64,000 nt of DNA, taken from Lysobacterales bacterium. GTDB lineage: Bacteria; Pseudomonadota; Gammaproteobacteria; Xanthomonadales; SZUA-38. The stretch lies in NCBI GenBank assembly GCA_030065125.1, contig JASJDM010000006.1, positions 1-64,000 of the forward strand, written 5' to 3'. The translations under genes were made by a program, and so were the position numbers. The notes below the pieces were generated by a model. That model worked only from the letters and a program-made list of their open reading frames with translations. It did no database searches and was not told the DNA's origin. Of this stretch, positions 1 through 64,000 are shown piece by piece (positions within the stretch are counted from its first letter, which is position 1; each line of letters opens with the position of its first letter).

Positions 1-91
1 ACGATGCATAAGAATCCATCTATGCCATCAGTTGATTGCCATACACATAAAATCAAAATAGTATGTATCACTACACACTATTGACGATATT

Positions 92-400
92 ATGAGTAAC
101 GATACTTCACATGATTTTCGCCGGGTCAACGTGCTGATCCGCGAAGACCAGTACGAACGGATCAGCGACAAGGGCCTGAACATGTCGGGACTGATCCGTG
201 GCTTGCTGGACGATCACTTCAGCGACGCCAAGGTAGTGCTGTCGCTGAGCCCCGACGCACGGCAGGTGTACGAACACGTCATCAGCAATTTCGGCGTCAG
301 TGATGCGGTTCTGGAACCGTATGTCCTCAAGGCGCTGGACGCCTTTCTGGCCGACAAGTCCAAAGACATCGATCGGCTGAGGTCATCGATCCGCACCTGA
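92..400 (+). CDS. small hypothetical protein (102 aa), possible ribbon-helix-helix (CopG/Arc-like) DNA-binding fold
   Basis: The N-terminal segment RRVNVLIREDQYERISDKGLNMSGLIRGLLDDHF fits the RHH pattern of a beta-strand followed by helix-G-helix. The gene sits on an AT-rich 5' flank unusual for this GC-rich window and lies 84 bp upstream of the SPFH gene on the same strand. Confidence 0.5.
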   Translation: MSNDTSHDFRRVNVLIREDQYERISDKGLNMSGLIRGLLDDHFSDAKVVLSLSPDARQVYEHVISNFGVSDAVLEPYVLKALDAFLADKSKDIDRLRSSIRT

Positions 401-483
401 CGTCGGAACACTCATTTGCGCTTTCCGGTGGCGCCCACGGCGCCACCCGGACCGTTATTGCCCGAACTACAGGAGGAACTGTC

Positions 484-2175
484 ATGTTGACACTGTTATT
501 GGGATTCGCCCTTATCGCTCTCGGCCTGGCAGCCATGACCGGCCGCCTGCTATTGAAATCCCGCCGACTGCCGAGCGTCGCCACGCCGGTGTTCGGGAGC
601 CTGTCCATAGCCTTCGGTGTATTGAGCCTGGCATCGGTCAGCTTCGTCTGGATCGGCGCCGCCGAAGTGGGACACCTGAAACGTATCTACATGGCCGATG
701 ACCTGCCCGCCGGCAGGATTCTTGCGCTGCCCGGACAGAAGGGCCCACAGACCGACATCCTCGGCCCGGGATTCCATTTCATTCCCCTGGTCGACGTGCT
801 TTACGACGTGGAGACCTTTCCGGTGATCGAAGTGGCGGTGGGCCAGTACGGCCTGCTGACCGCCAAGGACGGACATCCATTGCGGGACGGACAGTTCATC
901 GCCGATGAATGGCTCGAAACCGACTTCGAGAACATGCTGGACGCGGGCCACTTTCTCACCGCCGGCAACGGGCAGAAAGGGCCGCAGATGACCGTGCTGC
1001 GCCCTGGCCAGTACCGGCTCAACCAGTATCTGTTCGAGGTGCAGCTCAGGAACGCAACGGACGTCGATACGGGCCACGTAGCGGTGGTGCGCTCCAATGT
1101 GTCCCGACTGGATGCGGATTGCCCCAATGTGATCAAAACGGCAGTCTCAACCGCCAACAGCCAGGTCGCAGCACCCATTGTGCCCAGGGGCTGTATGGGC
1201 GTCTGGAACGAACCCCTGCCTCCCGGTCGTTACTATCTGAACGAACTGGCTTACGTGGTGACCGTCATACCCACGCGAATCCAGACCTGGAAATACCAGG
1301 GCGGCTACCTGCAGCGTAACGTCAAGCTGGTGATCGGCGACGACGGATCCATTACCCAGGACTTCAGCGAGGTGGAACGGCCCATTCCCGACGAAGCCGC
1401 GGACGGGGCCATTACCGTTCGCGTGGAAGGCTGGACGGTTCCGGTGGAACTGCGGGTACTGGTGACGGTGCAGCCCAACCTGGCGCCCACGGTGGTTGCC
1501 ACCGTGGGAGATCTCACCGAGGTGGAGAACAAGATCATCACGCCAGCCATTCGTGACGTGCTGCGCACTATTGGCGGCGCGGCGGACCGGCAGGTGATGG
1601 ACTTTATCGAAAGCCGTGACGCGCTGTCAGACCTGGTGGAAGCCGTGATCGTCCCCGAGGGCCTCAAGGCCGGCGTCACCATCCAGGAAGTGCGGATTGG
1701 AGAACCTGCAATCCCGCCTGAGCTGATGGTGGCCAGGCTGCGGGAGCAGCTGGCCGGCCAGCTTCGCGAAACCTACCTTGAAGAGCAGAAGACCCAGCGC
1801 GAGCGAATCGCAGTGGAAAGGGAGCGAGCCACGGCCAATCAGCAGGCCTCCCTGGTGGAAGCCGAGATCGCCAAGCAGGCGGCGGGCCATCGACGGGAGC
1901 AGCTCCGGCTGGAAGGTGAAGGCGAAAAACTCAAGCTGATCGAGATCGCCCAGGGCCAGAAGGCCCAGGCCGGTGTCCTGGGTGAAGACAAAGTCCTGCA
2001 GCTGCAGTTGCTGAAGGAAATCCTCGCCGTGGCTGCGGCAAACCCGGACATCATCAAGGTGCCCATGGTGCACGTGGCCGGAGATGGCAGCCTGGAAGGC
2101 GCCGCCGCCGTGCTGGGAGCCTCCAGTAACCTGTCGGCCCTGGTGCAGGGCGGGCAGAAGCCGCCGGCGGAATAA
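484..2175 (+). CDS. SPFH/band-7 flotillin-like membrane protein (YqiK-like)
   Basis: N-terminal transmembrane segment (LLLGFALIALGLAAM) followed by an SPFH-like core. A long charged coiled-coil region (EEQKTQRERIAVERERATANQQASLVEAEIAKQAAGHRREQLRLEGEGEKLKLIEIAQGQKAQ) is typical of bacterial flotillins. 563 aa. Confidence 0.6.
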   Translation: MLTLLLGFALIALGLAAMTGRLLLKSRRLPSVATPVFGSLSIAFGVLSLASVSFVWIGAAEVGHLKRIYMADDLPAGRILALPGQKGPQTDILGPGFHFIPLVDVLYDVETFPVIEVAVGQYGLLTAKDGHPLRDGQFIADEWLETDFENMLDAGHFLTAGNGQKGPQMTVLRPGQYRLNQYLFEVQLRNATDVDTGHVAVVRSNVSRLDADCPNVIKTAVSTANSQVAAPIVPRGCMGVWNEPLPPGRYYLNELAYVVTVIPTRIQTWKYQGGYLQRNVKLVIGDDGSITQDFSEVERPIPDEAADGAITVRVEGWTVPVELRVLVTVQPNLAPTVVATVGDLTEVENKIITPAIRDVLRTIGGAADRQVMDFIESRDALSDLVEAVIVPEGLKAGVTIQEVRIGEPAIPPELMVARLREQLAGQLRETYLEEQKTQRERIAVERERATANQQASLVEAEIAKQAAGHRREQLRLEGEGEKLKLIEIAQGQKAQAGVLGEDKVLQLQLLKEILAVAAANPDIIKVPMVHVAGDGSLEGAAAVLGASSNLSALVQGGQKPPAE

Positions 2176-2197
2176 GCACCAGTGCATCACACGAGGC

Positions 2198-2228
2198 GGG
2201 CACCGGGACCCCCGGTGCCCGTTTATAC
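2198..2228 (+). terminator. rho-independent terminator after the flotillin-like gene
   Basis: Perfect 9-bp stem GGGCACCGG / CCGGTGCCC with a 5-nt loop, followed by GTTTATAC, 23 nt downstream of the stop codon. Confidence 0.6.
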
Positions 2229-2361
2229 GGTGGGATAGCAACGAAAATCATGCAGCGACAGGGCGTGCTCCGTGCCAACGGCAGCGACCAGTTAGTGCCG
2301 CCCGCAGTGTCCGTTGACCTTGTCTGGAGACGTCCGACTGACGAACTGATGCCGCGGGCCA

Positions 2362-2380
2362 GTTCGAAAACGATTCGAAC
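2362..2380. promoter_or_regulatory. inverted repeat GTTCGAA-N5-TTCGAAC upstream of the CDF transporter
   Basis: Seven-bp perfect inverted arms about 40 bp upstream of the ATG at 2419. Candidate operator for a metal-responsive regulator. Confidence 0.3.
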
Positions 2381-2418
2381 AGGAAGAGCGCCAGGCCCGC
2401 CCGTGATAATCTTTCAAC

Positions 2419-3330
2419 ATGGGCGGCGGCCACCACCATCACCATCCTGAGCAGGGCGATCGCCAGGTTCTCTGGGCAGTCGTCGTCAACCTGGTTCTCA
2501 CCGCCGCCCAGATGATCGGCGGCCTGCTGTCAGGCAGCCTCGCCCTGCTGGCTGACGCGGTGCACAACCTGAGTGATGCCCTGGCCCTGGGCATTGCCTT
2601 CGCCGCGCGCAGGATCGCGCGGCTGCCGTCCAACCATCGCATGACCTTCGGCTACGTCAGGGCCGAGCTGGTGGCCGCCCTGATCAACTACACCACGCTG
2701 ATCGTGATTGGCCTTACCCTGGTGTACCAGGCTTTCTGGCGCTTTTTTGAGCCCTCCCCTATCAACGGCTGGATGGTGGTGATCATCGCCGGCCTGGCGC
2801 TGGTGGTTGACCTGGTAACCGCTGCGCTGACCTGGCGGCTGTCTCGGGAAAGCATCAATATCCGGGCAGCATTCCTGCACAACGTCGCGGATGCACTGGG
2901 CTCAATCGGGGTGATCCTGGCGGGGACCGTCATCATCGTCTGGCAGTGGAACCTGATCGATCCGCTGATCACCCTGGCCATCGCCGGTTACATCCTGTGG
3001 CACGCTCTTTCGGAAATCGGCCAGGTCATCCGCATGCTGATGCTGGGTACGCCGGACGACGTGGACCTGACTGAACTGGTCCTGGAAGTGGAGCGGCTGG
3101 AGGGTGTGGAGGGCCTGCATCATGTCCACGTCTGGAATCTGCATGAACACCAGAAATCCCTGGAGGGCCACCTGGTGGTGGCTGACGCCAACTGGGACCG
3201 GGCCGAAACCATCAAACAATCCGTCCGGGCCTGCCTTCGCGAGCGCTTTGATATCGGGCACACCACGCTGGAGCTTGAGGCCCAGACCAGCCCCTGCCAC
3301 GACGGCGGCCTCAGCCTGGGCTCCACCTGA
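2419..3330 (+). CDS. cation diffusion facilitator (CDF) family divalent-metal efflux transporter
   Basis: Six transmembrane segments and CDF signature regions (HNLSDALALGIAF, a conserved Asp in TM5, and a C-terminal cytoplasmic domain). The N-terminus is His-rich (MGGGHHHHHPEQ). Confidence 0.85.
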   Translation: MGGGHHHHHPEQGDRQVLWAVVVNLVLTAAQMIGGLLSGSLALLADAVHNLSDALALGIAFAARRIARLPSNHRMTFGYVRAELVAALINYTTLIVIGLTLVYQAFWRFFEPSPINGWMVVIIAGLALVVDLVTAALTWRLSRESINIRAAFLHNVADALGSIGVILAGTVIIVWQWNLIDPLITLAIAGYILWHALSEIGQVIRMLMLGTPDDVDLTELVLEVERLEGVEGLHHVHVWNLHEHQKSLEGHLVVADANWDRAETIKQSVRACLRERFDIGHTTLELEAQTSPCHDGGLSLGST

Positions 3331-3348
3331 ATCAAAGGAGGTTTATCC

Positions 3349-3768
3349 ATGGCCGGCAACAAAACCCACAGGAACACGCAGAGCGTCGATACCTACCTGG
3401 CGTCGGTGGACAACGAACAGCGTCGCCGGGACAGCCTGGAGGTGCTGGAAATGATGCGGGACATCACGGGAATGAAGCCCGAGATGTGGGGCAGCTCCAT
3501 GGTTGGGTTCGGCAGCTACCACTACAGGTACGACAGCGGTCGCGAGGGCGACTGGTTTCTGACAGGATTTGCCCCGCGCAAGCAGGCCCTGACCCTGTAC
3601 ATCATGGATGGCTTTGCCGGACAGGATGCCCTCATGGAAAAGCTCGGCAAGCACAAAACCGGCAAATCCTGCCTGTACATCAATAAACTGGACGACATTC
3701 ATCGACCCACCCTGCGTCAACTGATCCGCAAGTCCGTGACCCATCTGAAGAAGAAGTACGACGCCTGA
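3349..3768 (+). CDS. DUF1801 (YdhG-like) domain protein
   Basis: 139 aa with a strong SD (AAAGGAGG) 8 nt upstream. Composition and motifs are typical of the DUF1801 family. Confidence 0.55.
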   Translation: MAGNKTHRNTQSVDTYLASVDNEQRRRDSLEVLEMMRDITGMKPEMWGSSMVGFGSYHYRYDSGREGDWFLTGFAPRKQALTLYIMDGFAGQDALMEKLGKHKTGKSCLYINKLDDIHRPTLRQLIRKSVTHLKKKYDA

Positions 3769-3865
3769 GGCGCGGACAAACCGGCCCGCCAGGATTTTCT
3801 TGGGTTTTCCGTCGCCTGCCCGGTAAAATTGCGGGTTTGCTCCCGCACCAGCAGAGGAAAGCGTT

Positions 3866-4684
3866 TTGGCCCCCAGCAACAGCAGCCGCGTCCGGCGTGG
3901 ATGGCTCATTCCCATCGGCGGCGCCGAGGAAAAAAAAGACAACCCGGTCATCCTGCGGCGATTCTGCAAACTGGCGGGCGGGCGCAATGCCAAGATCCTG
4001 GTCATCCCCACTGCTTCGGAGCTGGAGGATACGGGGCCCGGCTACGTCCGTATTTTCGAGGAGATGGGCGCACGCTCACGCTACATTCCGGTCAATCGTC
4101 GGGAAGACTGCTTCGACGACGAGATCCAGCGGGTGCTGGAACGCAGTACGGCGATTTTCATTACCGGAGGCAACCAACTGCGACTGTCCACCATCCTGGG
4201 GGGAACCCCGGTGGCGAAAATCATCCGTCGCATGAACAGCGACGGCGCGCCGGTGGCGGGAACCTCCGCCGGGGCTGCCATTATTCCTGAGCATATGATC
4301 GCCGGAGGTCCCACTGGGCCGACCCCGACTGAGCACGGGGTGGTCATGGCGCCCGGACTGGGGCTGACCAACAAGGTCATCGTGGACCAGCATTTCCGGC
4401 AGCGCGACCGGCTGGGCCGACTGCTGACGGCGCTGTCCTACAATCCGTTTGCCACCGGCATTGGAATCGACGAGGACACCGCCGCATTTATCGACCCCGA
4501 CGGCATGCTGGAGGTCGTGGGCAGCGGCGGCATCACCATTGCTGACCCGTCAGACCTGCACCACTCATCCATGCACGATGCCAGGGAAGCTGAACCCATT
4601 TGCCTGATCGGGCTGAAACTGCATATTCTCGCCGCGGGGGGCCGGTACGACACCGAGACTCGCCAGGCATTCGCCGACGATTAG
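3866..4684 (+). CDS. cphB: cyanophycinase (peptidase S51)
   Basis: GWLIPIGGAEEKK N-terminal motif and the catalytic Ser context GTSAGAAI are both typical of CphB. 272 aa, TTG start, immediately upstream of cphA. Confidence 0.88.
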   Translation: MAPSNSSRVRRGWLIPIGGAEEKKDNPVILRRFCKLAGGRNAKILVIPTASELEDTGPGYVRIFEEMGARSRYIPVNRREDCFDDEIQRVLERSTAIFITGGNQLRLSTILGGTPVAKIIRRMNSDGAPVAGTSAGAAIIPEHMIAGGPTGPTPTEHGVVMAPGLGLTNKVIVDQHFRQRDRLGRLLTALSYNPFATGIGIDEDTAAFIDPDGMLEVVGSGGITIADPSDLHHSSMHDAREAEPICLIGLKLHILAAGGRYDTETRQAFADD

Positions 4685-4737
4685 CCTGGATTATTCGTAA
4701 ACCCGCTGGTTTGACGCTTACGTAGAGGGGACCGTCA

Positions 4738-7548
4738 ATGAAGATTTTGGCAACAAACGTATACCGGGGACCCAACGTGTACGCCCTGTTCCGGGTTATC
4801 CGACACCAGGTTGACCTGGGCGTGCTGGAGGAGTGGCCTTCCGGTCGCATCGGCGAAGCGTTCATAGAGGGCCTGATCTCCGCTCTGCCCGGATTACACG
4901 AACACGGCTGCTCCTACGGCGAGGCCGGTGGCTTTGTCCGGCGCCTGCGTGAAGATGAAGGCACCTGGATGGCCCACATCTGGGAACACGTGACCCTGGA
5001 ACTGCAGAACATGGCCGGCTCCCAGGTCACCTTCGGTAAAACCCGCTCGATTCCGGATCAGCCGGGCTGCTACAACATGGTCTACCAGTACAAACAGCGC
5101 GACGTGGGGCTGGAAGCTTCCCGCATCGGGCTGCAGCTGCTGTTCAGCCTGCTGCCGGCGGAGCTGCAGGACAGCCTCGGCGACGAGCGGGATGCGGAAT
5201 TCGATTTTGAAACCGAACGGGACGATTTCATCCGCTTTGCCCAGCGCAAGGAACTGGGACCCAGCACCGCTTCCCTGGTCCAGGCGGCCGAGGATCGGGG
5301 CATCCCCTGGCTGCGCCTGAACAACTACTCACTGGTGCAGTTTGGCCACGGCAGGTACCAGCAGCGTATCCAGGCCACCATCACCAGCAAGACCACCCAC
5401 ATTGCGGTGGAGATCTCCTGCGACAAAGAGGAAACCCACAACCTGCTCAGCGACCTGGGCCTGCCTACCCCGCGCCAGCGCATGGTGTACTCGGAGGGCC
5501 AGGCGGTCCGGGCAGCCCGGCATATTGGCTACCCCGTAGTGGTCAAACCCCTGGACGCCAACCATGGCCGTGGTGTCACCATCGACATCAACTCCGACGA
5601 AGAGGTGGAAACCGCCTTTGCGGCGGCACGCAAGCGGGGCAACTCCCGGGCCGTGCTGGTGGAGAGCTTTATCCGCGGCCTGGACCACCGCATGCTGGTG
5701 GTGGACGGCGAACTGGTGGCCGTGGCCCAGCGAGTACCCGGGCACGTGGTGGGTGACGGCCAGCGCTCCATCGCGGAACTGGTGGATATCGTCAACCAGG
5801 ACCCGCGCCGGGGCATTGGCCACGAAAAGGTGCTCACCCAGCTTGAGCTGGACCAGCAGGCCCAGCGCCTGATGTCCCAGGCCGGCTTTGACGAAACCAC
5901 CATCCTGCCCGAAGGTGAGACCTTCTACCTGCGCTCCACCGCCAACCTGTCGACCGGCGGCACGGCCGTTGACCTGACGGACTCCACCCACCCGGACAAC
6001 CGCGACATGGCCGAGCGGGCCGTTATGGCCGTTGGCCTGGACGTGGGCGGTGTGGATTTCCTCACCGAAGACATTACCCAGTCCTACAAGGACGTTGGCG
6101 GCGCCATCGTGGAAGTCAACGCAGCCCCGGGATTCCGCATGCACGTGGCGCCTTCGGAGGGCGAGCCCCGCGACGTCTCCGGCAAGGTCATGGACATGCT
6201 GTTTCCGCCGGGAACACCCAGCACCATCCCCATCGCCGGCATCACCGGCACCAACGGCAAAACCACCACCGCCCGCATGCTGTCCCATATTCTCAAGACC
6301 GCTGGCCACACCGTGGGTACCACCTCCACTGAGGGGGTCTACATCGACGGCCATCTGTCAGTGAAAGGTGATATGACCGGACCGTCGGCCGCCAACATCG
6401 TCCTGCGCGACCCCAACGTCGACGTGGCCGTGATGGAGACCGCCCGCGGCGGCATCGTGCGCTCGGGACTCGGCTACAGCGAATGTGACGTGGCGGCCTG
6501 TCTCAATATCTCGGCTGACCACCTGGGCCTGCGCGGGATCGACACCCTGGAGCAGCTGGCCGAGGTCAAGCGCGTAGTGGTGGAGGTGGCCCGGGACACC
6601 GCCGTGCTCAACGCCGATGACGAACTGTGCCTGAAGATGGCCGACTACACCCGGGCGGCCAATCTGTGTTACGTCACCATGAATTCCGCCCATGCCCTGG
6701 TGAAAGAGCACATCCAGTCCGGCGGCCGCGCCGTGGTGCTGGAACAGGGCATCAACGGCGACATGATCACCATCTACGACAACGGCACCCACATTCCGCT
6801 GCTGTGGACCCACATCGTTCCGGCCACCATTGAAGGCAAAGCGGTTCACAACGTGCAGAACGCCATGTTTGCCGCGGCCCTGGCCTTTTCCATGGGCATT
6901 TCCCTGGAAGACATCCGCCACGGCTTGCGCACCTTCACCACGACCTTCTTCCAGGCGCCCGGACGCATGAACGTGTATGACGAACACCCCTTCCGGGTGA
7001 TCCTGGACTACGCCCACAACCCGGCCGCCATCAGCACCATGTGCCAGACGGTGGACCGTATGGACGTTTCCGGCCGGCGCATCTGCGCCCTGTCCGCTCC
7101 GGGGGACCGGCGGGACGAAGACGTGGAGGCCATGGCCACCGAGGCCGCCGGCCATTTCGACCACTACGTGCTGAAGGCTGACGACAATCGCCGGGGTCGC
7201 GGTGAAGACGAGATTCCCCGAATGCTGATGCGGGCACTGCTGGCCAATGGCGTGCCCGAAGATGCCATCGAGATGGTGCCGGATGAAGCTGAGGCCGTGG
7301 ATCACTGCCTCAAACTGGCCCACGAGGGAGACCTGCTGCTGATATTCGGCGACGACATCCGCCGCAGCTGGAAGCAGATCATCCATTACCAGACCGAGGA
7401 GTATCAGGGCACCAAGCCCGCTGAATCGCCAAAACAGGTCAGTTACGTGGAGCCCGACCCGGATGCATTCACCCTTGGCGCAGGCGACAAACTGATCCGG
7501 GACGATCGGGGCGTGCGCCTGGCCCGGGACGAGGAAGAGTCTGACTGA
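4738..7548 (+). CDS. cphA: cyanophycin synthetase, full length (N domain, ATP-grasp domain and Mur-ligase-like domain)
   Basis: 936 aa. ATP-grasp segment (VVVKPLDANHGRGVT ... AVDLTDSTHPDN). Mur-ligase P-loop ITGTNGKTTT. Conserved CphA N-terminus MKILATNVYRGPNVY. Confidence 0.93.
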   Translation: MKILATNVYRGPNVYALFRVIRHQVDLGVLEEWPSGRIGEAFIEGLISALPGLHEHGCSYGEAGGFVRRLREDEGTWMAHIWEHVTLELQNMAGSQVTFGKTRSIPDQPGCYNMVYQYKQRDVGLEASRIGLQLLFSLLPAELQDSLGDERDAEFDFETERDDFIRFAQRKELGPSTASLVQAAEDRGIPWLRLNNYSLVQFGHGRYQQRIQATITSKTTHIAVEISCDKEETHNLLSDLGLPTPRQRMVYSEGQAVRAARHIGYPVVVKPLDANHGRGVTIDINSDEEVETAFAAARKRGNSRAVLVESFIRGLDHRMLVVDGELVAVAQRVPGHVVGDGQRSIAELVDIVNQDPRRGIGHEKVLTQLELDQQAQRLMSQAGFDETTILPEGETFYLRSTANLSTGGTAVDLTDSTHPDNRDMAERAVMAVGLDVGGVDFLTEDITQSYKDVGGAIVEVNAAPGFRMHVAPSEGEPRDVSGKVMDMLFPPGTPSTIPIAGITGTNGKTTTARMLSHILKTAGHTVGTTSTEGVYIDGHLSVKGDMTGPSAANIVLRDPNVDVAVMETARGGIVRSGLGYSECDVAACLNISADHLGLRGIDTLEQLAEVKRVVVEVARDTAVLNADDELCLKMADYTRAANLCYVTMNSAHALVKEHIQSGGRAVVLEQGINGDMITIYDNGTHIPLLWTHIVPATIEGKAVHNVQNAMFAAALAFSMGISLEDIRHGLRTFTTTFFQAPGRMNVYDEHPFRVILDYAHNPAAISTMCQTVDRMDVSGRRICALSAPGDRRDEDVEAMATEAAGHFDHYVLKADDNRRGRGEDEIPRMLMRALLANGVPEDAIEMVPDEAEAVDHCLKLAHEGDLLLIFGDDIRRSWKQIIHYQTEEYQGTKPAESPKQVSYVEPDPDAFTLGAGDKLIRDDRGVRLARDEEESD

Positions 7549-7553
7549 GATCC

Positions 7554-9281
7554 ATGTTTGAGCTGACCGACTCCCGGCGTCTGACCGGGCCCAACCTGTT
7601 CTCGGACGATCCGGGCGCGGTCGCTGAGGTAAATGGCCCGGCCAATACCCCGGTGGCACCGGTCGACGGAGACCCTGCCACCCTGGCCGAGCGCTGGCGT
7701 CATCACGCTTTGGCCCTCACCCAGGCCCTGGGCTGGGGCAGCCGGGTCATCAGCCGGGCATTCAGCGGCGGCGTCAGCCAGTACCTTTCGGCGCCCGTTG
7801 ACGTACTGTATGCCGCTACCGAGGTCAACGAAGCCGCCTGGGCGGCCTGCAGCGCGGAGCTGACGGGACAGCCGGCGCCGGACTTCGACCGGGCACTGGA
7901 TCGCCTGCGCGGGCTGGTCGCCGAGGAACAGAACCCGGCGCTGCTGGAACTGAAAGCGGCGGCCAGCCAGCGGCGCGCACGATTTCTCAGTGACGACGAC
8001 TTCGCCTCGGTGGGATACGGACCCGGTGCATTAACCTGGCCGGTTGACCAGCTGCCAGCGCCCGGAGATGTCGCATGGGATTCCGTCAGCAATATCCCGG
8101 TCGGCCTGGTTACCGGCACCAATGGCAAATCCACCACCGTCCGGCTGGCTGCGTCGGTACTCACGGCCGCGGGCCGGCAGACCGGGGTGACCTCCACGGA
8201 TTACATTCGGGTCGCCGACGAGATCATCGATACCGGCGATTACTCCGGTCCCGGCGGGGCCCGCACCCTTCTGCGTGACCAGCGGGTCGAGGTGGCCGTG
8301 CTGGAGGTAGCCCGGGGCGGCATGCTGCGGCGCGGCCTGGGCGTCAACCAGGCCGACGCGGCGGTGGTGACCAACGTGGCCGCGGACCACCTGGGCGAAT
8401 GGGGCATCAACAGCGTGGCCGAAATGGCCACCGCCAAGTTCATCGTCTGCCGGGCCCTGCCCCCGGGCAAACCGCTGATCCTCAATGCCGAAGACCCGGC
8501 CAGCGTGGAGCAGGCCCGACAGGCCCCGGCCAACACCAAGACCATCGTCTGGTTCAGCGAACGCGAAAACCATCCACTGGTCCAGTCCCACTGCATGAAC
8601 GGCGGACAGGCCTGGGTGGTCAGTTCCGGGATGATTACCCGGATTCACCAGGGACAGCCTGTCGCCGTAGTTCCGGTGGCGGACGTGCCCGTTACCCTGG
8701 GGGGCGCGGCGAAATACAACGTGCAGAATGCCCTGGCTGCCGCGGCCCTGTGCCATGCCCTGGGCGCCACGGACCAGGCCATTGCCCACGGTCTGGCATC
8801 GTTCAGGGGGACGCCGGAAGAGAACCCCGGCCGTGGCAACTTCTTCGAGGGCAAAGGCATTCGGGTGCTGGTGGATTTCGCCCACAATGAACACGGCCTG
8901 ACCGCCATCGCCGAGACCCTGGCCCGAATTCCCGCAAAGCGTCGCCTGGTCATGATCGGCCAGGCGGGAGATCGCACGGATGAGCTGATTGCTGACCTGG
9001 TGAAAGCCGCGCTGAAAGCCGGTCCGGATCATCTGATGGTGGTCAAACTGCCTGGATATGAACGAGGCCGCCAGCCCGAGGACGTGCCCCGCCTGATTCA
9101 CCAGTTGGCCCTTGAGGGCGGGCTGTCGGAGGCCCGGATCGAGCACGCCGAAGACCCCGTCGACGGGACCCGCAGGGCCCTGGCCTGGGCCCGGGAAGGT
9201 GACTTTCTCCTGCTGCTGGCGCTGACCCAGCGGGGCCCCTGCCTCAACCTGGTCCAGCGCGAACTCGGTCAAACCGGGTAG
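7554..9281 (+). CDS. truncated cyanophycin synthetase paralog (CphA N domain plus Mur-ligase-like domain, no ATP-grasp domain)
   Basis: 575 aa. Starts 5 nt after the cphA stop. CphA-like N domain (MFELTDSRRLTGPNLFSDDPG) joined directly to the P-loop VTGTNGKSTT. No ATP-grasp segment is detectable. Confidence 0.8.
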   Translation: MFELTDSRRLTGPNLFSDDPGAVAEVNGPANTPVAPVDGDPATLAERWRHHALALTQALGWGSRVISRAFSGGVSQYLSAPVDVLYAATEVNEAAWAACSAELTGQPAPDFDRALDRLRGLVAEEQNPALLELKAAASQRRARFLSDDDFASVGYGPGALTWPVDQLPAPGDVAWDSVSNIPVGLVTGTNGKSTTVRLAASVLTAAGRQTGVTSTDYIRVADEIIDTGDYSGPGGARTLLRDQRVEVAVLEVARGGMLRRGLGVNQADAAVVTNVAADHLGEWGINSVAEMATAKFIVCRALPPGKPLILNAEDPASVEQARQAPANTKTIVWFSERENHPLVQSHCMNGGQAWVVSSGMITRIHQGQPVAVVPVADVPVTLGGAAKYNVQNALAAAALCHALGATDQAIAHGLASFRGTPEENPGRGNFFEGKGIRVLVDFAHNEHGLTAIAETLARIPAKRRLVMIGQAGDRTDELIADLVKAALKAGPDHLMVVKLPGYERGRQPEDVPRLIHQLALEGGLSEARIEHAEDPVDGTRRALAWAREGDFLLLLALTQRGPCLNLVQRELGQTG

Positions 9282-9327
9282 TAACGGGCTTCACGTGAAT
9301 TGAAGGCTCGCCGGGCCGTTGTGGATC

Positions 9328-10014
9328 TCAGACCACCCGGGTGGATTGGTCGCCGTGCTGCCGCAGCGTACCGGGCGGCAACACCGCTTCGATCCGTTCC
9401 ATCACGTCCAGCCGGTAAAGGAGGTCGTTGACATAGTCCATCTGGTCGGTCTCCAGCACCAGCACCTCGCTCATGCGGTAGCGTTCGACCCAGGCCTCGT
9501 AAAGCCGCTCCAGCCGCTTCAGGTAGGACAGCGGCACGTCCTGCTCCATGGCCCGGCCCCGCAGCCTGATGCGCCGTCGCAGGGTACGCATGGAGCAGCG
9601 CAGGTAGATCATCAGGTCGGGCGGCTGGATGGCCTCGAGAATGGTCTGATAGAAACCCCAGTAGGTCGCCCAGTCGCGGTCATCGATCTGTTTCATTTCG
9701 TGCAGTGCCGTGGCGAAAATTTCCGCGTCTTCGAAAATGGTCCGGTCCTGCACCACCACCCCGGTACAGCGGTCCAGCTGCTGGTGAATTCTGAACTTGC
9801 TGCTCAGGAAATACAGCTGGGAGTGGAATGCCCAGCGTTTCATGTCCCGGTAAAAATCCGGCAGGTAGGGATTTTCATCATTGGGTTCGTAGAAGGGTTC
9901 AATGCCGTAGGTGGAAGTCAGAAAATCCACCAGGGACGACTTCCCGGCACCCATGTTGCCGGCAATGGCAATGGATTTTCGGCGACCGCGCGATTGATTT
10001 GTTTTTTTGCTCAC
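9328..10014 (-). CDS. deoxynucleoside kinase (dAK/dGK family)
   Basis: P-loop IAIAGNMGAGKSS, an ERS-like region and an LID region. 228 aa, typical of bacterial deoxyguanosine/deoxyadenosine kinases. Confidence 0.8.
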   Translation of the reverse strand: MSKKTNQSRGRRKSIAIAGNMGAGKSSLVDFLTSTYGIEPFYEPNDENPYLPDFYRDMKRWAFHSQLYFLSSKFRIHQQLDRCTGVVVQDRTIFEDAEIFATALHEMKQIDDRDWATYWGFYQTILEAIQPPDLMIYLRCSMRTLRRRIRLRGRAMEQDVPLSYLKRLERLYEAWVERYRMSEVLVLETDQMDYVNDLLYRLDVMERIEAVLPPGTLRQHGDQSTRVV

Positions 10015-10106
10015 GCGTCAGAACCCAATGACGTACCATGACCTGCTTTCGACCGGGCCGATGATGAACGACCTGATGCAATTCCTCAACGCCAGCGGAA
10101 CCATGC

Positions 10107-11957
10107 ATGACCGCTGAATCAGTCCCCATTGCCATGTCTGACCCGGTGACGGTCCTCAACGAGGTCTACGGCTACCCCAGCTTTCGCGGCAGCCAGGCGG
10201 ACATCATCGACGCCGCCGTGGCGGGCCGCGACTGCCTGGTGCTGATGCCCACGGGGGGCGGAAAATCCCTGTGTTACCAGATTCCCAGTCTGGTGCGACC
10301 GGGTGTGGGACTGGTGGTATCGCCCCTGATCGCGCTGATGAAAGACCAGGTGGCGGCGCTCAAGCAGCTGGGCATCGCCGCGGCATACCTCAATTCCACC
10401 CTGGATGCCGCTGAGCAGCGGCTGGTCCTGGAGCAGCTGCATCAGGGGGAACTGAAGCTGCTGTACGTGGCCCCGGAACGGCTGCTCAAGCCGGGCACCC
10501 TGGATCGCCTGAGCCAGCTGGAGATTGCGCTGATCGCCATCGACGAGGCCCATTGTGTGTCCCAGTGGGGCCACGATTTCCGCCCGGACTACCTGTCCCT
10601 GAACCAGCTGGCGGAGCGCTTTCCCGGCGTTCCGAGGATGGCCCTGACCGCTACGGCGGACGGCCCCACGCGGGAGGAAATGGTGCAGCGGCTGGCCCTG
10701 CACCAGCCGGCCAGCTTCATCAGCCCGTTTGACCGCCCCAACATCCGCTACTCGGTGCAGCCCAAGTCCGACGGGCGTCGCCAGTTGAGCCGGTTCCTGG
10801 AGGGGCATCGCAACGAGTCCGGCATCGTCTACTGTCTGTCCCGCAAAAGCGTGGATGCCACCGCCCGCTGGCTCAACACCCACGGCTTCAATGCCCTGCC
10901 CTACCACGCCGGGCTCTCTACCAGTGAGCGCAACAGCAACCAGGAGCGGTTTCTGCGGGAAGATGACCTGGTGATCGTGGCCACCATTGCCTTCGGCATG
11001 GGCATCGACAAACCCGACGTTCGTTTCGTGGCCCACCTGGACCTTCCGCGCAGCATCGAGGCCTACTACCAGGAAACCGGCCGCGCCGGCCGCGACGGCG
11101 AACCCGCGGATGCCTGGATGATCTACGGCCTGCAGGACGTGGTCAGGCTGCGCCTGATGCTGGAGGAGTCCGACGCGGGCGAGGCCAAGAAACGCGTCGA
11201 GCGGGCCAAGCTGGATGCCCTGCTGGGGTGGTGCGAGGTCACGGACTGCCGGCGCCGGTCGCTGCTGGCCTATTTTGACGACGATTACCCCGGCGACTGC
11301 GGCAATTGTGATACCTGCCTCAGTCCCCCCAAGCAGTGGGATGCCACCGTGGCCGCCCAGAAGCTGTTGTCGTGCATCTATCGGACTGGCCAGCGTTTCG
11401 GTGCGGTACACGTCATCGACGTTTTGCGCGGAAGTGAAAACACCAAGGTCCAGCAGAATGGCCACCACCGGCTCAGCACCTACGGCATTGGCAAGGAACT
11501 GGCCGCCGGCCAGTGGCGATCGGTGGTACGCCAGCTGATTGTTCAGGGATTCATCCGCGTGGACCCGGAGCGCTACAACGCCCTGGCCCTGACGCCGGAC
11601 AGCCGCGCGTTGCTGCGGGGAGAAACCCAGGTGACCCTGCGCCAGGACACCGTCCCGGAGTCCCGCGCACCTTCCCGGCGCAAGACCAGTACCTCCGCCC
11701 GGCAGCAGGGCCCGTTGTGGGAGGCCCTGCGGGACTGCCGGCGCAGGCTGGCCGAGCAGTCCGGCGTCCCGCCCTACGTGGTATTCCATGACGCCACGCT
11801 CAGCGCCATGGCCGAGCATCGACCCGTCACCGCGGAAGAACTGCTGGAGATATCGGGCGTCGGCCAGAAAAAGCTGGAGCGTTACGGAGAAGTTTTTATG
11901 GACGTGATCAGGCAGCACGTCCAGGCCAGCGCGCCAGATCCCGACCGGACCGTGTAG
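10107..11957 (+). CDS. recQ: ATP-dependent DNA helicase RecQ
   Basis: Helicase motifs [19 protein letters not shown] and SAT. Zn-binding Cys cluster CGNCDTC. C-terminal HRDC domain. 616 aa. Confidence 0.95.
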
Positions 11958-11987
11958 AATCCGGTCACGACGCAACCTGCGGAAACG

Positions 11988-12749
11988 GTGATGAAACTGA
12001 TCAAAACGCTTGTGGTGACCGCCATCGTGCTGCTGGGCGGCCTGACAGGCTGCGCTCCTGCCAATGGCGAGGCTTCACTGACGGTCCTGGTGACCGGCGC
12101 CAATCGTGGCCTGGGCCTGGAATTTGCCCGCCAGTTTCATGAGCGGGGCTACCAGGTCATCGGTACGGCCAGGAAGCCTGGCAGCGCAGAGGAACTGAAA
12201 GCCCTGGGCGTGCGGGTGGAACAGCTGGACGTGACCGATGCCGGCAGCGTCAAGGCTTTGGCCGAGCGCCTCAGTGATTTGCCCATCGACATCCTGATCA
12301 ACAACGCCGGCATCAGCGGCCACGGTCCCGCTTCGTTCCTTGAACATGATTTCGACCAGTTGGGATTCACCTTCGAGGTGAACAGCCTGGGACCCATGCG
12401 GGTGACCCAGGCGCTTTTCCCCAACCTGGAAAGCGGAGACGCCAAGAAAGTGGTGCACATTACCAGCCGGATGGGCAGCATCGAGTTGAACGGCGGCGGC
12501 TACTACGGCTACCGGGCCAGCAAGGCCGCGCTGAACATGCTGAACAAATCCCTGTCGGCCGAACTCGGCGCCCAGGGCTTCGTTTGCGTAGTGCTGCATC
12601 CCGGCTGGGTACAGACCGACATGGGAGGGCCCAACGCCACCCTCACGCCCCAGCAGAGCATCGCCGGAATGATCCGGGTGATCGACGGGCTCGACAGCGC
12701 TTCCAACGGCGGATTTTTCGACTACCAGGGTGAAGAGATTCCCTGGTAG
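11988..12749 (+). CDS. short-chain dehydrogenase/reductase (C-factor/CsgA-like) with a lipoprotein signal peptide
   Basis: TGANRGLGLEF cofactor motif, NNAG motif and a YxxxK (YRASK) catalytic pair. The N-terminal 28 aa form a signal peptide with lipobox L-T-G-C. Confidence 0.8.
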   Translation: MMKLIKTLVVTAIVLLGGLTGCAPANGEASLTVLVTGANRGLGLEFARQFHERGYQVIGTARKPGSAEELKALGVRVEQLDVTDAGSVKALAERLSDLPIDILINNAGISGHGPASFLEHDFDQLGFTFEVNSLGPMRVTQALFPNLESGDAKKVVHITSRMGSIELNGGGYYGYRASKAALNMLNKSLSAELGAQGFVCVVLHPGWVQTDMGGPNATLTPQQSIAGMIRVIDGLDSASNGGFFDYQGEEIPW

Positions 12750-12865
12750 CCCCGCCGGCAATCCGGCTGGCGCGTCACTGCTAAGTAAAAGTCACGATAG
12801 CCACCAGCCCGCCAAATCTTTGTACTTTCCCCTGACCGATACGGGGTTTTTTACGGCCTCGACAC

Positions 12866-12888
12866 ACGCCCGGAAACGGGCGTTTTTA
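12866..12888 (+). promoter_or_regulatory. hairpin plus T5 tract in the nqrA leader (terminator of the upstream SDR gene or attenuator)
   Basis: Stem ACGCCCG / CGGGCGT with loop GAAA followed by TTTTT, about 17 nt upstream of the nqrA ATG. An SD (GGAAGGGG) follows the structure. Confidence 0.35.
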
Positions 12889-12904
12889 CTGGAAGGGGAC
12901 CGGC

Positions 12905-14287
12905 ATGCAGCGCAGGCAAATAAAAATCAAGCGCGGGCTGACACTGCCCATTGCCGGCGCACCTGTCTCCGATGCCGGCGCAAAGGACGGTGGGGATCCA
13001 CGGCCGATTCGGTCCGTGGCCCTGCTGGGCCCTGACTACCGCGGGCTGAAACCCACGCTGAAGGTGACCCAGGGCGACCGGGTCCGACTGGGTCAGACCC
13101 TGTTCGAGGACAAGAGCAATCCCGGCGTCAAGTTTACAGCCCCCGCGGCGGGTACCGTCAGCGCGGTCAACCGCGGTGCCAGGCGCGCCCTGATCTCGGT
13201 GGTGATCCAGCTTGAAAGTGACGACGAGATCCAGTTTCCCCGCTACGAGGTGGACCAGCTGCCGCTGCTGGACCGTGACGCGGTTCGGACCTCGCTGCTG
13301 GATTCGGGATTGTGGACTGCCCTGCGCAAGCGGCCATACGGCAAGATCCCATCACCGGAAGCGGAACCCGCAGCGCTGTTCATTACTGCTATGGACAGCA
13401 ACCCGCTGGCGGTAGACCCCGGTGACCTCGTCCAGCGCCACGGGGCTGATCTGAATGCCGGCATCCTGGCCCTGTCCCGGCTGCTCGGCGGACCGGTCTA
13501 TTTCTGCTGCGCACCGACGGCCGCTACCGATGAAGTGGTTGACCTGCCCGACGACCGCCTTCGGCTTGTGGAGTTTTCCGGGCCACACCCCTCCGGTCTC
13601 CCCGGAACCCATATCCATTTCCTGAACCCGGTGGCAGCCGAGGGCCCCGAGGCCTGGTACCTGGACCTGCAGGACGCCATCGCCATCGGCAAGCTGTTTC
13701 TCACCGGCCGGCTGTGGACCCGCCGGTACGTCACCCTTGCTGGCCCCCGCGCGGCAAACCCCCGGCGGGTAGAGACCCGCCTGGGCGCCAATATCACCGA
13801 CCTGTGTCGCGACGAAGTCAAGCCCGGCCCCCAGAGGTTGATTTCCGGCTCCGTGTTCAACGGGCACCAGGCCCGGGATTACATGGACTACCTCGGACGG
13901 TACGCTCGCCAGGTCACCGCCCTGGAGGAAGGTGAGCGCCGTCGCTTCTTCGGCTGGCTCGCCCCGGGTTCGGACCGGTATTCCGCCATCAATGCTTTTG
14001 TCTCCCGGCTCGGTCGGCGACGCGATTTTCCGCTGACCACTTCCCAGAACGGCAGTCCGCGGGCCATGGTCCCTATCGGCAACTTTGAGAAAGTCCTGCC
14101 CCTGGACATGCTGCCGGCGCCGCTGCTGAAGTCGCTCATCGTTCGTGACACCGATTCAGCCCAGGCCCTGGGGTGCATGGAACTGGACGACGAAGACCTG
14201 GCGTTGTGTTCTTTTGTCTGCCCCAGCAAGTACGACTACGGTGGCTTCCTGGTGGAGGCGCTGGCCCAGATCGAGAAGGAAGGCTGA
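12905..14287 (+). CDS. nqrA: Na+-translocating NADH-quinone reductase subunit A
   Basis: Conserved NqrA N-terminus [15 protein letters not shown]. 460 aa. First gene of nqrABCDEF. Confidence 0.93.
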
Positions 14288-15498
14288 TGCGGCCGCTGCG
14301 AAAACTGCTGGACAAGGTTCACCCCTACTTCGCCAAGGGCGGTCCCTACGAGCGCTTTGCCGCCATGTACGAAATGGTGGACACCCTGTTCTACACGCCA
14401 CCGGATGTCACCCGGGGCGCGCCCCACGTCCGGGATGCCATCGACCTGAAGCGGGTCATGATCCTGGTGGTCCTGGCCGCTTTCCCTGCCATGCTGGTGG
14501 GTGTCTGGAACGTCGGGCACCAGGCCAACCTGGCACTGGCCACCTTGCCGGCCGATGCCGCGGTGGGCTGGCGCGGGACGCTGCTGGCCATCCTGGGGAT
14601 CGGCTACAACCCCGACAGCATCCTGGACTGCCTGTCCCACGGCATGCTGTATTTCCTTCCCATTTACATTGTCACCATGGCAGTGGGCGGTTTCTGGGAA
14701 CTGCTGTTTGCCGGGGTACGCAACCACGAGGTCAACGAGGGCTTTTTTGTCACTTCCTGGCTGTTTGCCCTGATCCTGCCCGCCACCACACCGCTGTGGC
14801 AGGTCGCCATCGGCATTACATTCGGCGTGGTCATCGGTAAAGAGGTTTTTGGCGGCACCGGCAAGAATTTCATGAACCCGGCACTGGCCGGGCGTGCCTT
14901 CCTTTACTTCGCCTATCCCGTGGAGATGTCCGGCAACGAGATCTGGACTGCTGTTGATGGATTCTCGGCTGCAACGCCGCTCGGCATCTCGGCCATCGAC
15001 GGCGTGGCTGGCGTTGTGGCCTCGGGTGTCACCCTGACCGATGCCTTCATTGGCAACATCCAGGGATCCATCGGCGAAACCTCAGCCCTTGCCTGCATCG
15101 TTGGCGGGCTCATCCTGGTCTACACCGGCGTAGCGTCCTGGCGGATCATCCTGGGAGTATTCCTCGGCATGGTGGCCACCAGCCTGATGTTCAATGCCAT
15201 CGGCAGCGATACCAACCCCATGTTTGGTATGAGCTGGGCCTGGCACCTGGCGCTGGGCGGGTTCGCCTTCGGCATGATGTTCATGGCAACTGACCCGGTA
15301 TCGGCCTGCCAGACCAATGCCGGACGCTGGGTATTCGGTTTGCTGATCGGTTTCATGACGGTCCTGATCCGGGTGGTCAACCCCGCGTTTCCCGAGGGCA
15401 TCATGCTGGCCATCCTGTTCGCCAACGTCATGGCGCCGCTCATCGACCACTTCGTAATCCAGGCCAACATACGCCGCAGGAGGGTACGCCTTGGCTGA
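14287..15498 (+). CDS. nqrB: Na+-NQR subunit B
   Basis: The ATG overlaps the nqrA stop by 1 nt (TGATG). Conserved NqrB N-terminus ([18 protein letters not shown] ... LFYTPPDVT) and a polytopic membrane core. The upstream extension to 14173 in the ORF track is rejected. Confidence 0.9.
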
Positions 15499-16270
15499 CT
15501 CATCCAAATCCCGGGACACTGTAGCCCGCACCCTGGTCATGGCCGTGCTGACCAGCCTGGTCTGTTCAGCCCTGGTGACCAGCGTGGCCATTTCCCTGAA
15601 GCCGGCCCAGGAGCGCAATGAATTGCGCAACCGCCAGCAGAATATCCTGGCGGTGGTCGGCCTGCTGGAGGCTGAAGGCACCATCGAGGAAAAATTCGAG
15701 AATATCGAGACCCGGGTGGTGGAGCTGAGCAGCGGCGACTATGCCGACGATATCGACCCGGACCAGTTTGACCCCATCAGTGCGGCGCTCAACTCCGATA
15801 CCGGGATAGCCATCGAACCCGAGGTGGACGTAGCCAACCTGAAACGGCGCGCCAACCACGCCCGAGTGTACCTGGTGAAACAGGACGGCGACGTGGTGAA
15901 CATCATTCTTCCGGTTCGCGGCGCGGGCCTGTGGTCCACCATGTACGGCTTCATTGCCCTGCAGCCCGACGGCAACACCATTCGCGGCCTCAAGTTCTAC
16001 GAACACGGAGAAACCCCCGGTCTGGGCGACCAGATAGACCGACCCGCCTGGCTGGCCCAGTGGGAGGGCAAGCTGGTCTACGGAGACAGCGGCGCGCCCG
16101 CTGTTGAGGTCGTGCGTGGCCAGGCACCCGAGGGATCACCCCACCAGGTCGACGGCATGTCCGGCGCCACCCTGACCGGGAATGGAGTCAACGGGCTGCT
16201 GCAGTACTGGCTGGGAGACGACGGCTTTGGTCCATACCTGGAAAAACACTGGAGTACCGATCGTGGCTGA
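15491..16270 (+). CDS. nqrC: Na+-NQR subunit C
   Basis: Single N-terminal transmembrane segment, FMN-binding domain, conserved SGAT motif ([12 protein letters not shown]). 259 aa. Confidence 0.9.
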
Positions 16271-16925
16271 TAAGCTCGGCAAAACTCTCACCGACCCGTT
16301 GGTGGACAACAACCCGGTGACCCTGCAGATCCTGGGTATCTGCTCCGCCCTGGCCGTCACCACCTCATTATTGCCGTCACTGCTGATGTCCGCAGCGGTG
16401 ATCTGCGTGCTGATTTTTGCCACAGCGGCCATCAGCCTGCTGCGGCACCAGATTCCCACCAACACGCGCCTCATCGTGCAGATGACCATCATCGCCTCGG
16501 CGGTGATCGTGGTGGACCAGGTGCTCAAAGCCTATGCCTATGAGACCAGCAAGCAGCTGTCGGTGTTTGTCGGGCTGATCATCACCAACTGCATCGTGTT
16601 GGGTCGGGCCGAAGCGTTTGCCATCAAGAATCCGGTGGGGCCCAGCATCCTGGACGGCATCGGCAACGGGCTGGGATACAGCATCATCCTGATCGCCGTG
16701 GCCACCATTCGTGAGCTGTTCGGCTCGGGCAAGCTGCTGGGGCAGACGGTGCTGCCCACGGCGGCCGAGGGCGGCTGGTACGTGCCCAACGGTATGATGC
16801 TGCTGCCACCCAGCGCGTTCTTCATCATCGGCCTGCTGATCTGGGCCATACGCAGCTGGAAGAAGCAGCAGGTGGAGCGTCCGGACTACCAGATTCATGA
16901 GGTCCACCGGACCGAGGTGCTGTGA
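16263..16925 (+). CDS. nqrD: Na+-NQR subunit D
   Basis: Conserved [22 protein letters not shown]. The likely GTG start at 16263 overlaps nqrC. The upstream extension to 16182 in the ORF track is rejected. Confidence 0.85.
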
Positions 16926-17533
16926 TGGAAGCCTATCTCAGCCTGTTCGTACGCGCGGTATTCGTCGAAAACCTGGCCCTGGCCTTTTTCCTGGGCATGT
17001 GCACCTTTCTGGCGATTTCCAAGCGCATCGACACGGCCCTGGGGCTGGGGGCAGCGGTGATCGCGGTACAGACCCTGACCATCCCCATCAATTACTTCAT
17101 CTACAACCACCTGCTCAAACAGGGCGCGCTGGCCTGGGCCGGCTTCCCCGAGGTGGACCTGAGCTTCCTGGGCCTGGTCTGTTACATCGGCGTCATTGCC
17201 GCCTTCGTACAGATCCTGGAAATGGTGCTGGACAAGTATTTCCCCAAGCTGTTCAACGCCCTGGGCCTGTTCCTGCCGCTGATTACCGTGAACTGCGCCA
17301 TCCTGGGCGGTTCACTGTTCATGGTGGAGCGCAACTACACCTTTTCCGAGAGCGTGATGTTCGGGCTCGGCAGCGGGTTCGGCTGGGCCCTGGCCCTGGC
17401 CGCCCTGGCCGGCATCCGGGAGAAGCTCAAGTACAGTGACGTTCCGGACGGTCTGCAGGGACTCGGGATCACCTTCGTCACCGTGGGCCTGATGTCCCTG
17501 GCCTTCATGGCTTTTTCGGGGATTCAGCTGTGA
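16922..17533 (+). CDS. nqrE: Na+-NQR subunit E
   Basis: 203 aa polytopic membrane protein with NqrE/RnfA-family motifs ([15 protein letters not shown]). Overlaps nqrD by 4 nt. Confidence 0.9.
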
Positions 17534-18762
17534 GTCCGCTCATGTCCCAGATATTGCTCGGGGTGGCCATGTTCACCGGCATCGTGCTGGTCCAGGCCCT
17601 GGTCATCATCGTCGCTCGCCGCTGGCTGGTCAGTTCCGGCGACGTGCCCATCATCGTCAACGGCGAGAAAGAGGTGAGCACCGCGGTGGGCAACAAGCTG
17701 CTGGGGGCCCTGGCTGAGTCCGGCCTGTTCGTGGCCTCGGCCTGCGGCGGCAAGGGGACCTGCGGCCAGTGCCGGGTCCGAGTGACCCAGGGCGGCGGCG
17801 CCATGCTGCCCACCGAGGCGGCCTCCATCAGCAAGCGCGACGCGGCCCAGCACGTGCGGCTGGCCTGCCAGCTGACGGTCAAACAGCCGCTGAAAATAGA
17901 GGTGCCCAGCGACGTATTCGGAGTGCGTAAATGGCGCGCAAAAGTCCGGTCCAACGACAACGTCGCCACCTTCATCAAGGAGCTGGTGCTGGAACTGCCG
18001 GAAGGCGACACCATCGATTTTCGCGCCGGGGGCTATATCCAGATCGAGTGCCCACCCCACCAGGTCGCCTACCGCGACTTCGACATCGCACCGCGATTCA
18101 AGGCCGAGTGGGAACGGCACAACCTGCTGGATCTGCAGTCCACGGTATCGGCTGAAATCAGCCGGGCCTACTCCATGGCCAACTACCCCGGTGAAAACAC
18201 GGTGGTGATGCTCAACGTGCGCATCGCGACTCCACCGCCCGGGTCGGGTCCGGATATTCCGCCCGGTGCCATGTCCTCCTTCCTGTTCAACCTGAAGCCC
18301 GGGGACGAGGTGATGGTTTCCGGCCCCTTCGGCGAGTTTTTCGCGCGGGAGACCGACAACGAGATGGTTTTCATCGGCGGCGGTGCGGGCATGGCGCCCA
18401 TGCGGTCACATATTCTCGATCAGCTGCTGCGCCTGGATACCCGCCGCAAAATCACTTTCTGGTACGGCGCCCGCAGCCTGAACGAGCTGTTCTACCAGGA
18501 AGACTTTGACCGTCTGGCGGCCTCCCATGACAATTTCCGCTGGCACGTGGCGCTGTCCGACCCCCTGCCCGACGATCAGTGGGGCGGTCACACCGGCTTC
18601 ATTCACCAGGTGCTGCACGATGAGTACCTGGGGCGTCACCCGTCGCCAGAGGACTGTGAGTACTACATCTGCGGTCCCCCCATCATGGTTGCCGCCGTGA
18701 CCAAAATGCTGGACGATCTGGGCGTGGAAAAGGACAACATACTGTTCGACGACTTCGGCTGA
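17530..18762 (+). CDS. nqrF: Na+-NQR subunit F (2Fe-2S ferredoxin plus FAD/NADH reductase)
   Basis: N-terminal transmembrane segment. 2Fe-2S motif [15 protein letters not shown]- and NAD-binding motifs (GGGAGMAPM). 410 aa. Confidence 0.93.
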
Positions 18763-19808
18763 TGAATACCGCTCGAATCGTCGCCATCGCTTCCGTGTTC
18801 ATGGTGCTGGGGGTTTGGGCAGTCAGCCGCCAGCTCGACCCTCCCCCGGAACTGGTCAGTTTTTCCGGGGCTACCATGGGCACCCGGTACAGCGTCAAGT
18901 CGCCCAACCTGGAGCTGGACTGGGACACCATTGCACTGTCGGTCGAACGGGAGCTGGAGCGTATCAATGGACTGATGTCCACCTGGATCCCCGACTCCGA
19001 GCTGTCGCGCTTCAACCGGTCGCGCAGCACCGACTGGATTGCCCTGTCACCCGATACCCACCGGGTGCTGGCCGAGTCCATCGCCATGGCCGACCTTTCC
19101 GACGGCGCCCTGGACATCACCGTGGGTCCGCTGGTGGATCTGTGGGGATTTGGCCCGGGCCGCGGAAACGACGGACCCACCGTGGTACCGGACCCCGACA
19201 AGCTGGAGCGTTTGAGCGAGCTGGTGGGGTACCATCAACTGGAGCTTCGAGACAGCCCACCGGCGGCCCGCAAGAGCAATCCCGAACTGCAGGTTGACCT
19301 GTCCGCCGTGGCCAAGGGATTTGCCGTGGACCGCCTGACCGAGATGCTGACCGATGCCGGCGCCGTGGATTTCCTGGTGGACATCGGCGGCGAACTCAGG
19401 GCTGCCGGATCGAAAGCAGACGGTCAGCCCTGGCGTATTGCCGTGGAAAAACCCGATTCCTCCGCCCGGCTGCCCCAGCAGGTTTATCCGCTGGTGGAGA
19501 CGGGTGTCGCCACCTCCGGGGACTACCGCAACTACTTCGAACGCGACGGTCAGCGTTACTCTCATCTGATTGACCCGAGAAGCGGTCGACCGGTCCCCCA
19601 GACCCTGGCCTCGCTGACCGTATTCGACCGGTCCACCATGCGCGCCGACGCCCTGGCAACTGCCATGCTGGTGATGGGGGCGGAGGAGGCCCTGGCCTTC
19701 GCGGAAACCCACCAGGTCCCCTGCCTGGCCATACTGCGCAGTCCCGAAGGGCTGCTGGTGGGCCGGGAATCCAGCGCGCTGCGTCGACTGTCAGGAGGGC
19801 AGCCATGA
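18762..19808 (+). CDS. apbE: FAD:protein FMN transferase ApbE
   Basis: ApbE family protein (TMGTRYSV ... SGDY motif region) in the standard position downstream of nqrF. 348 aa. Confidence 0.85.
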   Translation: MNTARIVAIASVFMVLGVWAVSRQLDPPPELVSFSGATMGTRYSVKSPNLELDWDTIALSVERELERINGLMSTWIPDSELSRFNRSRSTDWIALSPDTHRVLAESIAMADLSDGALDITVGPLVDLWGFGPGRGNDGPTVVPDPDKLERLSELVGYHQLELRDSPPAARKSNPELQVDLSAVAKGFAVDRLTEMLTDAGAVDFLVDIGGELRAAGSKADGQPWRIAVEKPDSSARLPQQVYPLVETGVATSGDYRNYFERDGQRYSHLIDPRSGRPVPQTLASLTVFDRSTMRADALATAMLVMGAEEALAFAETHQVPCLAILRSPEGLLVGRESSALRRLSGGQP

Positions 19809-19990
19809 GCATTTACCTGCTGGGATTCATCATCATGCTGCTGGCGGTCCTGGGACTGAGCGCAGGCATACTGATGGGCCGCAAACCCATCGCCGGCAGC
19901 TGCGGCGGCATTGCCAACGGCGGCTGCGGCAGCTGTCGCAAGGCCTGCAAGAAACACAAAACCCAATCTGCGGAGGAGCGCCGAGAATGA
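19805..19990 (+). CDS. nqrM: Na+-NQR maturation factor NqrM (DUF539)
   Basis: 61 aa with an N-terminal transmembrane segment and a Cys cluster CGGIANGGCGSCRKACKK, characteristic of NqrM. Overlaps the apbE stop. Confidence 0.8.
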   Translation: MSIYLLGFIIMLLAVLGLSAGILMGRKPIAGSCGGIANGGCGSCRKACKKHKTQSAEERRE

Positions 19991-20391
19991 GCCAACCTGC
20001 CCCCCAGCTGATCCTGGTCAAGGATTTCATGACGGCATCTCTGGTCACGTTCACTCCGGACATGTCGATACTGGACGCCGTATACCAGCTGGTGAACCAC
20101 CGCATATCCGGTGCCCCCGTGGTGGATGACCGTGGCCAACTGCTGGGCATGCTGACCGAGAAGGACTGTCTGAAGATCTCCCTGCTGGCCGGCTACCATG
20201 GCGGTACCGACGGCAGGGTTTCCGAGCTGATGAGCCAGAACGTGGTCACCGTGGACGCCCACATGAGCATCATCGACCTGGCCCAGCAGTTCATTGCCCA
20301 GCCCTACCGCCGCTACCCGGTGCTGAAGGACGGCCGCCTGGTCGGCATCATCAGCCGCCGGGACGTCCTCAAGGCGCTGCTGAAACGCTGA
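19987..20391 (+). CDS. CBS-pair domain protein
   Basis: Two CBS motifs (VKDFMTASLVTF ... GAPVVDDRGQLLGMLTEKD ... YPVLKDGRLVGIISRRD). Starts 4 nt before the nqrM stop. Confidence 0.8.
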   Translation: MSQPAPQLILVKDFMTASLVTFTPDMSILDAVYQLVNHRISGAPVVDDRGQLLGMLTEKDCLKISLLAGYHGGTDGRVSELMSQNVVTVDAHMSIIDLAQQFIAQPYRRYPVLKDGRLVGIISRRDVLKALLKR

Positions 20392-20394
20392 CCG

Positions 20395-21300
20395 ATGTCC
20401 TTTGTTCACCATGCCATCGCACGCGCACTGCCGTATGTGCCCAAGCGACTGGTGTGGCAGGTCTCGCGCCGCTACATCGCAGGCGAGCACATCAGGGACG
20501 CCTACCGGATCATCCAGGGCCTGAACCAGGCTGGCATCAAGGGAACTCTGGACGTACTGGGTGAAGACGTGACCACCCCGGAACAGGTGATGGGCTGCCG
20601 TGACCTGTATCTCGGCGCCATCCGCGACATCGCGTCCCAGGGCCTGCAGACCGGGGTCTCCATCAAGCTTTCAGAGCTTGGACTGCGATTTGACGAATCG
20701 CTGTGTCGGGAGGTCATGGAATCCCTGGTGGCCAGTGCGCAGACGAAAGGGGTTTTTGTCCGCATCGACATGGAAGACTCTTCGGTCACCCAGATCACTC
20801 TGGACATCTACCGGGACCTGCGCCAGCGTTACCAGCGTGTTGGGGCCGTCATCCAGGCCTGCCTGCACCGCAGCAGCAACGACGTCGCTGAACTGCTGCA
20901 GCAGGGCCTGGCCAATATTCGCCTGTGCAAGGGCATTTACCTGGAGCCAGCCAGCATTGCGTACACCGCGGCGGCCGACATCAACCAGTCCTACAATCGC
21001 CTGCTGGAGCAACTGGTGGAGGGCGACGCGGAGTATGTTGGCATTGCCACCCATCATCCGGACCTGGTGGGCTTTGCCTTTGACCTGATTGACCAGACCA
21101 ATCTGGCCAAGTCGCGCTACGAGTTCCAGATGCTGCTGGGCGTGGCCGAGTCGCTACGCGCCGAACTGGTGGCTCGCGGCCAACCCATGCGGGTGTACGT
21201 GCCGTTTGGTGAACACTGGTTCGCCTACTCGGCCCGGCGCCTGCGGGAAAACCCCCACCTGGCGGGCCACATCCTGCGCAACCTGTTTTCCCGCGGCTGA
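20395..21300 (+). CDS. monofunctional proline dehydrogenase (PutA PRODH-domain family)
   Basis: 301 aa with ProDH signature regions LDVLGED, IRLCKGIY, ATHHPD, EFQMLLGV, RVYVPFG and YSARRLREN. Begins 3 nt after the CBS gene. Confidence 0.8.
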   Translation: MSFVHHAIARALPYVPKRLVWQVSRRYIAGEHIRDAYRIIQGLNQAGIKGTLDVLGEDVTTPEQVMGCRDLYLGAIRDIASQGLQTGVSIKLSELGLRFDESLCREVMESLVASAQTKGVFVRIDMEDSSVTQITLDIYRDLRQRYQRVGAVIQACLHRSSNDVAELLQQGLANIRLCKGIYLEPASIAYTAAADINQSYNRLLEQLVEGDAEYVGIATHHPDLVGFAFDLIDQTNLAKSRYEFQMLLGVAESLRAELVARGQPMRVYVPFGEHWFAYSARRLRENPHLAGHILRNLFSRG

Positions 21301-21325
21301 CGGCGGGATTCGACCGTGAACCCGT

Positions 21326-21808
21326 TCAGTCGCGAAAGTTCTTGAACTGCAGCGGCAATCCCAGGTCCGCCTCTTTCAACAGGGCAATGGCCGACTGCAG
21401 ATCGTCGCGCTTCTTACCGGTCACACGCACCTGCTCCCCCTGCACCTGGGACTGGATTTTCAGCTTGCTTTCCTTCAGCCGCTTGACCATCTGCCTGGCC
21501 ATGGCGCTGTCGATGCCCTCGCGCACCGTCACCGGCTGGGTTGCGGTCTTGGCCATAATCGTGGGCTCACCCACGTCCAGCGCAGCCACGTCGATTCCGC
21601 GCTTGCTCAGTTTCTGGTAGAGGATGTCCAGCATCTGCTTGAGCTGGAAATCCGCCTGGGCATGCAGGGTGATGACCTGCTCAGTCAGGTCGAACCGGGC
21701 GCCGCTGCCCTTGAAGTCAAACCGGGTGGATACTTCTCGGTTGGCCTGGTCCACCGAGTTGGTCAGCTCGTGGTGATCGACCTCGGACACGACGTCGAAA
21801 GATGGCAT
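21326..21808 (-). CDS. yajQ: YajQ-family nucleotide (cyclic-di-GMP)-binding protein
   Basis: Conserved MPSFDVVSEVDHHELTNSVDQANREVSTRFDFKGS N-terminus of UPF0234/YajQ. 160 aa. Confidence 0.9.
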   Translation of the reverse strand: MPSFDVVSEVDHHELTNSVDQANREVSTRFDFKGSGARFDLTEQVITLHAQADFQLKQMLDILYQKLSKRGIDVAALDVGEPTIMAKTATQPVTVREGIDSAMARQMVKRLKESKLKIQSQVQGEQVRVTGKKRDDLQSAIALLKEADLGLPLQFKNFRD

Positions 21809-21877
21809 GGTGTGCTCTCCGGAAAAGCTCCAAGAATAACAGGCTTTGGTCCGGAACAGTGATGGAAGAAGTGGCGT

Positions 21878-22237
21878 TCAGTCCACGCCTTCTTCGGGAC
21901 TGGCTCCTCCTGGTTCTTTGTCGATTTCCCAGCTTTCGCGGTTATCGTGGTATTCGTCCACGGACTCATTCCAGTCCTTTCCGCTCATTTCCGCGCCGGT
22001 GTATCCCAGGTCGTCGAGTTCCGGATCATCCACCGGGCCCGAAGCATTTTCCGGTTCGGGGGCCAGTTCAATGTCCATGGTGGCCCATTCCTTGACATCG
22101 ACCTCTTCCAGGTCGCCGTCGAAGTGCTGGATTTCGATCAGGCCGTCGTTGTCGTCGATATCGATGACGCAAAAAGCCTGACCCTTGTCGAGGTGGGTGT
22201 ACCAGTTGCCGGGTATGGGATCGAGTTCGTTTCGCAT
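21878..22237 (-). CDS. highly acidic hypothetical protein (119 aa)
   Basis: About one third of residues are Asp or Glu. High GC3. Promoter-like TATAAT in the divergent upstream region. No recognisable family. Confidence 0.5.
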   Translation of the reverse strand: MRNELDPIPGNWYTHLDKGQAFCVIDIDDNDGLIEIQHFDGDLEEVDVKEWATMDIELAPEPENASGPVDDPELDDLGYTGAEMSGKDWNESVDEYHDNRESWEIDKEPGGASPEEGVD

Positions 22238-22313
22238 CTACGTCGGACCCCTCAGGTTTACAATTCATTATAATCCCGCTTCTGCGCCTGTCACGAGTAC
22301 GGATTGTTACTAG

Positions 22314-23528
22314 TTGAAACCTATTACATTTCTCGTATTGTGGTTACTTGCAGTGCCACCCGCCAAAGCTGCCGATCTGGTTGAGATCCCGCTGCCGGCA
22401 GGGGCAGGCAGTTCCCTGCCCCACCTTTCCAGCGCAGCCGGTGGCACCACCCTCCTGAGTTGGGTCGAGCGGTCCGACGCCGGCCATGCCCTGCGCGTAT
22501 CCACCCTGGCCGAAGACACCTGGTCGGCGCCTGTGACGGTTGCGGATGGCCAGGACTGGTTCGTCAACTGGGCCGACTTCCCATCCGTGGTTCCGTTGAC
22601 CGATCAATCGTGGGTCGCCCACTGGCTGGTTCGAAGCACGGACGCGCCCTACGCTTACGACGTGAAGTTTTCGGCATCAACGGACGGCGGCAGGACCTGG
22701 TCAAGGCCTGCCTCTCCGCACCACGACGGAACGCCCACGGAACACGGTTTTGCCACCATATTCCCACTGGATGCCGGTTTCGGCATGGTGTGGCTCGATG
22801 GCCGCGCCACAGGAGAATCATCCTCCGCTCACGATCATGCCAGCGGCGGCGCCATGACCCTTCGCTACGCCGAATTCGACGGCGCCGGCATCAGGCAGGA
22901 ACGACGGCTTGTCGACGATCGCGTGTGCGACTGCTGCCAGACCGACGTTGCCGTGTCCGGGAAGGTCCCGATGGTTTTTTACCGGGACCGGAGCGCCGGG
23001 GAAATCCGCGACGTGAGCGTCAGCCGCCTCGGCGAAAATGGCTGGTCGACACCCACTCCGGTCTACCGGGACGGTTGGAAAATAGCTGGCTGCCCGGTCA
23101 ACGGCCCAGCGGCAGCCTCGCTGCAGCATCGTGTAGCCGTTGCCTGGTACACGGCCTCCGATGACCGGCCCCGGGTCCAGCTTGGGCTGTCGGATGACGG
23201 CGGCGCCAGCTTTTCTCGGCCCGTGCTGATCGACGGCAACCGCCCCCTGGGACGCGTGGACGTGGACTTTCTTCCTGGCGGTGATGCACTGGTCAGCTGG
23301 CTGGCGGAGGATCGACAGGGCCAGTCCGCGCTCACACTGCGCCGCGTGTCGCCCGGTGGCGTTGCCGGCCCGGCCGTGGCGGTGGCCAGCACCAGCGCAA
23401 CGCGCCCCTCGGGTTTTCCACAACTGCTGGTGACCGGCGGCCGCGTCATCCTGGCCTGGACCGACCTCGCCGAGGGCAAGCACAGGGTACGCTCCGCCAC
23501 CCTGGCGGCAATGCCACCGCCAGGCTAA
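22314..23528 (+). CDS. secreted BNR/Asp-box repeat protein (sialidase-fold)
   Basis: Signal peptide MKPITFLVLWLLAVPPAKA. BNR motifs STDGGRTWSRP and SDDGGASFSRP. 404 aa, TTG start. Confidence 0.7.
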   Translation: MKPITFLVLWLLAVPPAKAADLVEIPLPAGAGSSLPHLSSAAGGTTLLSWVERSDAGHALRVSTLAEDTWSAPVTVADGQDWFVNWADFPSVVPLTDQSWVAHWLVRSTDAPYAYDVKFSASTDGGRTWSRPASPHHDGTPTEHGFATIFPLDAGFGMVWLDGRATGESSSAHDHASGGAMTLRYAEFDGAGIRQERRLVDDRVCDCCQTDVAVSGKVPMVFYRDRSAGEIRDVSVSRLGENGWSTPTPVYRDGWKIAGCPVNGPAAASLQHRVAVAWYTASDDRPRVQLGLSDDGGASFSRPVLIDGNRPLGRVDVDFLPGGDALVSWLAEDRQGQSALTLRRVSPGGVAGPAVAVASTSATRPSGFPQLLVTGGRVILAWTDLAEGKHRVRSATLAAMPPPG

Positions 23529-23591
23529 CGCGTTGGCACCAAACGCTGCACCGCGTAACATGCCGCCGACATCATAACGAGGAACCGGGAC

Positions 23592-23963
23592 ATGAGCGAC
23601 GACCCCATCAAGCAACTGGTGCAAACCTACTTCGAGTGCATGTATGAATCCGCCGCAGACAAGGCGCGGGCGGCCTTTCACCCGGACGCGAAAATCACCG
23701 GCTACCTGCCCGACGGGCTGAACCAGATGACGGTGGAGGAGTTCGCCGGGTTTGTAGCCAGCCATCAGCCGTCCCCGGCCGACAAAGGAGAACCCCGGCG
23801 GCTGGAGATCGTCTCCCGGGAGGTAGCCGGAAACACCGCTGCTGTCCGGGTTCGCTGCGATTACCTCGGCTTGACCTTCCTGGATACCCTGTCCCTGCTG
23901 AACGTGGACGGCCGCTGGACCATTTACAACAAGCTGTTCCACGTGGAAGGCGAGGCCGGCTGA
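23592..23963 (+). CDS. NTF2-like / SnoaL-like small protein
   Basis: 123 aa. LVQTYFECMYESAADKARAAFHPDAKITGY is typical of NTF2-like (DUF4440/SnoaL_2) folds. Confidence 0.6.
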   Translation: MSDDPIKQLVQTYFECMYESAADKARAAFHPDAKITGYLPDGLNQMTVEEFAGFVASHQPSPADKGEPRRLEIVSREVAGNTAAVRVRCDYLGLTFLDTLSLLNVDGRWTIYNKLFHVEGEAG

Positions 23964-24072
23964 TGCAGTCCTGGATCGTTCGACGACAGCCTCCATTTCC
24001 GTGGGTCAGCCAATCCGGGCCACAGGCTGCGGGCGAGTTTACAACACCCAGGTAATCACTAATCTTCGGACA

Positions 24073-27000
24073 TTAACGGGCGCTGATGCCAATCCGCTTC
24101 CACAACAGGAACACTGCGGGCAGCAGCACCAGGGCCAGCAGGGTCGCACTGATCATGCCGCCCACCATCGGCGCGGCAATGCGTCGCATCACCTCGGACC
24201 CTGTGCCCGATCCAAACATGATGGGGAGCAGTCCGGCGATAGTGGCAATGACCGTCATCAGGATCGGCCGCAGCCTCAGCAGTGCCCCTTCCACCACAGA
24301 CTCCTGCAGCAGCGCCTCGGTTAACACACCGTCAGCAGCCTGAACCCGTTCCTCCAGCGCCTGTTTGAGGTAAACCAGCATTACTACGCCGATCTCCACG
24401 GCAACACCGGCCAGGGCGATGAAGCCCACACCCACGGCGACGGAAAAGTTGTAATCCAGCAGGAACAGCAGCCAGATTCCGCCCACCAGAGCCATGGGCA
24501 GGGTTCCCAGGATGATCAGCACCTCACCCAGGCTGCGGAAATTGATGAACAACAGCATGATGATGCTGACGATGGTCATGGGCACCATTACCACCAGGCG
24601 CTTACCCGCGCGCTCCAGGTATTCGTACTGACCTGACCACCGGATCGAGTAGCCCGCGGGCAGATCCAGCCTCTGCCCCACCGCGGCCTGGGCATCACCC
24701 ACGTAAGTGCCGAGGTCCACGTCCGAATCGATGTCCACAAATACCCAGCCATTCGGGCGGGCATTTTCGCTCTTGATGACCGGGGCCCCGTCCTCGATCC
24801 GGATGTCCGCAACCTGGGACAGCGTGATCTCCTCGCCCGCCGGTGTAATCACCGGCAGGTTGCGGATGCGCTCCAGGGAATTGCGCACGTCGTGGGGATA
24901 GCGGACGTTAACCGGGTACCGCTCCAGGCCTTCGACCGTGGTGGTCACGTTCATGCCGCCAATGGCCGTTCGCACCACGTCCTGGACGGAATTGATATTG
25001 AGGCCAAAGCGGGAGGCTTCCATACGATTAACGTCGACGGTCAGGTAGCGACCGCCCGCCGAGCGCTCGGCGAATACCGAGGCGGTCCCAGGCACGTCTT
25101 TCAGTACTTTTTCGAGATCCACGCCAATGGACTCGATCACCGACAGGTCAGGGCCGGCAATCTTCAGGCCCACCGGAGTCTTGATCCCGGTGGCCAGCAT
25201 GTCGATGCGTGTCTTGATGGGCCATACCCAGGCATTGGTCAGCCCCGGGATCTTGACGCGCGCGTCCAGTTCGGACCGGATGTCATCCATGGACACTCCC
25301 GGGCGCCACTGCTCCCGGGGTTTCAGCCGGATCAGGGTTTCGATCATAGTCAGGGGCGCCGGGTCGGTGGCCGTCTCCGCCCGGCCGATTTTTCCAAAAA
25401 CGGTCTGCACTTCCGGCACGGTGCGGATCAGCTTGTCGGTCTGCTGCAGCAGTTCCTGGGCCTTGCCGATGGAAAGTCCGGGAAAGGTGGTGGGCATGTA
25501 CATCAGGTCACCCTCGTCCAGGTCCGGCATGAATTCGCTGCCGATCCGGCCCAGCGGCCAGAAACCCACCACGACCACCACCACAGCCGTGACGGTGACC
25601 AGGCCCGGACGCCGGGTCAGCAGGGCCACCACGGGCTGATAGAGCCAGGTGAAAAAGCGGCTGAGGGGATTGCGCGTTTCGCTCACCAGCCGTCCCCGAA
25701 CGAAATACCCCATCAAGACTGGCACCAGAGTGATCGACAGCCCGGCCGCGGCGGCCATGGCATAGGACTTGGTGAATGCCAGCGGTGAAAACAGCCGCCC
25801 TTCCTGAGCCTGCAGCGCGAATACCGGCAGGAAACTGACGGTAATGATGAGCAGCGAAAAGAATACCGGCGGGCCCACCCTGGCGGCGGCCCGGCTTACC
25901 GTTCGCCAGTGGTGCCGGGGGTCGTAGTCGTCCCGCTCCATCATCTTGTGCAGGGTTTCCACCATGACGATGGCCGCGTCCACCATGGTGCCGATGGCGA
26001 TGGCAATGCCCCCCAGAGACATGATGTTGGCGTTCAGGCCCTGGGCCTGCATCACCGCGAAGGCCGCCAGGATGCCCAGCGGCAGGCTGATAATGATGAC
26101 CAGCGACGACCGCAGGTGGATCAGGAACACGGCGCACACCAGGACCACGATGAGCATTTCTTCCAGCAGTTTTTCGGTCACCGTAGACACGGCGCGATCG
26201 ATCAGGCTGGAGCGGTCATAGGCCTCCACGATTTCCACGCCTTCGGGAAGGCCGCTGGCCAGTTGTTCCAGCTTCTGCTTGACCGCGGCAATGGTGTCCC
26301 GGGCGTTTTCGCCAGAGCGCATGACCACGATGCCACCAACAGCCTCGCCTTCCCCGTCCAGTTCCGCGATGCCGCGTCGCATCTGCGGGCCAACCCGAAC
26401 GGACGCAACATCACGCAGCAGCACCGGGGTGCCGTTTTTGCCCAGCCCCAGCGGTATCTGTTCCAGGTCCGCCACCGAATCCAGGTATCCCGTGGCCCTG
26501 ACCATGTACTCGGCCTCGCCCATTTCAACCACCGAGCCGCCGCTCTCCTGGTTGCCCTGCTGGATGGCCATGCGCACCCGGTCCAGCGGCAGGCCGTGGG
26601 CGCTGAGCGCTTCGGGCCTGAGCACTACCTGGTACTGCCGCACCATGCCGCCGACGGTGGCGATTTCAGCCACGCCGGGCACCGACTGCAGTTCGAATTT
26701 CAGAAACCAATCCTGCAATGAGCGCAGCTGGGCCAGGTCGTGTCGGCCGCTGCGATCCACCAGGGCATACTCGTAGATCCAGCCAACGCCGGTGGCATCG
26801 GGCCCCAGCATCGGCTGCACCCCGGGCGGCAGGCTCCCAGATACCTGGTTCAGGTATTCCAGAACCCGGGACCGCGCCCAGTAGAGGTCGGTGCCATCCT
26901 CGAAAATCACATAAACGTAGGAGTCACCGAAAAAGGAATAGGCCCGCACGGTCTGGGCGTAGGGCACCGACAGCATGGCGGTGGCCAGTGGATAGGTCAC

Positions 27001-27192
27001 CTGGTCCTCCACAACCCTGGGCGCCTGACCGGGATAGGAGGTCTTGACGATGACCTGGACGTCCGACAGGTCTGGAATGGCGTCGACCGGGGTCTGCATG
27101 TACGCATAGCTGCCCCAGCCGGCCAGCACAAGGCTCAGCAGGACGACCAGGAACCGGTTGTGAACCGACCAGCGAATGACGGATTCGATCAT
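24073..27192 (-). CDS. CusA/CzcA family heavy-metal efflux RND pump
   Basis: 1039 aa with 12 transmembrane segments and two large periplasmic loops. The N-terminus MIESVIRWSVHNRFLVVLLSLVLAGWG is characteristic of the HME-RND family. Last gene of a four-gene operon on the minus strand. Confidence 0.93.
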   Translation of the reverse strand: MIESVIRWSVHNRFLVVLLSLVLAGWGSYAYMQTPVDAIPDLSDVQVIVKTSYPGQAPRVVEDQVTYPLATAMLSVPYAQTVRAYSFFGDSYVYVIFEDGTDLYWARSRVLEYLNQVSGSLPPGVQPMLGPDATGVGWIYEYALVDRSGRHDLAQLRSLQDWFLKFELQSVPGVAEIATVGGMVRQYQVVLRPEALSAHGLPLDRVRMAIQQGNQESGGSVVEMGEAEYMVRATGYLDSVADLEQIPLGLGKNGTPVLLRDVASVRVGPQMRRGIAELDGEGEAVGGIVVMRSGENARDTIAAVKQKLEQLASGLPEGVEIVEAYDRSSLIDRAVSTVTEKLLEEMLIVVLVCAVFLIHLRSSLVIIISLPLGILAAFAVMQAQGLNANIMSLGGIAIAIGTMVDAAIVMVETLHKMMERDDYDPRHHWRTVSRAAARVGPPVFFSLLIITVSFLPVFALQAQEGRLFSPLAFTKSYAMAAAAGLSITLVPVLMGYFVRGRLVSETRNPLSRFFTWLYQPVVALLTRRPGLVTVTAVVVVVVGFWPLGRIGSEFMPDLDEGDLMYMPTTFPGLSIGKAQELLQQTDKLIRTVPEVQTVFGKIGRAETATDPAPLTMIETLIRLKPREQWRPGVSMDDIRSELDARVKIPGLTNAWVWPIKTRIDMLATGIKTPVGLKIAGPDLSVIESIGVDLEKVLKDVPGTASVFAERSAGGRYLTVDVNRMEASRFGLNINSVQDVVRTAIGGMNVTTTVEGLERYPVNVRYPHDVRNSLERIRNLPVITPAGEEITLSQVADIRIEDGAPVIKSENARPNGWVFVDIDSDVDLGTYVGDAQAAVGQRLDLPAGYSIRWSGQYEYLERAGKRLVVMVPMTIVSIIMLLFINFRSLGEVLIILGTLPMALVGGIWLLFLLDYNFSVAVGVGFIALAGVAVEIGVVMLVYLKQALEERVQAADGVLTEALLQESVVEGALLRLRPILMTVIATIAGLLPIMFGSGTGSEVMRRIAAPMVGGMISATLLALVLLPAVFLLWKRIGISAR

Positions 27193-28415
27193 GGCCTTTG
27201 CCCCAGCCGGCGGATCGCACCGGAAACACTGGCTTCGGAATCGATCAGGAACTGAGCCGACACCACGACCTCGGTGCCCTCGTCCAGGCCTTCACGGATT
27301 TCCACCCAGTCTCCGCTCTCGATCCCGGCCACCACTTCGTGCACCCGGAATCGGCCATCTCCCAGGGCCACCACCACCCGGTCCGCTCGGCCGCTGCGTA
27401 TCAGTGCCTCGCGCGGAATGCTGAGGACATCATTGCGGGCGCCGCCGAAGATGGTCACCCGGCTGAACATGTTTGGTCGGAGGCGACCGTCGGAATTGGG
27501 AACCTCGATGCGTACTGGCAGGGTGCGCGTCTTCGGGTCCAGGATGGGACTGACGAAGGCCACCTGCCCTTCGAAGACATCGCCCGGTATCGCACCGAAG
27601 CGGGCTTCCGCCGGCTGCCCCTGCCGGACCCAGTCAAGCCGGGATTCCGGCACCGCCGCGTGAATCCAGACCTGGGACAGGTCGGCCAGGCTGATGGCGT
27701 GGGTTTCCGGCATCACATGCATGCCCTCGAAAACATTCAGCGCAATCACCACCCCGTCCTGGGGCGCGATGACGGCCACGGTTTCCGACGGCGACCCACG
27801 TTGCGCAAGTGCCCGGATGTCGCTGCCAATCATTCCCAGGGCCCCAAGCTTCTCGACCGCCGCGTCGATCATCTCTTCGTCGCCGCGGCGCCTGGCCAGC
27901 AGGTATTCCTTCTGGGCGTTGACCAGTTCCGGTGAGTACAGCTCGAACAACAACTGTCCCCGGGTGACTGATTCTCCCAGGGTCTTGATCTGCAGCGACT
28001 GGATCCAGCCACGGATTCGGACGTGAACGTGGCCGACGCGGTTTTCGTCCGGACCCACGCTGCCCGTGGCATCAATCTTCCGCCACAGCCGGCCTTTCCC
28101 GGCTGGCGCCGTGCGAACGCCGATGTTCTGCTCCACCACCGGCGAGATTTCCACCGCGTCTGCACCCACTTCGTCGGCATATACCGGAACCAGGTCCATG
28201 CCCATGGGTGACTTGCCCGGCTCATCCCGGCGGTAGTTCGCATCCATGGGAGCAACCCAGTAGAGGATCTCACGTTCCGCGGGTTGCCCCGACGGCTCCT
28301 GGCCGTGTGGCCCCGCGCCCAGCAGCCCCAGGCGGGCTTCCAGCAGTACCCCCGCAACCAGTGCCACACCAATTCCGGCGATCACTGCGACGGTCTTCGA
28401 TGTCTCTGTACTCAC
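27189..28415 (-). CDS. efflux RND periplasmic adaptor (membrane-fusion protein), CusB/CzcB-like
   Basis: 408 aa. N-terminal transmembrane segment, biotinyl/lipoyl-like and beta-barrel MFP regions. 4-nt overlaps with both neighbours. Confidence 0.88.
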   Translation of the reverse strand: MSTETSKTVAVIAGIGVALVAGVLLEARLGLLGAGPHGQEPSGQPAEREILYWVAPMDANYRRDEPGKSPMGMDLVPVYADEVGADAVEISPVVEQNIGVRTAPAGKGRLWRKIDATGSVGPDENRVGHVHVRIRGWIQSLQIKTLGESVTRGQLLFELYSPELVNAQKEYLLARRRGDEEMIDAAVEKLGALGMIGSDIRALAQRGSPSETVAVIAPQDGVVIALNVFEGMHVMPETHAISLADLSQVWIHAAVPESRLDWVRQGQPAEARFGAIPGDVFEGQVAFVSPILDPKTRTLPVRIEVPNSDGRLRPNMFSRVTIFGGARNDVLSIPREALIRSGRADRVVVALGDGRFRVHEVVAGIESGDWVEIREGLDEGTEVVVSAQFLIDSEASVSGAIRRLGQRP

Positions 28416-29686
28416 GGCGTTTCTCCCTGCAGGTAGATGAGACGTGCCTGGGCCTTCAGCAGATCGGCCCGGACCCTGGCCTGTCCCAGGGCAATATCGA
28501 ACTCGGTGAGATGGGCGCGCATGAGCGCGGTGAAATCGCTGACGCCAGAGCGATAACCGCTCAGCGCTGCCTCGCTGTTGGCGGAAGCCTCGGGCAACAG
28601 GCGGTCCCGGTACAGTTTCAGTTGACGCTGAAGGCTCTCCAACGTGGCCCAGTCCCGCTCCACGGATCGCACCATCTGCCTGAGCACGTCCTGCCTGCCC
28701 GCGGCCACGGCTTCCACCTCGTGCAGCCGGGCCGCCAGTTCCCGGTCCTGCCGCTTCTCCCGAAACACCGGCAGGTCGACCAGCAGCATGGCGCTGAGGA
28801 AATCGGCCCGGGCACTGCCGTCGGGGTTCTGACCGGAGCGGTCTCCGTAGGTCAGATCCACGGTGAATCCTGGCTTGTACTGCTGGCGGGCCACGTCCAC
28901 ACCAAGCTCCGCCGCCTGCACCTGTCCGCTCAGGGCCTGGATGCCGGGATGATCGGGTAACCCAGCGTTAAGCTGCTCGGCGGGAACCGGCGCCGGTATC
29001 TGCGGCCACCCGTCGCCCGCTACGCGATAGGCCTCATCGCCAACCCAGATCGCCAGCCTGGCGTAGGCACGGTTCAGTGCCTCTTCGGACCGGCTGATGC
29101 GTTCCTCCACACGCGACCGCTCCAGTTCCGCCCGGTAGACGTCCTGCTGGAGGCCGCGACCGGCGGCGTAGCCATCCCGCGCCGCCTCGAACGCTTCCTG
29201 CAGGGTATCCCGCGAGCTTTCAAGAATGCCAAGAACGTGCTGCTGGTAAACCACGTCCAGGTAATCCTGGCGCACATCCCGCAGTACTTTCAGTCTGCGG
29301 TCGGACGCCTGATAGCCGACGGCATTGGACTGGGCCTCCAACTGGCTGGCCCGGATGGCCCGGGACCGTCCCGGAGGGATACGCTGGCGCAGACCCACCT
29401 GGAGCTGGGTCATCGGCTCCTGGTCCAGGTCAAAAGTATCCAGCGGCAATGCAGCCGTTCCCAGCTTCAATACCGGATCAGGCAGCTGTGCCGCGGCGAT
29501 GGAACGCTCATCCAGTGCGCTCGCCCGGGCGGCAAATTTCCGCACTCCAGGCTCATCGTCCAGCGCCAGCCGTTCAGCTTTATCCAGGCTTAGATCCTGG
29601 CCTGGAGCCGGACCTGTGAGCAACAGCCCGGCAAATATTGTCAGCAGCATCCAGGGCATGCCTGGACCCATTTCTGATGATCTCAT
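28412..29686 (-). CDS. TolC-family outer membrane factor (CusC/CzcC-like)
   Basis: 424 aa with a signal peptide and two OEP repeats with coiled coils. Confidence 0.85.
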   Translation of the reverse strand: MRSSEMGPGMPWMLLTIFAGLLLTGPAPGQDLSLDKAERLALDDEPGVRKFAARASALDERSIAAAQLPDPVLKLGTAALPLDTFDLDQEPMTQLQVGLRQRIPPGRSRAIRASQLEAQSNAVGYQASDRRLKVLRDVRQDYLDVVYQQHVLGILESSRDTLQEAFEAARDGYAAGRGLQQDVYRAELERSRVEERISRSEEALNRAYARLAIWVGDEAYRVAGDGWPQIPAPVPAEQLNAGLPDHPGIQALSGQVQAAELGVDVARQQYKPGFTVDLTYGDRSGQNPDGSARADFLSAMLLVDLPVFREKRQDRELAARLHEVEAVAAGRQDVLRQMVRSVERDWATLESLQRQLKLYRDRLLPEASANSEAALSGYRSGVSDFTALMRAHLTEFDIALGQARVRADLLKAQARLIYLQGETP

Positions 29687-29769
29687 GTGAGTTCTCCCGA
29701 TCCCGAGCGGATCAAACGGATACGCGGCCCCGCCGGCCGTGTGCCGTGGGGCCCTGGCTCAATCAGGTA

Positions 29770-30162
29770 TCAGGAGATGATTGGGGGTCTGAGCAGTGGG
29801 ATGTCGAATCCCGGCACCAGCGGTGCGCTGACTTCTGAGACCAGTACCGATGATGACACGCAGGAAAGTTCGGAGGGTGCGACCTCCAGGTAGAGCATCA
29901 CTGAACCCAGCGCCTGGCAGCCAGCCTGACAAACAGGGTTTTCACAGGAAGTATCACAGCAGTCCTTCGCGTCACCGGGGTGGTCAGCAGGCCCACCGTG
30001 ACCGGTGTGTCCGTGGTCCATTGCGCCATGACCGGCATGGTCGTGGCTGGTGGGCATCTCCACGGATTCCGGGCCCACGCCACAGGCGCACATCGCCCAC
30101 GCGGCAGCCACGGGTTGCAGCGCAAGTATCGCCGCCAGGCCAATGTAAGCCAGCCTTTTCAT
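29770..30162 (-). CDS. small secreted Cys/His-rich protein, candidate periplasmic metal-binding protein of the efflux operon
   Basis: Signal peptide MKRLAYIGLAAILALQPVAAAWA. The mature region is rich in His and Cys (HDHAGHGAMDHGHTGHGGPADHPGDAKDCCDTSCENPVCQAGCQ). First gene of the operon, 83 bp upstream of the outer-membrane factor. Confidence 0.6.
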   Translation of the reverse strand: MKRLAYIGLAAILALQPVAAAWAMCACGVGPESVEMPTSHDHAGHGAMDHGHTGHGGPADHPGDAKDCCDTSCENPVCQAGCQALGSVMLYLEVAPSELSCVSSSVLVSEVSAPLVPGFDIPLLRPPIIS

Positions 30163-30241
30163 CCGACAATATTAGTTCAGGTGCAAGTGCGCCGCAACAG
30201 ATGCCACGCAACAAAACTATAAAAAACAACGAACTACCATT

Positions 30242-30256
30242 ATGACTGAATGTCAT
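30242..30256. promoter_or_regulatory. cop/cus-box-like palindrome ATGAC-N5-GTCAT upstream of the metal-efflux operon
   Basis: Perfect inverted repeat about 80 bp upstream of the 29770..30162 gene start. It resembles CusR/CopR operator half-sites (ATGACA ... TGTCAT). Confidence 0.35.
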
Positions 30257-30427
30257 CAGTGCAGGCTTGCTCGCCTCTGCCCCAGCGTCCCCATGCGGCC
30301 GCCCTGGGGTTCTGATCTCCGTCACCGGCCAGCCGCGTGCAGACAAGCTGCTATAGTCCTGGTTCGGTCAGGGGCTGATGGCTAATTACTCAATCCATGG
30401 GCGCTGTTCTCACAATGCGATCCTCCG

Positions 30428-31024
30428 ATGCGCCTTAACAGTGTCGAGTACGCGTTAATGAACAACCCGCTGCGTGAGTTGTTGCAGCGCCGGTTCGAAG
30501 CGCGTCGCCTGCGCCGCCTGGGTGGCCCGCTGAATGGCGGACGGGTCCTGGAAATCGGCTGCGGTCGAGGAGTAGGCATCGAAATTATCCTTAATGACTT
30601 TGGAGCCGACACCGTGCATGGCTTTGACCTGGATCCCAGAATGGTTCGGCTGGCGGCTCGTCGGACGGCCCGCTGCGGCGAGCGGGTGTCCGTCTGGCTG
30701 GGAGATGCCAGCGCCATCAGCGCCGCGGACGCCAGCTACGACGCCGTTTTCGATTTCGGCATCGTTCACCATATTCCCAACTGGCGCAGAGCGGTTGCCG
30801 AGATTGGGCGAGTGCTCAAACCGGGAGGCCGGTTTTACGGCGAGGAAGTGCTGGAGCCTTTCATTGTCAATCCGCTGATTCGCAGCCTGCTCAGACATCC
30901 CCTGGCAGATCGGTTCGATCGCAACACCTTTGCGGCGGCGCTGCGGCAATCCGGACTCCGACAGATCCAGTCCGAGCAACTGGGCAGGTCTTTTGCCTGG
31001 TTCACCGCACTCAAACCCGCATGA
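30428..31024 (+). CDS. class I SAM-dependent methyltransferase
   Basis: Motif I VLEIGCGRGVG and a post-I acidic residue. 198 aa. Confidence 0.8.
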   Translation: MRLNSVEYALMNNPLRELLQRRFEARRLRRLGGPLNGGRVLEIGCGRGVGIEIILNDFGADTVHGFDLDPRMVRLAARRTARCGERVSVWLGDASAISAADASYDAVFDFGIVHHIPNWRRAVAEIGRVLKPGGRFYGEEVLEPFIVNPLIRSLLRHPLADRFDRNTFAAALRQSGLRQIQSEQLGRSFAWFTALKPA

Positions 31025-31500
31025 GCAGAGCACAGGCATTCACCCTGAGACCTGCCGCAAACCCGGACCTCCGGGTACTGTCACGGATCGCCATCGAAGC
31101 AAAAGCCAGCTGGGGCTATGACCAGGAGGAACTGCAGGGCTGGGCCGACGAACTGACCGTTACCCCGGAGTCACTCGAGGCACAGCTGACTTTCCTGGCA
31201 GAGGCCGATGGCGAGATTGCAGGCTTCTTCCAGTTGTCCGGCGACGCGGCCCAACTGGAACACTTGTGGATTCGCCCCAAGTTCATGGCGATCGGTTTGG
31301 GACGACGTCTGCTCGCCCTGGCAGCGGCGGAAGCCGCGCGGAGCGGCCAAACGAAACTCGCGATCGACTCGGACCCAAACGCCCGCGGCTTTTACACGGC
31401 CTGCGGGGCCGTCCAGGTCGGCGAGTTGCCCGCACCCACTGCCCGGATGCCCGACCGGACCCGCCCCCTGATGGAACTGGATACTTCGATTTTTAAGTGA
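31021..31500 (+). CDS. GNAT family N-acetyltransferase
   Basis: 159 aa. Acetyl-CoA-binding motif RPKFMAIGLGRRLL (Q/RxxGxG/A). Overlaps the methyltransferase stop by 4 nt. Confidence 0.8.
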   Translation: MSRAQAFTLRPAANPDLRVLSRIAIEAKASWGYDQEELQGWADELTVTPESLEAQLTFLAEADGEIAGFFQLSGDAAQLEHLWIRPKFMAIGLGRRLLALAAAEAARSGQTKLAIDSDPNARGFYTACGAVQVGELPAPTARMPDRTRPLMELDTSIFK

Positions 31501-31513
31501 GGGACTGTGAGCC

Positions 31514-32308
31514 ATGACAGACAGCAACTGCTGGGGCGACGACACGCCCTACAACTATCCCGAACTGGTGGAGGACCTGAATCGGCTGCTGAAGCTGAAA
31601 ACCCTGCCCATCGGCATGAAGCGGTTTCACAGCATCGAACAGATGGAACAGGTACCGAAAATCCGCCGCCCTGATCCACAGCAGAAGCTGACCACCGACC
31701 AGGTCGTAGGTCAGTGCCGCTGGATCGGATACACCATCGGCATCACCATGGAAAACCTGATTGGTGCCCAGTGCGGCGCGGTGGTGGGGCTGCACCCCAC
31801 CGATGAGGAATTTCTCAGCGGCCGGAATTTCGATGGCGTCTGGTACGGCACCCTGGAGGACAGCGCGGCCCACCAGCGCGCCATGGATTGCGCGTCCCAT
31901 GGTGACTATCCTGCCCTGGCCGTGTCGCCGCTGACCTCGGGGCGGCTGGACAATCCCGATATCTGTCTGATCTACGCCACCCCGGGACAGATGATCCTGC
32001 TGATCAACGGCCTGCAGTGGACCGGCTACCGCAAGCTGGAGTTCAGCTGCGTGGGCGAAAGCGCCTGTGCGGATTCCTGGGGCCGCGCACTGAAAACCGG
32101 CGAACCGTCGCTGTCCATTCCCTGTTACGCCGAGCGTAAGTTCGGCGGGGTACAGGATGACGAACTGCTGATGGCCATCCCTCCCAGCTATCTGCCAGGG
32201 GCCATCCAGGGCCTCAAATCCCTTAGCGGCAACGGACTGCGCTACCCCATTCCCAACCATGGCCTGGAGCTATCCCCAGCCGCGTCCTTTGCCCGCAGCT
32301 ACGGCTGA
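31514..32308 (+). CDS. DUF169 family protein
   Basis: 264 aa. The pattern L.L...PIG.K.......E..P..RRP ... C.W ... GA.CG matches DUF169 (COG2043) proteins. Confidence 0.55.
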   Translation: MTDSNCWGDDTPYNYPELVEDLNRLLKLKTLPIGMKRFHSIEQMEQVPKIRRPDPQQKLTTDQVVGQCRWIGYTIGITMENLIGAQCGAVVGLHPTDEEFLSGRNFDGVWYGTLEDSAAHQRAMDCASHGDYPALAVSPLTSGRLDNPDICLIYATPGQMILLINGLQWTGYRKLEFSCVGESACADSWGRALKTGEPSLSIPCYAERKFGGVQDDELLMAIPPSYLPGAIQGLKSLSGNGLRYPIPNHGLELSPAASFARSYG

Positions 32309-32314
32309 CAGCCT

Positions 32315-33484
32315 GTGGACCGCAGCCTGCGAATCCACATCGTCGGGGCGGGCATCGCTGGCCTGACAACGGCTCTGGCGCTGCGCCGGGCGGGGTTTTC
32401 GACCGTGGTATTCGAACAGTCCGCGCAACTCGGGGAAGTGGGAGCGGGATTGACCATCGGCCCCAACGCGGCCCGGGTGCTGCTGCACCTGGGCCTTGAG
32501 GACGCCCTCCAGCCATTCGTCCGGGTACCCCGGCACGTCGGTGTTCTGGACGGCATCAGCGGAAAAACACAGTCTGTCCGGGACCGGGGCCCAGCCTACC
32601 AGTCCGAGTTCGGCGCCCCCCTTTGGCACATTCACCGGGCGGACCTGATCCAGGTGCTGGCCGAGGCCCTGGCCCCGCAGCCGGCTGACCTGTCCCTTGG
32701 ACATCAGCTGGCGCAGATCGACCAGGACACGGACCGGGTCACCGTCAGCTTCAAGCACGGCGCCAGCAGCAGCTGCGACCTGCTGATCGCCTGTGACGGG
32801 CTGAAATCCGGGGTGCGGGACCAGCTGTTTCCGGGAGACCCGCCCCGCTACACCGGCTACGCTGCCTGGCGGGGCCTGGCCGAGCGCAGCCGGCTGCCCG
32901 ACCCGGCTATTTACCCGGATTTCGCCATATACACCGGGCCCAATCGCTTCTTTGCGCGTTACGCCGTGCGCCAGCGCAGCCTGGTCAATATCGTGGCGCT
33001 GGCGCAGCAGCCGGACTGGGACCAGGAAAGCTGGAGCCTGAAAGCGGACATCCAGCAGGTTAAAGACGCCTATCGGGGCTGGCACCGCGGCATCCACGAT
33101 CTGCTCGACGCAATTCCGGCAGGCCAGTGCTTCCGTTGGGCGCTGCACGTGCGGGACCCGCTGGATCAGTGGGTGTCCGGTCGGGTGGCCCTGCTGGGTG
33201 ACGCGGCCCACCCGATGACCCCCTTCCTGGGCCTCGGAGCCGCCATAGGTATCGAGGACGGCTTGATCATGGCCCGCTGCCTGTCGGACTCCGAAAGCGT
33301 GGAGGATGCCCTGGCCCGTTACCAGTCCGCCCGGATCAGCCGGGCCAACCGGGTCCAGTCCGAATCGGCCAGGCAGGGGCTGTACCTGCTCAACCGCGAC
33401 CCGAGCCAGGCCGCGGACCGATCCATGATGGGCGAGGACCCCATAGGGCTTTACGGTTACGATGCGGTCAGCGTAGCAATCTGA
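32315..33484 (+). CDS. FAD-dependent aromatic-ring monooxygenase (salicylate hydroxylase / 6-hydroxynicotinate monooxygenase-like)
   Basis: GxGxxG motif IVGAGIAGLTTALAL. DG motif (ACDGLKSGVR). GD motif (LLGDAAHPMTPFLGLGAAIGIEDG). 389 aa. Confidence 0.88.
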   Translation: MDRSLRIHIVGAGIAGLTTALALRRAGFSTVVFEQSAQLGEVGAGLTIGPNAARVLLHLGLEDALQPFVRVPRHVGVLDGISGKTQSVRDRGPAYQSEFGAPLWHIHRADLIQVLAEALAPQPADLSLGHQLAQIDQDTDRVTVSFKHGASSSCDLLIACDGLKSGVRDQLFPGDPPRYTGYAAWRGLAERSRLPDPAIYPDFAIYTGPNRFFARYAVRQRSLVNIVALAQQPDWDQESWSLKADIQQVKDAYRGWHRGIHDLLDAIPAGQCFRWALHVRDPLDQWVSGRVALLGDAAHPMTPFLGLGAAIGIEDGLIMARCLSDSESVEDALARYQSARISRANRVQSESARQGLYLLNRDPSQAADRSMMGEDPIGLYGYDAVSVAI

Positions 33485-33501
33485 TCAAGGAACACAAACC
33501 C

Positions 33502-34770
33502 ATGAATAGAGTTTTCTTTGGTTGGTGGGTGCTGCTGGGGCTGCTGCTGATCTATACCGCCAACAACGGCATCCTGCTGCACACCCTGCCGCTGTTTTAC
33601 CCGGAGCTGATCCAGGAGTTTGGCTGGAACGAAGAACAGGTGACCCGGCCGGCTTCCTATTTTTTCATTCTGGCCGCGGTGCTGACACCGATACTCGGCG
33701 CCCTGCTCGACCGCTACTCGCCTCGCATCATCATGGCGGTGGGGATCGTGGTGGTCATTGCCTGCCTGGTGTTCTACGGCCGGATCAGCAGCCTGGGCGA
33801 CCTGACCTTGGTTTACCTGATCGCCGCCGTGGGCCTGGCGGGTTGCGGTCTGGTGCCCAACATGCTGATCCTGACCCGCTGGTTCATGAAATACCGGGGC
33901 GTAGCGGTAGGCATTCTGCTGATGGGGTCCAGCCTGGGAGGCGCCATTTTCCCGCTGATTGCCCGGGAGGCCTTCGTTTCCCAGGGCTGGCGCGAGGCCA
34001 GTCAGCTGCTGACAGTGGTAGGCGGGATCATGATGGTGGCCGCCATCATCCTGCTGGTGCGAAATCGCCCCGAGGATCACGGCCTCAGCTTGGACGGTGC
34101 GGAATCCACCAGATCCGAACCGTCCCGAGCCGATGACGCCGTCACCGGTCTGACACTGGGGGACGCCCTGCGTAAGCCGGCGTTCTACGTGCTGCTGGTC
34201 GCCACCGGCGCCTTGTGGTTCTGCATTGTGGGGGTACTGCAGCACCAGTCCATCTTCCTCGGCCAGGACCTGGGCGTGGACAAGGCGTCCCTGCCGGTGA
34301 TTTTCAGCGTGTTCTTCTGGGCCGCCATGATCGGCAAGCTGATGTTTGGCGTACTGGCCGATTACTTCAGCAAGACCACCATGCTGCTGGTGTCGGTACT
34401 CAACCTGATGGCCGGCCTGCTGCTGCTGCGGGCCGCCGACGGCGACAACCCCACCAGCCTGTACCTGTTTGCCGTGGTGTACGGGGTGGGCTTCAGCGGC
34501 GCTTTCACCATGATCCAGCTGGTGATCGCCGAATACTTCGCCGGTCCCTCCTACGGCAAGATTCTCGGGGTATTTGCCATGTTCGATTCCGTCGCCGGTT
34601 CCCTGGGCATCAAGTACCTGGGGACGCTGCGAGTGGCCGACGGCAGCTACCTGCCTGCCATCAACCACATGGTGGGCCTGTGTGTGGTGGTGGCCATACT
34701 GGTTCTGGCCCTGTACCGGCTGGCGCCGAGGCCAGCAGCCCTTCCGACCACCCCCTCAGCTGACGGTTGA
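33502..34770 (+). CDS. MFS transporter
   Basis: 422 aa with 12 predicted transmembrane segments and an MFS loop motif between TM2 and TM3 (GALLDRYSPR). Confidence 0.85.
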   Translation: MNRVFFGWWVLLGLLLIYTANNGILLHTLPLFYPELIQEFGWNEEQVTRPASYFFILAAVLTPILGALLDRYSPRIIMAVGIVVVIACLVFYGRISSLGDLTLVYLIAAVGLAGCGLVPNMLILTRWFMKYRGVAVGILLMGSSLGGAIFPLIAREAFVSQGWREASQLLTVVGGIMMVAAIILLVRNRPEDHGLSLDGAESTRSEPSRADDAVTGLTLGDALRKPAFYVLLVATGALWFCIVGVLQHQSIFLGQDLGVDKASLPVIFSVFFWAAMIGKLMFGVLADYFSKTTMLLVSVLNLMAGLLLLRAADGDNPTSLYLFAVVYGVGFSGAFTMIQLVIAEYFAGPSYGKILGVFAMFDSVAGSLGIKYLGTLRVADGSYLPAINHMVGLCVVVAILVLALYRLAPRPAALPTTPSADG

Positions 34771-34775
34771 CCCTG

Positions 34776-36314
34776 TCAACGAACAGCCTGTTGACCCGCA
34801 TCCGTTGTGCATCGGTCCGCCCCGGTCAGGCGCACCAGGCTGATGTCGGCGGACACGTTCTCGGATTCCGATTCAAAACGGAAAAGCCCCTGGCTGCAGG
34901 AGGTAAAAGAAAGCTCACCCTGACCCCACACCGTCAGGTCCGGTTGCTGCGGCTGGGCAAAACGCCCCCCGCGGGTGGCGCGAATGGTGAGACTGGCGGC
35001 TTCCTGCTGGATAGGGCCCTGGGCGATGAACCAGCGTTGCTCACCGGCCTGGCCGGCACTGCCCTGGTAGGTATACCAGTACACCAGCACTTCGCCGCGA
35101 TCCTCCAGCACCTCCACGTTCAGTCCCTGGCCGTCCTGAGCCGGGTCGTACCAGGATCCATTGAGTGACGCGTCCAGACGGGTTCTGAATCCCTCGGGCG
35201 ACGCGATGGAGGGAAGGATGTTCTGCCGCAGCCCGGCACCGATGCCCGGCCCCTCATAGTCGAAATCCCCGGCCTGGGTGGTCACCACGAGATCCAGTTC
35301 CGGAAACACCAGGATGTACTGCCGCCCCCACCCGCTGGCGTAAAACATGCGGAAGGTCCGGCCCGTGGTATCCGTCATGTGGCCGGTCCACCACTGGTAG
35401 CCGTGTCCGCCGCCGCCATCTCCAAAGGTTTCCGGATCCGTCACGCCGTTGCTGTAGCTGGCGGTGGACGCTGTCACCCAGGCTTCAGGCACCAGCCGTT
35501 CACCCTGCCACAGGCCCTGATCCAGGTAGAGCTGGCCGATGCGGGCCATGTCCGGGGCGGTGAGCCACAGACCGAAGCCCAGGGGCGCGGTGCCGAATGG
35601 CCAGTCGGCGAAGCCGCCGTTGATCTGGCGGTTGCGGCCCACCGACTCCCAGTGCACCTGGCCGATACCCAGGGGCTGAAACAGCCGCTGTTGGGCAAAG
35701 TCCTGGGTGGTCATGCCGGTGAGGTTGCGGATGAACCCGCTCATCAGGGTAGAGGCACCGGTGCAGTAGGCAAACCTGCTCCCCGGCGCATCGCTCAGCG
35801 GCCAGTCCAGCATGTTGCGGAACCAGTCCGGCCCGGAATGCACCCGGGAAACCGGGTTGGCCGGATCTTCGTAGTCGGTGGACCACTCATCCCAGGCGTA
35901 GCCGTGGCGCTGCATCAGCAGGTGTTCCACGGTCAGGTCCGACTTGCCCTGGGGGCTGGCCACGGGCTGGTATTCAGGGAAGTACTCCAGGTGAGGCCGG
36001 CTGATGTCCAGCAGCCCGTCATTCACCAGCATGCCCATCAACACGGAACCGACGCTCTTGGTAACGGAAAACACCGGCAGCAGCCCACCGTCATGGCCGT
36101 TGTAGGTTTCCTGGTGAACCAGGACTCCGTGACGGACCACTGCCACTGCATCGATGTTGCCCAATTCGCCGGATCGTATGCGGTCACTCATCAGGCCCAG
36201 GGCCGCTGAATCCAGTCCCTGGGCCTCGGGCTGGGATACCGGCCAGGGTTGAGCGGGCACCGCCGTGGCAAGCCAGAGCAGCATCAGCGCGGACAGGCTT
36301 GGAATGATCTTCAT
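34776..36314 (-). CDS. secreted serine hydrolase of the beta-lactamase/transpeptidase fold with an extra C-terminal domain
   Basis: Signal peptide MKIIPSLSALMLLWLATAVPAQP. SxxK motif FSVTKSV. 512 aa. Lies 52 bp downstream of the VPS10-like gene on the same strand. Confidence 0.8.
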   Translation of the reverse strand: MKIIPSLSALMLLWLATAVPAQPWPVSQPEAQGLDSAALGLMSDRIRSGELGNIDAVAVVRHGVLVHQETYNGHDGGLLPVFSVTKSVGSVLMGMLVNDGLLDISRPHLEYFPEYQPVASPQGKSDLTVEHLLMQRHGYAWDEWSTDYEDPANPVSRVHSGPDWFRNMLDWPLSDAPGSRFAYCTGASTLMSGFIRNLTGMTTQDFAQQRLFQPLGIGQVHWESVGRNRQINGGFADWPFGTAPLGFGLWLTAPDMARIGQLYLDQGLWQGERLVPEAWVTASTASYSNGVTDPETFGDGGGGHGYQWWTGHMTDTTGRTFRMFYASGWGRQYILVFPELDLVVTTQAGDFDYEGPGIGAGLRQNILPSIASPEGFRTRLDASLNGSWYDPAQDGQGLNVEVLEDRGEVLVYWYTYQGSAGQAGEQRWFIAQGPIQQEAASLTIRATRGGRFAQPQQPDLTVWGQGELSFTSCSQGLFRFESESENVSADISLVRLTGADRCTTDAGQQAVR

Positions 36315-36366
36315 GGGGTACCGGACTGCGGCCCGGGTGAAGCCACCCGGAACCGTACTGCCTGCC

Positions 36367-39300
36367 TCAGTTCATCTGCCAATCGGGGATGCGGCCCGGC
36401 GTCCATGGCGCGCCAATCCCCTCGAGTTCGGATTCCAGTCGTTCAAGCTCACCGGCCACGGCGCGTAACTCGCCCAGGGCAGTCTCGAATTGCCGGGCCG
36501 CGACGTCATAGGAATCCCGGTGGGTACCGGTCACCGACGACTGACTCTCCCAGTGACCGCCGATGATGTCCCCTACGCGGGCGGCAATGGACATCGGCGT
36601 TCTCTCGGAGCGGCTTGCCAGGGTCTGGTCGCCGGTCATCCGTACCTGCAGATCCTGCAGCCGGCTTCGAATGGCCAGCAGTGCCTGGACCGATTGCTCC
36701 TCCGCCGCGGGTGTCGCCGTGATGGCCTGATGCAGGTGCTCGACCCGGTCATCCAGTTCTCCCAGGGCACGGCCGGCACCGCGGACTGCCCGGCTCAGGG
36801 CCGCCGTTTTCTGCTGGAAATCCAGCACGGCCTGGCGGTCGTCGGTGATCAGAGCACCTTCGAACATGGGCTTCAGCCGGAATGACACCGGGCCGGCCAG
36901 CGGCACCAGTTCACCCTGCTCCCGCTTGGCCAGGCTGACCTGGTATTCCCCGGGAACCGCCAGCGGCCCGCGCGGTGGGGATTGCCAGGGTGAGCGGTTG
37001 CCGGAGCCGTTCAGATTGATGGGGTCCGGCGCCGGGTAACGCAGGTCCCAGGCCACCCGGTGGAATCCCTTGCCGGTGGGCCCATCCAGTCGGCGGATGA
37101 CGTTGCCGTCGGCGTCACGGACGGTGACCACGATGGCGGGCTTCTGTTCCCGGTCTTCCTGGCGCAGCGCATCCCAACTCGGATAGGGGTTGTCTTCACC
37201 GTCCTTGGCCCGGGCCTTTTCATCCTCCCGCCGGGTTTCTTTCAGCGTCTTCAGTCCCTCAGCCAGGTGGTAGGACACGACGGCGCCGTGGGGCGGGTTT
37301 TCCGCGGAATAGCGGCCGGTGCCGTAATCGCCCTTGCCGCCCCAGCCGCGCCGGTCATCGGGCACGAACAGCCAGGCGTCGCGAACGGCGAACAGGGTAG
37401 CCTCTCCAGTCACACCCGTTCTCAGGGGGCTGTAGTCGTCCAGGATGTAGACCCCGAGCCCAAAGGTGCCGATCACCAGGTCGCTTTCCCGCCGCTGGAT
37501 TTCCAGATCGCGCACGGCGATGGTTGGCAGGCCGGTCAGCTCGTGCCAGGCGCCTCCCCCGTCCGGGGAAAAGAACACGCCGAACTCGGTGCCCACGAAC
37601 AGCAGCTCAGGATTGACGTGATCCTCGGCCAGGGTATGGGCCGAGCCACGCTCCGGCAGCCCGCCCCCGATCTGCTTCCAGGAGCGACCCCGGTCCTCGG
37701 TTTTCAGCACGTAGGGCTTGAAGTCGCCCCGCTTGTGGTTGTCGATGGTGGCGTATGCCACGTCGGCGTCTTGCCGGGAGGCCACGATATCTTCGATCAG
37801 AGACATGTCCGGAACGCCCCGGAATGAGTCCACCGTGCGCCAGCTGCCGCCGCCGTCTTCGGTCACGTGAATCAATCCATCATCGGTGCCGGCGTAAATC
37901 AATCCCTCCTGCAGATTGCTTTCGTCCAATGCGATCAAGGCTCCATAAATGGAGGTCGATCGATTCTTGGAGATGGCGTCCACGCTCCAGACCCGGCCCA
38001 TCACGTCCAGCCGGTTGCGATCGATGTCCCGACTCAGATCCTCACTGACGACAGTCCAGCTCTCGCCGCGGTCGTCGGAGCGAAACAGGCGCTCTGCACC
38101 GTAGTAAAGCCGGCGGTGGTCATGGGGGGAGATGATCAGCGGCGCGTTCCAGTTCCAGTTGTAATTGAGTTCGCCCTCCGGCGGTCGCGGCGTGATGGAC
38201 AGTCGCTCGCCGGTGATGCGGTCGAAGCGAACCAGGCCGCCATACTGGTACTGGGCATACACCACGTTGGCATCCGTGGGATCGATCTGGGCCTTGAAGC
38301 CGTCGCCAAACTGGGCAATCCACCAGTCGCCGTTGGTGATGCCGTCGGTATAGCGGGTACGGGAGGGTCCGCACAGGGTGTGGTTGTCCTGGGTGCCTGC
38401 GCAAACGTTATAAAACGGCTCGTCGTTGTCAGGCGTGGCCCGGTAGAACTGGGCCACCGGGAGATTACGGACGTGGCGCCAGGTCTGGCCACGGTCCCAG
38501 GACTCGTAAACGCCGCCGTCGCTGCCGATGTAGATATGGTCGGTGTTGTCCGGATCGATCCACAGCGCGTGATCGTCCACGTGCTTGTTCTTGATGGACA
38601 AACGGCTCCAGGTTTTTCCGCCGTCCTCGGAGATCCGGGCAAAGGTGTCCATGGAATACACCCGCTCCGGGTTGTGCGGGTCCACGATCAGCTCGTTGTA
38701 GTACTGGGGGCTGGAGGCCATGTAGTCGGAGCGTTTTTCCCAGCTCTCGCCGAAATCGGTGCTGCGGTAGACACCCTGCTGCTCGGGATCGGCCTCGACA
38801 ATGGCATAGACCACGTTGGGCGCCGATGGGGCGGCCGCCAGGCCAATACGCCCCAGGTCACCCTTGGGCAGACCGCGGCTCAGCTTGCGCCAGGTAGCGC
38901 CGCCGTCGGTGGTCTTGTGGATGCCGCCACCGGGACCGCCATTGATCAGGGTCCACACGTGGCGCCGCCGCTGATAGCTGGATGCCACCATGGTGTCGGG
39001 CTGGGCCGGATGGATCAGGAATTCATTGATCCCCGTGTCCGGGTCGATGTCCAGCACCTTTTCCCAGGACTCCCCGCCGTTGCGACTGCGGTACAGGCCG
39101 CGGTCTCCGCCGGAATTCCACAGCGGGCCCTGGGCCGCTACGTACATCGTCTGGCTGTCCCGGGGGTCGAAGCGGATCATGGAAATGTGCCCTGAGTCTT
39201 TCAGTCCCATGTTGGTCCAGCTCTTACCGCCGTCCAGTGAGCGGTAAACGCCGTCTCCGTAGCCGACGCTGCGCTGGCTGTTGTTTTCCCCGGTGCCCAC

Positions 39301-39621
39301 CCAGACCACCTTGGGATTGGACGGATCCAGTTCCACCACGCCAACGGCGTAGGACCCTTCGTCGCTGAACACCGAAGTCCAGGTGATGCCATCGTTCTCG
39401 GTCTTCCACACGCCGCCGCTGGCCATGGCGACATAGTGAATCTGCCGCTGGGTGGGATGAAAGGCGAAATCGGATACCCGTCCCGAGGTGAGGGCGGGGC
39501 CAATGGCGCGCAGCGGCATCGAAGCCAGCTCATGTTGTTCCTGTGCAAGGGGCGATTTCGCTGAGCAGACCAAAAAAATGGCCAGAAGCGAGGTCAGAAT
39601 CAGACGCATGTTGAATCCCAA
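36367..39621 (-). CDS. VPS10/sortilin-like BNR (Asp-box) repeat protein, paralog 1, secreted
   Basis: 1084 aa with a signal peptide. At least 8 S/TxDxGxxW Asp-boxes (SLDGGKSWT, TDGGATWRK, STDFGESWEK, EDGGKTWSR, WDRGQTWRH, DDRGESWTV, TEDGGGSWRT, EDRGRSWKQ). Clear paralog of 47517..50843. Confidence 0.85.
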   Translation of the reverse strand: MGFNMRLILTSLLAIFLVCSAKSPLAQEQHELASMPLRAIGPALTSGRVSDFAFHPTQRQIHYVAMASGGVWKTENDGITWTSVFSDEGSYAVGVVELDPSNPKVVWVGTGENNSQRSVGYGDGVYRSLDGGKSWTNMGLKDSGHISMIRFDPRDSQTMYVAAQGPLWNSGGDRGLYRSRNGGESWEKVLDIDPDTGINEFLIHPAQPDTMVASSYQRRRHVWTLINGGPGGGIHKTTDGGATWRKLSRGLPKGDLGRIGLAAAPSAPNVVYAIVEADPEQQGVYRSTDFGESWEKRSDYMASSPQYYNELIVDPHNPERVYSMDTFARISEDGGKTWSRLSIKNKHVDDHALWIDPDNTDHIYIGSDGGVYESWDRGQTWRHVRNLPVAQFYRATPDNDEPFYNVCAGTQDNHTLCGPSRTRYTDGITNGDWWIAQFGDGFKAQIDPTDANVVYAQYQYGGLVRFDRITGERLSITPRPPEGELNYNWNWNAPLIISPHDHRRLYYGAERLFRSDDRGESWTVVSEDLSRDIDRNRLDVMGRVWSVDAISKNRSTSIYGALIALDESNLQEGLIYAGTDDGLIHVTEDGGGSWRTVDSFRGVPDMSLIEDIVASRQDADVAYATIDNHKRGDFKPYVLKTEDRGRSWKQIGGGLPERGSAHTLAEDHVNPELLFVGTEFGVFFSPDGGGAWHELTGLPTIAVRDLEIQRRESDLVIGTFGLGVYILDDYSPLRTGVTGEATLFAVRDAWLFVPDDRRGWGGKGDYGTGRYSAENPPHGAVVSYHLAEGLKTLKETRREDEKARAKDGEDNPYPSWDALRQEDREQKPAIVVTVRDADGNVIRRLDGPTGKGFHRVAWDLRYPAPDPINLNGSGNRSPWQSPPRGPLAVPGEYQVSLAKREQGELVPLAGPVSFRLKPMFEGALITDDRQAVLDFQQKTAALSRAVRGAGRALGELDDRVEHLHQAITATPAAEEQSVQALLAIRSRLQDLQVRMTGDQTLASRSERTPMSIAARVGDIIGGHWESQSSVTGTHRDSYDVAARQFETALGELRAVAGELERLESELEGIGAPWTPGRIPDWQMN

Positions 39622-39883
39622 ATCAGTATTTGACAGCGCAGTTTACGCGCAGAATGCCAACAACTGTGAACCGCAATTGTGTTTAAAACAATTTTTGCGG
39701 CAACGTGAACTGCAGCACAGAAAATTCTGTGCTTGTGAATTGTCATGACTCATCAGGCATTTAACGAGAGGTTCACAACCAGTAGGTGAGAATGCGCTCT
39801 ATTGTGGACGAGCAAACGGCATTTTTTCCGGTGCGGACCGGCTTGAACCGACAACCGCATGGGTCCATGATGAATGAGCCTTT

Positions 39884-40126
39884 GTGAGGGAGGCAATAAT
39901 GATAAATAACGCTACCGTCGCTGCCTGCAGCTGCGGCCGCACCAGGTCCGAAGTCGGGATGGTTCAAATCCTGGCCGGGGTTGGCGTCGGCGCCGCCGCC
40001 GGGCTTTTCCTGATTCCCCTGACCGTCGTTGTCATGGTGGCCGCCGCAGCCATCGCGGGATTCAGGCGAATTGTCAAAACGCCAGCGTCCGGTTCGGCCA
40101 CAGCCCAGCTGCCCGGCCAGGCCTGA
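39884..40126 (+). CDS. small membrane protein with CSCGR motif, paralog 1 (unknown family)
   Basis: 80 aa from GTG. An alternative ATG at 39899 is preceded by a perfect SD GGGAGG. N-terminal AACSCGR followed by a roughly 35-residue Gly/Ala/Val-rich hydrophobic hairpin with a central PLT. High GC3. Terminator hairpin at 40152..40180. Confidence 0.6.
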   Translation: MREAIMINNATVAACSCGRTRSEVGMVQILAGVGVGAAAGLFLIPLTVVVMVAAAAIAGFRRIVKTPASGSATAQLPGQA

Positions 40127-40151
40127 GTCCAGCCTCATCGGCTGGAAACTC

Positions 40152-40180
40152 ACTCTCCGCCAGGAGAGTTGGTGCTTTTC
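40152..40180 (+). terminator. intrinsic terminator after small CSCGR gene 1
   Basis: Stem ACTCTCC / GGAGAGT with loop GCCA, followed by TGGTGCTTTTC. Confidence 0.5.
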
Positions 40181-40600
40181 ACACCCCCGAATCAACCAGA
40201 AGCTGCCAGACCGCGGCCCCTCCGGGTTCCCTGCGCCGGGATTTAATTCCTACAAATATATTTCTAATCAATTGGTTACAAACCGTTTCGTGACCGGGAC
40301 CTCAAAGCTCGGCAGAATGTAACTGTTTTTTCTGAAAATTTAACAAGATATTGGTATGATCTACTTCCAACATCACAGGATGTTGGGTACCGGCGTCATC
40401 GATTCTGGAACTTCAAAACGGCCGAACCAATCGAAAGGGGCAGACCGATTCTCGGCCTCCAGAGGCACTCCTCCCCCAATTTCCTACCCTCCCGGCGCGG
40501 CCCTGCGGGCCGAACCCGACAGATTTCATGATCTGTTCGTCAGGATGGCGCGGAAATTGCTTGCTTCAAGACAGAGACCGGATTAACCGAGATAATAATT

Positions 40601-40858
40601 ATGAAAGAGGCGATCCAAAACTGCAGCTGTGGCAGACAAAGTGGTCAGGTCAATTTTGGGCTCCTGCTTGGAGGCGTTGCCGTAGGAGCCCTGGCCGGCC
40701 TGATTTTCCTGCCACTTACCGCCCTGTTCCTGGGCGTTCTGGCCATTTTGTACATCACCAGGGCCGTCATCCGATGGGCGTCCGGCGGTTCGAAAGGACA
40801 GCCAAGCCTGGAAATGACAGCCATCACCCAGGAACTGTCGGCAGCGTCAAAAAAATGA
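40601..40858 (+). CDS. small membrane protein with CSCGR motif, paralog 2 (unknown family)
   Basis: 85 aa. MKEAIQNCSCGR followed by a hydrophobic hairpin (GLLLGGVAVGALAGLIFLPLTALFLGVLAILYIT). Homologous to 39884..40126 at both protein and nucleotide level (ATGAAAGAGGCGATC versus GTGAGGGAGGCAATA). Preceded by an AT-rich promoter-like island and a structured roughly 240-nt leader. Confidence 0.6.
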   Translation: MKEAIQNCSCGRQSGQVNFGLLLGGVAVGALAGLIFLPLTALFLGVLAILYITRAVIRWASGGSKGQPSLEMTAITQELSAASKK

Positions 40859-40976
40859 CGTAACCGCGCCAGGCCACACCGTCCGACTCCGGCGGGCGGG
40901 AAAACCACCTGCCCGGCCTCGCATTCCAACGTGAGCTGGGCTATAAACGTCGGCTTTCCCATGTCCAAGGCCGACC

Positions 40977-41792
40977 ATGCCCGAATCACATCTCCTCTCT
41001 GATCGCGTCCGAATTGAAATCGCCGACGGTGTTGCCGACGTCCGGTTGTGGCGACCCGACAAGCTTAACGCCCTGGACCAGGCCATGTTTGACGGGCTGA
41101 TGGCGGCTGCTGATCAGCTGTCCGGCACCCCCGGTCTGAGGGCAGTGGTCCTCTCCGGTGAAGGCCGATCGTTCTGTGCGGGCCTTGATATCAACGACCT
41201 GGCGGCCCAGCAGATTGGCCCGGAAGGGATCAAGGCGATGCTGCAGCCGGCAGAGGGTCAGCTGGCCAACCGTTTTCAACGGGTTGCTTACGACTGGAAA
41301 CAGCTGCCGGTGCCGGTGATCGCCGCGCTGCGGGGACATGTGTTTGGCGGCGGCCTGCAAATAGCGCTTGGGGCAGACATCCGCTACGCCGCCCCCGACG
41401 CGCGGCTGTCGGTCATGGAAATCCAGTGGGGAATCATTCCGGACATGGCGGGCAGCCAGACCCTGCGTGATCTGGTGCGTATCGACATCGCTCGGGAACT
41501 GACCTATTCCGGCCGCCGGATAGACGCAGAAGAGGCCGCCCGGATCGGCCTGGTCACCCGCCTGTGCGAAGACCCGCTGGCCGAGGCCCTGTCCACCGCG
41601 ACGGCTATTGCCAGTCGCAATCCCGACGCCATTCGGGCTGCCAAGCAACTTTTCAATCAGGCCTGGCATGGCGATGAGGCCGAAGGCCTGGCCCTGGAAC
41701 GCCAACTTCAGACAAACCTCCTGGGATCACCCAACCAGATGGAGGCCGTCATGGCCGGGATACAGAATCGCCCGGCCCGATTCCAGGACTAG
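40977..41792 (+). CDS. enoyl-CoA hydratase/isomerase (crotonase) family protein
   Basis: 271 aa with crotonase-fold motifs (AVVLSGEGRSFCAGLDI, and GHVFGGGLQIALGADIRYA forming the oxyanion hole). Confidence 0.88.
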   Translation: MPESHLLSDRVRIEIADGVADVRLWRPDKLNALDQAMFDGLMAAADQLSGTPGLRAVVLSGEGRSFCAGLDINDLAAQQIGPEGIKAMLQPAEGQLANRFQRVAYDWKQLPVPVIAALRGHVFGGGLQIALGADIRYAAPDARLSVMEIQWGIIPDMAGSQTLRDLVRIDIARELTYSGRRIDAEEAARIGLVTRLCEDPLAEALSTATAIASRNPDAIRAAKQLFNQAWHGDEAEGLALERQLQTNLLGSPNQMEAVMAGIQNRPARFQD

Positions 41793-41855
41793 CAGTCGGT
41801 CGGACTTAGGGAATCGAGGGGGAATCCTGGCTGCCTTTTTGCGGTCCAAGCATCC

Positions 41856-42539
41856 ATGGGATTGATCATTGTTGCATTGATACTGGTCATACTGGTGTTT
41901 GGCCCGAGCATCTGGGTGCAGCGGGTACTGAAGAAATACGCGGCCCCGGAGGACCGATACCCCGGCACCGGCGGCGAGCTGGCGCGGCACCTGCTGGACG
42001 GGCTGGATATGCAGTCCGTCCAGGTGGAAACCACCGAGGCCGGCGACCACTACGATCCGCTGGAAAAAGTGGTTCGCCTGACGCCCGACAAATTCAACGG
42101 TCGCTCCCTGACCGCCATTACCGTGGCCGCCCACGAGGTCGGACACGCCCTGCAGGATCGGGACGCATACGCCCCGCTGAGAATGCGCACCCGGCTGGTG
42201 CAGATGGCGCAGCCCGCGGAAAAGGCCGGCGCCGCCCTGCTGATGGCCGCACCTTTCCTGGTGATGTTGACCCGGGCTCCGGGGGCCGGCGGTCTGATGC
42301 TGTTGGGCGGCCTGCTGACCCTGGGCACCAGCACCCTGGTCCACCTGGTCACCCTGCCGACAGAACTGGACGCGAGCTTCAGGCGTGCCCTGCCCCTGCT
42401 GGTTCACGGCGAATACCTGGTGCCCGGCGATGAACGCCATGCGCGCCGGCTGCTGACCGCGGCCGCCCTGACCTATGTCTCGGGCTCACTCATGAGCCTG
42501 CTCAACATCGGCCGCTGGTGGGCCATCCTCCGACGGTAG
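41856..42539 (+). CDS. YugP-like zinc metallopeptidase (Zn_peptidase_2 family) membrane protein
   Basis: N-terminal transmembrane segment. HEVGHALQ zinc-binding motif. C-terminal transmembrane segments. 227 aa. Confidence 0.8.
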   Translation: MGLIIVALILVILVFGPSIWVQRVLKKYAAPEDRYPGTGGELARHLLDGLDMQSVQVETTEAGDHYDPLEKVVRLTPDKFNGRSLTAITVAAHEVGHALQDRDAYAPLRMRTRLVQMAQPAEKAGAALLMAAPFLVMLTRAPGAGGLMLLGGLLTLGTSTLVHLVTLPTELDASFRRALPLLVHGEYLVPGDERHARRLLTAAALTYVSGSLMSLLNIGRWWAILRR

Positions 42540-42623
42540 GTTGTCGGGTCCAAAACCGCCCTGTGCCGGGTAGTTTTCTGGGTCCAAAACCGGCCATCCA
42601 TGGCCCAGTTTTCAACGTCACGC

Positions 42624-44339
42624 CTACCAGCCGCCGCCGCCGCCGCCACCGCCGCCGCCACCGGAAAATCCCCCGCCGCCGGAACCGGAGCTGGACCCGG
42701 GCGGGGTGGACGACGAGGAGATGGAGCTGGCCAGGCTGGACGACAGACCGCTGACGCTCTTGGAAATATTGCTGGCGGATACCGGACCCCGCCCCGTGTA
42801 CCAGCCCCGATCCCGCAGCTCTCCAGCCTGTTCCATCCGGGTCAGGACACTTTCGAAGCGATCCACCCAGGTATTGGCGCAGTCCAGCGCCACCGCAAAG
42901 GGCAGCAGCTTCTCGAACTCCTCGAAAGTCCTGGGCGGTTCTTTCTGCCGCTCCAGGTCCTGGCGTTCAGCAACACCCAGGTAAAGCCGCAGTCCCTCGA
43001 TGTGGTCCATCAGCTTGCGTCCCCGCATGGTGGGCGCCTTCATCCAGCCAATGAACAGCAGGTTGGTTGGCAGCAGAATGGCGACCGCAATGAAGCCCGA
43101 GGGATTGGCGAACCCGCCGAGCAGCGCCATCACCACAATGACCAGCACGGACAGGCCTGCCCCGATCAGGATCTTGTCGCTGTTGCGGACGAAGTACTTT
43201 CGGTCGTAGTCATGGGCCAGGGCTTTTTTCTGGCCGTCCAGGGCAGACTTGATCTTCTTGTGATTGTCGTCCTCGAACACCAGCTTTCGCTTGCGCGACA
43301 GCAACCTCGAATAGATGGCCCGCTCCCCGGGCGCAAACTCGACGGTGGGGCCGTCAGCATCCATTTTCTGGACAAAGAACTTCTTGCTCAGCCAGCCGCC
43401 CTCCTGGCCAATGCGTACCTTGTCCTTGACCGCCAGGTTGACCAGCGCCGCCGCCATGCAGGTGGAGTCGTACTTCATGCGCCACACGTACCGCAGGGAG
43501 GCCGGCGAGTAACCCTCGGGAGGCTCATAACGCGGAATGACGATACCCGCGGCGGGGTCCTTGCCCACCCGCCGCCAGGCGTTGATAAAGAACCAGAACA
43601 CGCCGGCGATGCCAATCAGCCCGGCCAGTATGGCCAAGTTATCCTTCAGCAGTCGCATGAAGCGGTCCCCGCCCGTGGGTTCCTGGACCAGGCCCTTGGG
43701 AAATGCCACGACCACGGTCAGCCCCGAGTAAACACCCAGGCCCCGGGTGGTCATAAACTCGATCACGCCGGGTTCGCTTACCCGGGCCCGGTAATCCTGG
43801 GCGGTGGACCCCTGTGGGCCGGTAAACGCGTCCAGCTGCAGGTCCTCCTGGCTCACCGCTGCCGGCAACCGCACCGTGGCGCTGGCCTGCTGAATCCTGA
43901 ATCCCCAACCATTGCCGGTAACGTTCCAGTAGAGTTCGTCATAGCCGTCAAAAAACCCCAGCTGATAACGGGTCCGGTATCGAATGGTGTAACGATAGCG
44001 GCCGGGAGTCAGAAAGCGGTCGGCCTGGCCCAGGTAAATCCGCACCCCGTTCTGATAATCCTCCACCCGGAAGTTCTCGGTGCTGCCGTCCCGGGTGGCC
44101 TCCAGCATGGAAAACTCCACGTTGACCTTGTACCCCGAAGTGCTGCGGTAGCGGGTCGGGAAATCACGGTAGATACCGCGCCGGATCTGGCTGCCCTCGG
44201 CGTCCACGGTAATCGTCTCCACCACCTCCATGGAGCCATCGACAGACACGGAGATGTCGCTGTGGAACGAGACAATCTGCTCCTCGGCCATGGCCCCGAA
44301 GCTGACCAGGCACAGCAGCAGAAGCAGGCCGCGCCTCAT
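42624..44339 (-). CDS. DUF2207 domain membrane protein with a poly-Gly C-terminal tail
   Basis: 571 aa with a signal peptide, an extracytoplasmic DUF2207 region, internal transmembrane segments and the tail GGGFSGGGGGGGGGGGW. Overlaps the lemA stop by 4 nt. Confidence 0.8.
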   Translation of the reverse strand: MRRGLLLLLCLVSFGAMAEEQIVSFHSDISVSVDGSMEVVETITVDAEGSQIRRGIYRDFPTRYRSTSGYKVNVEFSMLEATRDGSTENFRVEDYQNGVRIYLGQADRFLTPGRYRYTIRYRTRYQLGFFDGYDELYWNVTGNGWGFRIQQASATVRLPAAVSQEDLQLDAFTGPQGSTAQDYRARVSEPGVIEFMTTRGLGVYSGLTVVVAFPKGLVQEPTGGDRFMRLLKDNLAILAGLIGIAGVFWFFINAWRRVGKDPAAGIVIPRYEPPEGYSPASLRYVWRMKYDSTCMAAALVNLAVKDKVRIGQEGGWLSKKFFVQKMDADGPTVEFAPGERAIYSRLLSRKRKLVFEDDNHKKIKSALDGQKKALAHDYDRKYFVRNSDKILIGAGLSVLVIVVMALLGGFANPSGFIAVAILLPTNLLFIGWMKAPTMRGRKLMDHIEGLRLYLGVAERQDLERQKEPPRTFEEFEKLLPFAVALDCANTWVDRFESVLTRMEQAGELRDRGWYTGRGPVSASNISKSVSGLSSSLASSISSSSTPPGSSSGSGGGGFSGGGGGGGGGGGW

Positions 44340-44893
44340 GACTTTGCGCCCACGTCAACCGGTCCGCGCGCGCCTGACTCTGCCTGAAAAAAGGCGGCGG
44401 TGCCGAATCCGAACGGCGACGCGATCAGACGATCCGGGAACCGTTCAACGCGGATATTGAGGTCCCGGACCGCACCGTTGTAGAAGCGCCGCGCGTACTG
44501 CAGATGGTCTTCGATATCCACCAGGTCCTCGGACAGACCGGCAAAGTTCTCACCCGCCTTCAGATCCGGATAGGCTTCGGCCAGCGCCATCAGCTGGTGA
44601 ATTGAGGCATCCAGGCTTTTCTCCAACCCGGAGATCTCGTCCACGGAAGTGGCCCGCAGCGCCTGGTCCCGCTGGGCAATCACGGCCTCCAGAGTGTCTT
44701 TTTCGTGATCCGCGTAGGCCTTGACCACCTTCACCAGCCGCGGCACCAGGTCGTGCCGTCTCTGCAGCTGCACGTCGATATCGGACCACGCCGCCGACAC
44801 CAGGTTTCGCGCCTTGACCAGCCCGTTGAACAGCCATGCCAGGCCGGCTGCCGCCAGCAGCATCACCAGGAATATGATCCATGCCAGGTCCAC
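44336..44893 (-). CDS. lemA: LemA family protein
   Basis: 185 aa. N-terminal transmembrane segment followed by the conserved LemA region (NGLVKARNLVSAAWSDIDVQLQRRHDLVPRLV). Confidence 0.88.
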   Translation of the reverse strand: MDLAWIIFLVMLLAAAGLAWLFNGLVKARNLVSAAWSDIDVQLQRRHDLVPRLVKVVKAYADHEKDTLEAVIAQRDQALRATSVDEISGLEKSLDASIHQLMALAEAYPDLKAGENFAGLSEDLVDIEDHLQYARRFYNGAVRDLNIRVERFPDRLIASPFGFGTAAFFQAESGARGPVDVGAKS

Positions 44894-45027
44894 CGTCTTG
44901 TCTCTCCTCCGCCTGATTTCAGGCCAGTAACGGCCTCAAGAATATTCCCGAAAGGCCGGTGATTCCAAAGGTTTTGTGGTTCTGGCCGATAACCATACCT
45001 GAGTAACACTGCGGAAACGGCTCCATC

Positions 45028-46758
45028 ATGAGTGGATTGAAACCCTGGGTATTTGCCTGGCTGCTGGCATCGCTGCTGCACTGTCCGGTCGTGGCGAAGA
45101 CCATTTCCGTGGACGGTGACCCGGTGGACTGGACGCTGTCTGCGCCTATCTCCAGTAACCTGGCGCACATCGTGCGCGATGCCTCGGGAGAAGGAGAGTT
45201 CATCTGGCGGGACGTCCAAAGCGACGCCAGGACCGACTTCTTCAGCCCGGAGTCCGACGCAGAAATGCGGGAATTCCGGGTCACAGGAGATGCCGGCACG
45301 CTGTATTTCCTGGTTGAGCTGTCCGACATCACCCAGGTTTCGGGCTCCGGCTCGGTCCAGGTGCAGATCGGGCTCGACATGGACCAGGTGCCGGGGTCGG
45401 GCCAGGCGGTGTTTGCCGGTCTGTCCGATACCGGCCTGACCGCCGATGCGGCCTGGGAATACCTGCTGGTCACCCGGCTGGGTTCGGGCAATGCTGTTCC
45501 CCATCTTTTCGACACCGGTTTTACCCCTGCACCGCTGGGGAACGCGGCGGTCAGCGATACCCATGACGTGATCGAAATAGCACTGCCGTGGACCGCCCTG
45601 GGCCTGTCGGGTCCGCCGGCAGGTCCAGTGCGCCTGTCGGTGGCCGTATTCCGCTCCGACATCAGCGACCAGACCCTGGACATTGCGGCCAGTTCCGACG
45701 CCCTGGACGTGGTTGCCAACAACGATTTTCCCGGCGCCAATCTCCCCACTACCAACGAGATGGGTGACGATTCACTGGACTACTTTGTCGATGTGTGGTT
45801 CGAAAGCGACGGTGATCCCATGTCGCCTCTGCACATCACCGCCTTCGAACCCGTGCCCGGAACCTTCAACGCCGCGGAATGGATCGAGGTCTACAACCGC
45901 AGCGGCCAAAGCATCGACCTGACCAGCTTCGCCACCGGGGACGAGGAAACCCCGGGCGCCACCGAGGGCATGTATCGCTTTCCTGCCGGCGCCGCAATCA
46001 GCCCGGGTGAGTTCCTGGTGGTCACCAGGGACGCTTTCGTGTTTGAGCTGGGCAACGGCTTCGACGCGGATTTCGAGATGGATGCCACCAGCGTCACCGT
46101 TCCGGATATGACGCCCGACGTGGTCTGGGCCACCGGTGCCTTTATCCTGGATGACGACATAGACGAGGTCATGCTGCTGGACCCCCAGCGCACCGTGCTG
46201 GATTCCATGGCCTACGGCGCTCCAAGGCTTCCGGGAGTCGGATTCCTAACGGACCCGACCCCGGGTCAGATTCAGTACCGCACCCCGGTGGACCGCGATC
46301 GCAACATGGCGGACGACTTCAGGCTGGTTGCGGTGGACCTGTCAATCAGCCTGACCAACAACACCACCCTGCTGCGGGACGGTGAGACCACCACCTACCA
46401 GGTCCAGGTATCCAACCAGGGGCCCGACGACGCCATCGGCGGCGAACTGGTCGCCGACCTGATTTCCGCGCTGATCATCACCGACAGTCAGTGCACCGCC
46501 AGCGACCCCGGCACCAGCTGCACGCCCCTGGACACCGGCAGCGGAACGGGCGGTTTTGACCTGCCCGTGGGAACCTCGGTGAGCTTCACTCTGACCGCCA
46601 CTGTCAATATTGCCGAGGATATTTTCGCCCGGCTGACCCTGCGCGCGGCACCGGACGCCACCGCCGGCGATCGCTTCGCCTCGGATAACGTGGCCGTGGA
46701 AAGTGACGGCATTCAGGCCGACGATATCTTCTCGGACAGCTTCGAGAGCGTGCTGTAG
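45028..46758 (+). CDS. secreted lamin-tail-domain (LTD) protein with a C-terminal DUF11-like repeat
   Basis: Signal peptide. LTD core ITAFEPVPGTFNAAEWIEVYNRSGQSIDLTSFATGDEE. C-terminal repeat with NQGPDDA. 576 aa. Confidence 0.7.
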   Translation: MSGLKPWVFAWLLASLLHCPVVAKTISVDGDPVDWTLSAPISSNLAHIVRDASGEGEFIWRDVQSDARTDFFSPESDAEMREFRVTGDAGTLYFLVELSDITQVSGSGSVQVQIGLDMDQVPGSGQAVFAGLSDTGLTADAAWEYLLVTRLGSGNAVPHLFDTGFTPAPLGNAAVSDTHDVIEIALPWTALGLSGPPAGPVRLSVAVFRSDISDQTLDIAASSDALDVVANNDFPGANLPTTNEMGDDSLDYFVDVWFESDGDPMSPLHITAFEPVPGTFNAAEWIEVYNRSGQSIDLTSFATGDEETPGATEGMYRFPAGAAISPGEFLVVTRDAFVFELGNGFDADFEMDATSVTVPDMTPDVVWATGAFILDDDIDEVMLLDPQRTVLDSMAYGAPRLPGVGFLTDPTPGQIQYRTPVDRDRNMADDFRLVAVDLSISLTNNTTLLRDGETTTYQVQVSNQGPDDAIGGELVADLISALIITDSQCTASDPGTSCTPLDTGSGTGGFDLPVGTSVSFTLTATVNIAEDIFARLTLRAAPDATAGDRFASDNVAVESDGIQADDIFSDSFESVL

Positions 46759-46973
46759 GCTTTCAGTCGGTCAGGTATTGACCGAAAATAATCAGAAAAT
46801 CAAGGGTCTAATGGCCCTTGTGATAGGCATCAGAACCTCGTATAGTCGCGGCTCGCTGCGATTGAGTTATGCGGCTGTGGGCTCACGCCTTGGAATTTCC
46901 AATCCGCCTGTACCACCTTCCCGTACCACAAGCTCGGCGACTCCGAAATAATCGGAGATTTTTTGTTTAGTTT

Positions 46974-47204
46974 ATGAGTAATACCGAAATGTCAGAAACC
47001 CAAACCGGAACCGTTAAGTGGTTCAACGATGAAAAAGGCTACGGCTTCATTCAGCGCGAAAACGGGAAGGACCTGTTCGTCCACTTCCGTTCCATCGTCG
47101 ACACCGGCCAGGGCCGGCGGACTCTGAAAGAGAACCAGGCTGTCGAATTCGTGGAAGTGGAAGGCCAGAAAGGCCCCCAGGCGGATCGCGTCGTACCTCT
47201 CTGA
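46974..47204 (+). CDS. cold-shock protein (CspA family)
   Basis: [15 protein letters not shown] (RNP1) and VHFRSI (RNP2). Preceded by a long AT-rich 5' leader of about 200 nt. Alternative start at MSETQ (46989). Confidence 0.93.
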
Positions 47205-47211
47205 GCTTTGC

Positions 47212-47238
47212 AATCCGGCCCGCCCCGCGGGCCGGATT
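47212..47238 (+). terminator. GC-rich perfect hairpin between csp and the RRM gene (attenuator or partial terminator, no U-tract)
   Basis: AATCCGGCCCGC-ccc-GCGGGCCGGATT, a 12-bp perfect stem, 8 nt after the csp stop. Confidence 0.4.
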
Positions 47239-47250
47239 GATCCCCCTCCC

Positions 47251-47508
47251 ATGATGACCCTCTGCGTCAGTGGCCTGAGCGCCACCACCACCTACGAATC
47301 CCTGATTGGACTGTTCAGCCACTACGGACCGGTCCATCACCTCTGCCTGTCCGTGGCAGAAGGCAATCCAACCCCCGGGCAGTTTGCCCAGGTCCGCATG
47401 GATCACGACGCCGCGAGCCAGGCCAGGCGCCTGCTGGACGGCACCATCCTCGATGGTTACCCCATCAGCGTGAGCGTGGTTGAGCCGCTCGAACCGGCCC
47501 CTGCCTGA
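47251..47508 (+). CDS. small RNA-recognition-motif (RRM) RNA-binding protein
   Basis: 85 aa. LCVSGLSATTTYESLIGLFSHYGPV (RNP2-like) and FAQVRM (RNP1-like). A typical companion of csp genes. Confidence 0.65.
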   Translation: MMTLCVSGLSATTTYESLIGLFSHYGPVHHLCLSVAEGNPTPGQFAQVRMDHDAASQARRLLDGTILDGYPISVSVVEPLEPAPA

Positions 47509-47516
47509 TCACTCCG

Positions 47517-50500
47517 CTAACTGGCGGACTGACGCAGCAGGCCGATCTCAGCCTCCGTCACCTTCTGCCGGAATTCAGCAAGCTTTCCCTGCAGGAATTC
47601 GTTGAGCTGCTGGCGGCCCTGCTGCAGCGATTTTTCCGCCCGCTCGATGTAGACGCGGGCCGCCGGGCTGGGAGCGTCGAAGCTGGACGCCACGTAAAAG
47701 TAGGCACCGCCGATCAGGTTGTTCACCTGGTCGTCGTCGTACACGATGCCCTTGGTCCTTGGCGGTGTCCGAAACACCTTTTCCAGGTCGTCCAGGGCCT
47801 TGCGGATTTCACCAGCCTCTTTCTGCAGTTCCTTCAGCGCCTCGTCGTCCCGCTGCTTGATCAGCTTGATGACGGTGTCCACGTCGTCCCGGGCATGCAG
47901 GATCGTCTCCACCGCGTCCACCGCGGTACGCCGCAAATCCCGCACGGCCAGCAGGGTGCGATAGTTCTCCAGCCGGTCCTCGGCGGAATACGGTGAACGG
48001 GGGTCCGGTAAAACCGTGACCTCGGCGCTGTCTTCCTGTTCATCAAGGCTGAGGGTCACGCGATATTGCCCCGGAGGCACCTCGGGGCCGGGTGGCAGGC
48101 CGTCATCCTGGCTGCGCCCGGGGCCGCCGGTGGGCCGGGTGCCCTGGTCCGCCCCGGGCAGGCGCCTCACGCCGTCGGCCCTCAGGGGCCAGGTAATGCG
48201 ATTGATGCCCTGGTAGACGGGGTAGCGGTACTCCCTGACCGTTTCGTCATCCAGAGTCGTGACGGTCAGCTTGACCTTGACCGGCTTGTCCGGCTTGCTG
48301 CCGTTGTCCTCGGTCTCCTCGGACTCGATTTTGGCGTCGCGGCGGGCGATTTTACGGTCCCGCTCGAGTTCCTTATCCGGGTGCGCCAGGTCCTCTCCCG
48401 AAGCCATGAAGGTAATCATGACCCCGTAAGGCTCATTGGGTGCCCGGAATTCCCCCGACCCGGTGAACCGGGTCCCGGGTGTCTGGTTGGGATCATACTG
48501 CTGACCCGGTGTGGTGCTCAGGATCCTGAGCCGCTGGTCAAAATCTTCGGCCTCCAGCCCACGCAGTGCCGAGTAATCGTCCACCACGTAAACCGACCGG
48601 CCATGGGTGCCCAGCACCAGGTCGTCCTCCCGGGCCTGGATGGCCATATCCATGACCGACACCGTGGGAACCCCCGCCCGGAACGGGGTCCACTCATCGC
48701 CGCTGTCGGTGCTGAAGAACAGGCCAAACTCGGTTCCAAGGAACAGCAGTGACGGGTCCTCATGGTCCTGCAGGACCGAGTGCGCATAACCCCTCAGGTC
48801 CGAATCATCGGACAGGTTGCGCCATCGCTGGCCATAGTTTTCAGCGCGATACACATAGGTTGCCATATTGGACCGGCGGTGGTCGTCGAAGACCACGTGG
48901 GCCACCCCGGCCTCGTGGGGACTGGGATGGATCATGGGAACCCAGGTGCCCGCAGGCACGCCGCGGACGCGGCCGTCCACCCGGTTCCAGGTCTCACCAC
49001 CGTCGCGGGTCACGTGGATGCGGCCGTCATCGGTTCCCACCCAGAGCGTACCCTGGGCCACCGGGCTGGGCGCCATGGCGACGATGGACGTGTAGTTTTC
49101 TGCCGCGGTCACGTCTGGCGTGAGCCCGCCGGATTCCCGAAAGGTCTGGAATTCCGGGTTGTTGCTGGTGAGGTCGCCGCTGATCACCGTCCAGGACTCG
49201 CCCCGGTCGGTGGACTTGTGAACGTACTGGCTGCCGTAGTACACGGTATCCGGGTCGAACGGATCAAAGGCAAAACCTGCGCTCCAGTTGAACCGCAGGT
49301 CGCTGTCTTCTTCCGGCGGCGACGGACGCACCACTCGCCATTCACCGTTGTCCAGATCCCAGCGGTAGAGATTGCCGCCCTGGGACATGGAGTAGCCGGT
49401 CCGCGAATTCCTTGGATCCGGCACCGTGTCAAAGCCGTCGCCGAATCCCACCTCGCGCCAGTGGAAGTTCAGGATACCGCTGGTCTCCCAGAGCTCGGCG
49501 GGGCCGCGCCAGGACCCGTTGTCCTGCAGCCCGCCGTAGATATTGTAGGGATGATCGTTGTCCACCGCGATGTGGTAGAACTGGGCCAGTGGCAGGTTCC
49601 TGACGAAGCGCCAGGTTTCGCCGCGGTCCCGGGAAATACCCAACCCGCCGTCATTGCCGGTGATCAGGTGCCTGGGATCCGCCGGGTTGATCCAGAACGC
49701 ATGGTTGTCGATGTGAATGGTGTTGCTCGCGGCACAGCAGTTGATCGCCGGGAAAAACCGGAATGTTCTTCCCCCGTCGATGGAGACCCGCACCCGGGTG
49801 GAGACGTTGTAGACGCGGTTGGCGTCCACCGGGTCAGCAAACAGCTCCGTGTAGTAAAAAGGCCGGTCGGAGATGTTGTAATCGGTGTTGACCGTAGACC
49901 AGCTTTCGCCGCCATCATCGGACCGGATCACGGCACTTTTTTCCGCCTCCACCAGAGCCCACACCCGGCCTTTCTGCGCCGGTGATGGCGCAAATACCAT
50001 GCGTCCCAGTTCGCCCTTGGGCAGGCCGTCCTCGGTGGTTTTCTGCTGCCAGGTCTGACCACCGTCATAACTCAGGTACATGCCTGAGCCCGCCCCGCCG
50101 GACTTGAAATGGTAGGGCCAGCGGCGGAACTGCCACATGGCAGCGTAGACCTTGTCTGGATTATGGGGATCCAGCTTGACGTCGGTGGCGCCGGTGGTGT
50201 CGTCCACGTACAGCAGGCGTTCCCAGCTGCCGCCCGCATCAACCGTTTTGTACAGCCCCCTGTCCTCGTTGGGGCCCCACAGGGTGCCCAGGGCCGCCAC
50301 GTAGGCCACGTCGGGATCACGCGGATCCAGCGCTATGCGGTCGATCCTCTCGGTGCTCTCCAGCCCCACCAGCTTCCAGCTCCGCCCACCATCGATGGAC
50401 TTGTATACGCCGCCACCGATGGAGGTGGAGTTGCGTACATTGCTCTCGCCGGTACCAACCCAGATGATGTCGGGATTGGACTGGTTGATGGCCAGCGCGC

Positions 50501-50843
50501 CAATGGAAGCCACCGGCTGATCGTCGAACACCGGGGTCCAGTTCAGTCCACCGTTGTCGGAGGTCCAGACTCCCCCGGTGGCGGTTCCCACCACCAGCCG
50601 ATTGGGATCGGCTGTGACCGCGTCGATGACCGTAACCCGTCCTGACACGCTGGCGGGGCCCACGTTGCGGGCTTTCAATCCCGCCAGCAGCTTGGAGTCC
50701 AGCGCCCCGTAGGCGGGGATGGCCGTCGCCACCAACGCGCCGAAAAGTATTGCCCCGAATTTCATCATTGATCCCCTCGCGTAAGAATTCTTATGGGTTG
50801 GTCGCAGCGCAGTGTGCGGGGCCCAGGGTGTTGGCTCTGTCAA
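47517..50843 (-). CDS. VPS10/sortilin-like BNR (Asp-box) repeat protein, paralog 2, secreted
   Basis: 1108 aa with a signal peptide and at least 9 Asp-boxes (SIDGGRSWKL, TVDAGGSWER, SYDGGQTWQQ, SDDGGESWST, SIDGGRTFRF, SRDRGETWRF, STDRGESWTV, TRDGGETWNR, STDSGDEWTP). Roughly 45-50% identical to 36367..39621 in the first 300 aa by eye. Confidence 0.85.
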   Translation of the reverse strand: MTEPTPWAPHTALRPTHKNSYARGSMMKFGAILFGALVATAIPAYGALDSKLLAGLKARNVGPASVSGRVTVIDAVTADPNRLVVGTATGGVWTSDNGGLNWTPVFDDQPVASIGALAINQSNPDIIWVGTGESNVRNSTSIGGGVYKSIDGGRSWKLVGLESTERIDRIALDPRDPDVAYVAALGTLWGPNEDRGLYKTVDAGGSWERLLYVDDTTGATDVKLDPHNPDKVYAAMWQFRRWPYHFKSGGAGSGMYLSYDGGQTWQQKTTEDGLPKGELGRMVFAPSPAQKGRVWALVEAEKSAVIRSDDGGESWSTVNTDYNISDRPFYYTELFADPVDANRVYNVSTRVRVSIDGGRTFRFFPAINCCAASNTIHIDNHAFWINPADPRHLITGNDGGLGISRDRGETWRFVRNLPLAQFYHIAVDNDHPYNIYGGLQDNGSWRGPAELWETSGILNFHWREVGFGDGFDTVPDPRNSRTGYSMSQGGNLYRWDLDNGEWRVVRPSPPEEDSDLRFNWSAGFAFDPFDPDTVYYGSQYVHKSTDRGESWTVISGDLTSNNPEFQTFRESGGLTPDVTAAENYTSIVAMAPSPVAQGTLWVGTDDGRIHVTRDGGETWNRVDGRVRGVPAGTWVPMIHPSPHEAGVAHVVFDDHRRSNMATYVYRAENYGQRWRNLSDDSDLRGYAHSVLQDHEDPSLLFLGTEFGLFFSTDSGDEWTPFRAGVPTVSVMDMAIQAREDDLVLGTHGRSVYVVDDYSALRGLEAEDFDQRLRILSTTPGQQYDPNQTPGTRFTGSGEFRAPNEPYGVMITFMASGEDLAHPDKELERDRKIARRDAKIESEETEDNGSKPDKPVKVKLTVTTLDDETVREYRYPVYQGINRITWPLRADGVRRLPGADQGTRPTGGPGRSQDDGLPPGPEVPPGQYRVTLSLDEQEDSAEVTVLPDPRSPYSAEDRLENYRTLLAVRDLRRTAVDAVETILHARDDVDTVIKLIKQRDDEALKELQKEAGEIRKALDDLEKVFRTPPRTKGIVYDDDQVNNLIGGAYFYVASSFDAPSPAARVYIERAEKSLQQGRQQLNEFLQGKLAEFRQKVTEAEIGLLRQSAS

Positions 50844-50859
50844 TGAAAGTCAACAGAAC

Positions 50860-51609
50860 TCAGGTCAGGCCGTCCCAGACCAATCGGATTGCGACCAGCA
50901 GCAGGAATCCGTAACAGACCCGGTAGAACTGTTCGTCGGAAATGCGGTGATGCAGCCAGGCGCCAAGCCAGATGCCCAACAGGCCAAAGGGCATCAGCAG
51001 CAGTGACGCCTTGAGGTTGTCCACCGGGAACTGGCCGAGCCAGGCATAGGGAATCAGCTTCAGGTAGTTGACCACCGCGAACAGCGCCACGGTAGTGCCC
51101 ACGAACAGCGTCCGGGGCAGGCGCAGGGGCAGCAGGTACATGCTCACGGGCGGCGCGCCGGCATGGGCCACAAAACTGGTGAATCCACCCACGGCGCCCG
51201 ACAATCCGCCGCGCAGGGCCGAGTATTCCCGCGGCTTCGCCTGCCGCCCGCCCCGCCTCAGCCAATAGTCCAGGGTAAACCACAGCGCGATGCAGCCGAT
51301 CAACAATCGCAGGCTGTCGCCGTCGAAGTACCGGAACGTCACGGCCCCCACCGCGATCCCCAGTGCTGCTCCCAGGACCAGTACCCGGAGGTTGGGCCGG
51401 TCCCACTGGCCCCGGTAAAGCCACAGGCCATAGAGGTCCATGATGCAAAGCACCGGCAGCAGTACCGCCGCTGCCTGCACCGGGGACATGACCAGGGACA
51501 GCAGCGGAACGGCCACAATGCCGAGTCCGCCGCCAAAGCCGCCCTTGGAAACTCCGAAAATGAGGACGGCCGATATGCCGGCCAGCAGGAAACCGGGTTC
51601 GTTAATCAC
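50860..51609 (-). CDS. TauE/SafE family sulfite/anion exporter
   Basis: 249 aa. Two internal repeats of four transmembrane segments with Gly-rich motifs (SKGGFGGGLGIVAVPLL). 16 bp upstream of the VPS10 paralog 2 start. Confidence 0.85.
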   Translation of the reverse strand: MINEPGFLLAGISAVLIFGVSKGGFGGGLGIVAVPLLSLVMSPVQAAAVLLPVLCIMDLYGLWLYRGQWDRPNLRVLVLGAALGIAVGAVTFRYFDGDSLRLLIGCIALWFTLDYWLRRGGRQAKPREYSALRGGLSGAVGGFTSFVAHAGAPPVSMYLLPLRLPRTLFVGTTVALFAVVNYLKLIPYAWLGQFPVDNLKASLLLMPFGLLGIWLGAWLHHRISDEQFYRVCYGFLLLVAIRLVWDGLT

Positions 51610-51621
51610 CGCGGGCGCGGC

Positions 51622-53769
51622 TTACCCGGCAGACTGGATGTCTTCGCCTTCTGCCGCCTTCAGGAGCTTAACCAGCGCATCGGCAGTCAGGGGCTTGCTC
51701 AACAGAAAGCCCTGGACCACGTTGCATTCCAGCGCAGCCAGGTGGTTCATCTGGGCCTGGGTCTCCACACCCTCCGCGATAATATTCAGGCCCAGGCCCT
51801 TGGCCATGGCGACAATGGCGTTGACGATGGAAGCCCCGTTGGTCTCCGGGCGGATATCCCAGACGAAAGACCGGTCGATCTTGATGGTGTTGATAGGCAG
51901 CTTCTGCAGGTATCCCATGGAGGAATAACCCGTACCGAAATCATCGATGGCGATCTTTACTCCGTGCCGGGACAGCAGGTTAAGCTTGTTGGCCACGCTG
52001 TCCAGGTCGCGCATGATGACGTTCTCGGTGATTTCCAGTTCCAGCGCACTGCCGGGGATCTGGAATTCATCCAGCATGGAGACGAAGCGGTCGACCTGTT
52101 CGTGGGCCAGCTGCATGGCCGACAGGTTGACGCACAGGGTAAACTCCGGCAGTCCCTGCTCACGCCAGGCCCGCATATCGGACAGCGCCTGTCTCAGCAC
52201 CCAGTCCCCCACGGCCATGATCAGCCCGCATTCCTCGGCATGGGGCACGAAATCCACCGGCGACATCAGGCCCTGCTCGGGGTGGTTCCAGCGCACCAGG
52301 GCCTCCACCCCGACGATTCGGTTGTTGCGGATGTCGAACTGCGGCTGGTACAGCAGTTCCAGCTGGTCATTTTCAACCGCCTTGCGCAGGCCGGACTCCA
52401 GCGACAGCAGGTGCGACACCCGCGCCTTCATCTCGTCATCGAAGAACTCGTAGCCGTCACGCCCGTTTTCCTTGATGTGGTACATGGCGATGTCGGCGTT
52501 CTTGATCAGGGTGTCCATGTCAGCCCCGTGCTCGGGAAACGCGGCGATGCCGATGCTGGTACTGACAAACACTTCGTGATTTTCCAGCATGAATGGCTGG
52601 CTCAGTTCTTCGATGATCTTTTGCGCGGCGTGGGCGGCGTCATCATGGGAGTTGATCTGGGGTATCAGGATGATGAACTCGTCTCCCCCCACCCGGGCAA
52701 TGGTGTCTCCTTCGCGCATGGAACCACGCAGCCGGGTGGCCACCATCTGCAGCAATTCGTCACCCCGGACGTGGCCCAGGGTGTCGTTCACCAGTTTGAA
52801 GCGGTCCAGGTCGATGAACATCACCGCCAGCCCATGCTTGCTGCGGCGGGCCTGGGAGATCGACAGGTGCAGGCGGTCCTTGAACAGGGCCCGGTTGGGC
52901 AGACCGGTCAGCAGATCATGAAAGGCCTGGTAGCGGATCACCTCCTCGGCGCGCTTGCGCTCGGTGATGTCCCGGGCGACCCCATAGGTGCCCATGTAGC
53001 GCCTCGATCCCTGGGGGTCTTCCACCACATACATACCCATGGAGCTGAGCTCAATGGGCAGGGTGTTGTTGTCGAAGATCCGGGGAGACGCCGAGCTGTC
53101 CTTGCAGCGCAGCCGCAGCTCCACGTTGCGGGTTGCGCGTTCGCCGGTACGCCGCTCGTTGAAGATATGCGTTGCCTTGTCCAGGTCTTCGGGATAAACC
53201 AGGGTGGAAAAATGCTGGCCGATCAGTTCTTTCGGCTCGTACCCCAGCAGCGAGGCAATGCGGGTATTGATAAAGGTGAAGCGGCCCTTGCTGTCCAGCA
53301 TGTAGATGATGTCGGGCGAGCTGTTCACCATGTAGCGGTACAGCCGCTCCGAATGGGCCAGCTTGCCCTGGATGCGCTGGTTCTCCTGGATCAGGTGACA
53401 CTTGCGGATGGCGTTTTCCACCGTCAGCGTCAGCACCTCGGGAGCATAGGGCTTGCGCAGATAATCGTACGCGCCATGGCGCAGGGAATGGATGACGTTT
53501 TCGATGGAGGTGTCGCCGCTCATCACGATGACGGTGACGTCCAGCTCGCTTTGCTGGATGAAATCCATGACCTCGATGCCGGTCATGCGCGGCATCATCA
53601 GGTCGAGGAGGAGCACGTCATATCGCCGTCTCTTCAGTTCGGCGACGGCGTCTTCTCCGTTGTTGACAACGGATACTTCGTACCCCTGGAGCGTGATCAG
53701 GGCTTCTACGCTCGCAGCCGCCCGCTGGTCATCATCCGCAACCAGAATACGGCCATTAAACTCTGTCAT
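51622..53769 (-). CDS. response regulator with REC-PAS-GGDEF-EAL domains (c-di-GMP turnover)
   Basis: REC domain (ILVADDDQRAA ... DLMMPRMTG, phospho-acceptor Asp). PAS domain. GGDEF motif RVGGDEFIILI. EAL motif ELEITENV. 715 aa. Confidence 0.92.
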   Translation of the reverse strand: MTEFNGRILVADDDQRAAASVEALITLQGYEVSVVNNGEDAVAELKRRRYDVLLLDLMMPRMTGIEVMDFIQQSELDVTVIVMSGDTSIENVIHSLRHGAYDYLRKPYAPEVLTLTVENAIRKCHLIQENQRIQGKLAHSERLYRYMVNSSPDIIYMLDSKGRFTFINTRIASLLGYEPKELIGQHFSTLVYPEDLDKATHIFNERRTGERATRNVELRLRCKDSSASPRIFDNNTLPIELSSMGMYVVEDPQGSRRYMGTYGVARDITERKRAEEVIRYQAFHDLLTGLPNRALFKDRLHLSISQARRSKHGLAVMFIDLDRFKLVNDTLGHVRGDELLQMVATRLRGSMREGDTIARVGGDEFIILIPQINSHDDAAHAAQKIIEELSQPFMLENHEVFVSTSIGIAAFPEHGADMDTLIKNADIAMYHIKENGRDGYEFFDDEMKARVSHLLSLESGLRKAVENDQLELLYQPQFDIRNNRIVGVEALVRWNHPEQGLMSPVDFVPHAEECGLIMAVGDWVLRQALSDMRAWREQGLPEFTLCVNLSAMQLAHEQVDRFVSMLDEFQIPGSALELEITENVIMRDLDSVANKLNLLSRHGVKIAIDDFGTGYSSMGYLQKLPINTIKIDRSFVWDIRPETNGASIVNAIVAMAKGLGLNIIAEGVETQAQMNHLAALECNVVQGFLLSKPLTADALVKLLKAAEGEDIQSAG

Positions 53770-53840
53770 GTTACGACCCCCGGTCGTCTTATATCATAAC
53801 CCGGCCATTCTTGTGTGCCGGTTCTTTGCCATGGCCTGGG

Positions 53841-55958
53841 CTATGGCTGCCGCGCGGTTTTTTCCGCTTTCCGCTTCCTCCGCTCCACCGTCTTCCTGGG
53901 CAACAGCACCCGGAACGTGGTGCCGATGTCTTTGCCGGTCTTGAAGCCGATGGACCCTTCCAGCCCTTCCACCAGTTCGCGGACGATGGAAAGGCCTATA
54001 CCTGCATGTTCCTCACCCTTGGTGCTGACCACTGGCTGGAATAATTTTGCCTGAATATGATCAGGAATTCCCGGCCCGTCGTCCTTTACCTCCAGCTCAA
54101 CGTACGGCGTGCCGTCAACGTTGAACCAGTCACGCGTCCGAATGCGCAGGTTTCCACCGTCCTCCATGGCTTCCACGGCGTTGCGGATCAGGTTGATCAG
54201 AACCTGCTTCAGCGCGCCTTCGCTGCTGACGATCGGTGGCAGGGAATCGTCCAGCTCGAGCTCCACTTCTATCTTACCCGAAGACAGCAGCGACGCCTCT
54301 GACACCCGGACGAGATCCTGTATCAATGAATTCATCGCCACCGGCTTTCGCTCCCCTTCCTGTTCTCCGCGGTCCCCGGTCAGCTGCTGAATCAGGCCGG
54401 TGGCTCGGACCAGTTCCTGCTGAATGATGTCCAGGTCCTCCCGTGCCGGATGGCCATCCCCCAGTTTTACATTCAGCACCTGGATGTAATTGCGGATGAT
54501 GCTCAGCGGATTGTTGACCTCGTGGACGATCTGCCGGATCCGCGGGCTGGCGCCCGTTTCCTCAGCCGCTGGCGCCTCGGCTGCGGACTCGGGGATGGTC
54601 TCAACCAGTGAATGGGCCGCCGCATCCGCCAGTTCCTGCAGCAGACCGACGCGATTCTCCAGTCTGGCCAGCTGGCTTCGATCAATACCCAGCACCAGGA
54701 CCCCCAGGCGGCGCTCCATCAGGCGAATGGGCAGCATGGCCAGCCCCTCGGACTCCAGCCGACGCTGAATCTGCCGGTCCACGACGTTCACGATGGGGCT
54801 ATCGGGATCGAAGGAGTGAATCATGCAGGCGTCCAGCAGCGACCGTGCCACCAGACTGCGGCCGTCGCTGATGCGGATCTGGAACTCCTTCGCTACAGAA
54901 CCGGCATCACCGAGACTGTCTCCCCGAAGCATCTGTTCATCGGGGTCCACCCGAAACACCATGGCGCCGCGGGCACCGCTCATCAGGCAGGCATTGCGCT
55001 GCAGTACACCCAGGCCGTCCGAAGCATCACTCCGACCCGGCGCCCCCAGACCGCCCAGCAGGGCCATGTCGCGGATCCTGGAAGCCAGGGCCTCGGACCT
55101 GGCGCCCACCGAGCTCAGCAGCCCACTGTCCTCGGGCTCGTCGGTTGCGTGTCTCAGGTCCAACCTGCTGCAGACCTCGGCAATTTCTTCCCGGGCCCGG
55201 GCCATCAGGTCGACAACGCCGGCATCGTTGATTCCCAGCAGGGACTCCGCGGAGGCCGAGGTTCCGTCGCCGTCAGTCAGGCTGGCAGCGACAAACACAA
55301 TTCGCACCAGCGGGTGGGCGTCCAGCAGGTAGTCCTCGGGCTGATGGTGATAGCGGACCGCGTCAGCCAGGAACGGGTTCAGCCCCCATCCCTCCAGCAG
55401 ATCAGCACCCAGGTCCGGATGGCTGACTCCGTACTGCTCCTGCTCCTGGATCAGGCGCTGGAGGACGTCTCGCACTGTGGCGCAAAGATCTCCGTAGACT
55501 TTGCCCTGGCTGCACCAAAGCACCATTTCCCCCAGGTTGTGCAACAGGCCGCCGAGATAAGCTTCCTCCGGTTCAGGGTATTGCAGATGCCTCGCCAGCC
55601 GTCGGGCGATCACCGCGCAGCGTACGCCGGACCGCCACTGGTGAACCAGCGTCTCCAGCCCGATGCCGTCGGCCGCCGGAGCATCAACCGCCAGCGTCCG
55701 CAGTCCATCCCGACCCAGCAGGGCCACGCGATCGTGCAGGGAATTGCCGGCCGCCCCCGGGCTGTTCGCCGTCAGAGCGAAAACCCGGGCCACCAGGGCC
55801 GGATCGCGACTCACCACCGCGAAGAGTTCTTCGGAATCCACATCGCGGCGGGCGCAGGCGTCAATCAGATCCACCAGCACGTGGGGCAGCGAAACAAGCC
55901 GCGCGGAGTCAAACCGGTCGGGCCGCGCGGAGTCAAACTGGTCAGGCCGGGTGTTCAT
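53841..55958 (-). CDS. sensor histidine kinase with N-terminal HDOD domain
   Basis: HDOD region (LPHVLVDLIDACARRDVD ... HNLGEMVLW). H-box HEVNNPLSIIRNY. HATPase_c motifs (NLIRNAVEAM, DDGPGIPD, GIGLSIVRELVE). 705 aa. Confidence 0.88.
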   Translation of the reverse strand: MNTRPDQFDSARPDRFDSARLVSLPHVLVDLIDACARRDVDSEELFAVVSRDPALVARVFALTANSPGAAGNSLHDRVALLGRDGLRTLAVDAPAADGIGLETLVHQWRSGVRCAVIARRLARHLQYPEPEEAYLGGLLHNLGEMVLWCSQGKVYGDLCATVRDVLQRLIQEQEQYGVSHPDLGADLLEGWGLNPFLADAVRYHHQPEDYLLDAHPLVRIVFVAASLTDGDGTSASAESLLGINDAGVVDLMARAREEIAEVCSRLDLRHATDEPEDSGLLSSVGARSEALASRIRDMALLGGLGAPGRSDASDGLGVLQRNACLMSGARGAMVFRVDPDEQMLRGDSLGDAGSVAKEFQIRISDGRSLVARSLLDACMIHSFDPDSPIVNVVDRQIQRRLESEGLAMLPIRLMERRLGVLVLGIDRSQLARLENRVGLLQELADAAAHSLVETIPESAAEAPAAEETGASPRIRQIVHEVNNPLSIIRNYIQVLNVKLGDGHPAREDLDIIQQELVRATGLIQQLTGDRGEQEGERKPVAMNSLIQDLVRVSEASLLSSGKIEVELELDDSLPPIVSSEGALKQVLINLIRNAVEAMEDGGNLRIRTRDWFNVDGTPYVELEVKDDGPGIPDHIQAKLFQPVVSTKGEEHAGIGLSIVRELVEGLEGSIGFKTGKDIGTTFRVLLPRKTVERRKRKAEKTARQP
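55900..55948. repeat. 24-bp tandem duplication inside the 5' end of the HDOD kinase gene
   Basis: CGCGGAGTCAAACCGGTCGGGC and CGCGGAGTCAAACTGGTCAGGC in tandem encode PDQFDSAR / PDRFDSAR. Confidence 0.6.
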
Positions 55959-56190
55959 TCAGACCGTGCCGTCCAGGGGGGATAAATTCCCGACGGTTCG
56001 GCACCGGCGCGCGCCGCGCTCTCCCGGTAACGGGAAACCACGACGATGACCAGAGGTAGTGGGGGTGCTCTGAGCCGTTGACGCTGTCCCCCCGCGGCCC
56101 ATGATTTATGCAGCCGGGAGGTTGTCAAAGCCAAACATGGGGCGCAATGATAGCGTTTCGGCGGCGGTATTGAAATGTGCCGCCACACGC

Positions 56191-57438
56191 TCAGGTTGCT
56201 CCGTTGCTGGCCGATCCGTCCGATGAGCTGCCGCTTATGCCCGCTGACTCGCGGATCCGGGTGCCGCTGATCACACGATTTCGGCCTTCACGCTTGGCCT
56301 GGAACATACGTTCATCGGCCAGGTCCAGCAGGCCGCGGATGTCTTTGCCGTCCTCGGGATAACAGGCCACACCGAGGCTTGCGGTCAGCTGCGTGGTGGT
56401 GTTGCCCACGGGAAACTTGGTGCGGGAAATGCGTTCCCGTATTGCCTCGAGGCGGAAGTGAATCTCTTCCCGATGGGTTTCCGGGAACAACAGCACGAAT
56501 TCCTCACCCCCGACCCGGGCCAGCAGGTCCGTGCTGCGAATGCAGTGCTGCAGCTCCTGGGCAATCACCTTCAGGGCCTGGTCACCCTGGGCGTGCCCGT
56601 GGGTATCGTTGATGTGCTTGAAGTGATCGATGTCCAGCACCGCCACCGCGAGGGGCCGCACGTAGCGCCGTGCGCGGTCCATTTCCTCCCGGGCGCGCTC
56701 CTCGAAGTAACCCCGGTTGTGCAACCCGGTCAGGACGTCTGTCAACGACTGGCGGCGCAGGTAGGTGCTGCGCACGATAACGAAACATACCAGCAGGGTC
56801 ACAGCCATGAGCACAACCAGCCGGCCGTACTGCATGCCCCAGGTAAAGCCGCCGTAGGCCGGTGACGCCATGGCGTTGATGTCCCAGCGGGTGTCGGCGA
56901 ATATCACCAGGGAGAGGTACTGCGCAGCTGCCGTCAGCCCGGTCAGCAGCGCCAGTCTCCAGTCGTACCGCAAAGCGCAGAAACCCACGGCCAGGAAGTA
57001 GGCTTCAAACAGTATCCGGCTGTTGACCGCCGCATCCGGGCGTCCCAGCAGCACCAGCATCCACAGTCCGCCGGTGACGATGGACACGTCCACCAGGCTG
57101 GACATCCAGCTCATCCACGCAGCGTAGTGCCGGCGGATCAGGTACAGCATCAGCAGCGCCCAGGCGATCAGCGCGATGTTTACTCCCAGCGCCGCCGATA
57201 CCAGGTCTCGCTCAAACACCGGCGTGACGTGCATCAAAAGGATGACCAGCACCAGCGCCAGGCGGATGCCGCCCACCAGCAGCTCGCCAGACGCCGCCAT
57301 GCGTGTCAGCAGCGGGTCTCCGGCCCGTCCGGCCTCGCGCAGGGCGGCCTGCAGCAGGGTCATCAGCCCGGGCTGGCCGTCCTCGGCGCCAACGGTGCCA
57401 GCGGCCGGCTGATAAGCTGTTGTCCATCCATTTTTCAT
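56191..57438 (-). CDS. membrane-anchored diguanylate cyclase (GGDEF)
   Basis: N-terminal polytopic membrane region followed by the GGDEF domain with RVGGEEFVLLF. Start placed at MKNGW (57438) because the ORF-track extension to 57537 runs into AT-rich promoter DNA. Confidence 0.8.
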   Translation of the reverse strand: MKNGWTTAYQPAAGTVGAEDGQPGLMTLLQAALREAGRAGDPLLTRMAASGELLVGGIRLALVLVILLMHVTPVFERDLVSAALGVNIALIAWALLMLYLIRRHYAAWMSWMSSLVDVSIVTGGLWMLVLLGRPDAAVNSRILFEAYFLAVGFCALRYDWRLALLTGLTAAAQYLSLVIFADTRWDINAMASPAYGGFTWGMQYGRLVVLMAVTLLVCFVIVRSTYLRRQSLTDVLTGLHNRGYFEERAREEMDRARRYVRPLAVAVLDIDHFKHINDTHGHAQGDQALKVIAQELQHCIRSTDLLARVGGEEFVLLFPETHREEIHFRLEAIRERISRTKFPVGNTTTQLTASLGVACYPEDGKDIRGLLDLADERMFQAKREGRNRVISGTRIRESAGISGSSSDGSASNGAT

Positions 57439-57620
57439 GCTCACATTGTATCGGACCGCACCCCAGTCAAATTTCAACTTTTGTTTCTTACTGCTTGATT
57501 TAACGTTTGTTTTTACTTCTCGACGGTAGGTAATCACCGACGGTCGGGAGGAGTGTTAGACTGGGGTCAATCCAGGGCGATCCAGGGCGGATCTGCCCTT
57601 TTGTTTTTGGACGCCCAGGC

Positions 57621-59066
57621 TTGAGCGCACCACCAGTTCACCATCGACAGCGCGTGCTGACCACCGTGGTAGCCGGAACCGGAATCAGCGTGGTGGATGC
57701 CAGTGCCGCTACGGTGGCCCTTCCCACCATTGCCGCCTGGTACGGCGCCGACCTGCCCACGGTTCAGTGGATCATGACCGGCAACCTGCTGGCAGTGGCA
57801 GCGCTGCTGGTACCCATGGGCAGACTGGGTGATCTGGTCGGGCGCAAACGGCTGTTCGTAGTGGGATTCGCCCTGTTTGCAGCGGCGTCGGTGGCAGCGG
57901 CCCTGTCTCCGGGCATCGGCGTGTTGATTTCGGCCAGGATCATGGCCGGCATTGGTGCATCCATGGCCCAGGCCAACGGCATCCCTATCGCGCTCAACCA
58001 TTACGGCGAGGACCGCCGCGGCTACGTCCTCGGCATCCAGATGGGCGTGGTGGGCCTGGGTGGCATCACCGGCCCGGCCCTGGGCGGGTTTATCACGTCG
58101 TTCATCAACTGGCAGAGTATCTTCTGGGTCACCGCCGCCGGCACCCTGCTGGTGTGCCTGGCTGCCCAGCTGGTGTTTCGGGCCACGGGACAGCGGGACC
58201 CCCAGGCGGCGCGCCGGTTCGACTGGTGGGGCGCCCTGCTTTCGGCCGGGTTCCTGGTCGCCCTGCTGGCCGCGCTGACCAGTGGCCCCCGGGTCGGCTG
58301 GTCCCATCCGGGATTCTGGACCGGGCTGATCCTGGCGGCATGCCTGCTGGTGGCATTCATCGTCTGGGAAAAACGGTGCCGGCACCCCATGCTGGAACTG
58401 TCCATGTTCGCCAGCCCCCTGTTCTCACTGGGGGTACTGGCTTCAGTGGCCCATTTCATGTCCATGTCCTCGGTGCGCTTCCTGGTCCCGTTTCACCTGA
58501 CCGCCGTGGAAAAGCTGAGCCCGGCCCAGGTCGGCCTGGCCCTGGTGCCGGCAGCGGTGGTCATTGCCACCGTCGGTCCATTTGCCGGGCGGCTGTCTGA
58601 TTTCTGGGGAGCCCGGCGTGTAGCCAACCTGGGGATGATCGTCACCGCCGGCGGGCTGATGGTGCTGCTCGGACTGAACCCCGACGCGGGTACCGGACCG
58701 GTGATTGGCGCGCTGATGCTGATGGCCCTCGGGGGTGCGGTGTTTCACGCGCCCAACAGCAGCTCCATCATGGGAGCGTTGGATCAGCAGAGGCTGGGCG
58801 TGGCGGCAGGTTTCATCAGCCTGTCGCGCAACGCGGGCAATGTCATCGGCGTGGCCCTGACGGCGGCCCTGGTGTCCGCCACCATGGCCCGACGGGGCCT
58901 GCCGCCGGTACTGGATCCGGCCGCCAGCGACACCCCCACGCTGGAAGCCTTCGACCAGGGGGCCCAGGTGGTCATTACGGTGTTGCTGGTGATACTGCTG
59001 ACGGTGCTGCTGTCTATCCTGTGGACCCTGTCGCGCAAGAGCGCACCGACCGGGTCCGCCCGGTGA
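57621..59066 (+). CDS. MFS transporter, DHA2 (14-TMS drug:H+ antiporter) family
   Basis: 481 aa with 14 predicted transmembrane segments and MFS motif A (GRLGDLVGRKR). Confidence 0.85.
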   Translation: MSAPPVHHRQRVLTTVVAGTGISVVDASAATVALPTIAAWYGADLPTVQWIMTGNLLAVAALLVPMGRLGDLVGRKRLFVVGFALFAAASVAAALSPGIGVLISARIMAGIGASMAQANGIPIALNHYGEDRRGYVLGIQMGVVGLGGITGPALGGFITSFINWQSIFWVTAAGTLLVCLAAQLVFRATGQRDPQAARRFDWWGALLSAGFLVALLAALTSGPRVGWSHPGFWTGLILAACLLVAFIVWEKRCRHPMLELSMFASPLFSLGVLASVAHFMSMSSVRFLVPFHLTAVEKLSPAQVGLALVPAAVVIATVGPFAGRLSDFWGARRVANLGMIVTAGGLMVLLGLNPDAGTGPVIGALMLMALGGAVFHAPNSSSIMGALDQQRLGVAAGFISLSRNAGNVIGVALTAALVSATMARRGLPPVLDPAASDTPTLEAFDQGAQVVITVLLVILLTVLLSILWTLSRKSAPTGSAR

Positions 59067-59078
59067 TCCATGGAAGGC

Positions 59079-59675
59079 TCAGTGGGTATGCAGCGGTTTG
59101 ACTTCCGAAGCCCGGCAGATTTCCTGGTAGAAGTCGAGGTAGCGGCGCCGCAATTTGTCAGCGAACGGGTTCGCGCGCTTTTCAGCATCCACGTCCAGGC
59201 TTTCCCAGTCTTCTTCGGTCAGGTGCGCCTCGGCCAGACGATACAGGCCGGACTCTTCCCGGGCGATGTGTAAACGCTGACCGCGCACGTACTCGTGGCA
59301 GGCTTCACCCAGCTCTTCCTGACTGACCAGACTGCCGTTGACCACCGCACGCAGCATGTCCAGCAGCTTCAGACTGCGCTGGCCGTTGATCCGATGTTCT
59401 TCGCGTAACTGCTCGATCAATTCGCTGGGCTGCTCCAGGCGCTGGCAGATGCGCGCAAACATCAGCTCTTCACGGGGATGGTGGAAAAGGTCGGGGTGAT
59501 GGGTCATGTAAAGCAGTATGTCCAGCATGACCGGGTACTGCGGTTCTTCACCCTGCTCCATGCGGCGCTCCTCCCGGGACAGGAGCCCGAGAAGCTGGAT
59601 CATTTCTTCGTGTTCTTCCCGCAGTTGCTGTACGAAATGGCGCAACGCTTTTCTCAAAAAATGCCTGTTTTTCAA
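59079..59675 (-). CDS. hemerythrin HHE cation-binding domain protein
   Basis: 198 aa with repeated H..E..H motifs (LREEHEEMIQLL, HHPDLFHHPREE, LREEHRI). TTG start. Confidence 0.65.
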   Translation of the reverse strand: MKNRHFLRKALRHFVQQLREEHEEMIQLLGLLSREERRMEQGEEPQYPVMLDILLYMTHHPDLFHHPREELMFARICQRLEQPSELIEQLREEHRINGQRSLKLLDMLRAVVNGSLVSQEELGEACHEYVRGQRLHIAREESGLYRLAEAHLTEEDWESLDVDAEKRANPFADKLRRRYLDFYQEICRASEVKPLHTH

Positions 59676-59967
59676 GCATTTTGAGTCTAACGCCGCACCC
59701 CTGGACCCGCATCAGTAGATACCGAGGCCCGGCCGCCGTCCGGCATAACCAGGGCCACAACCAGGCCATCGACACCCACGATTCGCGGGTGTTCAGGCCT
59801 TGCAGGAGCATGGTATTCCGGCTGGGCTGGATACGCCGCGTGCCTGAGTTGTGCAAGAAGGTGGGCGGCCCGTCGTCATCCTGCTGTCACACTGCCCGGC
59901 TAATCTTTGCCCATTGTTAAGGCCCCTCTCCCTCCCCACGTTCTCTTGACACGAGGGGCGATCGCTC

Positions 59968-60000
59968 AGCCGGCTTCGCGTTGAAACCGGCTTTTTTTTT
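59968..60000 (+). terminator. orphan rho-independent terminator in a divergent intergenic region (candidate 3' end of an sRNA)
   Basis: Stem AGCCGG / CCGGCT with a 13-nt loop followed by T9. No annotated + strand gene lies upstream within about 900 bp. Confidence 0.5.
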
Positions 60001-60081
60001 GCGCTGAAGTTAAGATACCCGACATGGCCCCACCGCAGTTCAACGCCGGCGACCCTGCCGCGCATCCGGCCGGATAGGCCC

Positions 60082-61002
60082 ATGGCCCTGGCCTTCCATC
60101 GCGAGGAAAGCGCGGGCTCGGGCCTGCGGCGCATGGCTACAGAACTGCTGGATGACGCCCGTTTCCGACTGGCGCACTTCAGCAAACCCGACAAGGACAT
60201 TCACGAAACCCGCAAGAACGTCAAAAAGCTGCGGGCGATTCTTCGGCTGGGCCGATTTGGCCTGGGAGACCTGGTGTACCGGCGGGACAATGAATTCCTG
60301 CGGGACCTCAACCGCACCCTGGCCCTGATGCGCGAGGCATTTGTGCATATCAAGCTGCTCAATGCCATGCAGCAGCAATTCGAGCAACTGCACGAAGCCG
60401 ACATTGCGGTGCTGAAGGAAGAGCTGGAGCAGGAGCACCAGCAGGCCATCAGTGACTACCGCGACTCACCGGACCGGCAGGACGCCCTGGCGCGGCTGGA
60501 CGTGATGCTGGCCGCGGTGTCCCGCTGGCCGGAATTCGACCGGCCGCGGGAGGTGCTTCGCTGCGGTCTGGAGGCCATTTACGGCCGCGGCAGGGAAGAA
60601 CTGGCGCAGCTGCAGCACCAGGTCAGCGACGAGCATTTTCATGACTGGCGCAAGCGGGTGAAATACCTCTGGTACCACCTGCGCATGATGGCTCCCGCCT
60701 GGCCCCAGGGCATCCGCAGCCAGGCCGCCATCCTGTCGGAGCTGGCTGAACTGCTGGGGGATGATCACGACCTGGCGGTGTTCCACCAGGAGATCCTGCA
60801 CGGTGACATCCCGCTGAAGCCCGCCCAGCGCAAGGCCCTGATCAACGGCCTGGTTGACCGCCGGCGGGATTTCGCGTTCCAGGCCATTGAGGTCGGAAAG
60901 CGGCTGTACGTTGAGTCACCCGAGGCTTTTTCCCAGAGGATCATGGCCTACTGGGACCAGTGGCAGCAGGGAGTCTCGGTCCAGGTGTCTGCGGGCAGCT
61001 GA
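60082..61002 (+). CDS. CHAD domain protein (polyphosphate-associated)
   Basis: 306 aa, all alpha-helical. Conserved His/Arg/Lys-rich helix HETRKNVKKLRAILRL typical of CHAD. Confidence 0.65.
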   Translation: MALAFHREESAGSGLRRMATELLDDARFRLAHFSKPDKDIHETRKNVKKLRAILRLGRFGLGDLVYRRDNEFLRDLNRTLALMREAFVHIKLLNAMQQQFEQLHEADIAVLKEELEQEHQQAISDYRDSPDRQDALARLDVMLAAVSRWPEFDRPREVLRCGLEAIYGRGREELAQLQHQVSDEHFHDWRKRVKYLWYHLRMMAPAWPQGIRSQAAILSELAELLGDDHDLAVFHQEILHGDIPLKPAQRKALINGLVDRRRDFAFQAIEVGKRLYVESPEAFSQRIMAYWDQWQQGVSVQVSAGS

Positions 61003-61073
61003 TCGTTTGCCCCACCAGGAACTCCCGGCCGGCAAAACAATCCAATGCAGGAGCTCCAAGGAAAATCGCAGCA

Positions 61074-62522
61074 ATGACAAAACGGATGACTTTTTGGTTC
61101 ACTGGACTGGTACTGCTGGGTCTGTCCGGCCAGGCCGCGGCACTGATGTCCGAGGAAGCGGAAATCAAGCTGGGCAAGGAACTCCATCCCAGGATCCTGG
61201 CCGAGGTTGGCCCCTACCCCGATCCGGAGCTGCAGGAGTACATCAACCGCATCGGCCAGGAGCTGGCCGCCATCAGCGATCGGCCCGACCTGGAATACCA
61301 TTTCACGGTGCTGGACGATGACCTGGTCAACGCCTTTGCGCTGCCCGGGGGCTACATCTACATCACCCGCGGCATGTTGGCCCACCTGAACTCCGAGGCG
61401 GAGCTGGCGGCCGTCCTGGGCCACGAAATCGGGCACGTCACCGCCCGCCACTCGGTCAAGCGCGACAGCCAGCAAAAGCTGCTGGGCGCCCTGGCCGCCA
61501 TTACCTCCATCGCCGCCAAGAGCACCCTGGCGGGTGAAGCCACCAACATGGTCGGGCAGGTCATGGTGACGGGATACGGTCGCGATCAGGAACTGGAAGC
61601 CGATGAGCTGGGCGCCAAGTTCATGGCCAAGGCCGGTTACGAAACCAACGCGGTTACCGCCACCGTGGCCCTGCTGAAGCAGCGCGAACAGTTCGAACGG
61701 GAGCGCGCCCGGGCCGAAGATCGCGAACCCCGGATCCCCCACGGTTCCTACCGCACCCACCCCGACAACGACAAGCGATTCAGAGAGGCGGTCAAGGCGG
61801 CCCAGGCCTACACGCCCGACCTGGCCAAGCTCCGCCCGGACAACTCGGCCAAGTTTCTGAACATGATTGACGGCATTGCCTTTGGTCCCAAGCGGACCCC
61901 GGGCACCCTGCGCAGCAACTATTTCTACAACGCCAAGTACGGTATCAAGATGAAGTTCCCCGAGAACTGGCGGGTGGAAGGGTCAGCTTCGCGACTGCAG
62001 GCCATCTCGGATAACAACGACGCGGCCCTGGAAGTCTCGGTGGTGGTGCCCGGGCGCACCATGACCGCGGCCGACGTGCTGATGAAGAAATTCGCGCAGA
62101 ACAAGCTGAAGGACGGCAAAGACATCACCATTGCCGGCATGAGAGCCCATATCGCCACGGTGGACCGGTACTCCGGGGGTCCCTACGGCGCCCGCCCGGC
62201 TCGCATGGCCGCCATCCTGGACAACCGGGTCCGACGGGCCTACGTGTTTGCAGGCACCGGCAAACGCGACCTGAGCCGCATCGCCGCTGACGGGGACTTC
62301 ATCGGCGCCATCTTCAGCTTTGGCCGCATGACCGCCGCCGACCGCACCCTGGCGGAGGCACCCCGCCTCAAGATTATCCAGGCTGAACCCGACACCACCT
62401 ACGAGATCCTGGCCAGGACCTCAGCGGTGCCCACCTATGCCGAACAGAATATTCGCCTGCTCAACGGCGTCTATCCGACGGGCCAGCCCCGTCCGGGAGA
62501 TCTGATCAAGACCGTGGATTAA
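61074..62522 (+). CDS. secreted M48 family zinc metallopeptidase
   Basis: Signal peptide MTKRMTFWFTGLVLLGLSGQAAA. HEIGHVTARH HExxH motif. Downstream Glu. Start chosen at the internal Met because the upstream extension to 60960 overlaps the CHAD gene. Confidence 0.85.
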   Translation: MTKRMTFWFTGLVLLGLSGQAAALMSEEAEIKLGKELHPRILAEVGPYPDPELQEYINRIGQELAAISDRPDLEYHFTVLDDDLVNAFALPGGYIYITRGMLAHLNSEAELAAVLGHEIGHVTARHSVKRDSQQKLLGALAAITSIAAKSTLAGEATNMVGQVMVTGYGRDQELEADELGAKFMAKAGYETNAVTATVALLKQREQFERERARAEDREPRIPHGSYRTHPDNDKRFREAVKAAQAYTPDLAKLRPDNSAKFLNMIDGIAFGPKRTPGTLRSNYFYNAKYGIKMKFPENWRVEGSASRLQAISDNNDAALEVSVVVPGRTMTAADVLMKKFAQNKLKDGKDITIAGMRAHIATVDRYSGGPYGARPARMAAILDNRVRRAYVFAGTGKRDLSRIAADGDFIGAIFSFGRMTAADRTLAEAPRLKIIQAEPDTTYEILARTSAVPTYAEQNIRLLNGVYPTGQPRPGDLIKTVD

Positions 62523-62715
62523 AAAGCTGCCGGTCCGGTTTTCCCGAAAAACCCCAGCGTTTTCAACAATGCTGGAAGCCTTGTTAATACAAGGCCTTAT
62601 GTCATGGAACTGCAACATTCAATGCCTGCTGAAAAACCGCACATTTCTCGCGCGCGCAGGCGTTAAAAACTCGTTATACTCCCGGCACATTCACGCGGAC
62701 TGGGAGACCCACGAA

Positions 62716-64000
62716 TGACCTTTTTCCTGCGCGTTCAGCGCCCCGCTTTGAGATCCACCCTCATACTCAGCACCCTGCTTCTGCTGCTGTCAGCAACAGG
62801 CAGCTGGGCTCAGCAAACCACTGCGAATATTCGCGTTGCCCTGGTCAATTCGGGCGGTAACCCGGTCAGCGGCGTGGCCGTCCGGATTACCCACCTGCCT
62901 ACTGCCAGGGGACAAACCATCACCTCCAACGCCTCCGGACTGGCCACGGCCGGCGGACTGGTGGTCGGTGGCCCGTACCGGGTTGAACTGGTCAGCGGCT
63001 CCGACTTCCAGGCTGACCCCGTGGAAAACATTTTCCTGGAGCTGGGCCGAACCCGGGTGGTGGATATGATCCTGGTGCCTGCCGCCAGCATTGAAGAGGT
63101 CCTGGTCACCGCCAAGATACTGACCCAGAAGCTGCGCGCCGGCGTCGGCCGCGATTTCGCGTCGGACCGCATCGAAGAGATTCCGTCAATTTCGCGAGAC
63201 TTCGTCAGCACCATCGCCACAGACCCCAAGGTCCTGGTGGACAACAGCGTGGCCCGGGGACCCGCGGTATCCATGGCAGGTCAGAACTTCCGCTTTAACA
63301 GCGTGACCATCGACGGTGTGGCCCAGAACGACAACTTCGGCCTGTCCAAGAACGCCTCGGCCACCCAGCGTTCACCCATTTCCATCGACGCTGTGGAAGC
63401 CGTCAACGTCAACCTGGCGCCCTACGACGTCACCTACGGCAACTTCGTCGGCGGCAACATCAACATCGTCACCAAGTCGGGCACCAACGAGTTCCACGGC
63501 AGCATCTTCGGCTTCACCACCAGCGACAGCCTCACCGGCGACGAGACCGAAGACGTGCCTGACCTGGGCATCGGCGACTTCGACGAAGACGTTTACGGTT
63601 TCAACCTGGGTGGGCCCATCATCGAAGACAAGCTGTTTTTCTTCGTCAACTATGAAAAGTTTGAAACCACCCTGCCCTCCAACACCCAGACCATCGACAA
63701 CATCGCAGGTGTGGAACAGGCCGATGTGGACGAGGCCATCGAGATCTTCAACACGGTCTACGGTTTCGATCCCGGCCGCTTCGCCGACACCGACGTGGAC
63801 GAAGACGAGAAGCTCCTGATCAAGCTGGACTGGAACATCAACGACGACCATCGCGCCGTGGCCAGCTACCAGCGCGCCGACGGTGACGTGCTGTTTGACG
63901 ATTTCCCGGAAATCGCGGCGCTGCAGTCCAACCGCTACAACATCAACGAAAAGCTGGACGCTTACTCGGTGCAGCTGTTTTCCAACTGGACCAACAACCT
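62716..64000 (+). CDS. TonB-dependent receptor (5' partial, continues beyond the window) with an N-terminal carboxypeptidase-regulatory-like domain
   Basis: ATG at 62716. Signal peptide LILSTLLLLLSATGSWAQQ. The frame stays open to the window end. Plug-domain motifs (FRFNSVTIDGV ... GGNINIVTKSGTNEFHGS). Confidence 0.75.

Follow-up and report, generated by a model that had tools for sequence, protein, structure and literature searches.

Cyanophycin synthesis has been described as a single-enzyme process, carried out by CphA1 or by CphA2 acting on dipeptides. The cyanophycin locus in the window analysed here, a stretch of 64,000 nucleotides from a Lysobacterales contig (JASJDM010000006.1), raises the question of what is contributed to the polymer by a third member of this family, which keeps only the side-chain-ligating half of the synthetase and is conserved directly after cphA1. 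The locus comprises three genes on the + strand, and the preliminary description of their open reading frames proved exact, from the overall coordinates (3866-9281) and the sizes of the second and third products (936 and 575 aa) to the TTG start of the first gene and the 5-nt gap before the last.

The first gene, cphB (3866..4684), encodes a cyanophycinase of 272 aa and is preceded by a GAGGAA Shine-Dalgarno-like motif, the end of which lies about 7 nt from the TTG. In an NCBIfam profile search its product scored 247.3 bits against TIGR02069, above the cut-off of 126.6, and together with the Pfam match to Peptidase_S51 this bears out the cyanophycinase call that had been made from the GGAEEK and GTSAGA motifs, both of which are present. 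The second gene, cphA1 (4738..7548), encodes a complete cyanophycin synthetase 1 of 936 aa, likewise as described earlier, which reaches 1134 bits against TIGR02068 (cut-off 850) and contains all four Pfam domains of the full N + G + M architecture (PF18921 N, ATP-grasp, Mur_ligase_M and Mur_ligase_C). These domains extend approximately over aa 1-170 (N), 171-496 (G) and 497-880 (M), followed by a C-terminal tail. The protein aligns over its full length with the solved structures 7lgn, 7lgm and 7lg5, with E = 0 for the first two, and the peptidase motif of its N domain is present (C58, H80, E83 and H84). The TGA stop of cphA1 (7546-7548) is separated by 5 nt from the start of the third gene, hereafter X (7554..9281), the 575-aa product of which is a G-domain-less cyanophycin synthetase paralog annotated as 'Mur ligase family protein'. 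As judged from the sequence, X is co-transcribed with cphB and cphA1, and it is probably translationally coupled with them.

The cluster had also been called an 'island', a term that had to be abandoned in the sense of a mobile element, as the GC content of the cluster (0.62-0.65) is like that of its flanks and neither a tRNA within 20 kb, nor flanking repeats, nor a mobility gene was found. An ORF on the + strand at 9319-10041, considered as a possible fourth member of the cluster, was rejected since it has no family assignment and no homologue in the 80 loci compared; the opposite strand, moreover, encodes a deoxynucleoside kinase across part of this ORF.

With regard to the architecture of X, Pfam recognises only Mur_ligase_M (aa 186-399) and Mur_ligase_C (aa 426-555), within an Mcore of aa 178-419 (8085..8810; PF08245, E 2e-23) and an Mlid of aa 420-575 (8811..9278; PF02875, E 4e-15). 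TIGR02068 (NF010623) matches X with 360.9 bits over model positions 476-848 only, which is below its whole-protein cut-off of 850. The earlier observation that no ATP-grasp segment is present extends to a cryptic one, as no such domain was matched by Pfam or NCBIfam or seen in the predicted structure, and just 177 residues precede the M domain. X thus differs from CphA1 in lacking the ATP-grasp core of about 280 residues, and for this reason no backbone extension by X is possible.

The first 177 residues of X (7554..8084) had been described as a CphA N domain, which holds for the predicted fold and fails at the level of sequence. BLASTP gave no match between this region and the N domain of the neighbouring CphA1, and PF18921 did not match the N domains of 20 members of the X family even at E <= 10. 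In profile comparisons with hhalign, the N domains of X and CphA1 (cut at Su residue 165) aligned over the first 16 residues only, with an E-value of 0.055. The AF2 model of X (pLDDT 92.4, range 92-93; pTM 0.91) has SuCphA1 as its top Foldseek match, with a TMq of 0.83 against about 0.5 for MurE, and a model of the N domain alone matches CphA1 and CphA2 only. Moreover, the predicted N domain packs against the M domain in the manner of solved CphA1, with a GPN loop at the interface. The first 177 residues are therefore probably a CphA-type N domain, recognisable by predicted fold alone. No conserved His or Cys occurs in this region across 80 sequences, so that the Cx19HxxEH endo-cyanophycinase site is absent. 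This site is found in the N domain of around 80% of CphA1s. The residues that are invariant in the family are R8, R9, T11, G12, W48, R68, D83, L85 and Y86, along with P13 and N14 in a 55-member set.

The N domain had further been thought to be fused directly to the M domain, which is not the case. When the CphA1 profile was extended into the G domain, X 89-158 aligned with CphA1 125-205 (hhalign E 1.4e-3), collinear with the GPN-loop match, and X aa 126-158 (7929..8027) correspond to a remnant of the G-domain start, homologous to CphA1 aa 174-205. The survival of these roughly 35 residues suggests that X arose by deletion of the ATP-grasp core.

The M domain of X is complete. It is 35% identical to that of the neighbouring CphA1 and about 32% identical to both cyanobacterial and gammaproteobacterial CphA1 M domains, two groups between which the identity is 43%. 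Its E-values, from 1e-65 to 1e-107, place the paralogy with the CphA1 M domain far beyond chance, and its best sequence matches in the PDB are CphA1s (E 4e-65). The P-loop, noted earlier as GTNGKST, lies within TGTNGKST at aa 187-194 (positions 8112-8135). The key Mcore residues of X are T215, E251, D278-H279, K295 and N311, and its Mcore residues align with K499, T522, E558, D585/H586 and K602 of SuCphA1 and TeCphA1, K295 being at the carbamyl-Lys position of Mur ligases. The known catalytic residues of TeCphA1 and SuCphA1 are K499, T500, T522, E558, D585/H586, R731 and H748 (PMC9427784, PMC9262961). In X, K192, S193, T215, E251, D278, H279, R427 and H444 are conserved, and the equivalents of the catalytic residues are at least 97% conserved in 80 X sequences, the mean pairwise identity of which is just 46%. 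The Mlid retains R427, D441, H444, GDR474 and R504-G-R506, and its acceptor loop, GD(Y)SGP, is similar to the GD(M)TGP of CphA1. The possibility that X is a pseudo-enzyme with degenerate motifs, which had been raised before, is set aside because all ATP, Mg and catalytic residues are intact.

Genes for relatives of X are present in more than 410 species-level genomes. The comparison of 80 loci with sufficient flanking sequence, from around eight phyla, shows the order cphB-cphA1-X on one strand in nearly all of them, with a median gap between cphA1 and X of about 9 nt. The M-domain phylogeny was less informative. A neighbour-joining tree in which E. coli MurE and MurF served as outgroup was poorly resolved, the outgroup distances being saturated, and X was monophyletic in roughly one replicate in two, compared with 82 of 100 for CphA1; the relationships thus rest on the identities given above (32%, 32% and 43%) and not on a rooted tree. 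The preliminary description considered paralogs of this type poorly characterised. This was right as to function, since the literature searched holds neither biochemical or genetic data on any X-family member nor a functional study, and wrong if taken to mean an obscure distribution, since hundreds of species have conserved this gene in the operon.

From its sequence and synteny, it seems on balance probable that X is catalytically active as an ATP-dependent ligase and performs in trans, on cyanophycin, the half-reaction of the M domain; we infer its activity, its substrate and its physiological role. The cleft between the N domain and the Mcore would hold the end of a cyanophycin chain, as the cleft of solved CphA1 holds a chain with an undecorated C-terminal Asp. 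ATP on the P-loop, with S193, T215 and E251 as the Mg ligands, would phosphorylate the free beta-carboxylate of the chain-end Asp, and an amino acid held in the lid by GDR474, R504 and R506 would then attack it through its amino group to form an isopeptide bond. X would carry out the second CphA1 half-reaction in trans, with no backbone extension, and its likely role would be to complete, accelerate or modify the attachment of side chains to the polymer that its CphA1 partner produces. The CphA type of the M domain is supported by the 361 bits against TIGR02068 (positions 476-848), compared with 104 bits against murE. If X completes or changes the decoration, the composition, solubility and degradability of the polymer would be affected, which would be relevant to the engineering of cyanophycin biomaterials and to nitrogen recovery, and the locus would offer a natural experiment in which the two half-reactions of the polymerase are separated.

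Certain observations weigh against this ligase model. The CphA1 partners of X all keep intact M domains, and a second enzyme for the same reaction therefore looks redundant. Additionally, the CphA1 tetramer is built through G-domain contacts that are absent from X, which makes its route to the nascent chain a difficulty for the model. Lastly, four acidic positions that are invariant in CphA1 (D801, D802, D857 and D781) are not conserved as acidic in X, which has invariant arginines of its own (R237, R260 and R560), so that its substrate may differ from that of the CphA1 M domain.

These last differences lead to a related explanation, which can be put forward only tentatively, namely that X uses the same chemistry to attach another amino acid (Lys, Orn, Cit, or an acidic or neutral one), or acts on a more acidic, under-decorated poly-Asp, the polymer then being chemically distinct. 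In a column comparison, the Mlid of X has lost D801, D802 and D857, where it has P/E/A, G/D/E and L/H, respectively, while D781 is partly kept and R560 has been gained at the column of MurE E468. The three lost residues are near-invariant in CphA1 and lie where the lid of MurE (DNPR and the G464-E468 loop) binds the amino acid to be added, and their loss implies that the amino-acid or polymer specificity of X may differ from that of CphA1. The K/R799 of CphA1 is E/D in X, and further X-specific changes include R237, R260, Y230 and L557 and, on the acceptor side, G524 to an aromatic residue, Y526 to R/K, D528 to G and M537 to Y. However, the CphA1 lid residues have no established role and may bind the polymer rather than a free amino acid, the alignment of X with MurE is approximate in the lid, and neither the net charge nor the counts of conserved charged residues per domain are decisive for the substrate. 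It is conceivable, though doubtful, that X and CphA1 constitute a two-enzyme system, in which a trans side-chain ligase of other specificity yields a cyanophycin-like polymer that is chemically distinct, mixed or decorated more completely. If true, hundreds of bacteria from the sea and from soil would make such a polymer, and X would be a ready-made tool for tailoring it.

It seems unlikely that X acts instead as an initiator, a primer synthase that would convert free Asp and Arg into beta-Asp-Arg or very short primers and so spare CphA1 its very slow first steps. The truly primer-independent first ligations of CphA1 are indeed very slow (PMC9262961), X would have the sole activity needed for the first isopeptide bond, and it is tightly coupled to cphA1. 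Nevertheless, the C..HxxEH primer-generating site is carried by all of the X-linked CphA1s (69/69), so that priming is already provided, and X keeps a full N domain, the known role of which is to hold polymer and not free amino acids. Less probable still is a non-catalytic partner of CphA1 or of the granules, a structural or regulatory subunit that would, for instance, control chain length or protect chain ends from CphB, with ATP binding serving as a switch only. The short intergenic gap suggests 1:1 co-production, and CphA2 demonstrates that N and M modules can persist non-catalytically (PMC10273328), but its inactive M domain has lost the P-loop and the lid, unlike that of X, in which D278-H279, K295 and the substrate-side GDR/RGR motifs are invariant in addition to the ATP-binding residues.

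X shares with MurE and MurF the central and C-terminal domains, the P-loop, the carbamyl-Lys position, the DH and GDR motifs and the predicted acyl-phosphate chemistry; it differs from them in lacking the UDP-binding N-terminal domain, in lying outside any dcw cluster and in having (Y)(L/E)RGR in place of the DNPR motif. That X merely lies beside cphA1 and belongs with the peptidoglycan ligases of the MurE/MurF type, or with other peptide ligases, as the annotation of some relatives as 'UDP-N-acetylmuramyl tripeptide/pentapeptide synthase' and weak NCBIfam matches might suggest, is highly improbable in view of scores far below the cut-offs (murE 103.9 bits against 257, murF 64.6 against 289), the predicted CphA fold of the N-terminus, the synteny conserved across phyla and an M domain 32% identical to that of CphA1 against 21-23% for E. 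coli MurE and MurF.

Among known systems, X is closest to CphA1, for which the solved references were those from Synechocystis (7LG5/7LGJ/7LGQ), Trichodesmium (7WAC), A. baylyi (7LGM) and T. morbirosei (7LGN), and with which it shares the predicted N-domain fold and packing, the complete M domain and the operon. The C-terminal tail of CphA1 is missing from X. CphA2 consists of N, G and a truncated, inactive M domain (PMC10273328), and the earlier remark that X is its opposite was correct. Like CphA2 (7TA5, 8FXH), X is a reduced derivative of CphA1 with one catalytic module and a non-peptidase N domain, but CphA2 keeps an active G domain, has an M domain without P-loop or lid and polymerises beta-Asp-Arg dipeptides, whereas X has no G domain and an intact P-loop and Mlid. 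The Group V 'CphA-prime' proteins are near-full-length and retain the ATP-grasp region that is missing from X. These second synthetases of betaproteobacteria such as Bordetella, Cupriavidus and Nitrosomonas are encoded beside a Group IV CphA (PMC3646047 Table S2). X resembles them in being a second CphA-family gene immediately beside cphA.

The grouping published by Fuser and Steinbuchel in 2007 is said to have been phylogenetic only. Its Group VII, 'cyanophycin ligase-like', includes proteins of Colwellia psychrerythraea (YP_268602), Francisella tularensis (YP_170102) and Octadecabacter, which are encoded beside Group VI CphA, as shown by consecutive accession numbers (PMC3646047 Table S2). 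Because of this adjacency, and since two Colwellia loci (L045 and L054) have the cphB-cphA1-X arrangement, X probably belongs to Group VII, a family catalogued in 2007 for which the literature searched describes neither the N + M architecture nor a function. Taken with its distribution, X suggests an extra, unstudied step of the pathway in many non-cyanobacteria. Relatives of X appear to be present in Francisella, a genus in which the expression of virulence genes is influenced by cphA (PMC2763202). Isoaspartyl dipeptidase genes often adjoin the cphB-cphA1-X cluster, with IadA-like genes flanking it in 37 of the 80 loci compared and IaaA-like genes in 13.

Three genes lie head to tail on the forward strand, exactly at the coordinates that the preliminary description had assigned to them. 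The first, cphB (3866-4684, +), has a TTG start with a GAGGAA motif ending about 7 nt before it, and encodes a cyanophycinase of 272 aa (TIGR02069, 247 bits against a cut-off of 127). It is followed by cphA1 (4738-7548, +), encoding a complete cyanophycin synthetase 1 (CphA1) of 936 aa (TIGR02068, 1134 bits against a cut-off of 850), which comprises the Pfam N domain PF18921, ATP-grasp, Mur_ligase_M and Mur_ligase_C, and which the solved CphA1s match over its full length. The N domain of this CphA1 carries the peptidase motif C58...H80-x-x-E83-H84 (window 4909-4992, aa 58-84, spacing Cx21), a motif that is primer-generating in CphA1 (Sharon et al., PMC9262961). The third gene (7554-9281, +), starting 5 nt past the cphA1 TGA stop, encodes the 575-aa paralog X, whose identical database record reads 'Mur ligase family protein [Xanthomonadales bacterium]'. 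Behind this plain annotation lies a conserved additional component of cyanophycin metabolism that can be put to the test.

Residues 178-575 of X form the Mur-ligase central and C-terminal domains and are 35% identical (BLASTP) to the M domain of its CphA1 neighbour; in nucleotide sequence, the P-loop regions of these two paralogous domains show up as a direct repeat of 57 nt (77% identity; 6219-6275 and 8087-8143). The TIGR02068 match of X is confined to model positions 476-848 (E 1e-107), and the closest solved relatives of its M domain by sequence are four CphA1s (E 4e-65 to 2e-55). Family alignments covered the window sequence and 79 X sequences, 69 linked CphA1s from the related loci, the four solved CphA1s and E. 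coli MurE and MurF, with residue roles taken from PMC9427784 and PMC9262961. Far from being degenerate, the M domain of X retains all the catalytic residues named in the structural papers, at least 97% conserved except for S193, an S/T position conserved to at least 90% in a 55-member set. In Synechocystis/Trichodesmium CphA1 numbering, these are the P-loop lysine K499 (K192 in X), the Mg ligands T500, T522 and E558 (S193, T215 and E251), the catalytic pair D585/H586 (D278/H279), the Mur-ligase carbamyl-Lys position K602 (K295), the ATP-contacting lid residues R731 and H748 (R427 and H444), R777 of the GDR motif (R474) and R805/R807 of the RGR motif (R504/R506). Since this conservation persists at a mean pairwise identity of only 46% among X sequences, X is, judged from the alignments, neither a decaying copy nor an obvious pseudo-enzyme.

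The N-terminal 177 residues match no Pfam or NCBIfam family and show zero BLASTP similarity to the N domain of the neighbouring CphA1, and PF18921 matched none of the N-termini of 20 X family members, even at E<=10. In a profile-profile comparison of the N domains alone, only the first 16 residues of X were aligned (an R-x-x-G-P-N strand-loop, E 0.055). The best PDB match of a full-length AlphaFold model (55-sequence alignment, pLDDT 92.4, pTM 0.91) is Synechocystis CphA1 (E 8e-41; TM-score 0.83, normalised to X), aligned across the entire 869-residue target, against a TM of about 0.5 for MurE. As the M domain accounts for only about 70% of X, the modelled N domain must also superpose on that of CphA1, oriented alike and with the alignment passing over the G domain. 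Residues 1-180, modelled separately (pLDDT 93), had 14 Foldseek matches at E<=1e-3. Every one was a chain of CphA1 or CphA2 (TMq 0.52-0.60); the match ranked after these was noise. The N domain attributed to X at the outset thus reads clearly as CphA-type in the predicted structures, but it is recognisable by fold only and not by sequence. It has no conserved His or Cys and therefore no zinc peptidase site, a site likewise missing from the N domain in CphA2 and T. morbirosei CphA1. Its invariants are R8, R9, T11, G12, W48, R68, D83, L85 and Y86, to which the 55-member alignment adds P13 and N14. Its GPN loop is the counterpart of the loop through which the Synechocystis CphA1 N domain touches the M domain via Y14 and I17 (PMC9262961). 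A search of the X N-domain profile against 1.84 billion representatives returned 788 clusters at E<=1e-3, of which the best 150 are 556-645 aa long or obvious fragments, include no CphA1-length proteins and nearly always carry the domain at the N-terminus.

The N+M architecture without a G domain was likewise supported, except that a G stub appears to remain between the two. When the CphA1 profile was extended beyond the N domain, hhalign matched residues 89-158 of X to CphA1 125-205 (E 1.4e-3), collinear with the GPN match, and X 128-158 (NPxLLxLxxAA...FLxDDDxxSxGxG) corresponds to CphA1 174-205 (GPSTxxLVxAA...IPWxRLNxxSLVQxGxG), the start of Gcore by the TeCphA1 definition. On this one pairwise profile comparison, its collinearity and Foldseek alignments exceeding the 161-residue N domain, the simplest reading, held with modest confidence, is that X would derive from a three-domain ancestor by loss of about 280 residues of the ATP-grasp core and would be no pre-fusion relic. 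The M domain of X is about equally far from cyanobacterial (31.9% identity) and gammaproteobacterial-type CphA1s (31.7%), which are 42.8% identical to each other, so that by sequence X did not arise by recent duplication of the neighbouring gene. Rooting a tree of the M domains gave no reliable result.

Scanning GTDB at one genome per species yielded more than 410 loci encoding X relatives as a minimum, the best 80 of which are distributed over Gamma- and Alphaproteobacteria, Bacteroidota/Rhodothermales, Gemmatimonadota, Planctomycetota, Acidobacteriota, Actinomycetota (Nitriliruptorales) and Neomarinimicrobiota. Gene order, read by tblastn with the domains as separate queries, was cphB, three-domain cphA1 and X on one strand in almost all loci with enough upstream DNA, with a median of about 9 nt between the cphA1 stop and the X start; cphB is inverted in two loci and cphA1 lies on the opposite strand in two Acidobacteriota loci. 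Exceptions to this otherwise uniform order include an Acidobacteriota MAG (L074, 2217-13810), where X sits between two divergent pairs of cphB and cphA1 that occupy the strand opposite to it, and L079, where the nearby cphA1 has a fragmented G-domain match. The G and M domains of X-linked CphA1s are mostly 63-85% identical to the window enzyme (tblastn), including those from Bacteroidota, Planctomycetota and Gemmatimonadota, whereas X in the same loci is only 41-59% identical to that of the window, which suggests that the whole cluster spread horizontally with X evolving faster. The C...HxxEH motif is present in 69/69 X-linked CphA1s and absent from the solved A. baylyi and T. morbirosei enzymes; the presence of X may be functionally correlated with an active N domain in CphA1. 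Clustering of the neighbouring ORFs revealed that 37 of the 80 loci have an amidohydrolase resembling IadA upstream of cphB, and that 13 have an Asparaginase_2 resembling IaaA downstream of X, with L029 (2817-4214) and L039 (4974-6041) as examples. The final step of cyanophycin breakdown is known to be carried out by enzymes of these two types (PMC10206079). Neither has a homologue within the 64 kb of the window, so the dipeptidase of this step is either encoded elsewhere or of another type.

With regard to function, the N-Mcore-Mlid unit of solved CphA1 holds a chain with an undecorated C-terminal Asp and ligates Arg there (PMC9427784). X contains this unit with all its catalytic residues, has no backbone-extending domain and is retained in the cyanophycin operon across phyla. 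We infer that X may well be an active ATP-dependent ligase that acts in trans on cyanophycin to form the beta-Asp isopeptide bond, and would thereby complete, accelerate or alter side-chain decoration, a functional reading that is plausible. The main puzzle is that the intact M domain of the partner CphA1 makes X look redundant, hence the attraction of a variant with altered specificity, which we consider possible though rather less probable. The acceptor-side loop is similar in both proteins (GD(M)TGP in CphA1, GD(Y)SGP in X), but the lid of X has diverged in a real, family-wide pattern: D801 (100% in CphA1) is replaced by P/E/A, D802 (97%) by G/D/E, D857 (95%) by L/H and K/R799 by E/D, D781 (100%) is kept only in part, and R237, R260 and R560 are invariant arginines of X's own. 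In the alignment, R560 shares a column with MurE E468 and the CphA1 D801-R805 stretch coincides with the DNPR motif of MurE, and in MurE both of these elements bind the incoming amino acid. The diverged residues could lie along the amino-acid pocket, in which case an altered specificity would be implied; alternatively, they could belong to a charged lid surface of the kind that Miyakawa et al. (PMC9427784) suggested to guide the polymer in CphA1, and the net charge of the domains does not separate these readings. A role of X as primer synthase is unlikely, weakened by the primer-generating site that the partner CphA1s already own. More doubtful still is a non-catalytic partner, given the conserved active site, and an unrelated Mur ligase is scarcely credible, X having missed every cut-off of the peptidoglycan Mur-ligase families by far.

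Among known relatives, CphA2 is the mirror image of X, with N, G and a truncated, inactive M domain (PMC10273328). In the grouping of Fuser-Steinbuchel (2007), as reproduced in Table S2 of Vollmers et al. (PMC3646047), a Group VII 'cyanophycin ligase-like' protein accompanies a Group VI CphA in Colwellia psychrerythraea, Francisella tularensis and Octadecabacter, with consecutive accession numbers for the two proteins in Colwellia and Francisella. As Colwellia loci among the 80 have the order cphB-cphA1-X, X is very probably Group VII. A pseudomurein study grouped Francisella and Solemya-symbiont 'MurE/MurF' sequences with CphA (bioRxiv 10.1101/2022.11.30.518518), a bioinformatic survey of cyanophycin clusters leaves the X gene unmentioned (PMC10206079), and no paper was found that describes the architecture of X or tests its function. 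The existence of the family was already known; its architecture, breadth of conservation and diverged lid appear not to have been described before.

There is no support for the initial designation of the cluster as an island. Upstream, a small DUF1801 protein gene (3349-3768, +) lies between a CDF zinc/cation transporter gene (2419-3330) and cphB, with no conserved adjacency to the cluster in other loci. A 240-aa ORF after X (9319-10041, +) belongs to no family, has no homologue in the 80 related loci and was rejected as a further member of the cluster; the real gene at this spot encodes an overlapping deoxynucleoside kinase (9328-10014, -; PF01712, E 2e-52). Further downstream (10107-14287) lie recQ (TIGR01389, 825 bits), an SDR oxidoreductase gene and nqrA, the first gene of a Na+-NQR operon, a typical chromosomal housekeeping context that is consistent with a gammaproteobacterial (Xanthomonadales/Lysobacterales) MAG.

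What the first reader, a model, noticed from the sequence alone, without database searches (positions are those of the whole stretch)
30428..34770. Compact five-gene operon: SAM methyltransferase, GNAT, DUF169, FAD monooxygenase and MFS transporter
The five genes are tightly packed (a 4-nt overlap, then gaps of 13, 6 and 17 nt). They sit on the strand opposite to the metal-efflux operon and share a 265-bp divergent promoter region with it.

The enzyme set is a methyltransferase, an acetyltransferase, an aromatic-ring hydroxylase and a protein of unknown function (DUF169), followed by an exporter or importer. This looks like a small-molecule tailoring, detoxification or catabolic cassette, for example for a hydroxylated aromatic or xenobiotic. 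No regulator is encoded inside it, and DUF169 has no established role.
Basis: partly seen in the sequence, partly recalled or inferred. Interest (0 to 1): 0.55.

Follow-up and report, generated by a model that had tools for sequence, protein, structure and literature searches.

The report
Patchwork five-gene operon around hydroxylase-transporter pair
The five tightly packed genes are real and probably one transcript, but only the flavin hydroxylase and its transporter travel together in other bacteria; the methyltransferase, acetyltransferase and DUF169 genes are local add-ons, so this is an ordinary lineage-specific operon, not a conserved pathway.

Summary
Five co-directional ORFs lie at 30428-34770, spaced -4, 13, 6 and 17 nt. 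Their Pfam identities are as stated: class I SAM methyltransferase, GNAT, DUF169, group A FAD monooxygenase and MFS.

- DUF169 orthologs (61-77% identity) in 80 genomes, plus the closest one, never have any of the other four genes within 8 kb.
- Methyltransferase orthologs (65-67%) sit in three unrelated contexts.
- The monooxygenase and MFS, in contrast, are adjacent and co-diverge in five further independent contexts. A beta-lactamase-fold serine hydrolase or a TonB-dependent receptor is often nearby.
- The methyltransferase and GNAT have atypically low GC3 (z -3.3 and -2.1).

Best reading: a conserved two-gene module that transports and hydroxylates an organic, probably aromatic or heteroaromatic, carboxylate. 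The transporter is of the monocarboxylate type. In this Xanthomonadales-like lineage, three unrelated accessory genes have been packed upstream of it.

The substrate is unknown, and no equivalog threshold is reached for any gene. Side result: a confident DUF169 model (pLDDT 92) has no match among solved structures. Overall low interest.

The parts
30163..30427 (.). Upstream non-coding region, the presumed promoter of the five-gene unit. It contains a unique 15-nt palindrome, ATGACTGAATGTCAT, at 30242-30256.
   Evidence: Sequence read. No sigma-70 consensus and no Rfam element. The palindrome occurs once in the window against 0.04 expected, but the pattern was chosen after seeing it.
30428..31024 (+). 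Class I SAM-dependent methyltransferase, 198 aa. It belongs to a widespread ~200-aa ortholog group of unknown substrate and has atypically low GC3.
   Evidence: Pfam Methyltransf_25/11/12/23. All NCBIfam hits are far below their cut-offs. Orthologs are 62-69% identical at full length and lie in unrelated contexts. GC3 is 0.69 against a window mean of 0.797, sd 0.032.
31021..31500 (+). GNAT-family N-acetyltransferase, 159 aa. Its start overlaps the methyltransferase stop (ATGA).
   Evidence: Pfam Acetyltransf_10/1/7. No NCBIfam hit. Best solved relatives are weak: 2fiw at 5e-6 and the tabtoxin-resistance protein at 4e-4. GC3 is 0.73. Junction sequence.
31514..32308 (+). DUF169 (COG2043) protein, 264 aa. 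It belongs to a very strongly conserved ortholog group with no conserved partner genes.
   Evidence: PF02596 at 134 bits. Orthologs are 61-77% identical in Gamma- and Alphaproteobacteria, Myxococcota and Acidimicrobiia. Invariant residues include C87, C126, C185, C204, H120 and H249. The AF2 model has pLDDT 92.4 and no match in the PDB.
32315..33484 (+). Group A (PHBH-fold) FAD-dependent monooxygenase, 389 aa. It falls in the 3-hydroxybenzoate 6-hydroxylase / NicC / tropone monooxygenase / decarboxylative hydroxylase clade; the substrate is unknown.
   Evidence: PF01494 over its full length. Best NCBIfam hit is 3HB 6-monooxygenase at 238 bits against a cut-off of 459. Best solved relatives are 8rqh, 5eow, 8gsm and 4bjy, at E 1e-50 to 2e-55. 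Orthologs at 52-67% identity sit next to an MFS ortholog.
33502..34770 (+). MFS transporter, 422 aa, of the monocarboxylate/oxalate-formate type. It is the conserved partner of the monooxygenase.
   Evidence: MFS_1 at 177 bits. Best NCBIfam hit is SfMCT at 107 bits against a cut-off of 320. The only solved relatives are SfMCT, MCT2 and MCT8. Orthologs at 49-77% identity are adjacent to monooxygenase orthologs in five other contexts.
34776..36314 (-). Secreted beta-lactamase-fold serine hydrolase, 512 aa, convergent with the MFS gene across a 5-nt gap.
   Evidence: PF00144 at 110 bits. Signal-peptide-like N-terminus. A 50%-identical ortholog lies divergently next to the monooxygenase in L083/L084. 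More distant beta-lactamase-fold genes follow the MFS and TonB receptor in L086 and L173. Solved relatives are Lsa45, a class C-related serine hydrolase and 6-aminohexanoate-dimer hydrolase.
29770..30162 (-). His/Cys-rich 130-aa orphan ORF with a signal-peptide-like start, at the head of the divergent CusCBA-like operon. It is of uncertain reality as a gene.
   Evidence: No Pfam or NCBIfam hit. Only 2 weak relatives among 1.84 billion representatives. Coding-like GC periodicity of 0.67/0.53/0.66.

Best explanation
The locus is a lineage-specific, probably co-transcribed operon built from parts with separate histories.

Core. The evolutionarily conserved core is the last two genes: a group A FAD-dependent hydroxylase and a monocarboxylate-type MFS carrier. 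Together they most likely move an organic, probably aromatic or heteroaromatic, carboxylate across the inner membrane and hydroxylate it with NAD(P)H and O2. Hydroxylation may be decarboxylative, as in the nearest characterised enzymes. A secreted beta-lactamase-fold serine hydrolase next door, and a TonB-dependent receptor in relatives, may release or deliver the substrate from an ester or amide outside the cell.

Add-ons. The methyltransferase-GNAT pair is compositionally foreign. The DUF169 gene is a highly conserved stand-alone gene elsewhere. Both were packed upstream of the core only in this lineage, and nothing shows that they act on the same molecule.

Shown: gene identities, spacing, the synteny pattern and the composition.
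Inferred: co-transcription, direction of transport, substrate class and the role of the hydrolase.
For: Packing. Tight spacing and an ATGA overlap, with no internal terminator or promoter consensus.

Conserved pair. The monooxygenase-MFS pair is adjacent in L082, L083/84, L085 (order swapped), L086/87, L173 and L174. Their identities track each other: monooxygenase 67/57/56/53/52/53% against MFS 77/67/49/56/56/58%. L082 even has the same 17-nt spacer. Of 80 more distant monooxygenase relatives (43% identity or less), only 2 have a related MFS nearby, and those are only 25-26% identical.

Neighbouring hydrolase. A 50%-identical ortholog sits beside the pair in L083, in a different orientation.

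Add-on genes.
- DUF169: 0 of 80 loci (about 40 with a full 8 kb on both sides) have any of the other four genes. The closest homolog (77% identity) lies among cytochrome b561, YceI and 3-hydroxyacyl-CoA dehydrogenase genes.
- Methyltransferase orthologs lie in three unrelated contexts.
- GC3 is 0.69 for the methyltransferase and 0.73 for the GNAT, against 0.83 for the monooxygenase and MFS and a window mean of 0.797, sd 0.032.

Transporter type. The only solved relatives of the MFS are monocarboxylate transporters. Its best NCBIfam hits are carriers of lactate, phosphoglycerate, galactonate, bile salts and oxalate/formate, not drug-efflux families.
Against: - Co-transcription is not demonstrated.
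- The tight packing itself, including a 6-nt DUF169-monooxygenase junction, could reflect selection for co-expression and hence a shared function in this organism.
- The contexts of the monooxygenase-MFS pair contain no recognisable ring-cleavage dioxygenase or pathway regulator, so 'catabolic entry step' is an inference.
- One monooxygenase ortholog (51% identity, L175/176) stands alone without the MFS.
- L086, L173 and L174 share an extended context and count as one lineage, so the pair is seen in about five independent contexts, not many.
Confidence: 0.6

Rival explanations
1. One reading: all five products work on one small molecule. For example, the molecule is imported or exported by the MFS, hydroxylated by the monooxygenase, then O-methylated and/or N-acetylated, with DUF169 as an extra enzyme. 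That would make a dedicated tailoring, detoxification or catabolic cassette.
For: Four consecutive junctions of 17 nt or less, including an ATGA overlap. No internal terminators. The chemistry is plausible: hydroxylase plus methyltransferase pairs exist, for example PhzS/PhzM (from general knowledge), and PhzS is among the solved relatives at E 6e-37. The array is kept intact in a second metagenome (L001).
Against: The combination has no evolutionary conservation at all: 0 of 80 DUF169 loci, 0 of 10 monooxygenase-ortholog loci and 0 of 5 methyltransferase loci. The methyltransferase and GNAT are compositionally distinct from the monooxygenase and MFS. L001 is the same species (99-100% identity), so it is not independent support. 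None of the five reaches any equivalog threshold that would tie them to a common pathway.
Confidence: 0.2
2. A metal(loid)-linked unit co-regulated with the divergent CusCBA-like pump. One version is an ars-like set (ArsM-like methyltransferase, ArsN-like acetyltransferase, ArsO-like monooxygenase, ArsK/ArsJ-like MFS). Another is an organometal-handling set with a Cys-rich DUF169.
For: The unit is divergent from a CusC/CusB/CusA-like operon. Weak NCBIfam hits of the methyltransferase to ArsM-type models (E 1e-12 to 3e-10) and of the MFS to ArsK (E 2.5e-8). DUF169 has four invariant cysteines. DUF169 is drawn next to MerR and a UbiE-type methyltransferase near HgcA-like genes of Nitrospina in bioRxiv 10.1101/648329. 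The shared upstream region holds a palindrome.
Against: Scores are far below the cut-offs: arsenite methyltransferase 40 against 263 bits, ArsK 33 against 400 bits. The GNAT hits no NCBIfam model at all. The methyltransferase is 198 aa and has only two cysteines, one of them in SAM motif I. The monooxygenase is group A, whereas ArsO is recalled as a class B flavin monooxygenase (from memory). DUF169 orthologs show no metal-gene neighbourhood in 80 genomes; their neighbours are enoyl-CoA hydratase, acyl-CoA dehydrogenase, CoA-transferase and nitroreductase genes.
Confidence: 0.05
3. The genes are adjacent but not one functional operon. The monooxygenase and MFS genes keep their own promoter inside or at the end of the DUF169 gene. 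The upstream three genes are independently expressed 'passengers' that happen to be packed closely in a compact genome.
For: Short gaps are common in this window: 11 of 27 other same-strand pairs are 17 nt apart or less. The parts have different histories and composition. The monooxygenase has no clear Shine-Dalgarno sequence and a GTG start 6 nt after the DUF169 stop.
Against: No promoter-like or terminator-like signals were found inside the cluster, although the scan covers only sigma-70 consensus sites. Gaps of 6-17 nt leave no room for intergenic promoters. The ATGA overlap suggests translational coupling of the methyltransferase and GNAT genes.
Confidence: 0.15

Closest known systems
Single-component group A flavoprotein hydroxylases of the 3-hydroxybenzoate 6-hydroxylase / 6-hydroxynicotinate 3-monooxygenase (NicC) / tropone 2-monooxygenase / 4-hydroxybenzoate 1-hydroxylase / salicylate hydroxylase clade
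   Same: Full-length PF01494 match. The GxGxxG (GAGIAG), DG (CDGLKS) and GD (LLGDAAHPM) motifs are present. E-values to 8rqh, 5eow, 8gsm and 4bjy are 1e-50 to 2e-55.
   Different: Below every equivalog cut-off: 3HB6H 238 against 459 bits, salicylate 1-monooxygenase 181 against 446, HpxO 198 against 500. At the position where NicC 5eow has His and its variant 8uiq has Gln (GAGIHIGPN), this protein has Thr (GAGLTIGPN). It forms its own ortholog group at 50-67% identity. The substrate is unknown.
Aromatic-acid 'transporter + hydroxylase' gene pairs such as mhbT-mhbM (3-hydroxybenzoate) or pcaK-pobA (4-hydroxybenzoate) (from general knowledge)
   Same: An MFS carrier gene is adjacent to and co-inherited with a group A hydroxylase gene.
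   Different: The MFS is of the monocarboxylate/oxalate-formate type, not the aromatic acid:H+ symporter family (TIGR00895 52 against 418 bits; PcaK 31 against 770 bits). No ring-cleavage dioxygenase or pathway regulator was recognised in any context examined.
SfMCT / SLC16 monocarboxylate transporters
   Same: These are the only solved relatives: 6g9x at E 3e-11, then MCT2 and MCT8. SfMCT is also the best NCBIfam model.
   Different: 107 bits against a cut-off of 320, so it is not an equivalog. Substrate and direction of transport were not determined.
Pfam DUF169 (PF02596, COG2043)
   Same: Clear member, at 134 bits against a cut-off of 27.
   Different: It belongs to an unusually conserved bacterial subgroup, 61-77% identical across phyla. 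There is still no function. A confident model has no solved structural neighbour.
ars-type accessory genes (ArsM, ArsN, ArsO, ArsK) next to metal-resistance operons
   Same: The same four broad protein classes, located next to a metal efflux pump.
   Different: No model threshold is approached. Family-level features are absent, as set out in the membership rows.

Membership tests
Operon (co-transcribed unit) | Same strand, short or overlapping junctions, no internal terminator | tested here: met
   Gaps are -4, 13, 6 and 17 nt. Only weak in-ORF terminator-like hairpins were found (7 against 3.8 expected).
Operon (co-transcribed unit) | A single transcript spanning all five genes | not testable with these tools
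   Needs RNA-seq or RT-PCR. The organism is known only from metagenomes.
Conserved gene cluster / functional cassette of all five genes | The same genes are neighbours in independent lineages | tested here: not met
   0 of 80 DUF169 loci, 0 of 10 monooxygenase-ortholog loci and 0 of 5 methyltransferase loci, and the closest DUF169 homolog. The only copy elsewhere is the same species (L001).
Conserved monooxygenase-MFS gene pair | Adjacent orthologs in independent contexts, with correlated divergence | tested here: met
   L082, L083/84, L085, L086/87, L173 and L174 have the pair; it is absent in L175/176.
Group A FAD-dependent monooxygenase (PF01494) | Full-length domain match plus the GxGxxG, DG and GD fingerprints | tested here: met
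   98 bits, profile positions 4-346 of 349. GAGIAG, CDGLKS and LLGDAAHPM are present in the translation.
3-hydroxybenzoate 6-monooxygenase (NF006021) / salicylate 1-monooxygenase (TIGR03219) / HpxO (NF033623) | Score at or above the curated equivalog cut-off | tested here: not met
   238 against 459, 181 against 446 and 198 against 500 bits.
6-hydroxynicotinate 3-monooxygenase (NicC) | Active-site His in the GAGIHIGPN segment (recalled from the literature as His47; 8uiq differs from 5eow at exactly this residue) | tested here: not met
   The query has Thr there (GAGLTIGPN).
MFS (PF07690) | Domain match across both six-helix halves | tested here: met
   177 bits, residues 17-369.
L-lactate transporter SfMCT (NF049980) / aromatic acid:H+ symporter (TIGR00895) | Score at or above the curated cut-off | tested here: not met
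   107 against 320 and 52 against 418 bits.
Class I SAM-dependent methyltransferase | Rossmann-fold methyltransferase domain with motif I (ExGxGxG) | tested here: met
   Methyltransf_25 at 76 bits. LEIGCGRG at residues 41-48.
Arsenite methyltransferase ArsM | Score at or above the cut-off, and the conserved As(III)-binding cysteines (recalled from the literature) | tested here: not met
   40 against 263 bits. The protein has only two Cys, one of them inside motif I.
GNAT acetyltransferase | GNAT domain match with the acetyl-CoA-binding R/Q-x-x-G-x-G/A segment | tested here: met
   Acetyltransf_10 at 45 bits. The segment ...FMAIGLGRRL... is present. No specific NCBIfam family matches.
DUF169 (PF02596) | Domain match at or above the gathering score | tested here: met
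   134.5 against 27 bits, profile positions 2-207 of 209.
Integron gene cassettes (considered for the methyltransferase and GNAT) | attC recombination sites flanking each ORF | tested here: not met
   Junctions of -4 and 13 nt leave no room for attC in the window. A crude scan for R''/R' core pairs found none in the window, L168, L169 or L172, but that scan is insensitive.

The most novel reading that the evidence does not exclude
In this lineage the stand-alone, four-cysteine DUF169 protein has been functionally recruited to the hydroxylase-transporter module. It might, for example, process the hydroxylase's substrate or product, or supply or repair a cofactor. Its predicted fold has no solved counterpart. 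If so, this operon would give the first experimentally tractable functional handle on DUF169.
Probability: 0.08. Interest if true: 0.5.

Novelty: new member of a known kind. Interest (0 to 1): 0.2.

Why it matters
It matters little as a system. It is one more uncharacterised accessory operon made of very common enzyme families in an uncultured gammaproteobacterium.

Three pieces are useful.
- Operon-like packing here does not mean a shared pathway. Annotation pipelines that infer DUF169 function from this neighbourhood would be misled.
- The monooxygenase plus monocarboxylate-type MFS pair, often with a secreted serine hydrolase or a TonB receptor, is a recurrent uncharacterised module in environmental Proteobacteria. 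It is a defined target for substrate discovery.
- The DUF169 subgroup is strikingly conserved and has a confidently predicted fold with no solved counterpart. It is worth a structural or biochemical look in its own right.

Tried and rejected
- Arsenic or metalloid (ArsM/ArsN/ArsO/ArsK) reading: rejected on NCBIfam scores and sequence features.
- Integron-cassette origin of the methyltransferase. Two methyltransferase-ortholog loci (L169-171, L172) are runs of small same-strand ORFs, one beside transposases and a BrnT/BrnA pair. No attC-like sites or repeated intergenic elements were found. Left as a passing note.
- Riboswitch or leader RNA upstream: no Rfam hit at E of 1 or less.
- Gentisate-type pathway. 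The 331-347-aa gene directly upstream of the monooxygenase in L086, L173 and L174 gave only a sub-threshold Cupin_2 hit (23.8 against 27.2 bits), and no NCBIfam or PDB match. It has no homolog in the window. A ring-cleavage partner is therefore not established.
- Metagenome scan with the monooxygenase alignment. The back-translated patterns were too generic and returned only relatives of 43% identity or less. These served only as a negative control for MFS linkage.
- The first AF2 run on DUF169, with 19 sequences, was unusable (pLDDT 44.8). It was rerun with 120 sequences.
- The afdb50 fold library was unavailable.
- Homology between the large secreted proteins next to the hydrolase (window 36367-39621 against the 964-aa protein of L083): none.
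The GNAT near the methyltransferase ortholog in L169 is only generically similar (29% over 77 aa).

Full report
**What is in the sequence**

Five + strand ORFs occupy 30428-34770.
- 30428-31024, 198 aa
- 31021-31500, 159 aa
- 31514-32308, 264 aa
- 32315-33484, 389 aa, GTG start
- 33502-34770, 422 aa

The junctions are an ATGA overlap, then 13, 6 and 17 nt. Pfam confirms a class I SAM methyltransferase, a GNAT, DUF169, a FAD_binding_3 (group A) monooxygenase and an MFS_1 transporter, all with strong E-values. Full-length alignment to homologs supports the 198-aa methyltransferase start and the GTG start of the monooxygenase.

No Rfam family, sigma-70 consensus or convincing terminator lies in or just upstream of the cluster. 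Short gaps are common in this window: 11 of 27 other same-strand pairs are 17 nt apart or less. Four in a row is therefore only mildly unusual, but it does look like an operon.

**Surroundings**

Upstream, on the opposite strand, lie CusC-, CusB- and CusA-like genes. They are headed by a 130-aa His/Cys-rich ORF (29770-30162) that is essentially an orphan. It has two weak relatives among 1.84 billion representatives, and the gene caller of the twin contig did not call it. The '265-bp shared promoter region' is therefore conditional on that ORF. Without it, the gap to the CusC-like gene is 741 bp.

Downstream, convergent across only 5 nt, is a secreted 512-aa beta-lactamase-fold serine hydrolase, followed by a 1084-aa Sortilin/BNR protein. 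The wider window is ordinary chromosome: an Nqr operon, ApbE, proline dehydrogenase, LemA and others. No regulator is nearby. The organism is an uncultured Xanthomonadales-like MAG.

*DUF169.* This protein belongs to a remarkably conserved ortholog group. It is 70-77% identical in many Gamma- and Alphaproteobacteria and Myxococcota, and 61-67% identical in Pseudomonadales-type MAGs and Acidimicrobiia.
- In 80 genome loci carrying such an ortholog (about 40 with a full 8 kb on both sides), tblastn with the other four proteins found nothing.
- The neighbours vary: enoyl-CoA hydratase in 15 loci, acyl-CoA dehydrogenases, a family III CoA-transferase, and a nitroreductase immediately downstream in one clade.
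- The closest homolog (77% identity, Halieaceae) lies among cytochrome b561, YceI and 3-hydroxyacyl-CoA dehydrogenase genes.

*Methyltransferase.* It also has many 62-69% identical orthologs of about 200 aa. Three of them were looked up and lie in three unrelated contexts, with no ortholog of the GNAT, DUF169, monooxygenase or MFS gene nearby.

*Monooxygenase and MFS.* The pattern is the opposite. Monooxygenase orthologs at 52-67% identity are next to an ortholog of this MFS (49-77% identity) in L082, L083/84, L085 (order swapped), L086/87, L173 and L174. The exception is L175/176.
- The identities of the two genes track each other, and L082 keeps the same 17-nt spacer.
- Of 80 more distant monooxygenase relatives (43% identity or less), only 2 have even a 25-26%-identical MFS nearby. 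The pairing is therefore specific to this ortholog group.
- A 50%-identical ortholog of the neighbouring serine hydrolase sits divergently beside the pair in L083.
- In L086, L173 and L174 the pair is followed by a TonB-dependent receptor, and in L086 and L173 also by a beta-lactamase-fold gene.

*The full array.* The complete five-gene array was found only in L001, a 99-100% identical contig of the same species.

**Composition**

GC3 of the 32 window genes of 200 aa or more averages 0.797 (sd 0.032). The methyltransferase is at 0.69 and the GNAT at 0.73, against 0.78 for DUF169 and 0.83 for the monooxygenase and MFS. This fits a later, foreign origin for the first two genes.

**What the parts are likely to do**

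*Monooxygenase.* It has the three fingerprints of PHBH-fold single-component hydroxylases. Its nearest solved relatives, at E 1e-50 to 2e-55, are tropone 2-monooxygenase, 6-hydroxynicotinate 3-monooxygenase, 4-hydroxybenzoate 1-hydroxylase and 3-hydroxybenzoate 6-hydroxylase. It reaches no equivalog cut-off. It carries Thr where NicC has the His that was mutated in entry 8uiq. It is a distinct subfamily with an unknown, probably carboxylated aromatic or heteroaromatic, substrate.

*MFS.* It resembles monocarboxylate and oxalate/formate-type carriers, not drug-efflux families. This favours a substrate carrier for an organic acid. The direction of transport is not determined.

*Other three genes.* The methyltransferase, GNAT and DUF169 protein cannot be assigned a substrate.

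**Conclusion**

I take the locus to be a lineage-specific operon. A conserved carboxylate-carrier and hydroxylase module, possibly fed by the adjacent secreted hydrolase, has had three unrelated accessory genes packed in front of it. The unified-cassette reading remains possible for this one organism, because tight packing can reflect selection for co-expression. It has no comparative support.

An arsenic- or metal-linked reading was tested and rejected on model scores and sequence features. An integron-cassette origin for the methyltransferase was considered because of the look of two ortholog loci. No attC-like sites were found.

**Side result on DUF169**

Four cysteines and two histidines are invariant across the 120 orthologs. 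The literature held here mentions DUF169 only in gene-neighbourhood tables and in a fitness table of transposon-interrupted genes.

**Verdict**

The locus is an ordinary, unconserved arrangement of common families. Its one conserved and mildly interesting element is the hydroxylase-transporter pair.

Noticed in passing
[not shown]
   Followed up: partly
window 30242-30256: A perfect 15-nt palindrome, ATGACTGAATGTCAT, lies in the region between the Cus-like operon and the five-gene unit. It occurs once in the window against 0.04 expected, but the pattern was chosen after seeing it. From memory, it resembles the half-sites of CusR/CopR-type boxes with one base less in the spacer. It could be the operator of the metal-efflux operon.
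   Followed up: partly
window 29770-30162 (-): A 130-aa His/Cys-rich ORF with a signal-peptide-like start heads the CusCBA-like operon. It is nearly an orphan (2 weak relatives in 1.84 billion representatives) and has low GC3 (0.66). It may be a novel periplasmic metal-binding protein or not a gene at all.
   Followed up: partly
L169 1-10603 and L172 5001-10600: Orthologs of the methyltransferase (65-67% identity) sit in long runs of small, unrelated, same-strand ORFs. In L172 the run lies beside IS110/IS481 transposases and a BrnT/BrnA toxin-antitoxin pair. This looks like a cassette array or other hypervariable region, but a crude attC search found nothing.
   Followed up: partly
L086 4985-5980, L173 5985-6980, L174 5885-6928: A conserved 331-347-aa protein has no Pfam, NCBIfam or PDB match apart from a sub-threshold Cupin_2 hit. 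It lies directly upstream of the monooxygenase-MFS-TonB receptor block in three related genomes. An SNF-family transporter and a 221-aa unknown protein lie further upstream.
   Followed up: partly
window 36367-39621 (-) and 47517-50843 (-): Two large (1084 and 1108 aa) Sortilin/Vps10-BNR repeat proteins with signal-peptide-like starts lie within 11 kb of each other. They look like paralogous secreted or outer-surface proteins of unknown role.
   Followed up: no
L061, L066, L068, L074-L076 (around position 8001-8800 in most): In one Pseudomonadales-type clade the DUF169 ortholog is followed by a nitroreductase-family gene (within 8-13 nt in three of the six loci) and often preceded by an alpha/beta-hydrolase and an enoyl-CoA hydratase. 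This is the only recurrent tight partnership seen for this DUF169 group.
   Followed up: partly

Follow-up and report, generated by a model that had tools for sequence, protein, structure and literature searches.

A lineage-restricted pair of putative glycine-zipper membrane protein genes with a conserved promoter-and-leader block in uncultured gammaproteobacteria

Described systems and the gene pair

In enterobacteria, the Entericidin locus EcnA/EcnB is reportedly an antidote/toxin pair, as proposed, the second gene of which stands on its own regulated promoter. The mRNAs of type I toxins, such as hok and tisB, encode a small hydrophobic protein behind a long 5′UTR, and their ribosome-binding site (RBS) is weak or hard to access, while MerE and MerT are inner-membrane proteins of about 80 amino acids (aa), the function of which depends on a close pair of cysteines. 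Furthermore, many bacterial small membrane proteins act as accessory subunits, and GxxxGxxxG motifs promote the packing of transmembrane (TM) helices. At the RNA level, 5′-terminal stem-loops shield mRNAs from 5′-end-dependent decay, and those of the ompA type stabilize bacterial mRNAs. Cdz-like proteins, finally, are 60-151 residues long, and systems of this type are widespread among gammaproteobacteria, Xylella included (PMC5380434).

The two genes described here (table 1) lie in a window of 64,000 nucleotides, i.e. the whole stretch of DNA that was analysed, and are predicted to encode small inner-membrane proteins of 75-85 aa. Their known range comprises three uncultured populations, namely that of the window and those of two other metagenomic loci, L006 and L007.

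Table 1. Features of the gene pair and of its expression signals (positions are those of the window).
Feature	Position	Strand	Description
Gene 1 promoter	39843..39871	+	inferred, TTGAAC-N17-CATGAT; conserved in L006
Shine-Dalgarno (SD) site GGGAGG of gene 1	39888..39893	+	5 nt before ATG 39899
Gene 1	39899..40126	+	75 aa, MINNATVAACSCGR...; alternative GTG start 39884 gives 80 aa
Terminator-like hairpin and T-run	40152..40179	+	3′ of gene 1
Conserved promoter-and-leader block of gene 2	40323..40464	+	~140 nt; three-way alignment of window, L006 and L007
Extended -10 promoter of gene 2 (predicted)	40332-40337, 40352-40360	+	CTGAAA and TGgTATGAT, respectively; in conserved block
5′-terminal hairpin of gene 2 leader	40367-40386	+	CCAACATC-ACAG-GATGTTGG; 8 bp
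Second hairpin	40420-40457	+	GGCCGA...TCGGCC; in conserved block
Remainder of ~235-nt gene 2 leader	40465..40600	+	pyrimidine-rich tract 40458-40497; non-conserved hairpin 40498-40512
Invariant 19-mer	40587-40605	+	CCGAGATAATAATTATGAA; spans weak SD and gene 2 start codon; identical in L007
Gene 2	40601..40858	+	85 aa, MKEAIQNCSCGR...; from ORF list
Nucleotide-conserved element	40844..40872	.	GCGTCAAAAAAATGACG ... GCGCCAG; across gene 2 stop

Like the entericidins, the two proteins are small envelope proteins encoded by tandem paralogues, but the former are lipoproteins of 41-48 aa with signal peptide and lipobox, whereas the window proteins have no lipobox and contain a TM segment of 32-35 residues. 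Indeed, no Pfam match to Entericidin (PF08085) was obtained at E up to 10, the L006 orthologue carries Glu at position -1 (VAEC), and a lipoprotein or signal peptide reading was rejected, no hydrophobic region being found ahead of the Cys. Gene 2 resembles type I toxin genes in its long 5′UTR, weak RBS and small hydrophobic product; it differs in that the proteins of the pair are 75-85 aa long with a conserved Cys motif, and that a protein paralogue sits in place of the RNA antitoxin. As for an antisense RNA of gene 2, neither a minus-strand promoter nor an Rfam match was found, and a minus-strand terminator-like element is seen at the gene 2 stop codon. The Cys pair of MerE/MerT lies within the first TM helix, unlike that of the window proteins, which precedes the membrane segment; Pfam and NCBIfam gave no match to MerE, MerT or MerF, and the neighbours of the pair are unrelated to mer genes. 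As in the ompA stem-loop, the hairpin of gene 2 begins within 1-2 nt of the predicted transcription start (placed from the -10 element), but its arms are invariant in sequence and would also fit a protein operator.

The likeness to Cdz-like bacteriocins extends to several features of the proteins, CdzC/CdzD of Caulobacter also being an adjacent pair of ~80 aa in which Pro or charged residues bound a GxxxGxxxG zipper and the C-terminus is short and polar. With 75 and 85 aa, the window proteins fall within the length range of the Cdz-like proteins, and their zipper is likewise uninterrupted, with Pro/charged flanks and a short polar C-terminus. They are, however, far lower in Gly, are encoded behind separate promoters and have no linked type I secretion system (T1SS), the CdzAB-type genes of which would be expected at a distance of up to about 10 kb. 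The secretion leader ending in G[G/A/S] (of the M-R/K-E-L...V-S-G-G type) is missing from both N-termini, and a Pfam scan of all ORFs of at least 500 aa in the 64-kb window returned neither an ABC exporter nor a C39 peptidase; the only HlyD-family protein, encoded at 27189-28415, is part of a CusCBA-type RND system. A profile-profile comparison by hhalign with 14 Cdz-like sequences gave a probability of 0.5% (E=0.12).

Protein design, distribution and coding evidence

The two ORFs singled out by the first-pass annotation (39884..40126 and 40601..40858) are both present, and their description as tandem paralogues sharing a CSCGR motif was borne out, gene 1 and gene 2 being 37% identical over 71 aa in BLASTP (E=4e-12), with CSCGR in both window proteins. 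Of the common architecture attributed to them, the hydrophobic stretch, the central Pro and the polar tail stood, but the two-helix hairpin found no support; AlphaFold modelled each protein as one long helix, albeit with low confidence (pLDDT 58-62). The hydrophobic stretch of 32-35 residues is free of charges, contains a central conserved Pro and is followed by a polar basic tail, basic residues being more numerous on its C-terminal side. This charge distribution is compatible with an N-out/C-in arrangement or with a hairpin and, because both topologies fit, the cysteines may be periplasmic or cytoplasmic.

In the alignment of the four proteins (those of the window and their orthologues), the invariant columns are C8, C10, G11, L23, G25, V26, V28, G29, A30, A32, G33, P38 and R54. 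The invariant core consists of CxCG, the GxxxGxxxG glycine zipper GVxVGAxAG, a mid-segment Pro that comes 4 residues after the zipper, and a terminal Arg; the Arg of CSCGR itself varies, the gene 2 orthologue having CGCGA. The proposal that the proteins belong to no named family stood up to searches of Pfam, NCBIfam, PHROGs, PADLOC and PDB sequences, none of which gave a match, and the pair is, judging from its sequence, an undescribed and very narrow family defined by CxCG and the GVxVGAxAG zipper.

When 1.84 billion representatives were searched with a HMMER profile, the two window proteins and a single orthologue for each were all that was retrieved, with the identical gene 2 protein on 5 contigs from several samples. 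Both genes are absent from 80 related Xanthomonadales-type loci, and the related genomes retain the neighbours without the small genes. Further homologues were found neither by scanning metagenome and viral contigs with a protein profile, nor by tblastn against plasmids, nor by searching metagenome and genome contigs for the DNA hairpin pattern (four hairpin hits in viral sequences proved to be terminators matched by chance), and the leader block had no blastn match in plasmids or phages; weak tblastn hits upstream of Sortilin-like genes (L027, L053) were discarded as non-homologous. The neighbours of the pair encode a Sortilin/BNR protein, enoyl-CoA hydratase, a Zn-peptidase, DUF2207 and LemA and the pair is, by annotation, not linked to any metal, redox or regulator gene; the downstream neighbour is enoyl-CoA hydratase in the window and a convergent gene in L007.

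There is good evidence, from the pattern of substitutions, that both ORFs are translated, and their expected conservation in relatives was met with in the two other metagenomic populations, where both persist as coding sequence. Gene 1 and its orthologue P0003 are 49% identical without gaps (both 75 aa; dN/dS = 0.35; 26/20/41 differences at the three codon positions), and gene 2 and its orthologue P0004 are 44% identical, again without gaps (both 85 aa; dN/dS = 0.31; 40/29/55 differences). The alternative frames contain stops. Across the four genes, the motif is written with different codons (Cys TGC/TGT, Gly GGC/GGT/GGG, Arg CGC/CGG/AGA), and these synonymous changes argue for selection on the amino acids. 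The high GC3 described as typical of the genome is not clearly so, with 0.73-0.74 in gene 1 and only 0.63 in gene 2, six neighbouring genes having 0.72-0.83. Antisense ORFs on the minus strand (39773-40195 and 40645-40989) were rejected as genes, the most variable codon position fitting the plus-strand frame.

Expression signals of the two genes

Gene 1 had been credited both with a perfect SD and with homology to gene 2 from the first codons (MREAI versus MKEAI). The GGGAGG is present ahead of ATG 39899, but it lies within the proposed GTG-start ORF, so that the two statements are mutually exclusive: 'MREAI' is the SD site itself and, moreover, the gene 2 orthologue begins with MNEPT, not MKEAI. 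The start of gene 1 is most likely ATG 39899, and the GTG at 39884 was rejected together with the MREAI homology, since the metagenome gene call starts at this ATG, GGGAGG recurs in L006 (8 nt ahead of the L006 ATG) and the Met-to-Cys distance is constant within orthologues only with the ATG start. In the PGAP annotation, gene 1 is only a 55-aa fragment (MDJ0653210.1) without the conserved motif, and the M26 start used there is absent from L006.

The putative gene 1 promoter, which matches the consensus at 8/12 positions and went uncalled in the consensus scan, has both hexamers and the 17-nt spacing identical in L006. The stretch from promoter to RBS is 67% identical between the two loci (shuffle mean 37%, maximum 59%), and the DNA upstream of it shows background identity. 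A promoter at this place leaves a 5′UTR of ~20 nt, at variance with the AT-rich leader of 240 nt previously drawn at 39640-39880; the GTGAAC/GTTCAC sites and the CCGCAA...TTGCGG palindrome noted there do exist upstream of gene 1, but the half-sites are not kept in the orthologous locus. The terminator assigned to gene 1 was recovered as a terminator-like hairpin with T-run, and it has a terminator-like counterpart at the corresponding position of L006 (976-993, then TGGTTTTAAA). Thus, of the view that the two genes are expressed independently, the promoters of both and the position of the terminator after gene 1 find backing in their conservation at the orthologous loci, but the gene 1 leader drops out. 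The two genes appear to be separate transcription units, in so far as these conserved sequences would act as signals.

The promoter and the first ~100 nt of the gene 2 leader are conserved more than either coding sequence. Identity across the loci is 66-81% in this block (shuffle maximum 55-60%), with flanks at background and intergenic DNA saturated, and 48%, within the shuffle range, in the rest of the leader. In nhmmer, the block matches only these three loci (window, L006, L007; E 3e-45 to 3e-36); since the window contains just one copy and the 80 related loci none, a repeated or mobile element or an integron attC was rejected. The AT-rich promoter island placed here by the first-pass annotation is seen in the base composition (GC 0.35 at 40250-40349) and in TATGAT (40355-40360), but TTAACA cannot be the -35 element of the latter because the spacing is just 9 nt; the gene 2 promoter is predicted to be of the extended -10 type (TGgTATGAT).

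Of the two perfect hairpins described in the leader, the 5′-terminal one was confirmed, its arms being invariant and its loop variable, and CGGCCC-TGC-GGGCCG (40498-40512) occurs in the window but is missing from the orthologous leader. Whole-leader folding energies are ordinary (z = -1.07, +0.45; the MFE z-scores overall range from -1.6 to +0.45). In the consensus fold, three sequences give 89% paired cells and 4 pairs with a change on both sides, values equalled in 26-31 of 500 shuffles, so that the covariation check proposed earlier is at most suggestive with three populations; the Rfam covariance models, run at E up to 10 on the window, L006 and L007, gave no relevant match to the leader. 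Two SNPs within the population (40411 and 40438) fall in regions predicted to be unpaired. The 76-aa ORF at 40356..40586 does not qualify as a leader peptide, its frame being broken by one-nucleotide indels among the three loci, and the frame of the minus-strand micro-ORFs also changes. A CsrA site in the loop of the 5′ hairpin (ACAGGAUG) was rejected, GGA being missing from L006 and L007, and a DNA operator would be as good a reading of the invariant palindrome at +1.

At the other end of gene 2, the element across the stop codon contains 17 consecutive invariant bases, although dS is >1.9. Its minus strand shows a short hairpin with T7 after it, and a minus-strand terminator-like site is called at this place in the window and in L007.

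Proposed explanation and alternatives

The locus may be a lineage-restricted two-gene module of an uncultured Xanthomonadales-type gammaproteobacterium, in which two paralogous inner-membrane proteins form glycine-zipper oligomers with a thiol site and the output of gene 2 is set at its leader, an explanation to which about an even chance of being correct is given. Gene 1 would be expressed from a sigma-70-like promoter through a ~20-nt 5′UTR and a strong SD, with its own terminator; gene 2 would depend on its extended -10 promoter, a ~235-nt leader that opens with the 8-bp hairpin, right where the transcript begins, and a weak SD in an invariant A/U-rich start region. The glycine zipper would lead to homo- or hetero-oligomers of the two proteins, bringing the juxtamembrane cysteine pairs together in a thiol-based site, either metal-binding or of disulfide/redox type, and the output of gene 2 would be set by mRNA stability dependent on the 5′ hairpin and/or by a factor recognizing the conserved sequence of the leader. 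The invariance of CxCG through synonymous codon changes is what bears on the stress-responsive expression and the cysteine-based metal or redox sensing that the first-pass annotation considered possible.

A membrane-active toxin/antidote pair or another toxic peptide under tight control, similar to the entericidins or to type I toxins, is unlikely but not negligible. Gene 2 would then encode a membrane-damaging protein, the level of which the long leader and weak RBS keep down, and gene 1, as the well-translated paralogue, would neutralize it through mixed oligomers. This reading would account for small hydrophobic tandem paralogues on separate promoters, for the asymmetry of the translation signals (strong SD and short UTR in gene 1, 235-nt leader and weak SD in gene 2), and for a patchy, lineage-specific distribution with fast protein evolution; the conserved minus-strand terminator-like element that adjoins the gene 2 stop could end an antisense RNA. 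However, neither an antisense promoter nor a conserved antisense region was detected, Rfam gave no match to a toxin or antitoxin RNA, 75-85 aa exceeds the length of typical type I toxins, and both the lipobox and a Pfam match to the entericidins are missing.

The proteins could instead serve a larger membrane complex, encoded elsewhere, as its accessory subunits or modulators, as AcrZ, KdpF, CydX or MgrB do, the zipper docking on TM helices of the partner. Their size, single hydrophobic segment, helix-packing motif and purifying selection agree with such a role, but a conserved partner gene is not found next to the pair (window and L007 differ in the downstream neighbour) and related genomes keep the neighbours without the small genes, which leaves this possibility with a rather small probability. 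Lower still is the probability given to the 140-nt block being a new class of cis-regulatory RNA, with the 5′ hairpin and a long-range stem enclosing the second hairpin, that would sense a metal, a thiol/redox signal, a protein or an sRNA and have as its output the CxCG glycine-zipper protein, which would form a four-cysteine site at the membrane surface with its constitutive paralogue.

A Cdz-like or two-peptide bacteriocin exported by type I secretion, as the adjacent pair of ~80 aa glycine-zipper proteins with Pro/charged bounds and polar C-terminus might suggest, is largely refuted and very improbable, given the missing leader, the missing exporter in the 64-kb window, the profile probability of 0.5% and two genes that appear not to be co-transcribed. 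That the ORFs are untranslated, the conserved entity being RNA or DNA with incidental frames, is hardly probable either. In its favour, conservation is stronger in the leader block than in the ORFs, gene 2 has a low GC3, PGAP knows gene 1 as a fragment and gene 2 was not met with under a name at NCBI, but the orthologous ORFs are of equal length without frame-breaking indels at dS >1, third positions vary most (dN/dS ~0.3) with synonymous changes at Cys and Gly codons, a canonical SD precedes gene 1 and the antisense frame has the wrong codon-position pattern.

Returning to the two-gene module, its wider significance is limited without a phenotype or ligand, the family being known from three uncultured populations only and having no linked function. 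Small membrane proteins are, in general, poorly annotated, and the truncated gene 1 of the PGAP annotation is a case in point. The control region of gene 2 is conserved more strongly than the proteins that it serves and, as such, is a candidate new leader element.

Coding evidence and family of the paired genes

Both reading frames described in the first-pass annotation are present and their paralogy is confirmed (37% identity, E=4e-12); the hairpins, terminator, AT-rich island and upstream half-sites it cited are likewise found in the sequence. When 1.84 billion representative proteins were searched with a HMMER profile, four sequences were recovered: gene 2 itself, a partial call of gene 1, P0003 (75 aa) and P0004 (85 aa), the latter two being the gene 1 and gene 2 orthologues on L006 and L007, contigs of two other metagenomic populations. 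Searching 5.8 billion clusters by word index yielded nothing beyond these, and no further copies turned up in collections of metagenomes, genomes, viruses and plasmids. In 80 genomes serving as species representatives, the surroundings of Sortilin-like genes yielded no homologue.

Within each orthologue pair the proteins are of the same length with zero indels, synonymous divergence is saturated (dS 1.1-1.9), and dN/dS is 0.35 for gene 1 and 0.31 for gene 2 (0.06 for the Sortilin gene, taken as control). Differences at codon positions 1/2/3 number 26/20/41 and 40/29/55, respectively, the third position being the most variable, and C-x-C-G is preserved despite synonymous codon changes (TGC/TGT for Cys; GGC/GGT/GGG for Gly). 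These properties lead us to conclude that both genes are, as judged by sequence comparison, translated, and apparently fast-evolving; that the ORFs are not translated is unlikely. The ‘genome-typical high GC3’ proposed for both is not clear-cut: gene 1 has 0.73-0.74 and gene 2 only 0.63 (neighbours 0.72-0.83).

The start of gene 1 most likely has to be moved. The GGGAGG taken as a perfect SD for a GTG start (39884) lies inside the GTG-start ORF, 5 nt 5′ of ATG 39899, so that ribosome-binding site and codons 2-3 would be mutually exclusive; the metagenome gene call also begins at ATG 39899. Counted from this start, the first Cys falls at position 10 in the two gene 1 orthologues; in the two gene 2 orthologues it falls at position 8. 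Since the gene 2 orthologue begins with MNEPT, the ‘MREAI/MKEAI’ resemblance, formerly read as first-codon homology, is best read as a conserved SD. The NCBI record MDJ0653210.1, labelled ‘Xanthomonadales bacterium’, is a PGAP call of gene 1 (window 39884-40126) in a Xanthomonadales MAG, giving 55 aa from Met26, a start that leaves out the CSCGR motif and is not kept in the orthologue; no named NCBI record was found for gene 2.

Invariant columns comprise CxCG, L-x-GVxVGAxAG, a mid-segment Pro and the first Arg past the hydrophobic stretch; of the original CSCGR motif, the CxCG part thus stands, while the Arg is variable (CGCGA in P0004). As stated initially, no named family is recognizable, Pfam, NCBIfam, PHROGs, PADLOC and PDB sequences all being without match, and the proteins represent an undescribed family with a very narrow range. 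The charge-free hydrophobic stretch spans 32-35 residues, with more basic residues on its C-terminal side, and AlphaFold models both proteins as a single continuous helix (pLDDT only 58-62); the two-helix hairpin suggested earlier gains no support from these models, but may still hold.

The nearest design found is that of the Cdz-like glycine-zipper bacteriocins, encoded by adjacent genes, about 85 aa long and common in gammaproteobacteria (PMC5380434). Judged on the published criteria (PMC5380434), protein length and zipper architecture are shared, but the proteins lack the G[G/A/S] leader, the 64-kb window contains no type I secretion genes and the hhalign probability, with 14 members of the family as reference, is 0.5%; membership was rejected, and a Cdz-like pair is largely refuted.

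Promoters, leader and stop-codon element

Positions of the features in the window
Feature	Window	Description
Cation-diffusion-facilitator gene	2419-3330	about 37 kb upstream of the small genes
CusCBA/Czc-type heavy-metal RND efflux operon	24073-29686	outer-membrane factor, HlyD-family protein with heavy-metal-binding domain, AcrB-family pump; about 10-16 kb upstream of the small genes
Palindrome 1	39671-39700	CCGCAATTGT...ACAATTTTTGCGG
Palindrome 2	39714-39733	perfect 9+9 inverted repeat AGCACAGAA/TTCTGTGCT
Gene 1 promoter	39843-39871	TTGAAC-N17-CATGAT
GGGAGG	39888-39893	SD of gene 1
Gene 1	39899-40126 (+)	75 aa
Gene 2 block	40323-40464 (+)	promoter and first part of leader
Pyrimidine-rich, G-poor tract	40458-40497	CTCCTCCCCCAATTTCCTACCCTCCC; 3′ of second leader hairpin
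Gene 2	40601-40858 (+)	85 aa
Stop-codon element	40844-40872	GCGTCAAAAAAATGACG + GCGCCAG; L007 688-714
SNP cluster	42422-42476	3′ end of Zn-peptidase gene

The predicted gene 1 promoter and the SD are identical in L006, and in each of the two loci gene 1 has a terminator-like site behind it. This promoter implies a predicted 5′UTR of only ~20 nt, so the long gene 1 leader proposed earlier falls away; DNA 5′ of it, including the GTGAAC-type half-sites and the palindromes, has only background similarity to L006. The two palindromes sit in the divergent stretch that separates gene 1 from the Sortilin-like gene, and may be operators of the latter.

The gene 2 block is common to all three loci (window, L006 and L007), as TTTTCTGAA..TTTAACA..TGnTAT(G/A)(A/G)T, followed 6 nt 3′ of the -10 by CCAACATC-loop-(G/C)ATGTTGG, then GGT(A/G)CCGG and a second hairpin, GCCG...CGGC. 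Its inter-locus identity is 66-81% (CDS nucleotide identity 64-72%) against a shuffle maximum of 55-60%, flanking intergenic DNA being no different from shuffles. The block is single-copy, and none of 80 related loci has it; the gene 2 start is embedded in a likewise invariant 19-mer, CCGAGATAATAATTATGAA. By sequence comparison, the promoter-and-leader element is under strong constraint. In L006 the block sits 3′ of the gene 1 orthologue, i.e. the tandem arrangement is conserved. L007 1-55, frame 2, reads ...KGGGQDARSHPSAGTSAS*, ending ~120 nt 5′ of the block, and could encode the C-terminal end of a gene 1 orthologue, in which case the tandem order would be kept in all three populations.

Whether the element acts as RNA or DNA was considered. 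Folding energies of the whole leader and of the block are unremarkable (z-scores -1.6 to +0.45), Rfam gives no family match, and the three-sequence consensus structure (89% paired; four pairs changed on both sides) is equalled by 26-31 of 500 shuffles. The arms of the 5′ hairpin show zero variation, and so are compatible with a 5′ stabilizing stem-loop as well as with a palindromic operator at +1. We lean towards an RNA-level role, because conservation reaches ~95 nt into the transcript and SNPs within the population fall in predicted loops. The 76-aa uORF, suggested as a leader peptide, is disrupted by 1-nt indels between loci and is, on this comparison, noncoding. The pyrimidine-rich tract, with comparable C/T-rich stretches carrying CCA(A/G)ATTT in L006 and L007, may act in Rho loading or as an anti-SD-like sequence.

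The stop-codon element is nucleotide-invariant between the window and L007 despite saturated synonymous sites. On the minus strand it reads as a 5-bp hairpin followed by T7, with conserved arms and a loop that is 6 nt long in one of the loci and 3 nt in the second. Downstream of it the window has no gene on the minus strand, and the element may stop antisense transcription or shield against it.

Genomic setting and interpretation

The window is identical to ENA metagenome scaffold CHAS20-1_SAMN14350203 scaffold_33 (109 kb), and the adjoining Sortilin/BNR-type gene shares 70-76% identity with counterparts from Xanthomonadales/Lysobacterales MAGs. The interval between Zn-peptidase and Sortilin-like genes is variable, holding gene 1, gene 2 and an enoyl-CoA hydratase in the window (39622-41855) and one 533-536-aa TPR-type membrane protein in the closest species representatives (L086 4139-6000; L054 4274-6000). 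Ten inter-sample SNPs in the Zn-peptidase gene (contigs L002 and L003 versus the window), spaced by multiples of 3, look like a short inter-strain recombination tract of third-position changes. The RND operon and the cation-diffusion-facilitator gene share the window with the small genes, to which no linkage emerged.

The comparisons thus describe a conserved, apparently translated, paralogous pair of predicted small membrane proteins, each gene with its own conserved promoter region. The proteins would oligomerize via the glycine zipper, the CxCG pairs could form a thiol-based site, and gene 2 would be controlled at the level of its leader. That the pair consists of a toxin and its antidote seems improbable, and slightly more so that the proteins are accessory subunits of an unlinked complex. 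The evidence so far carries no pointer to function, and it is the regulatory anatomy of the module that is the interesting part.
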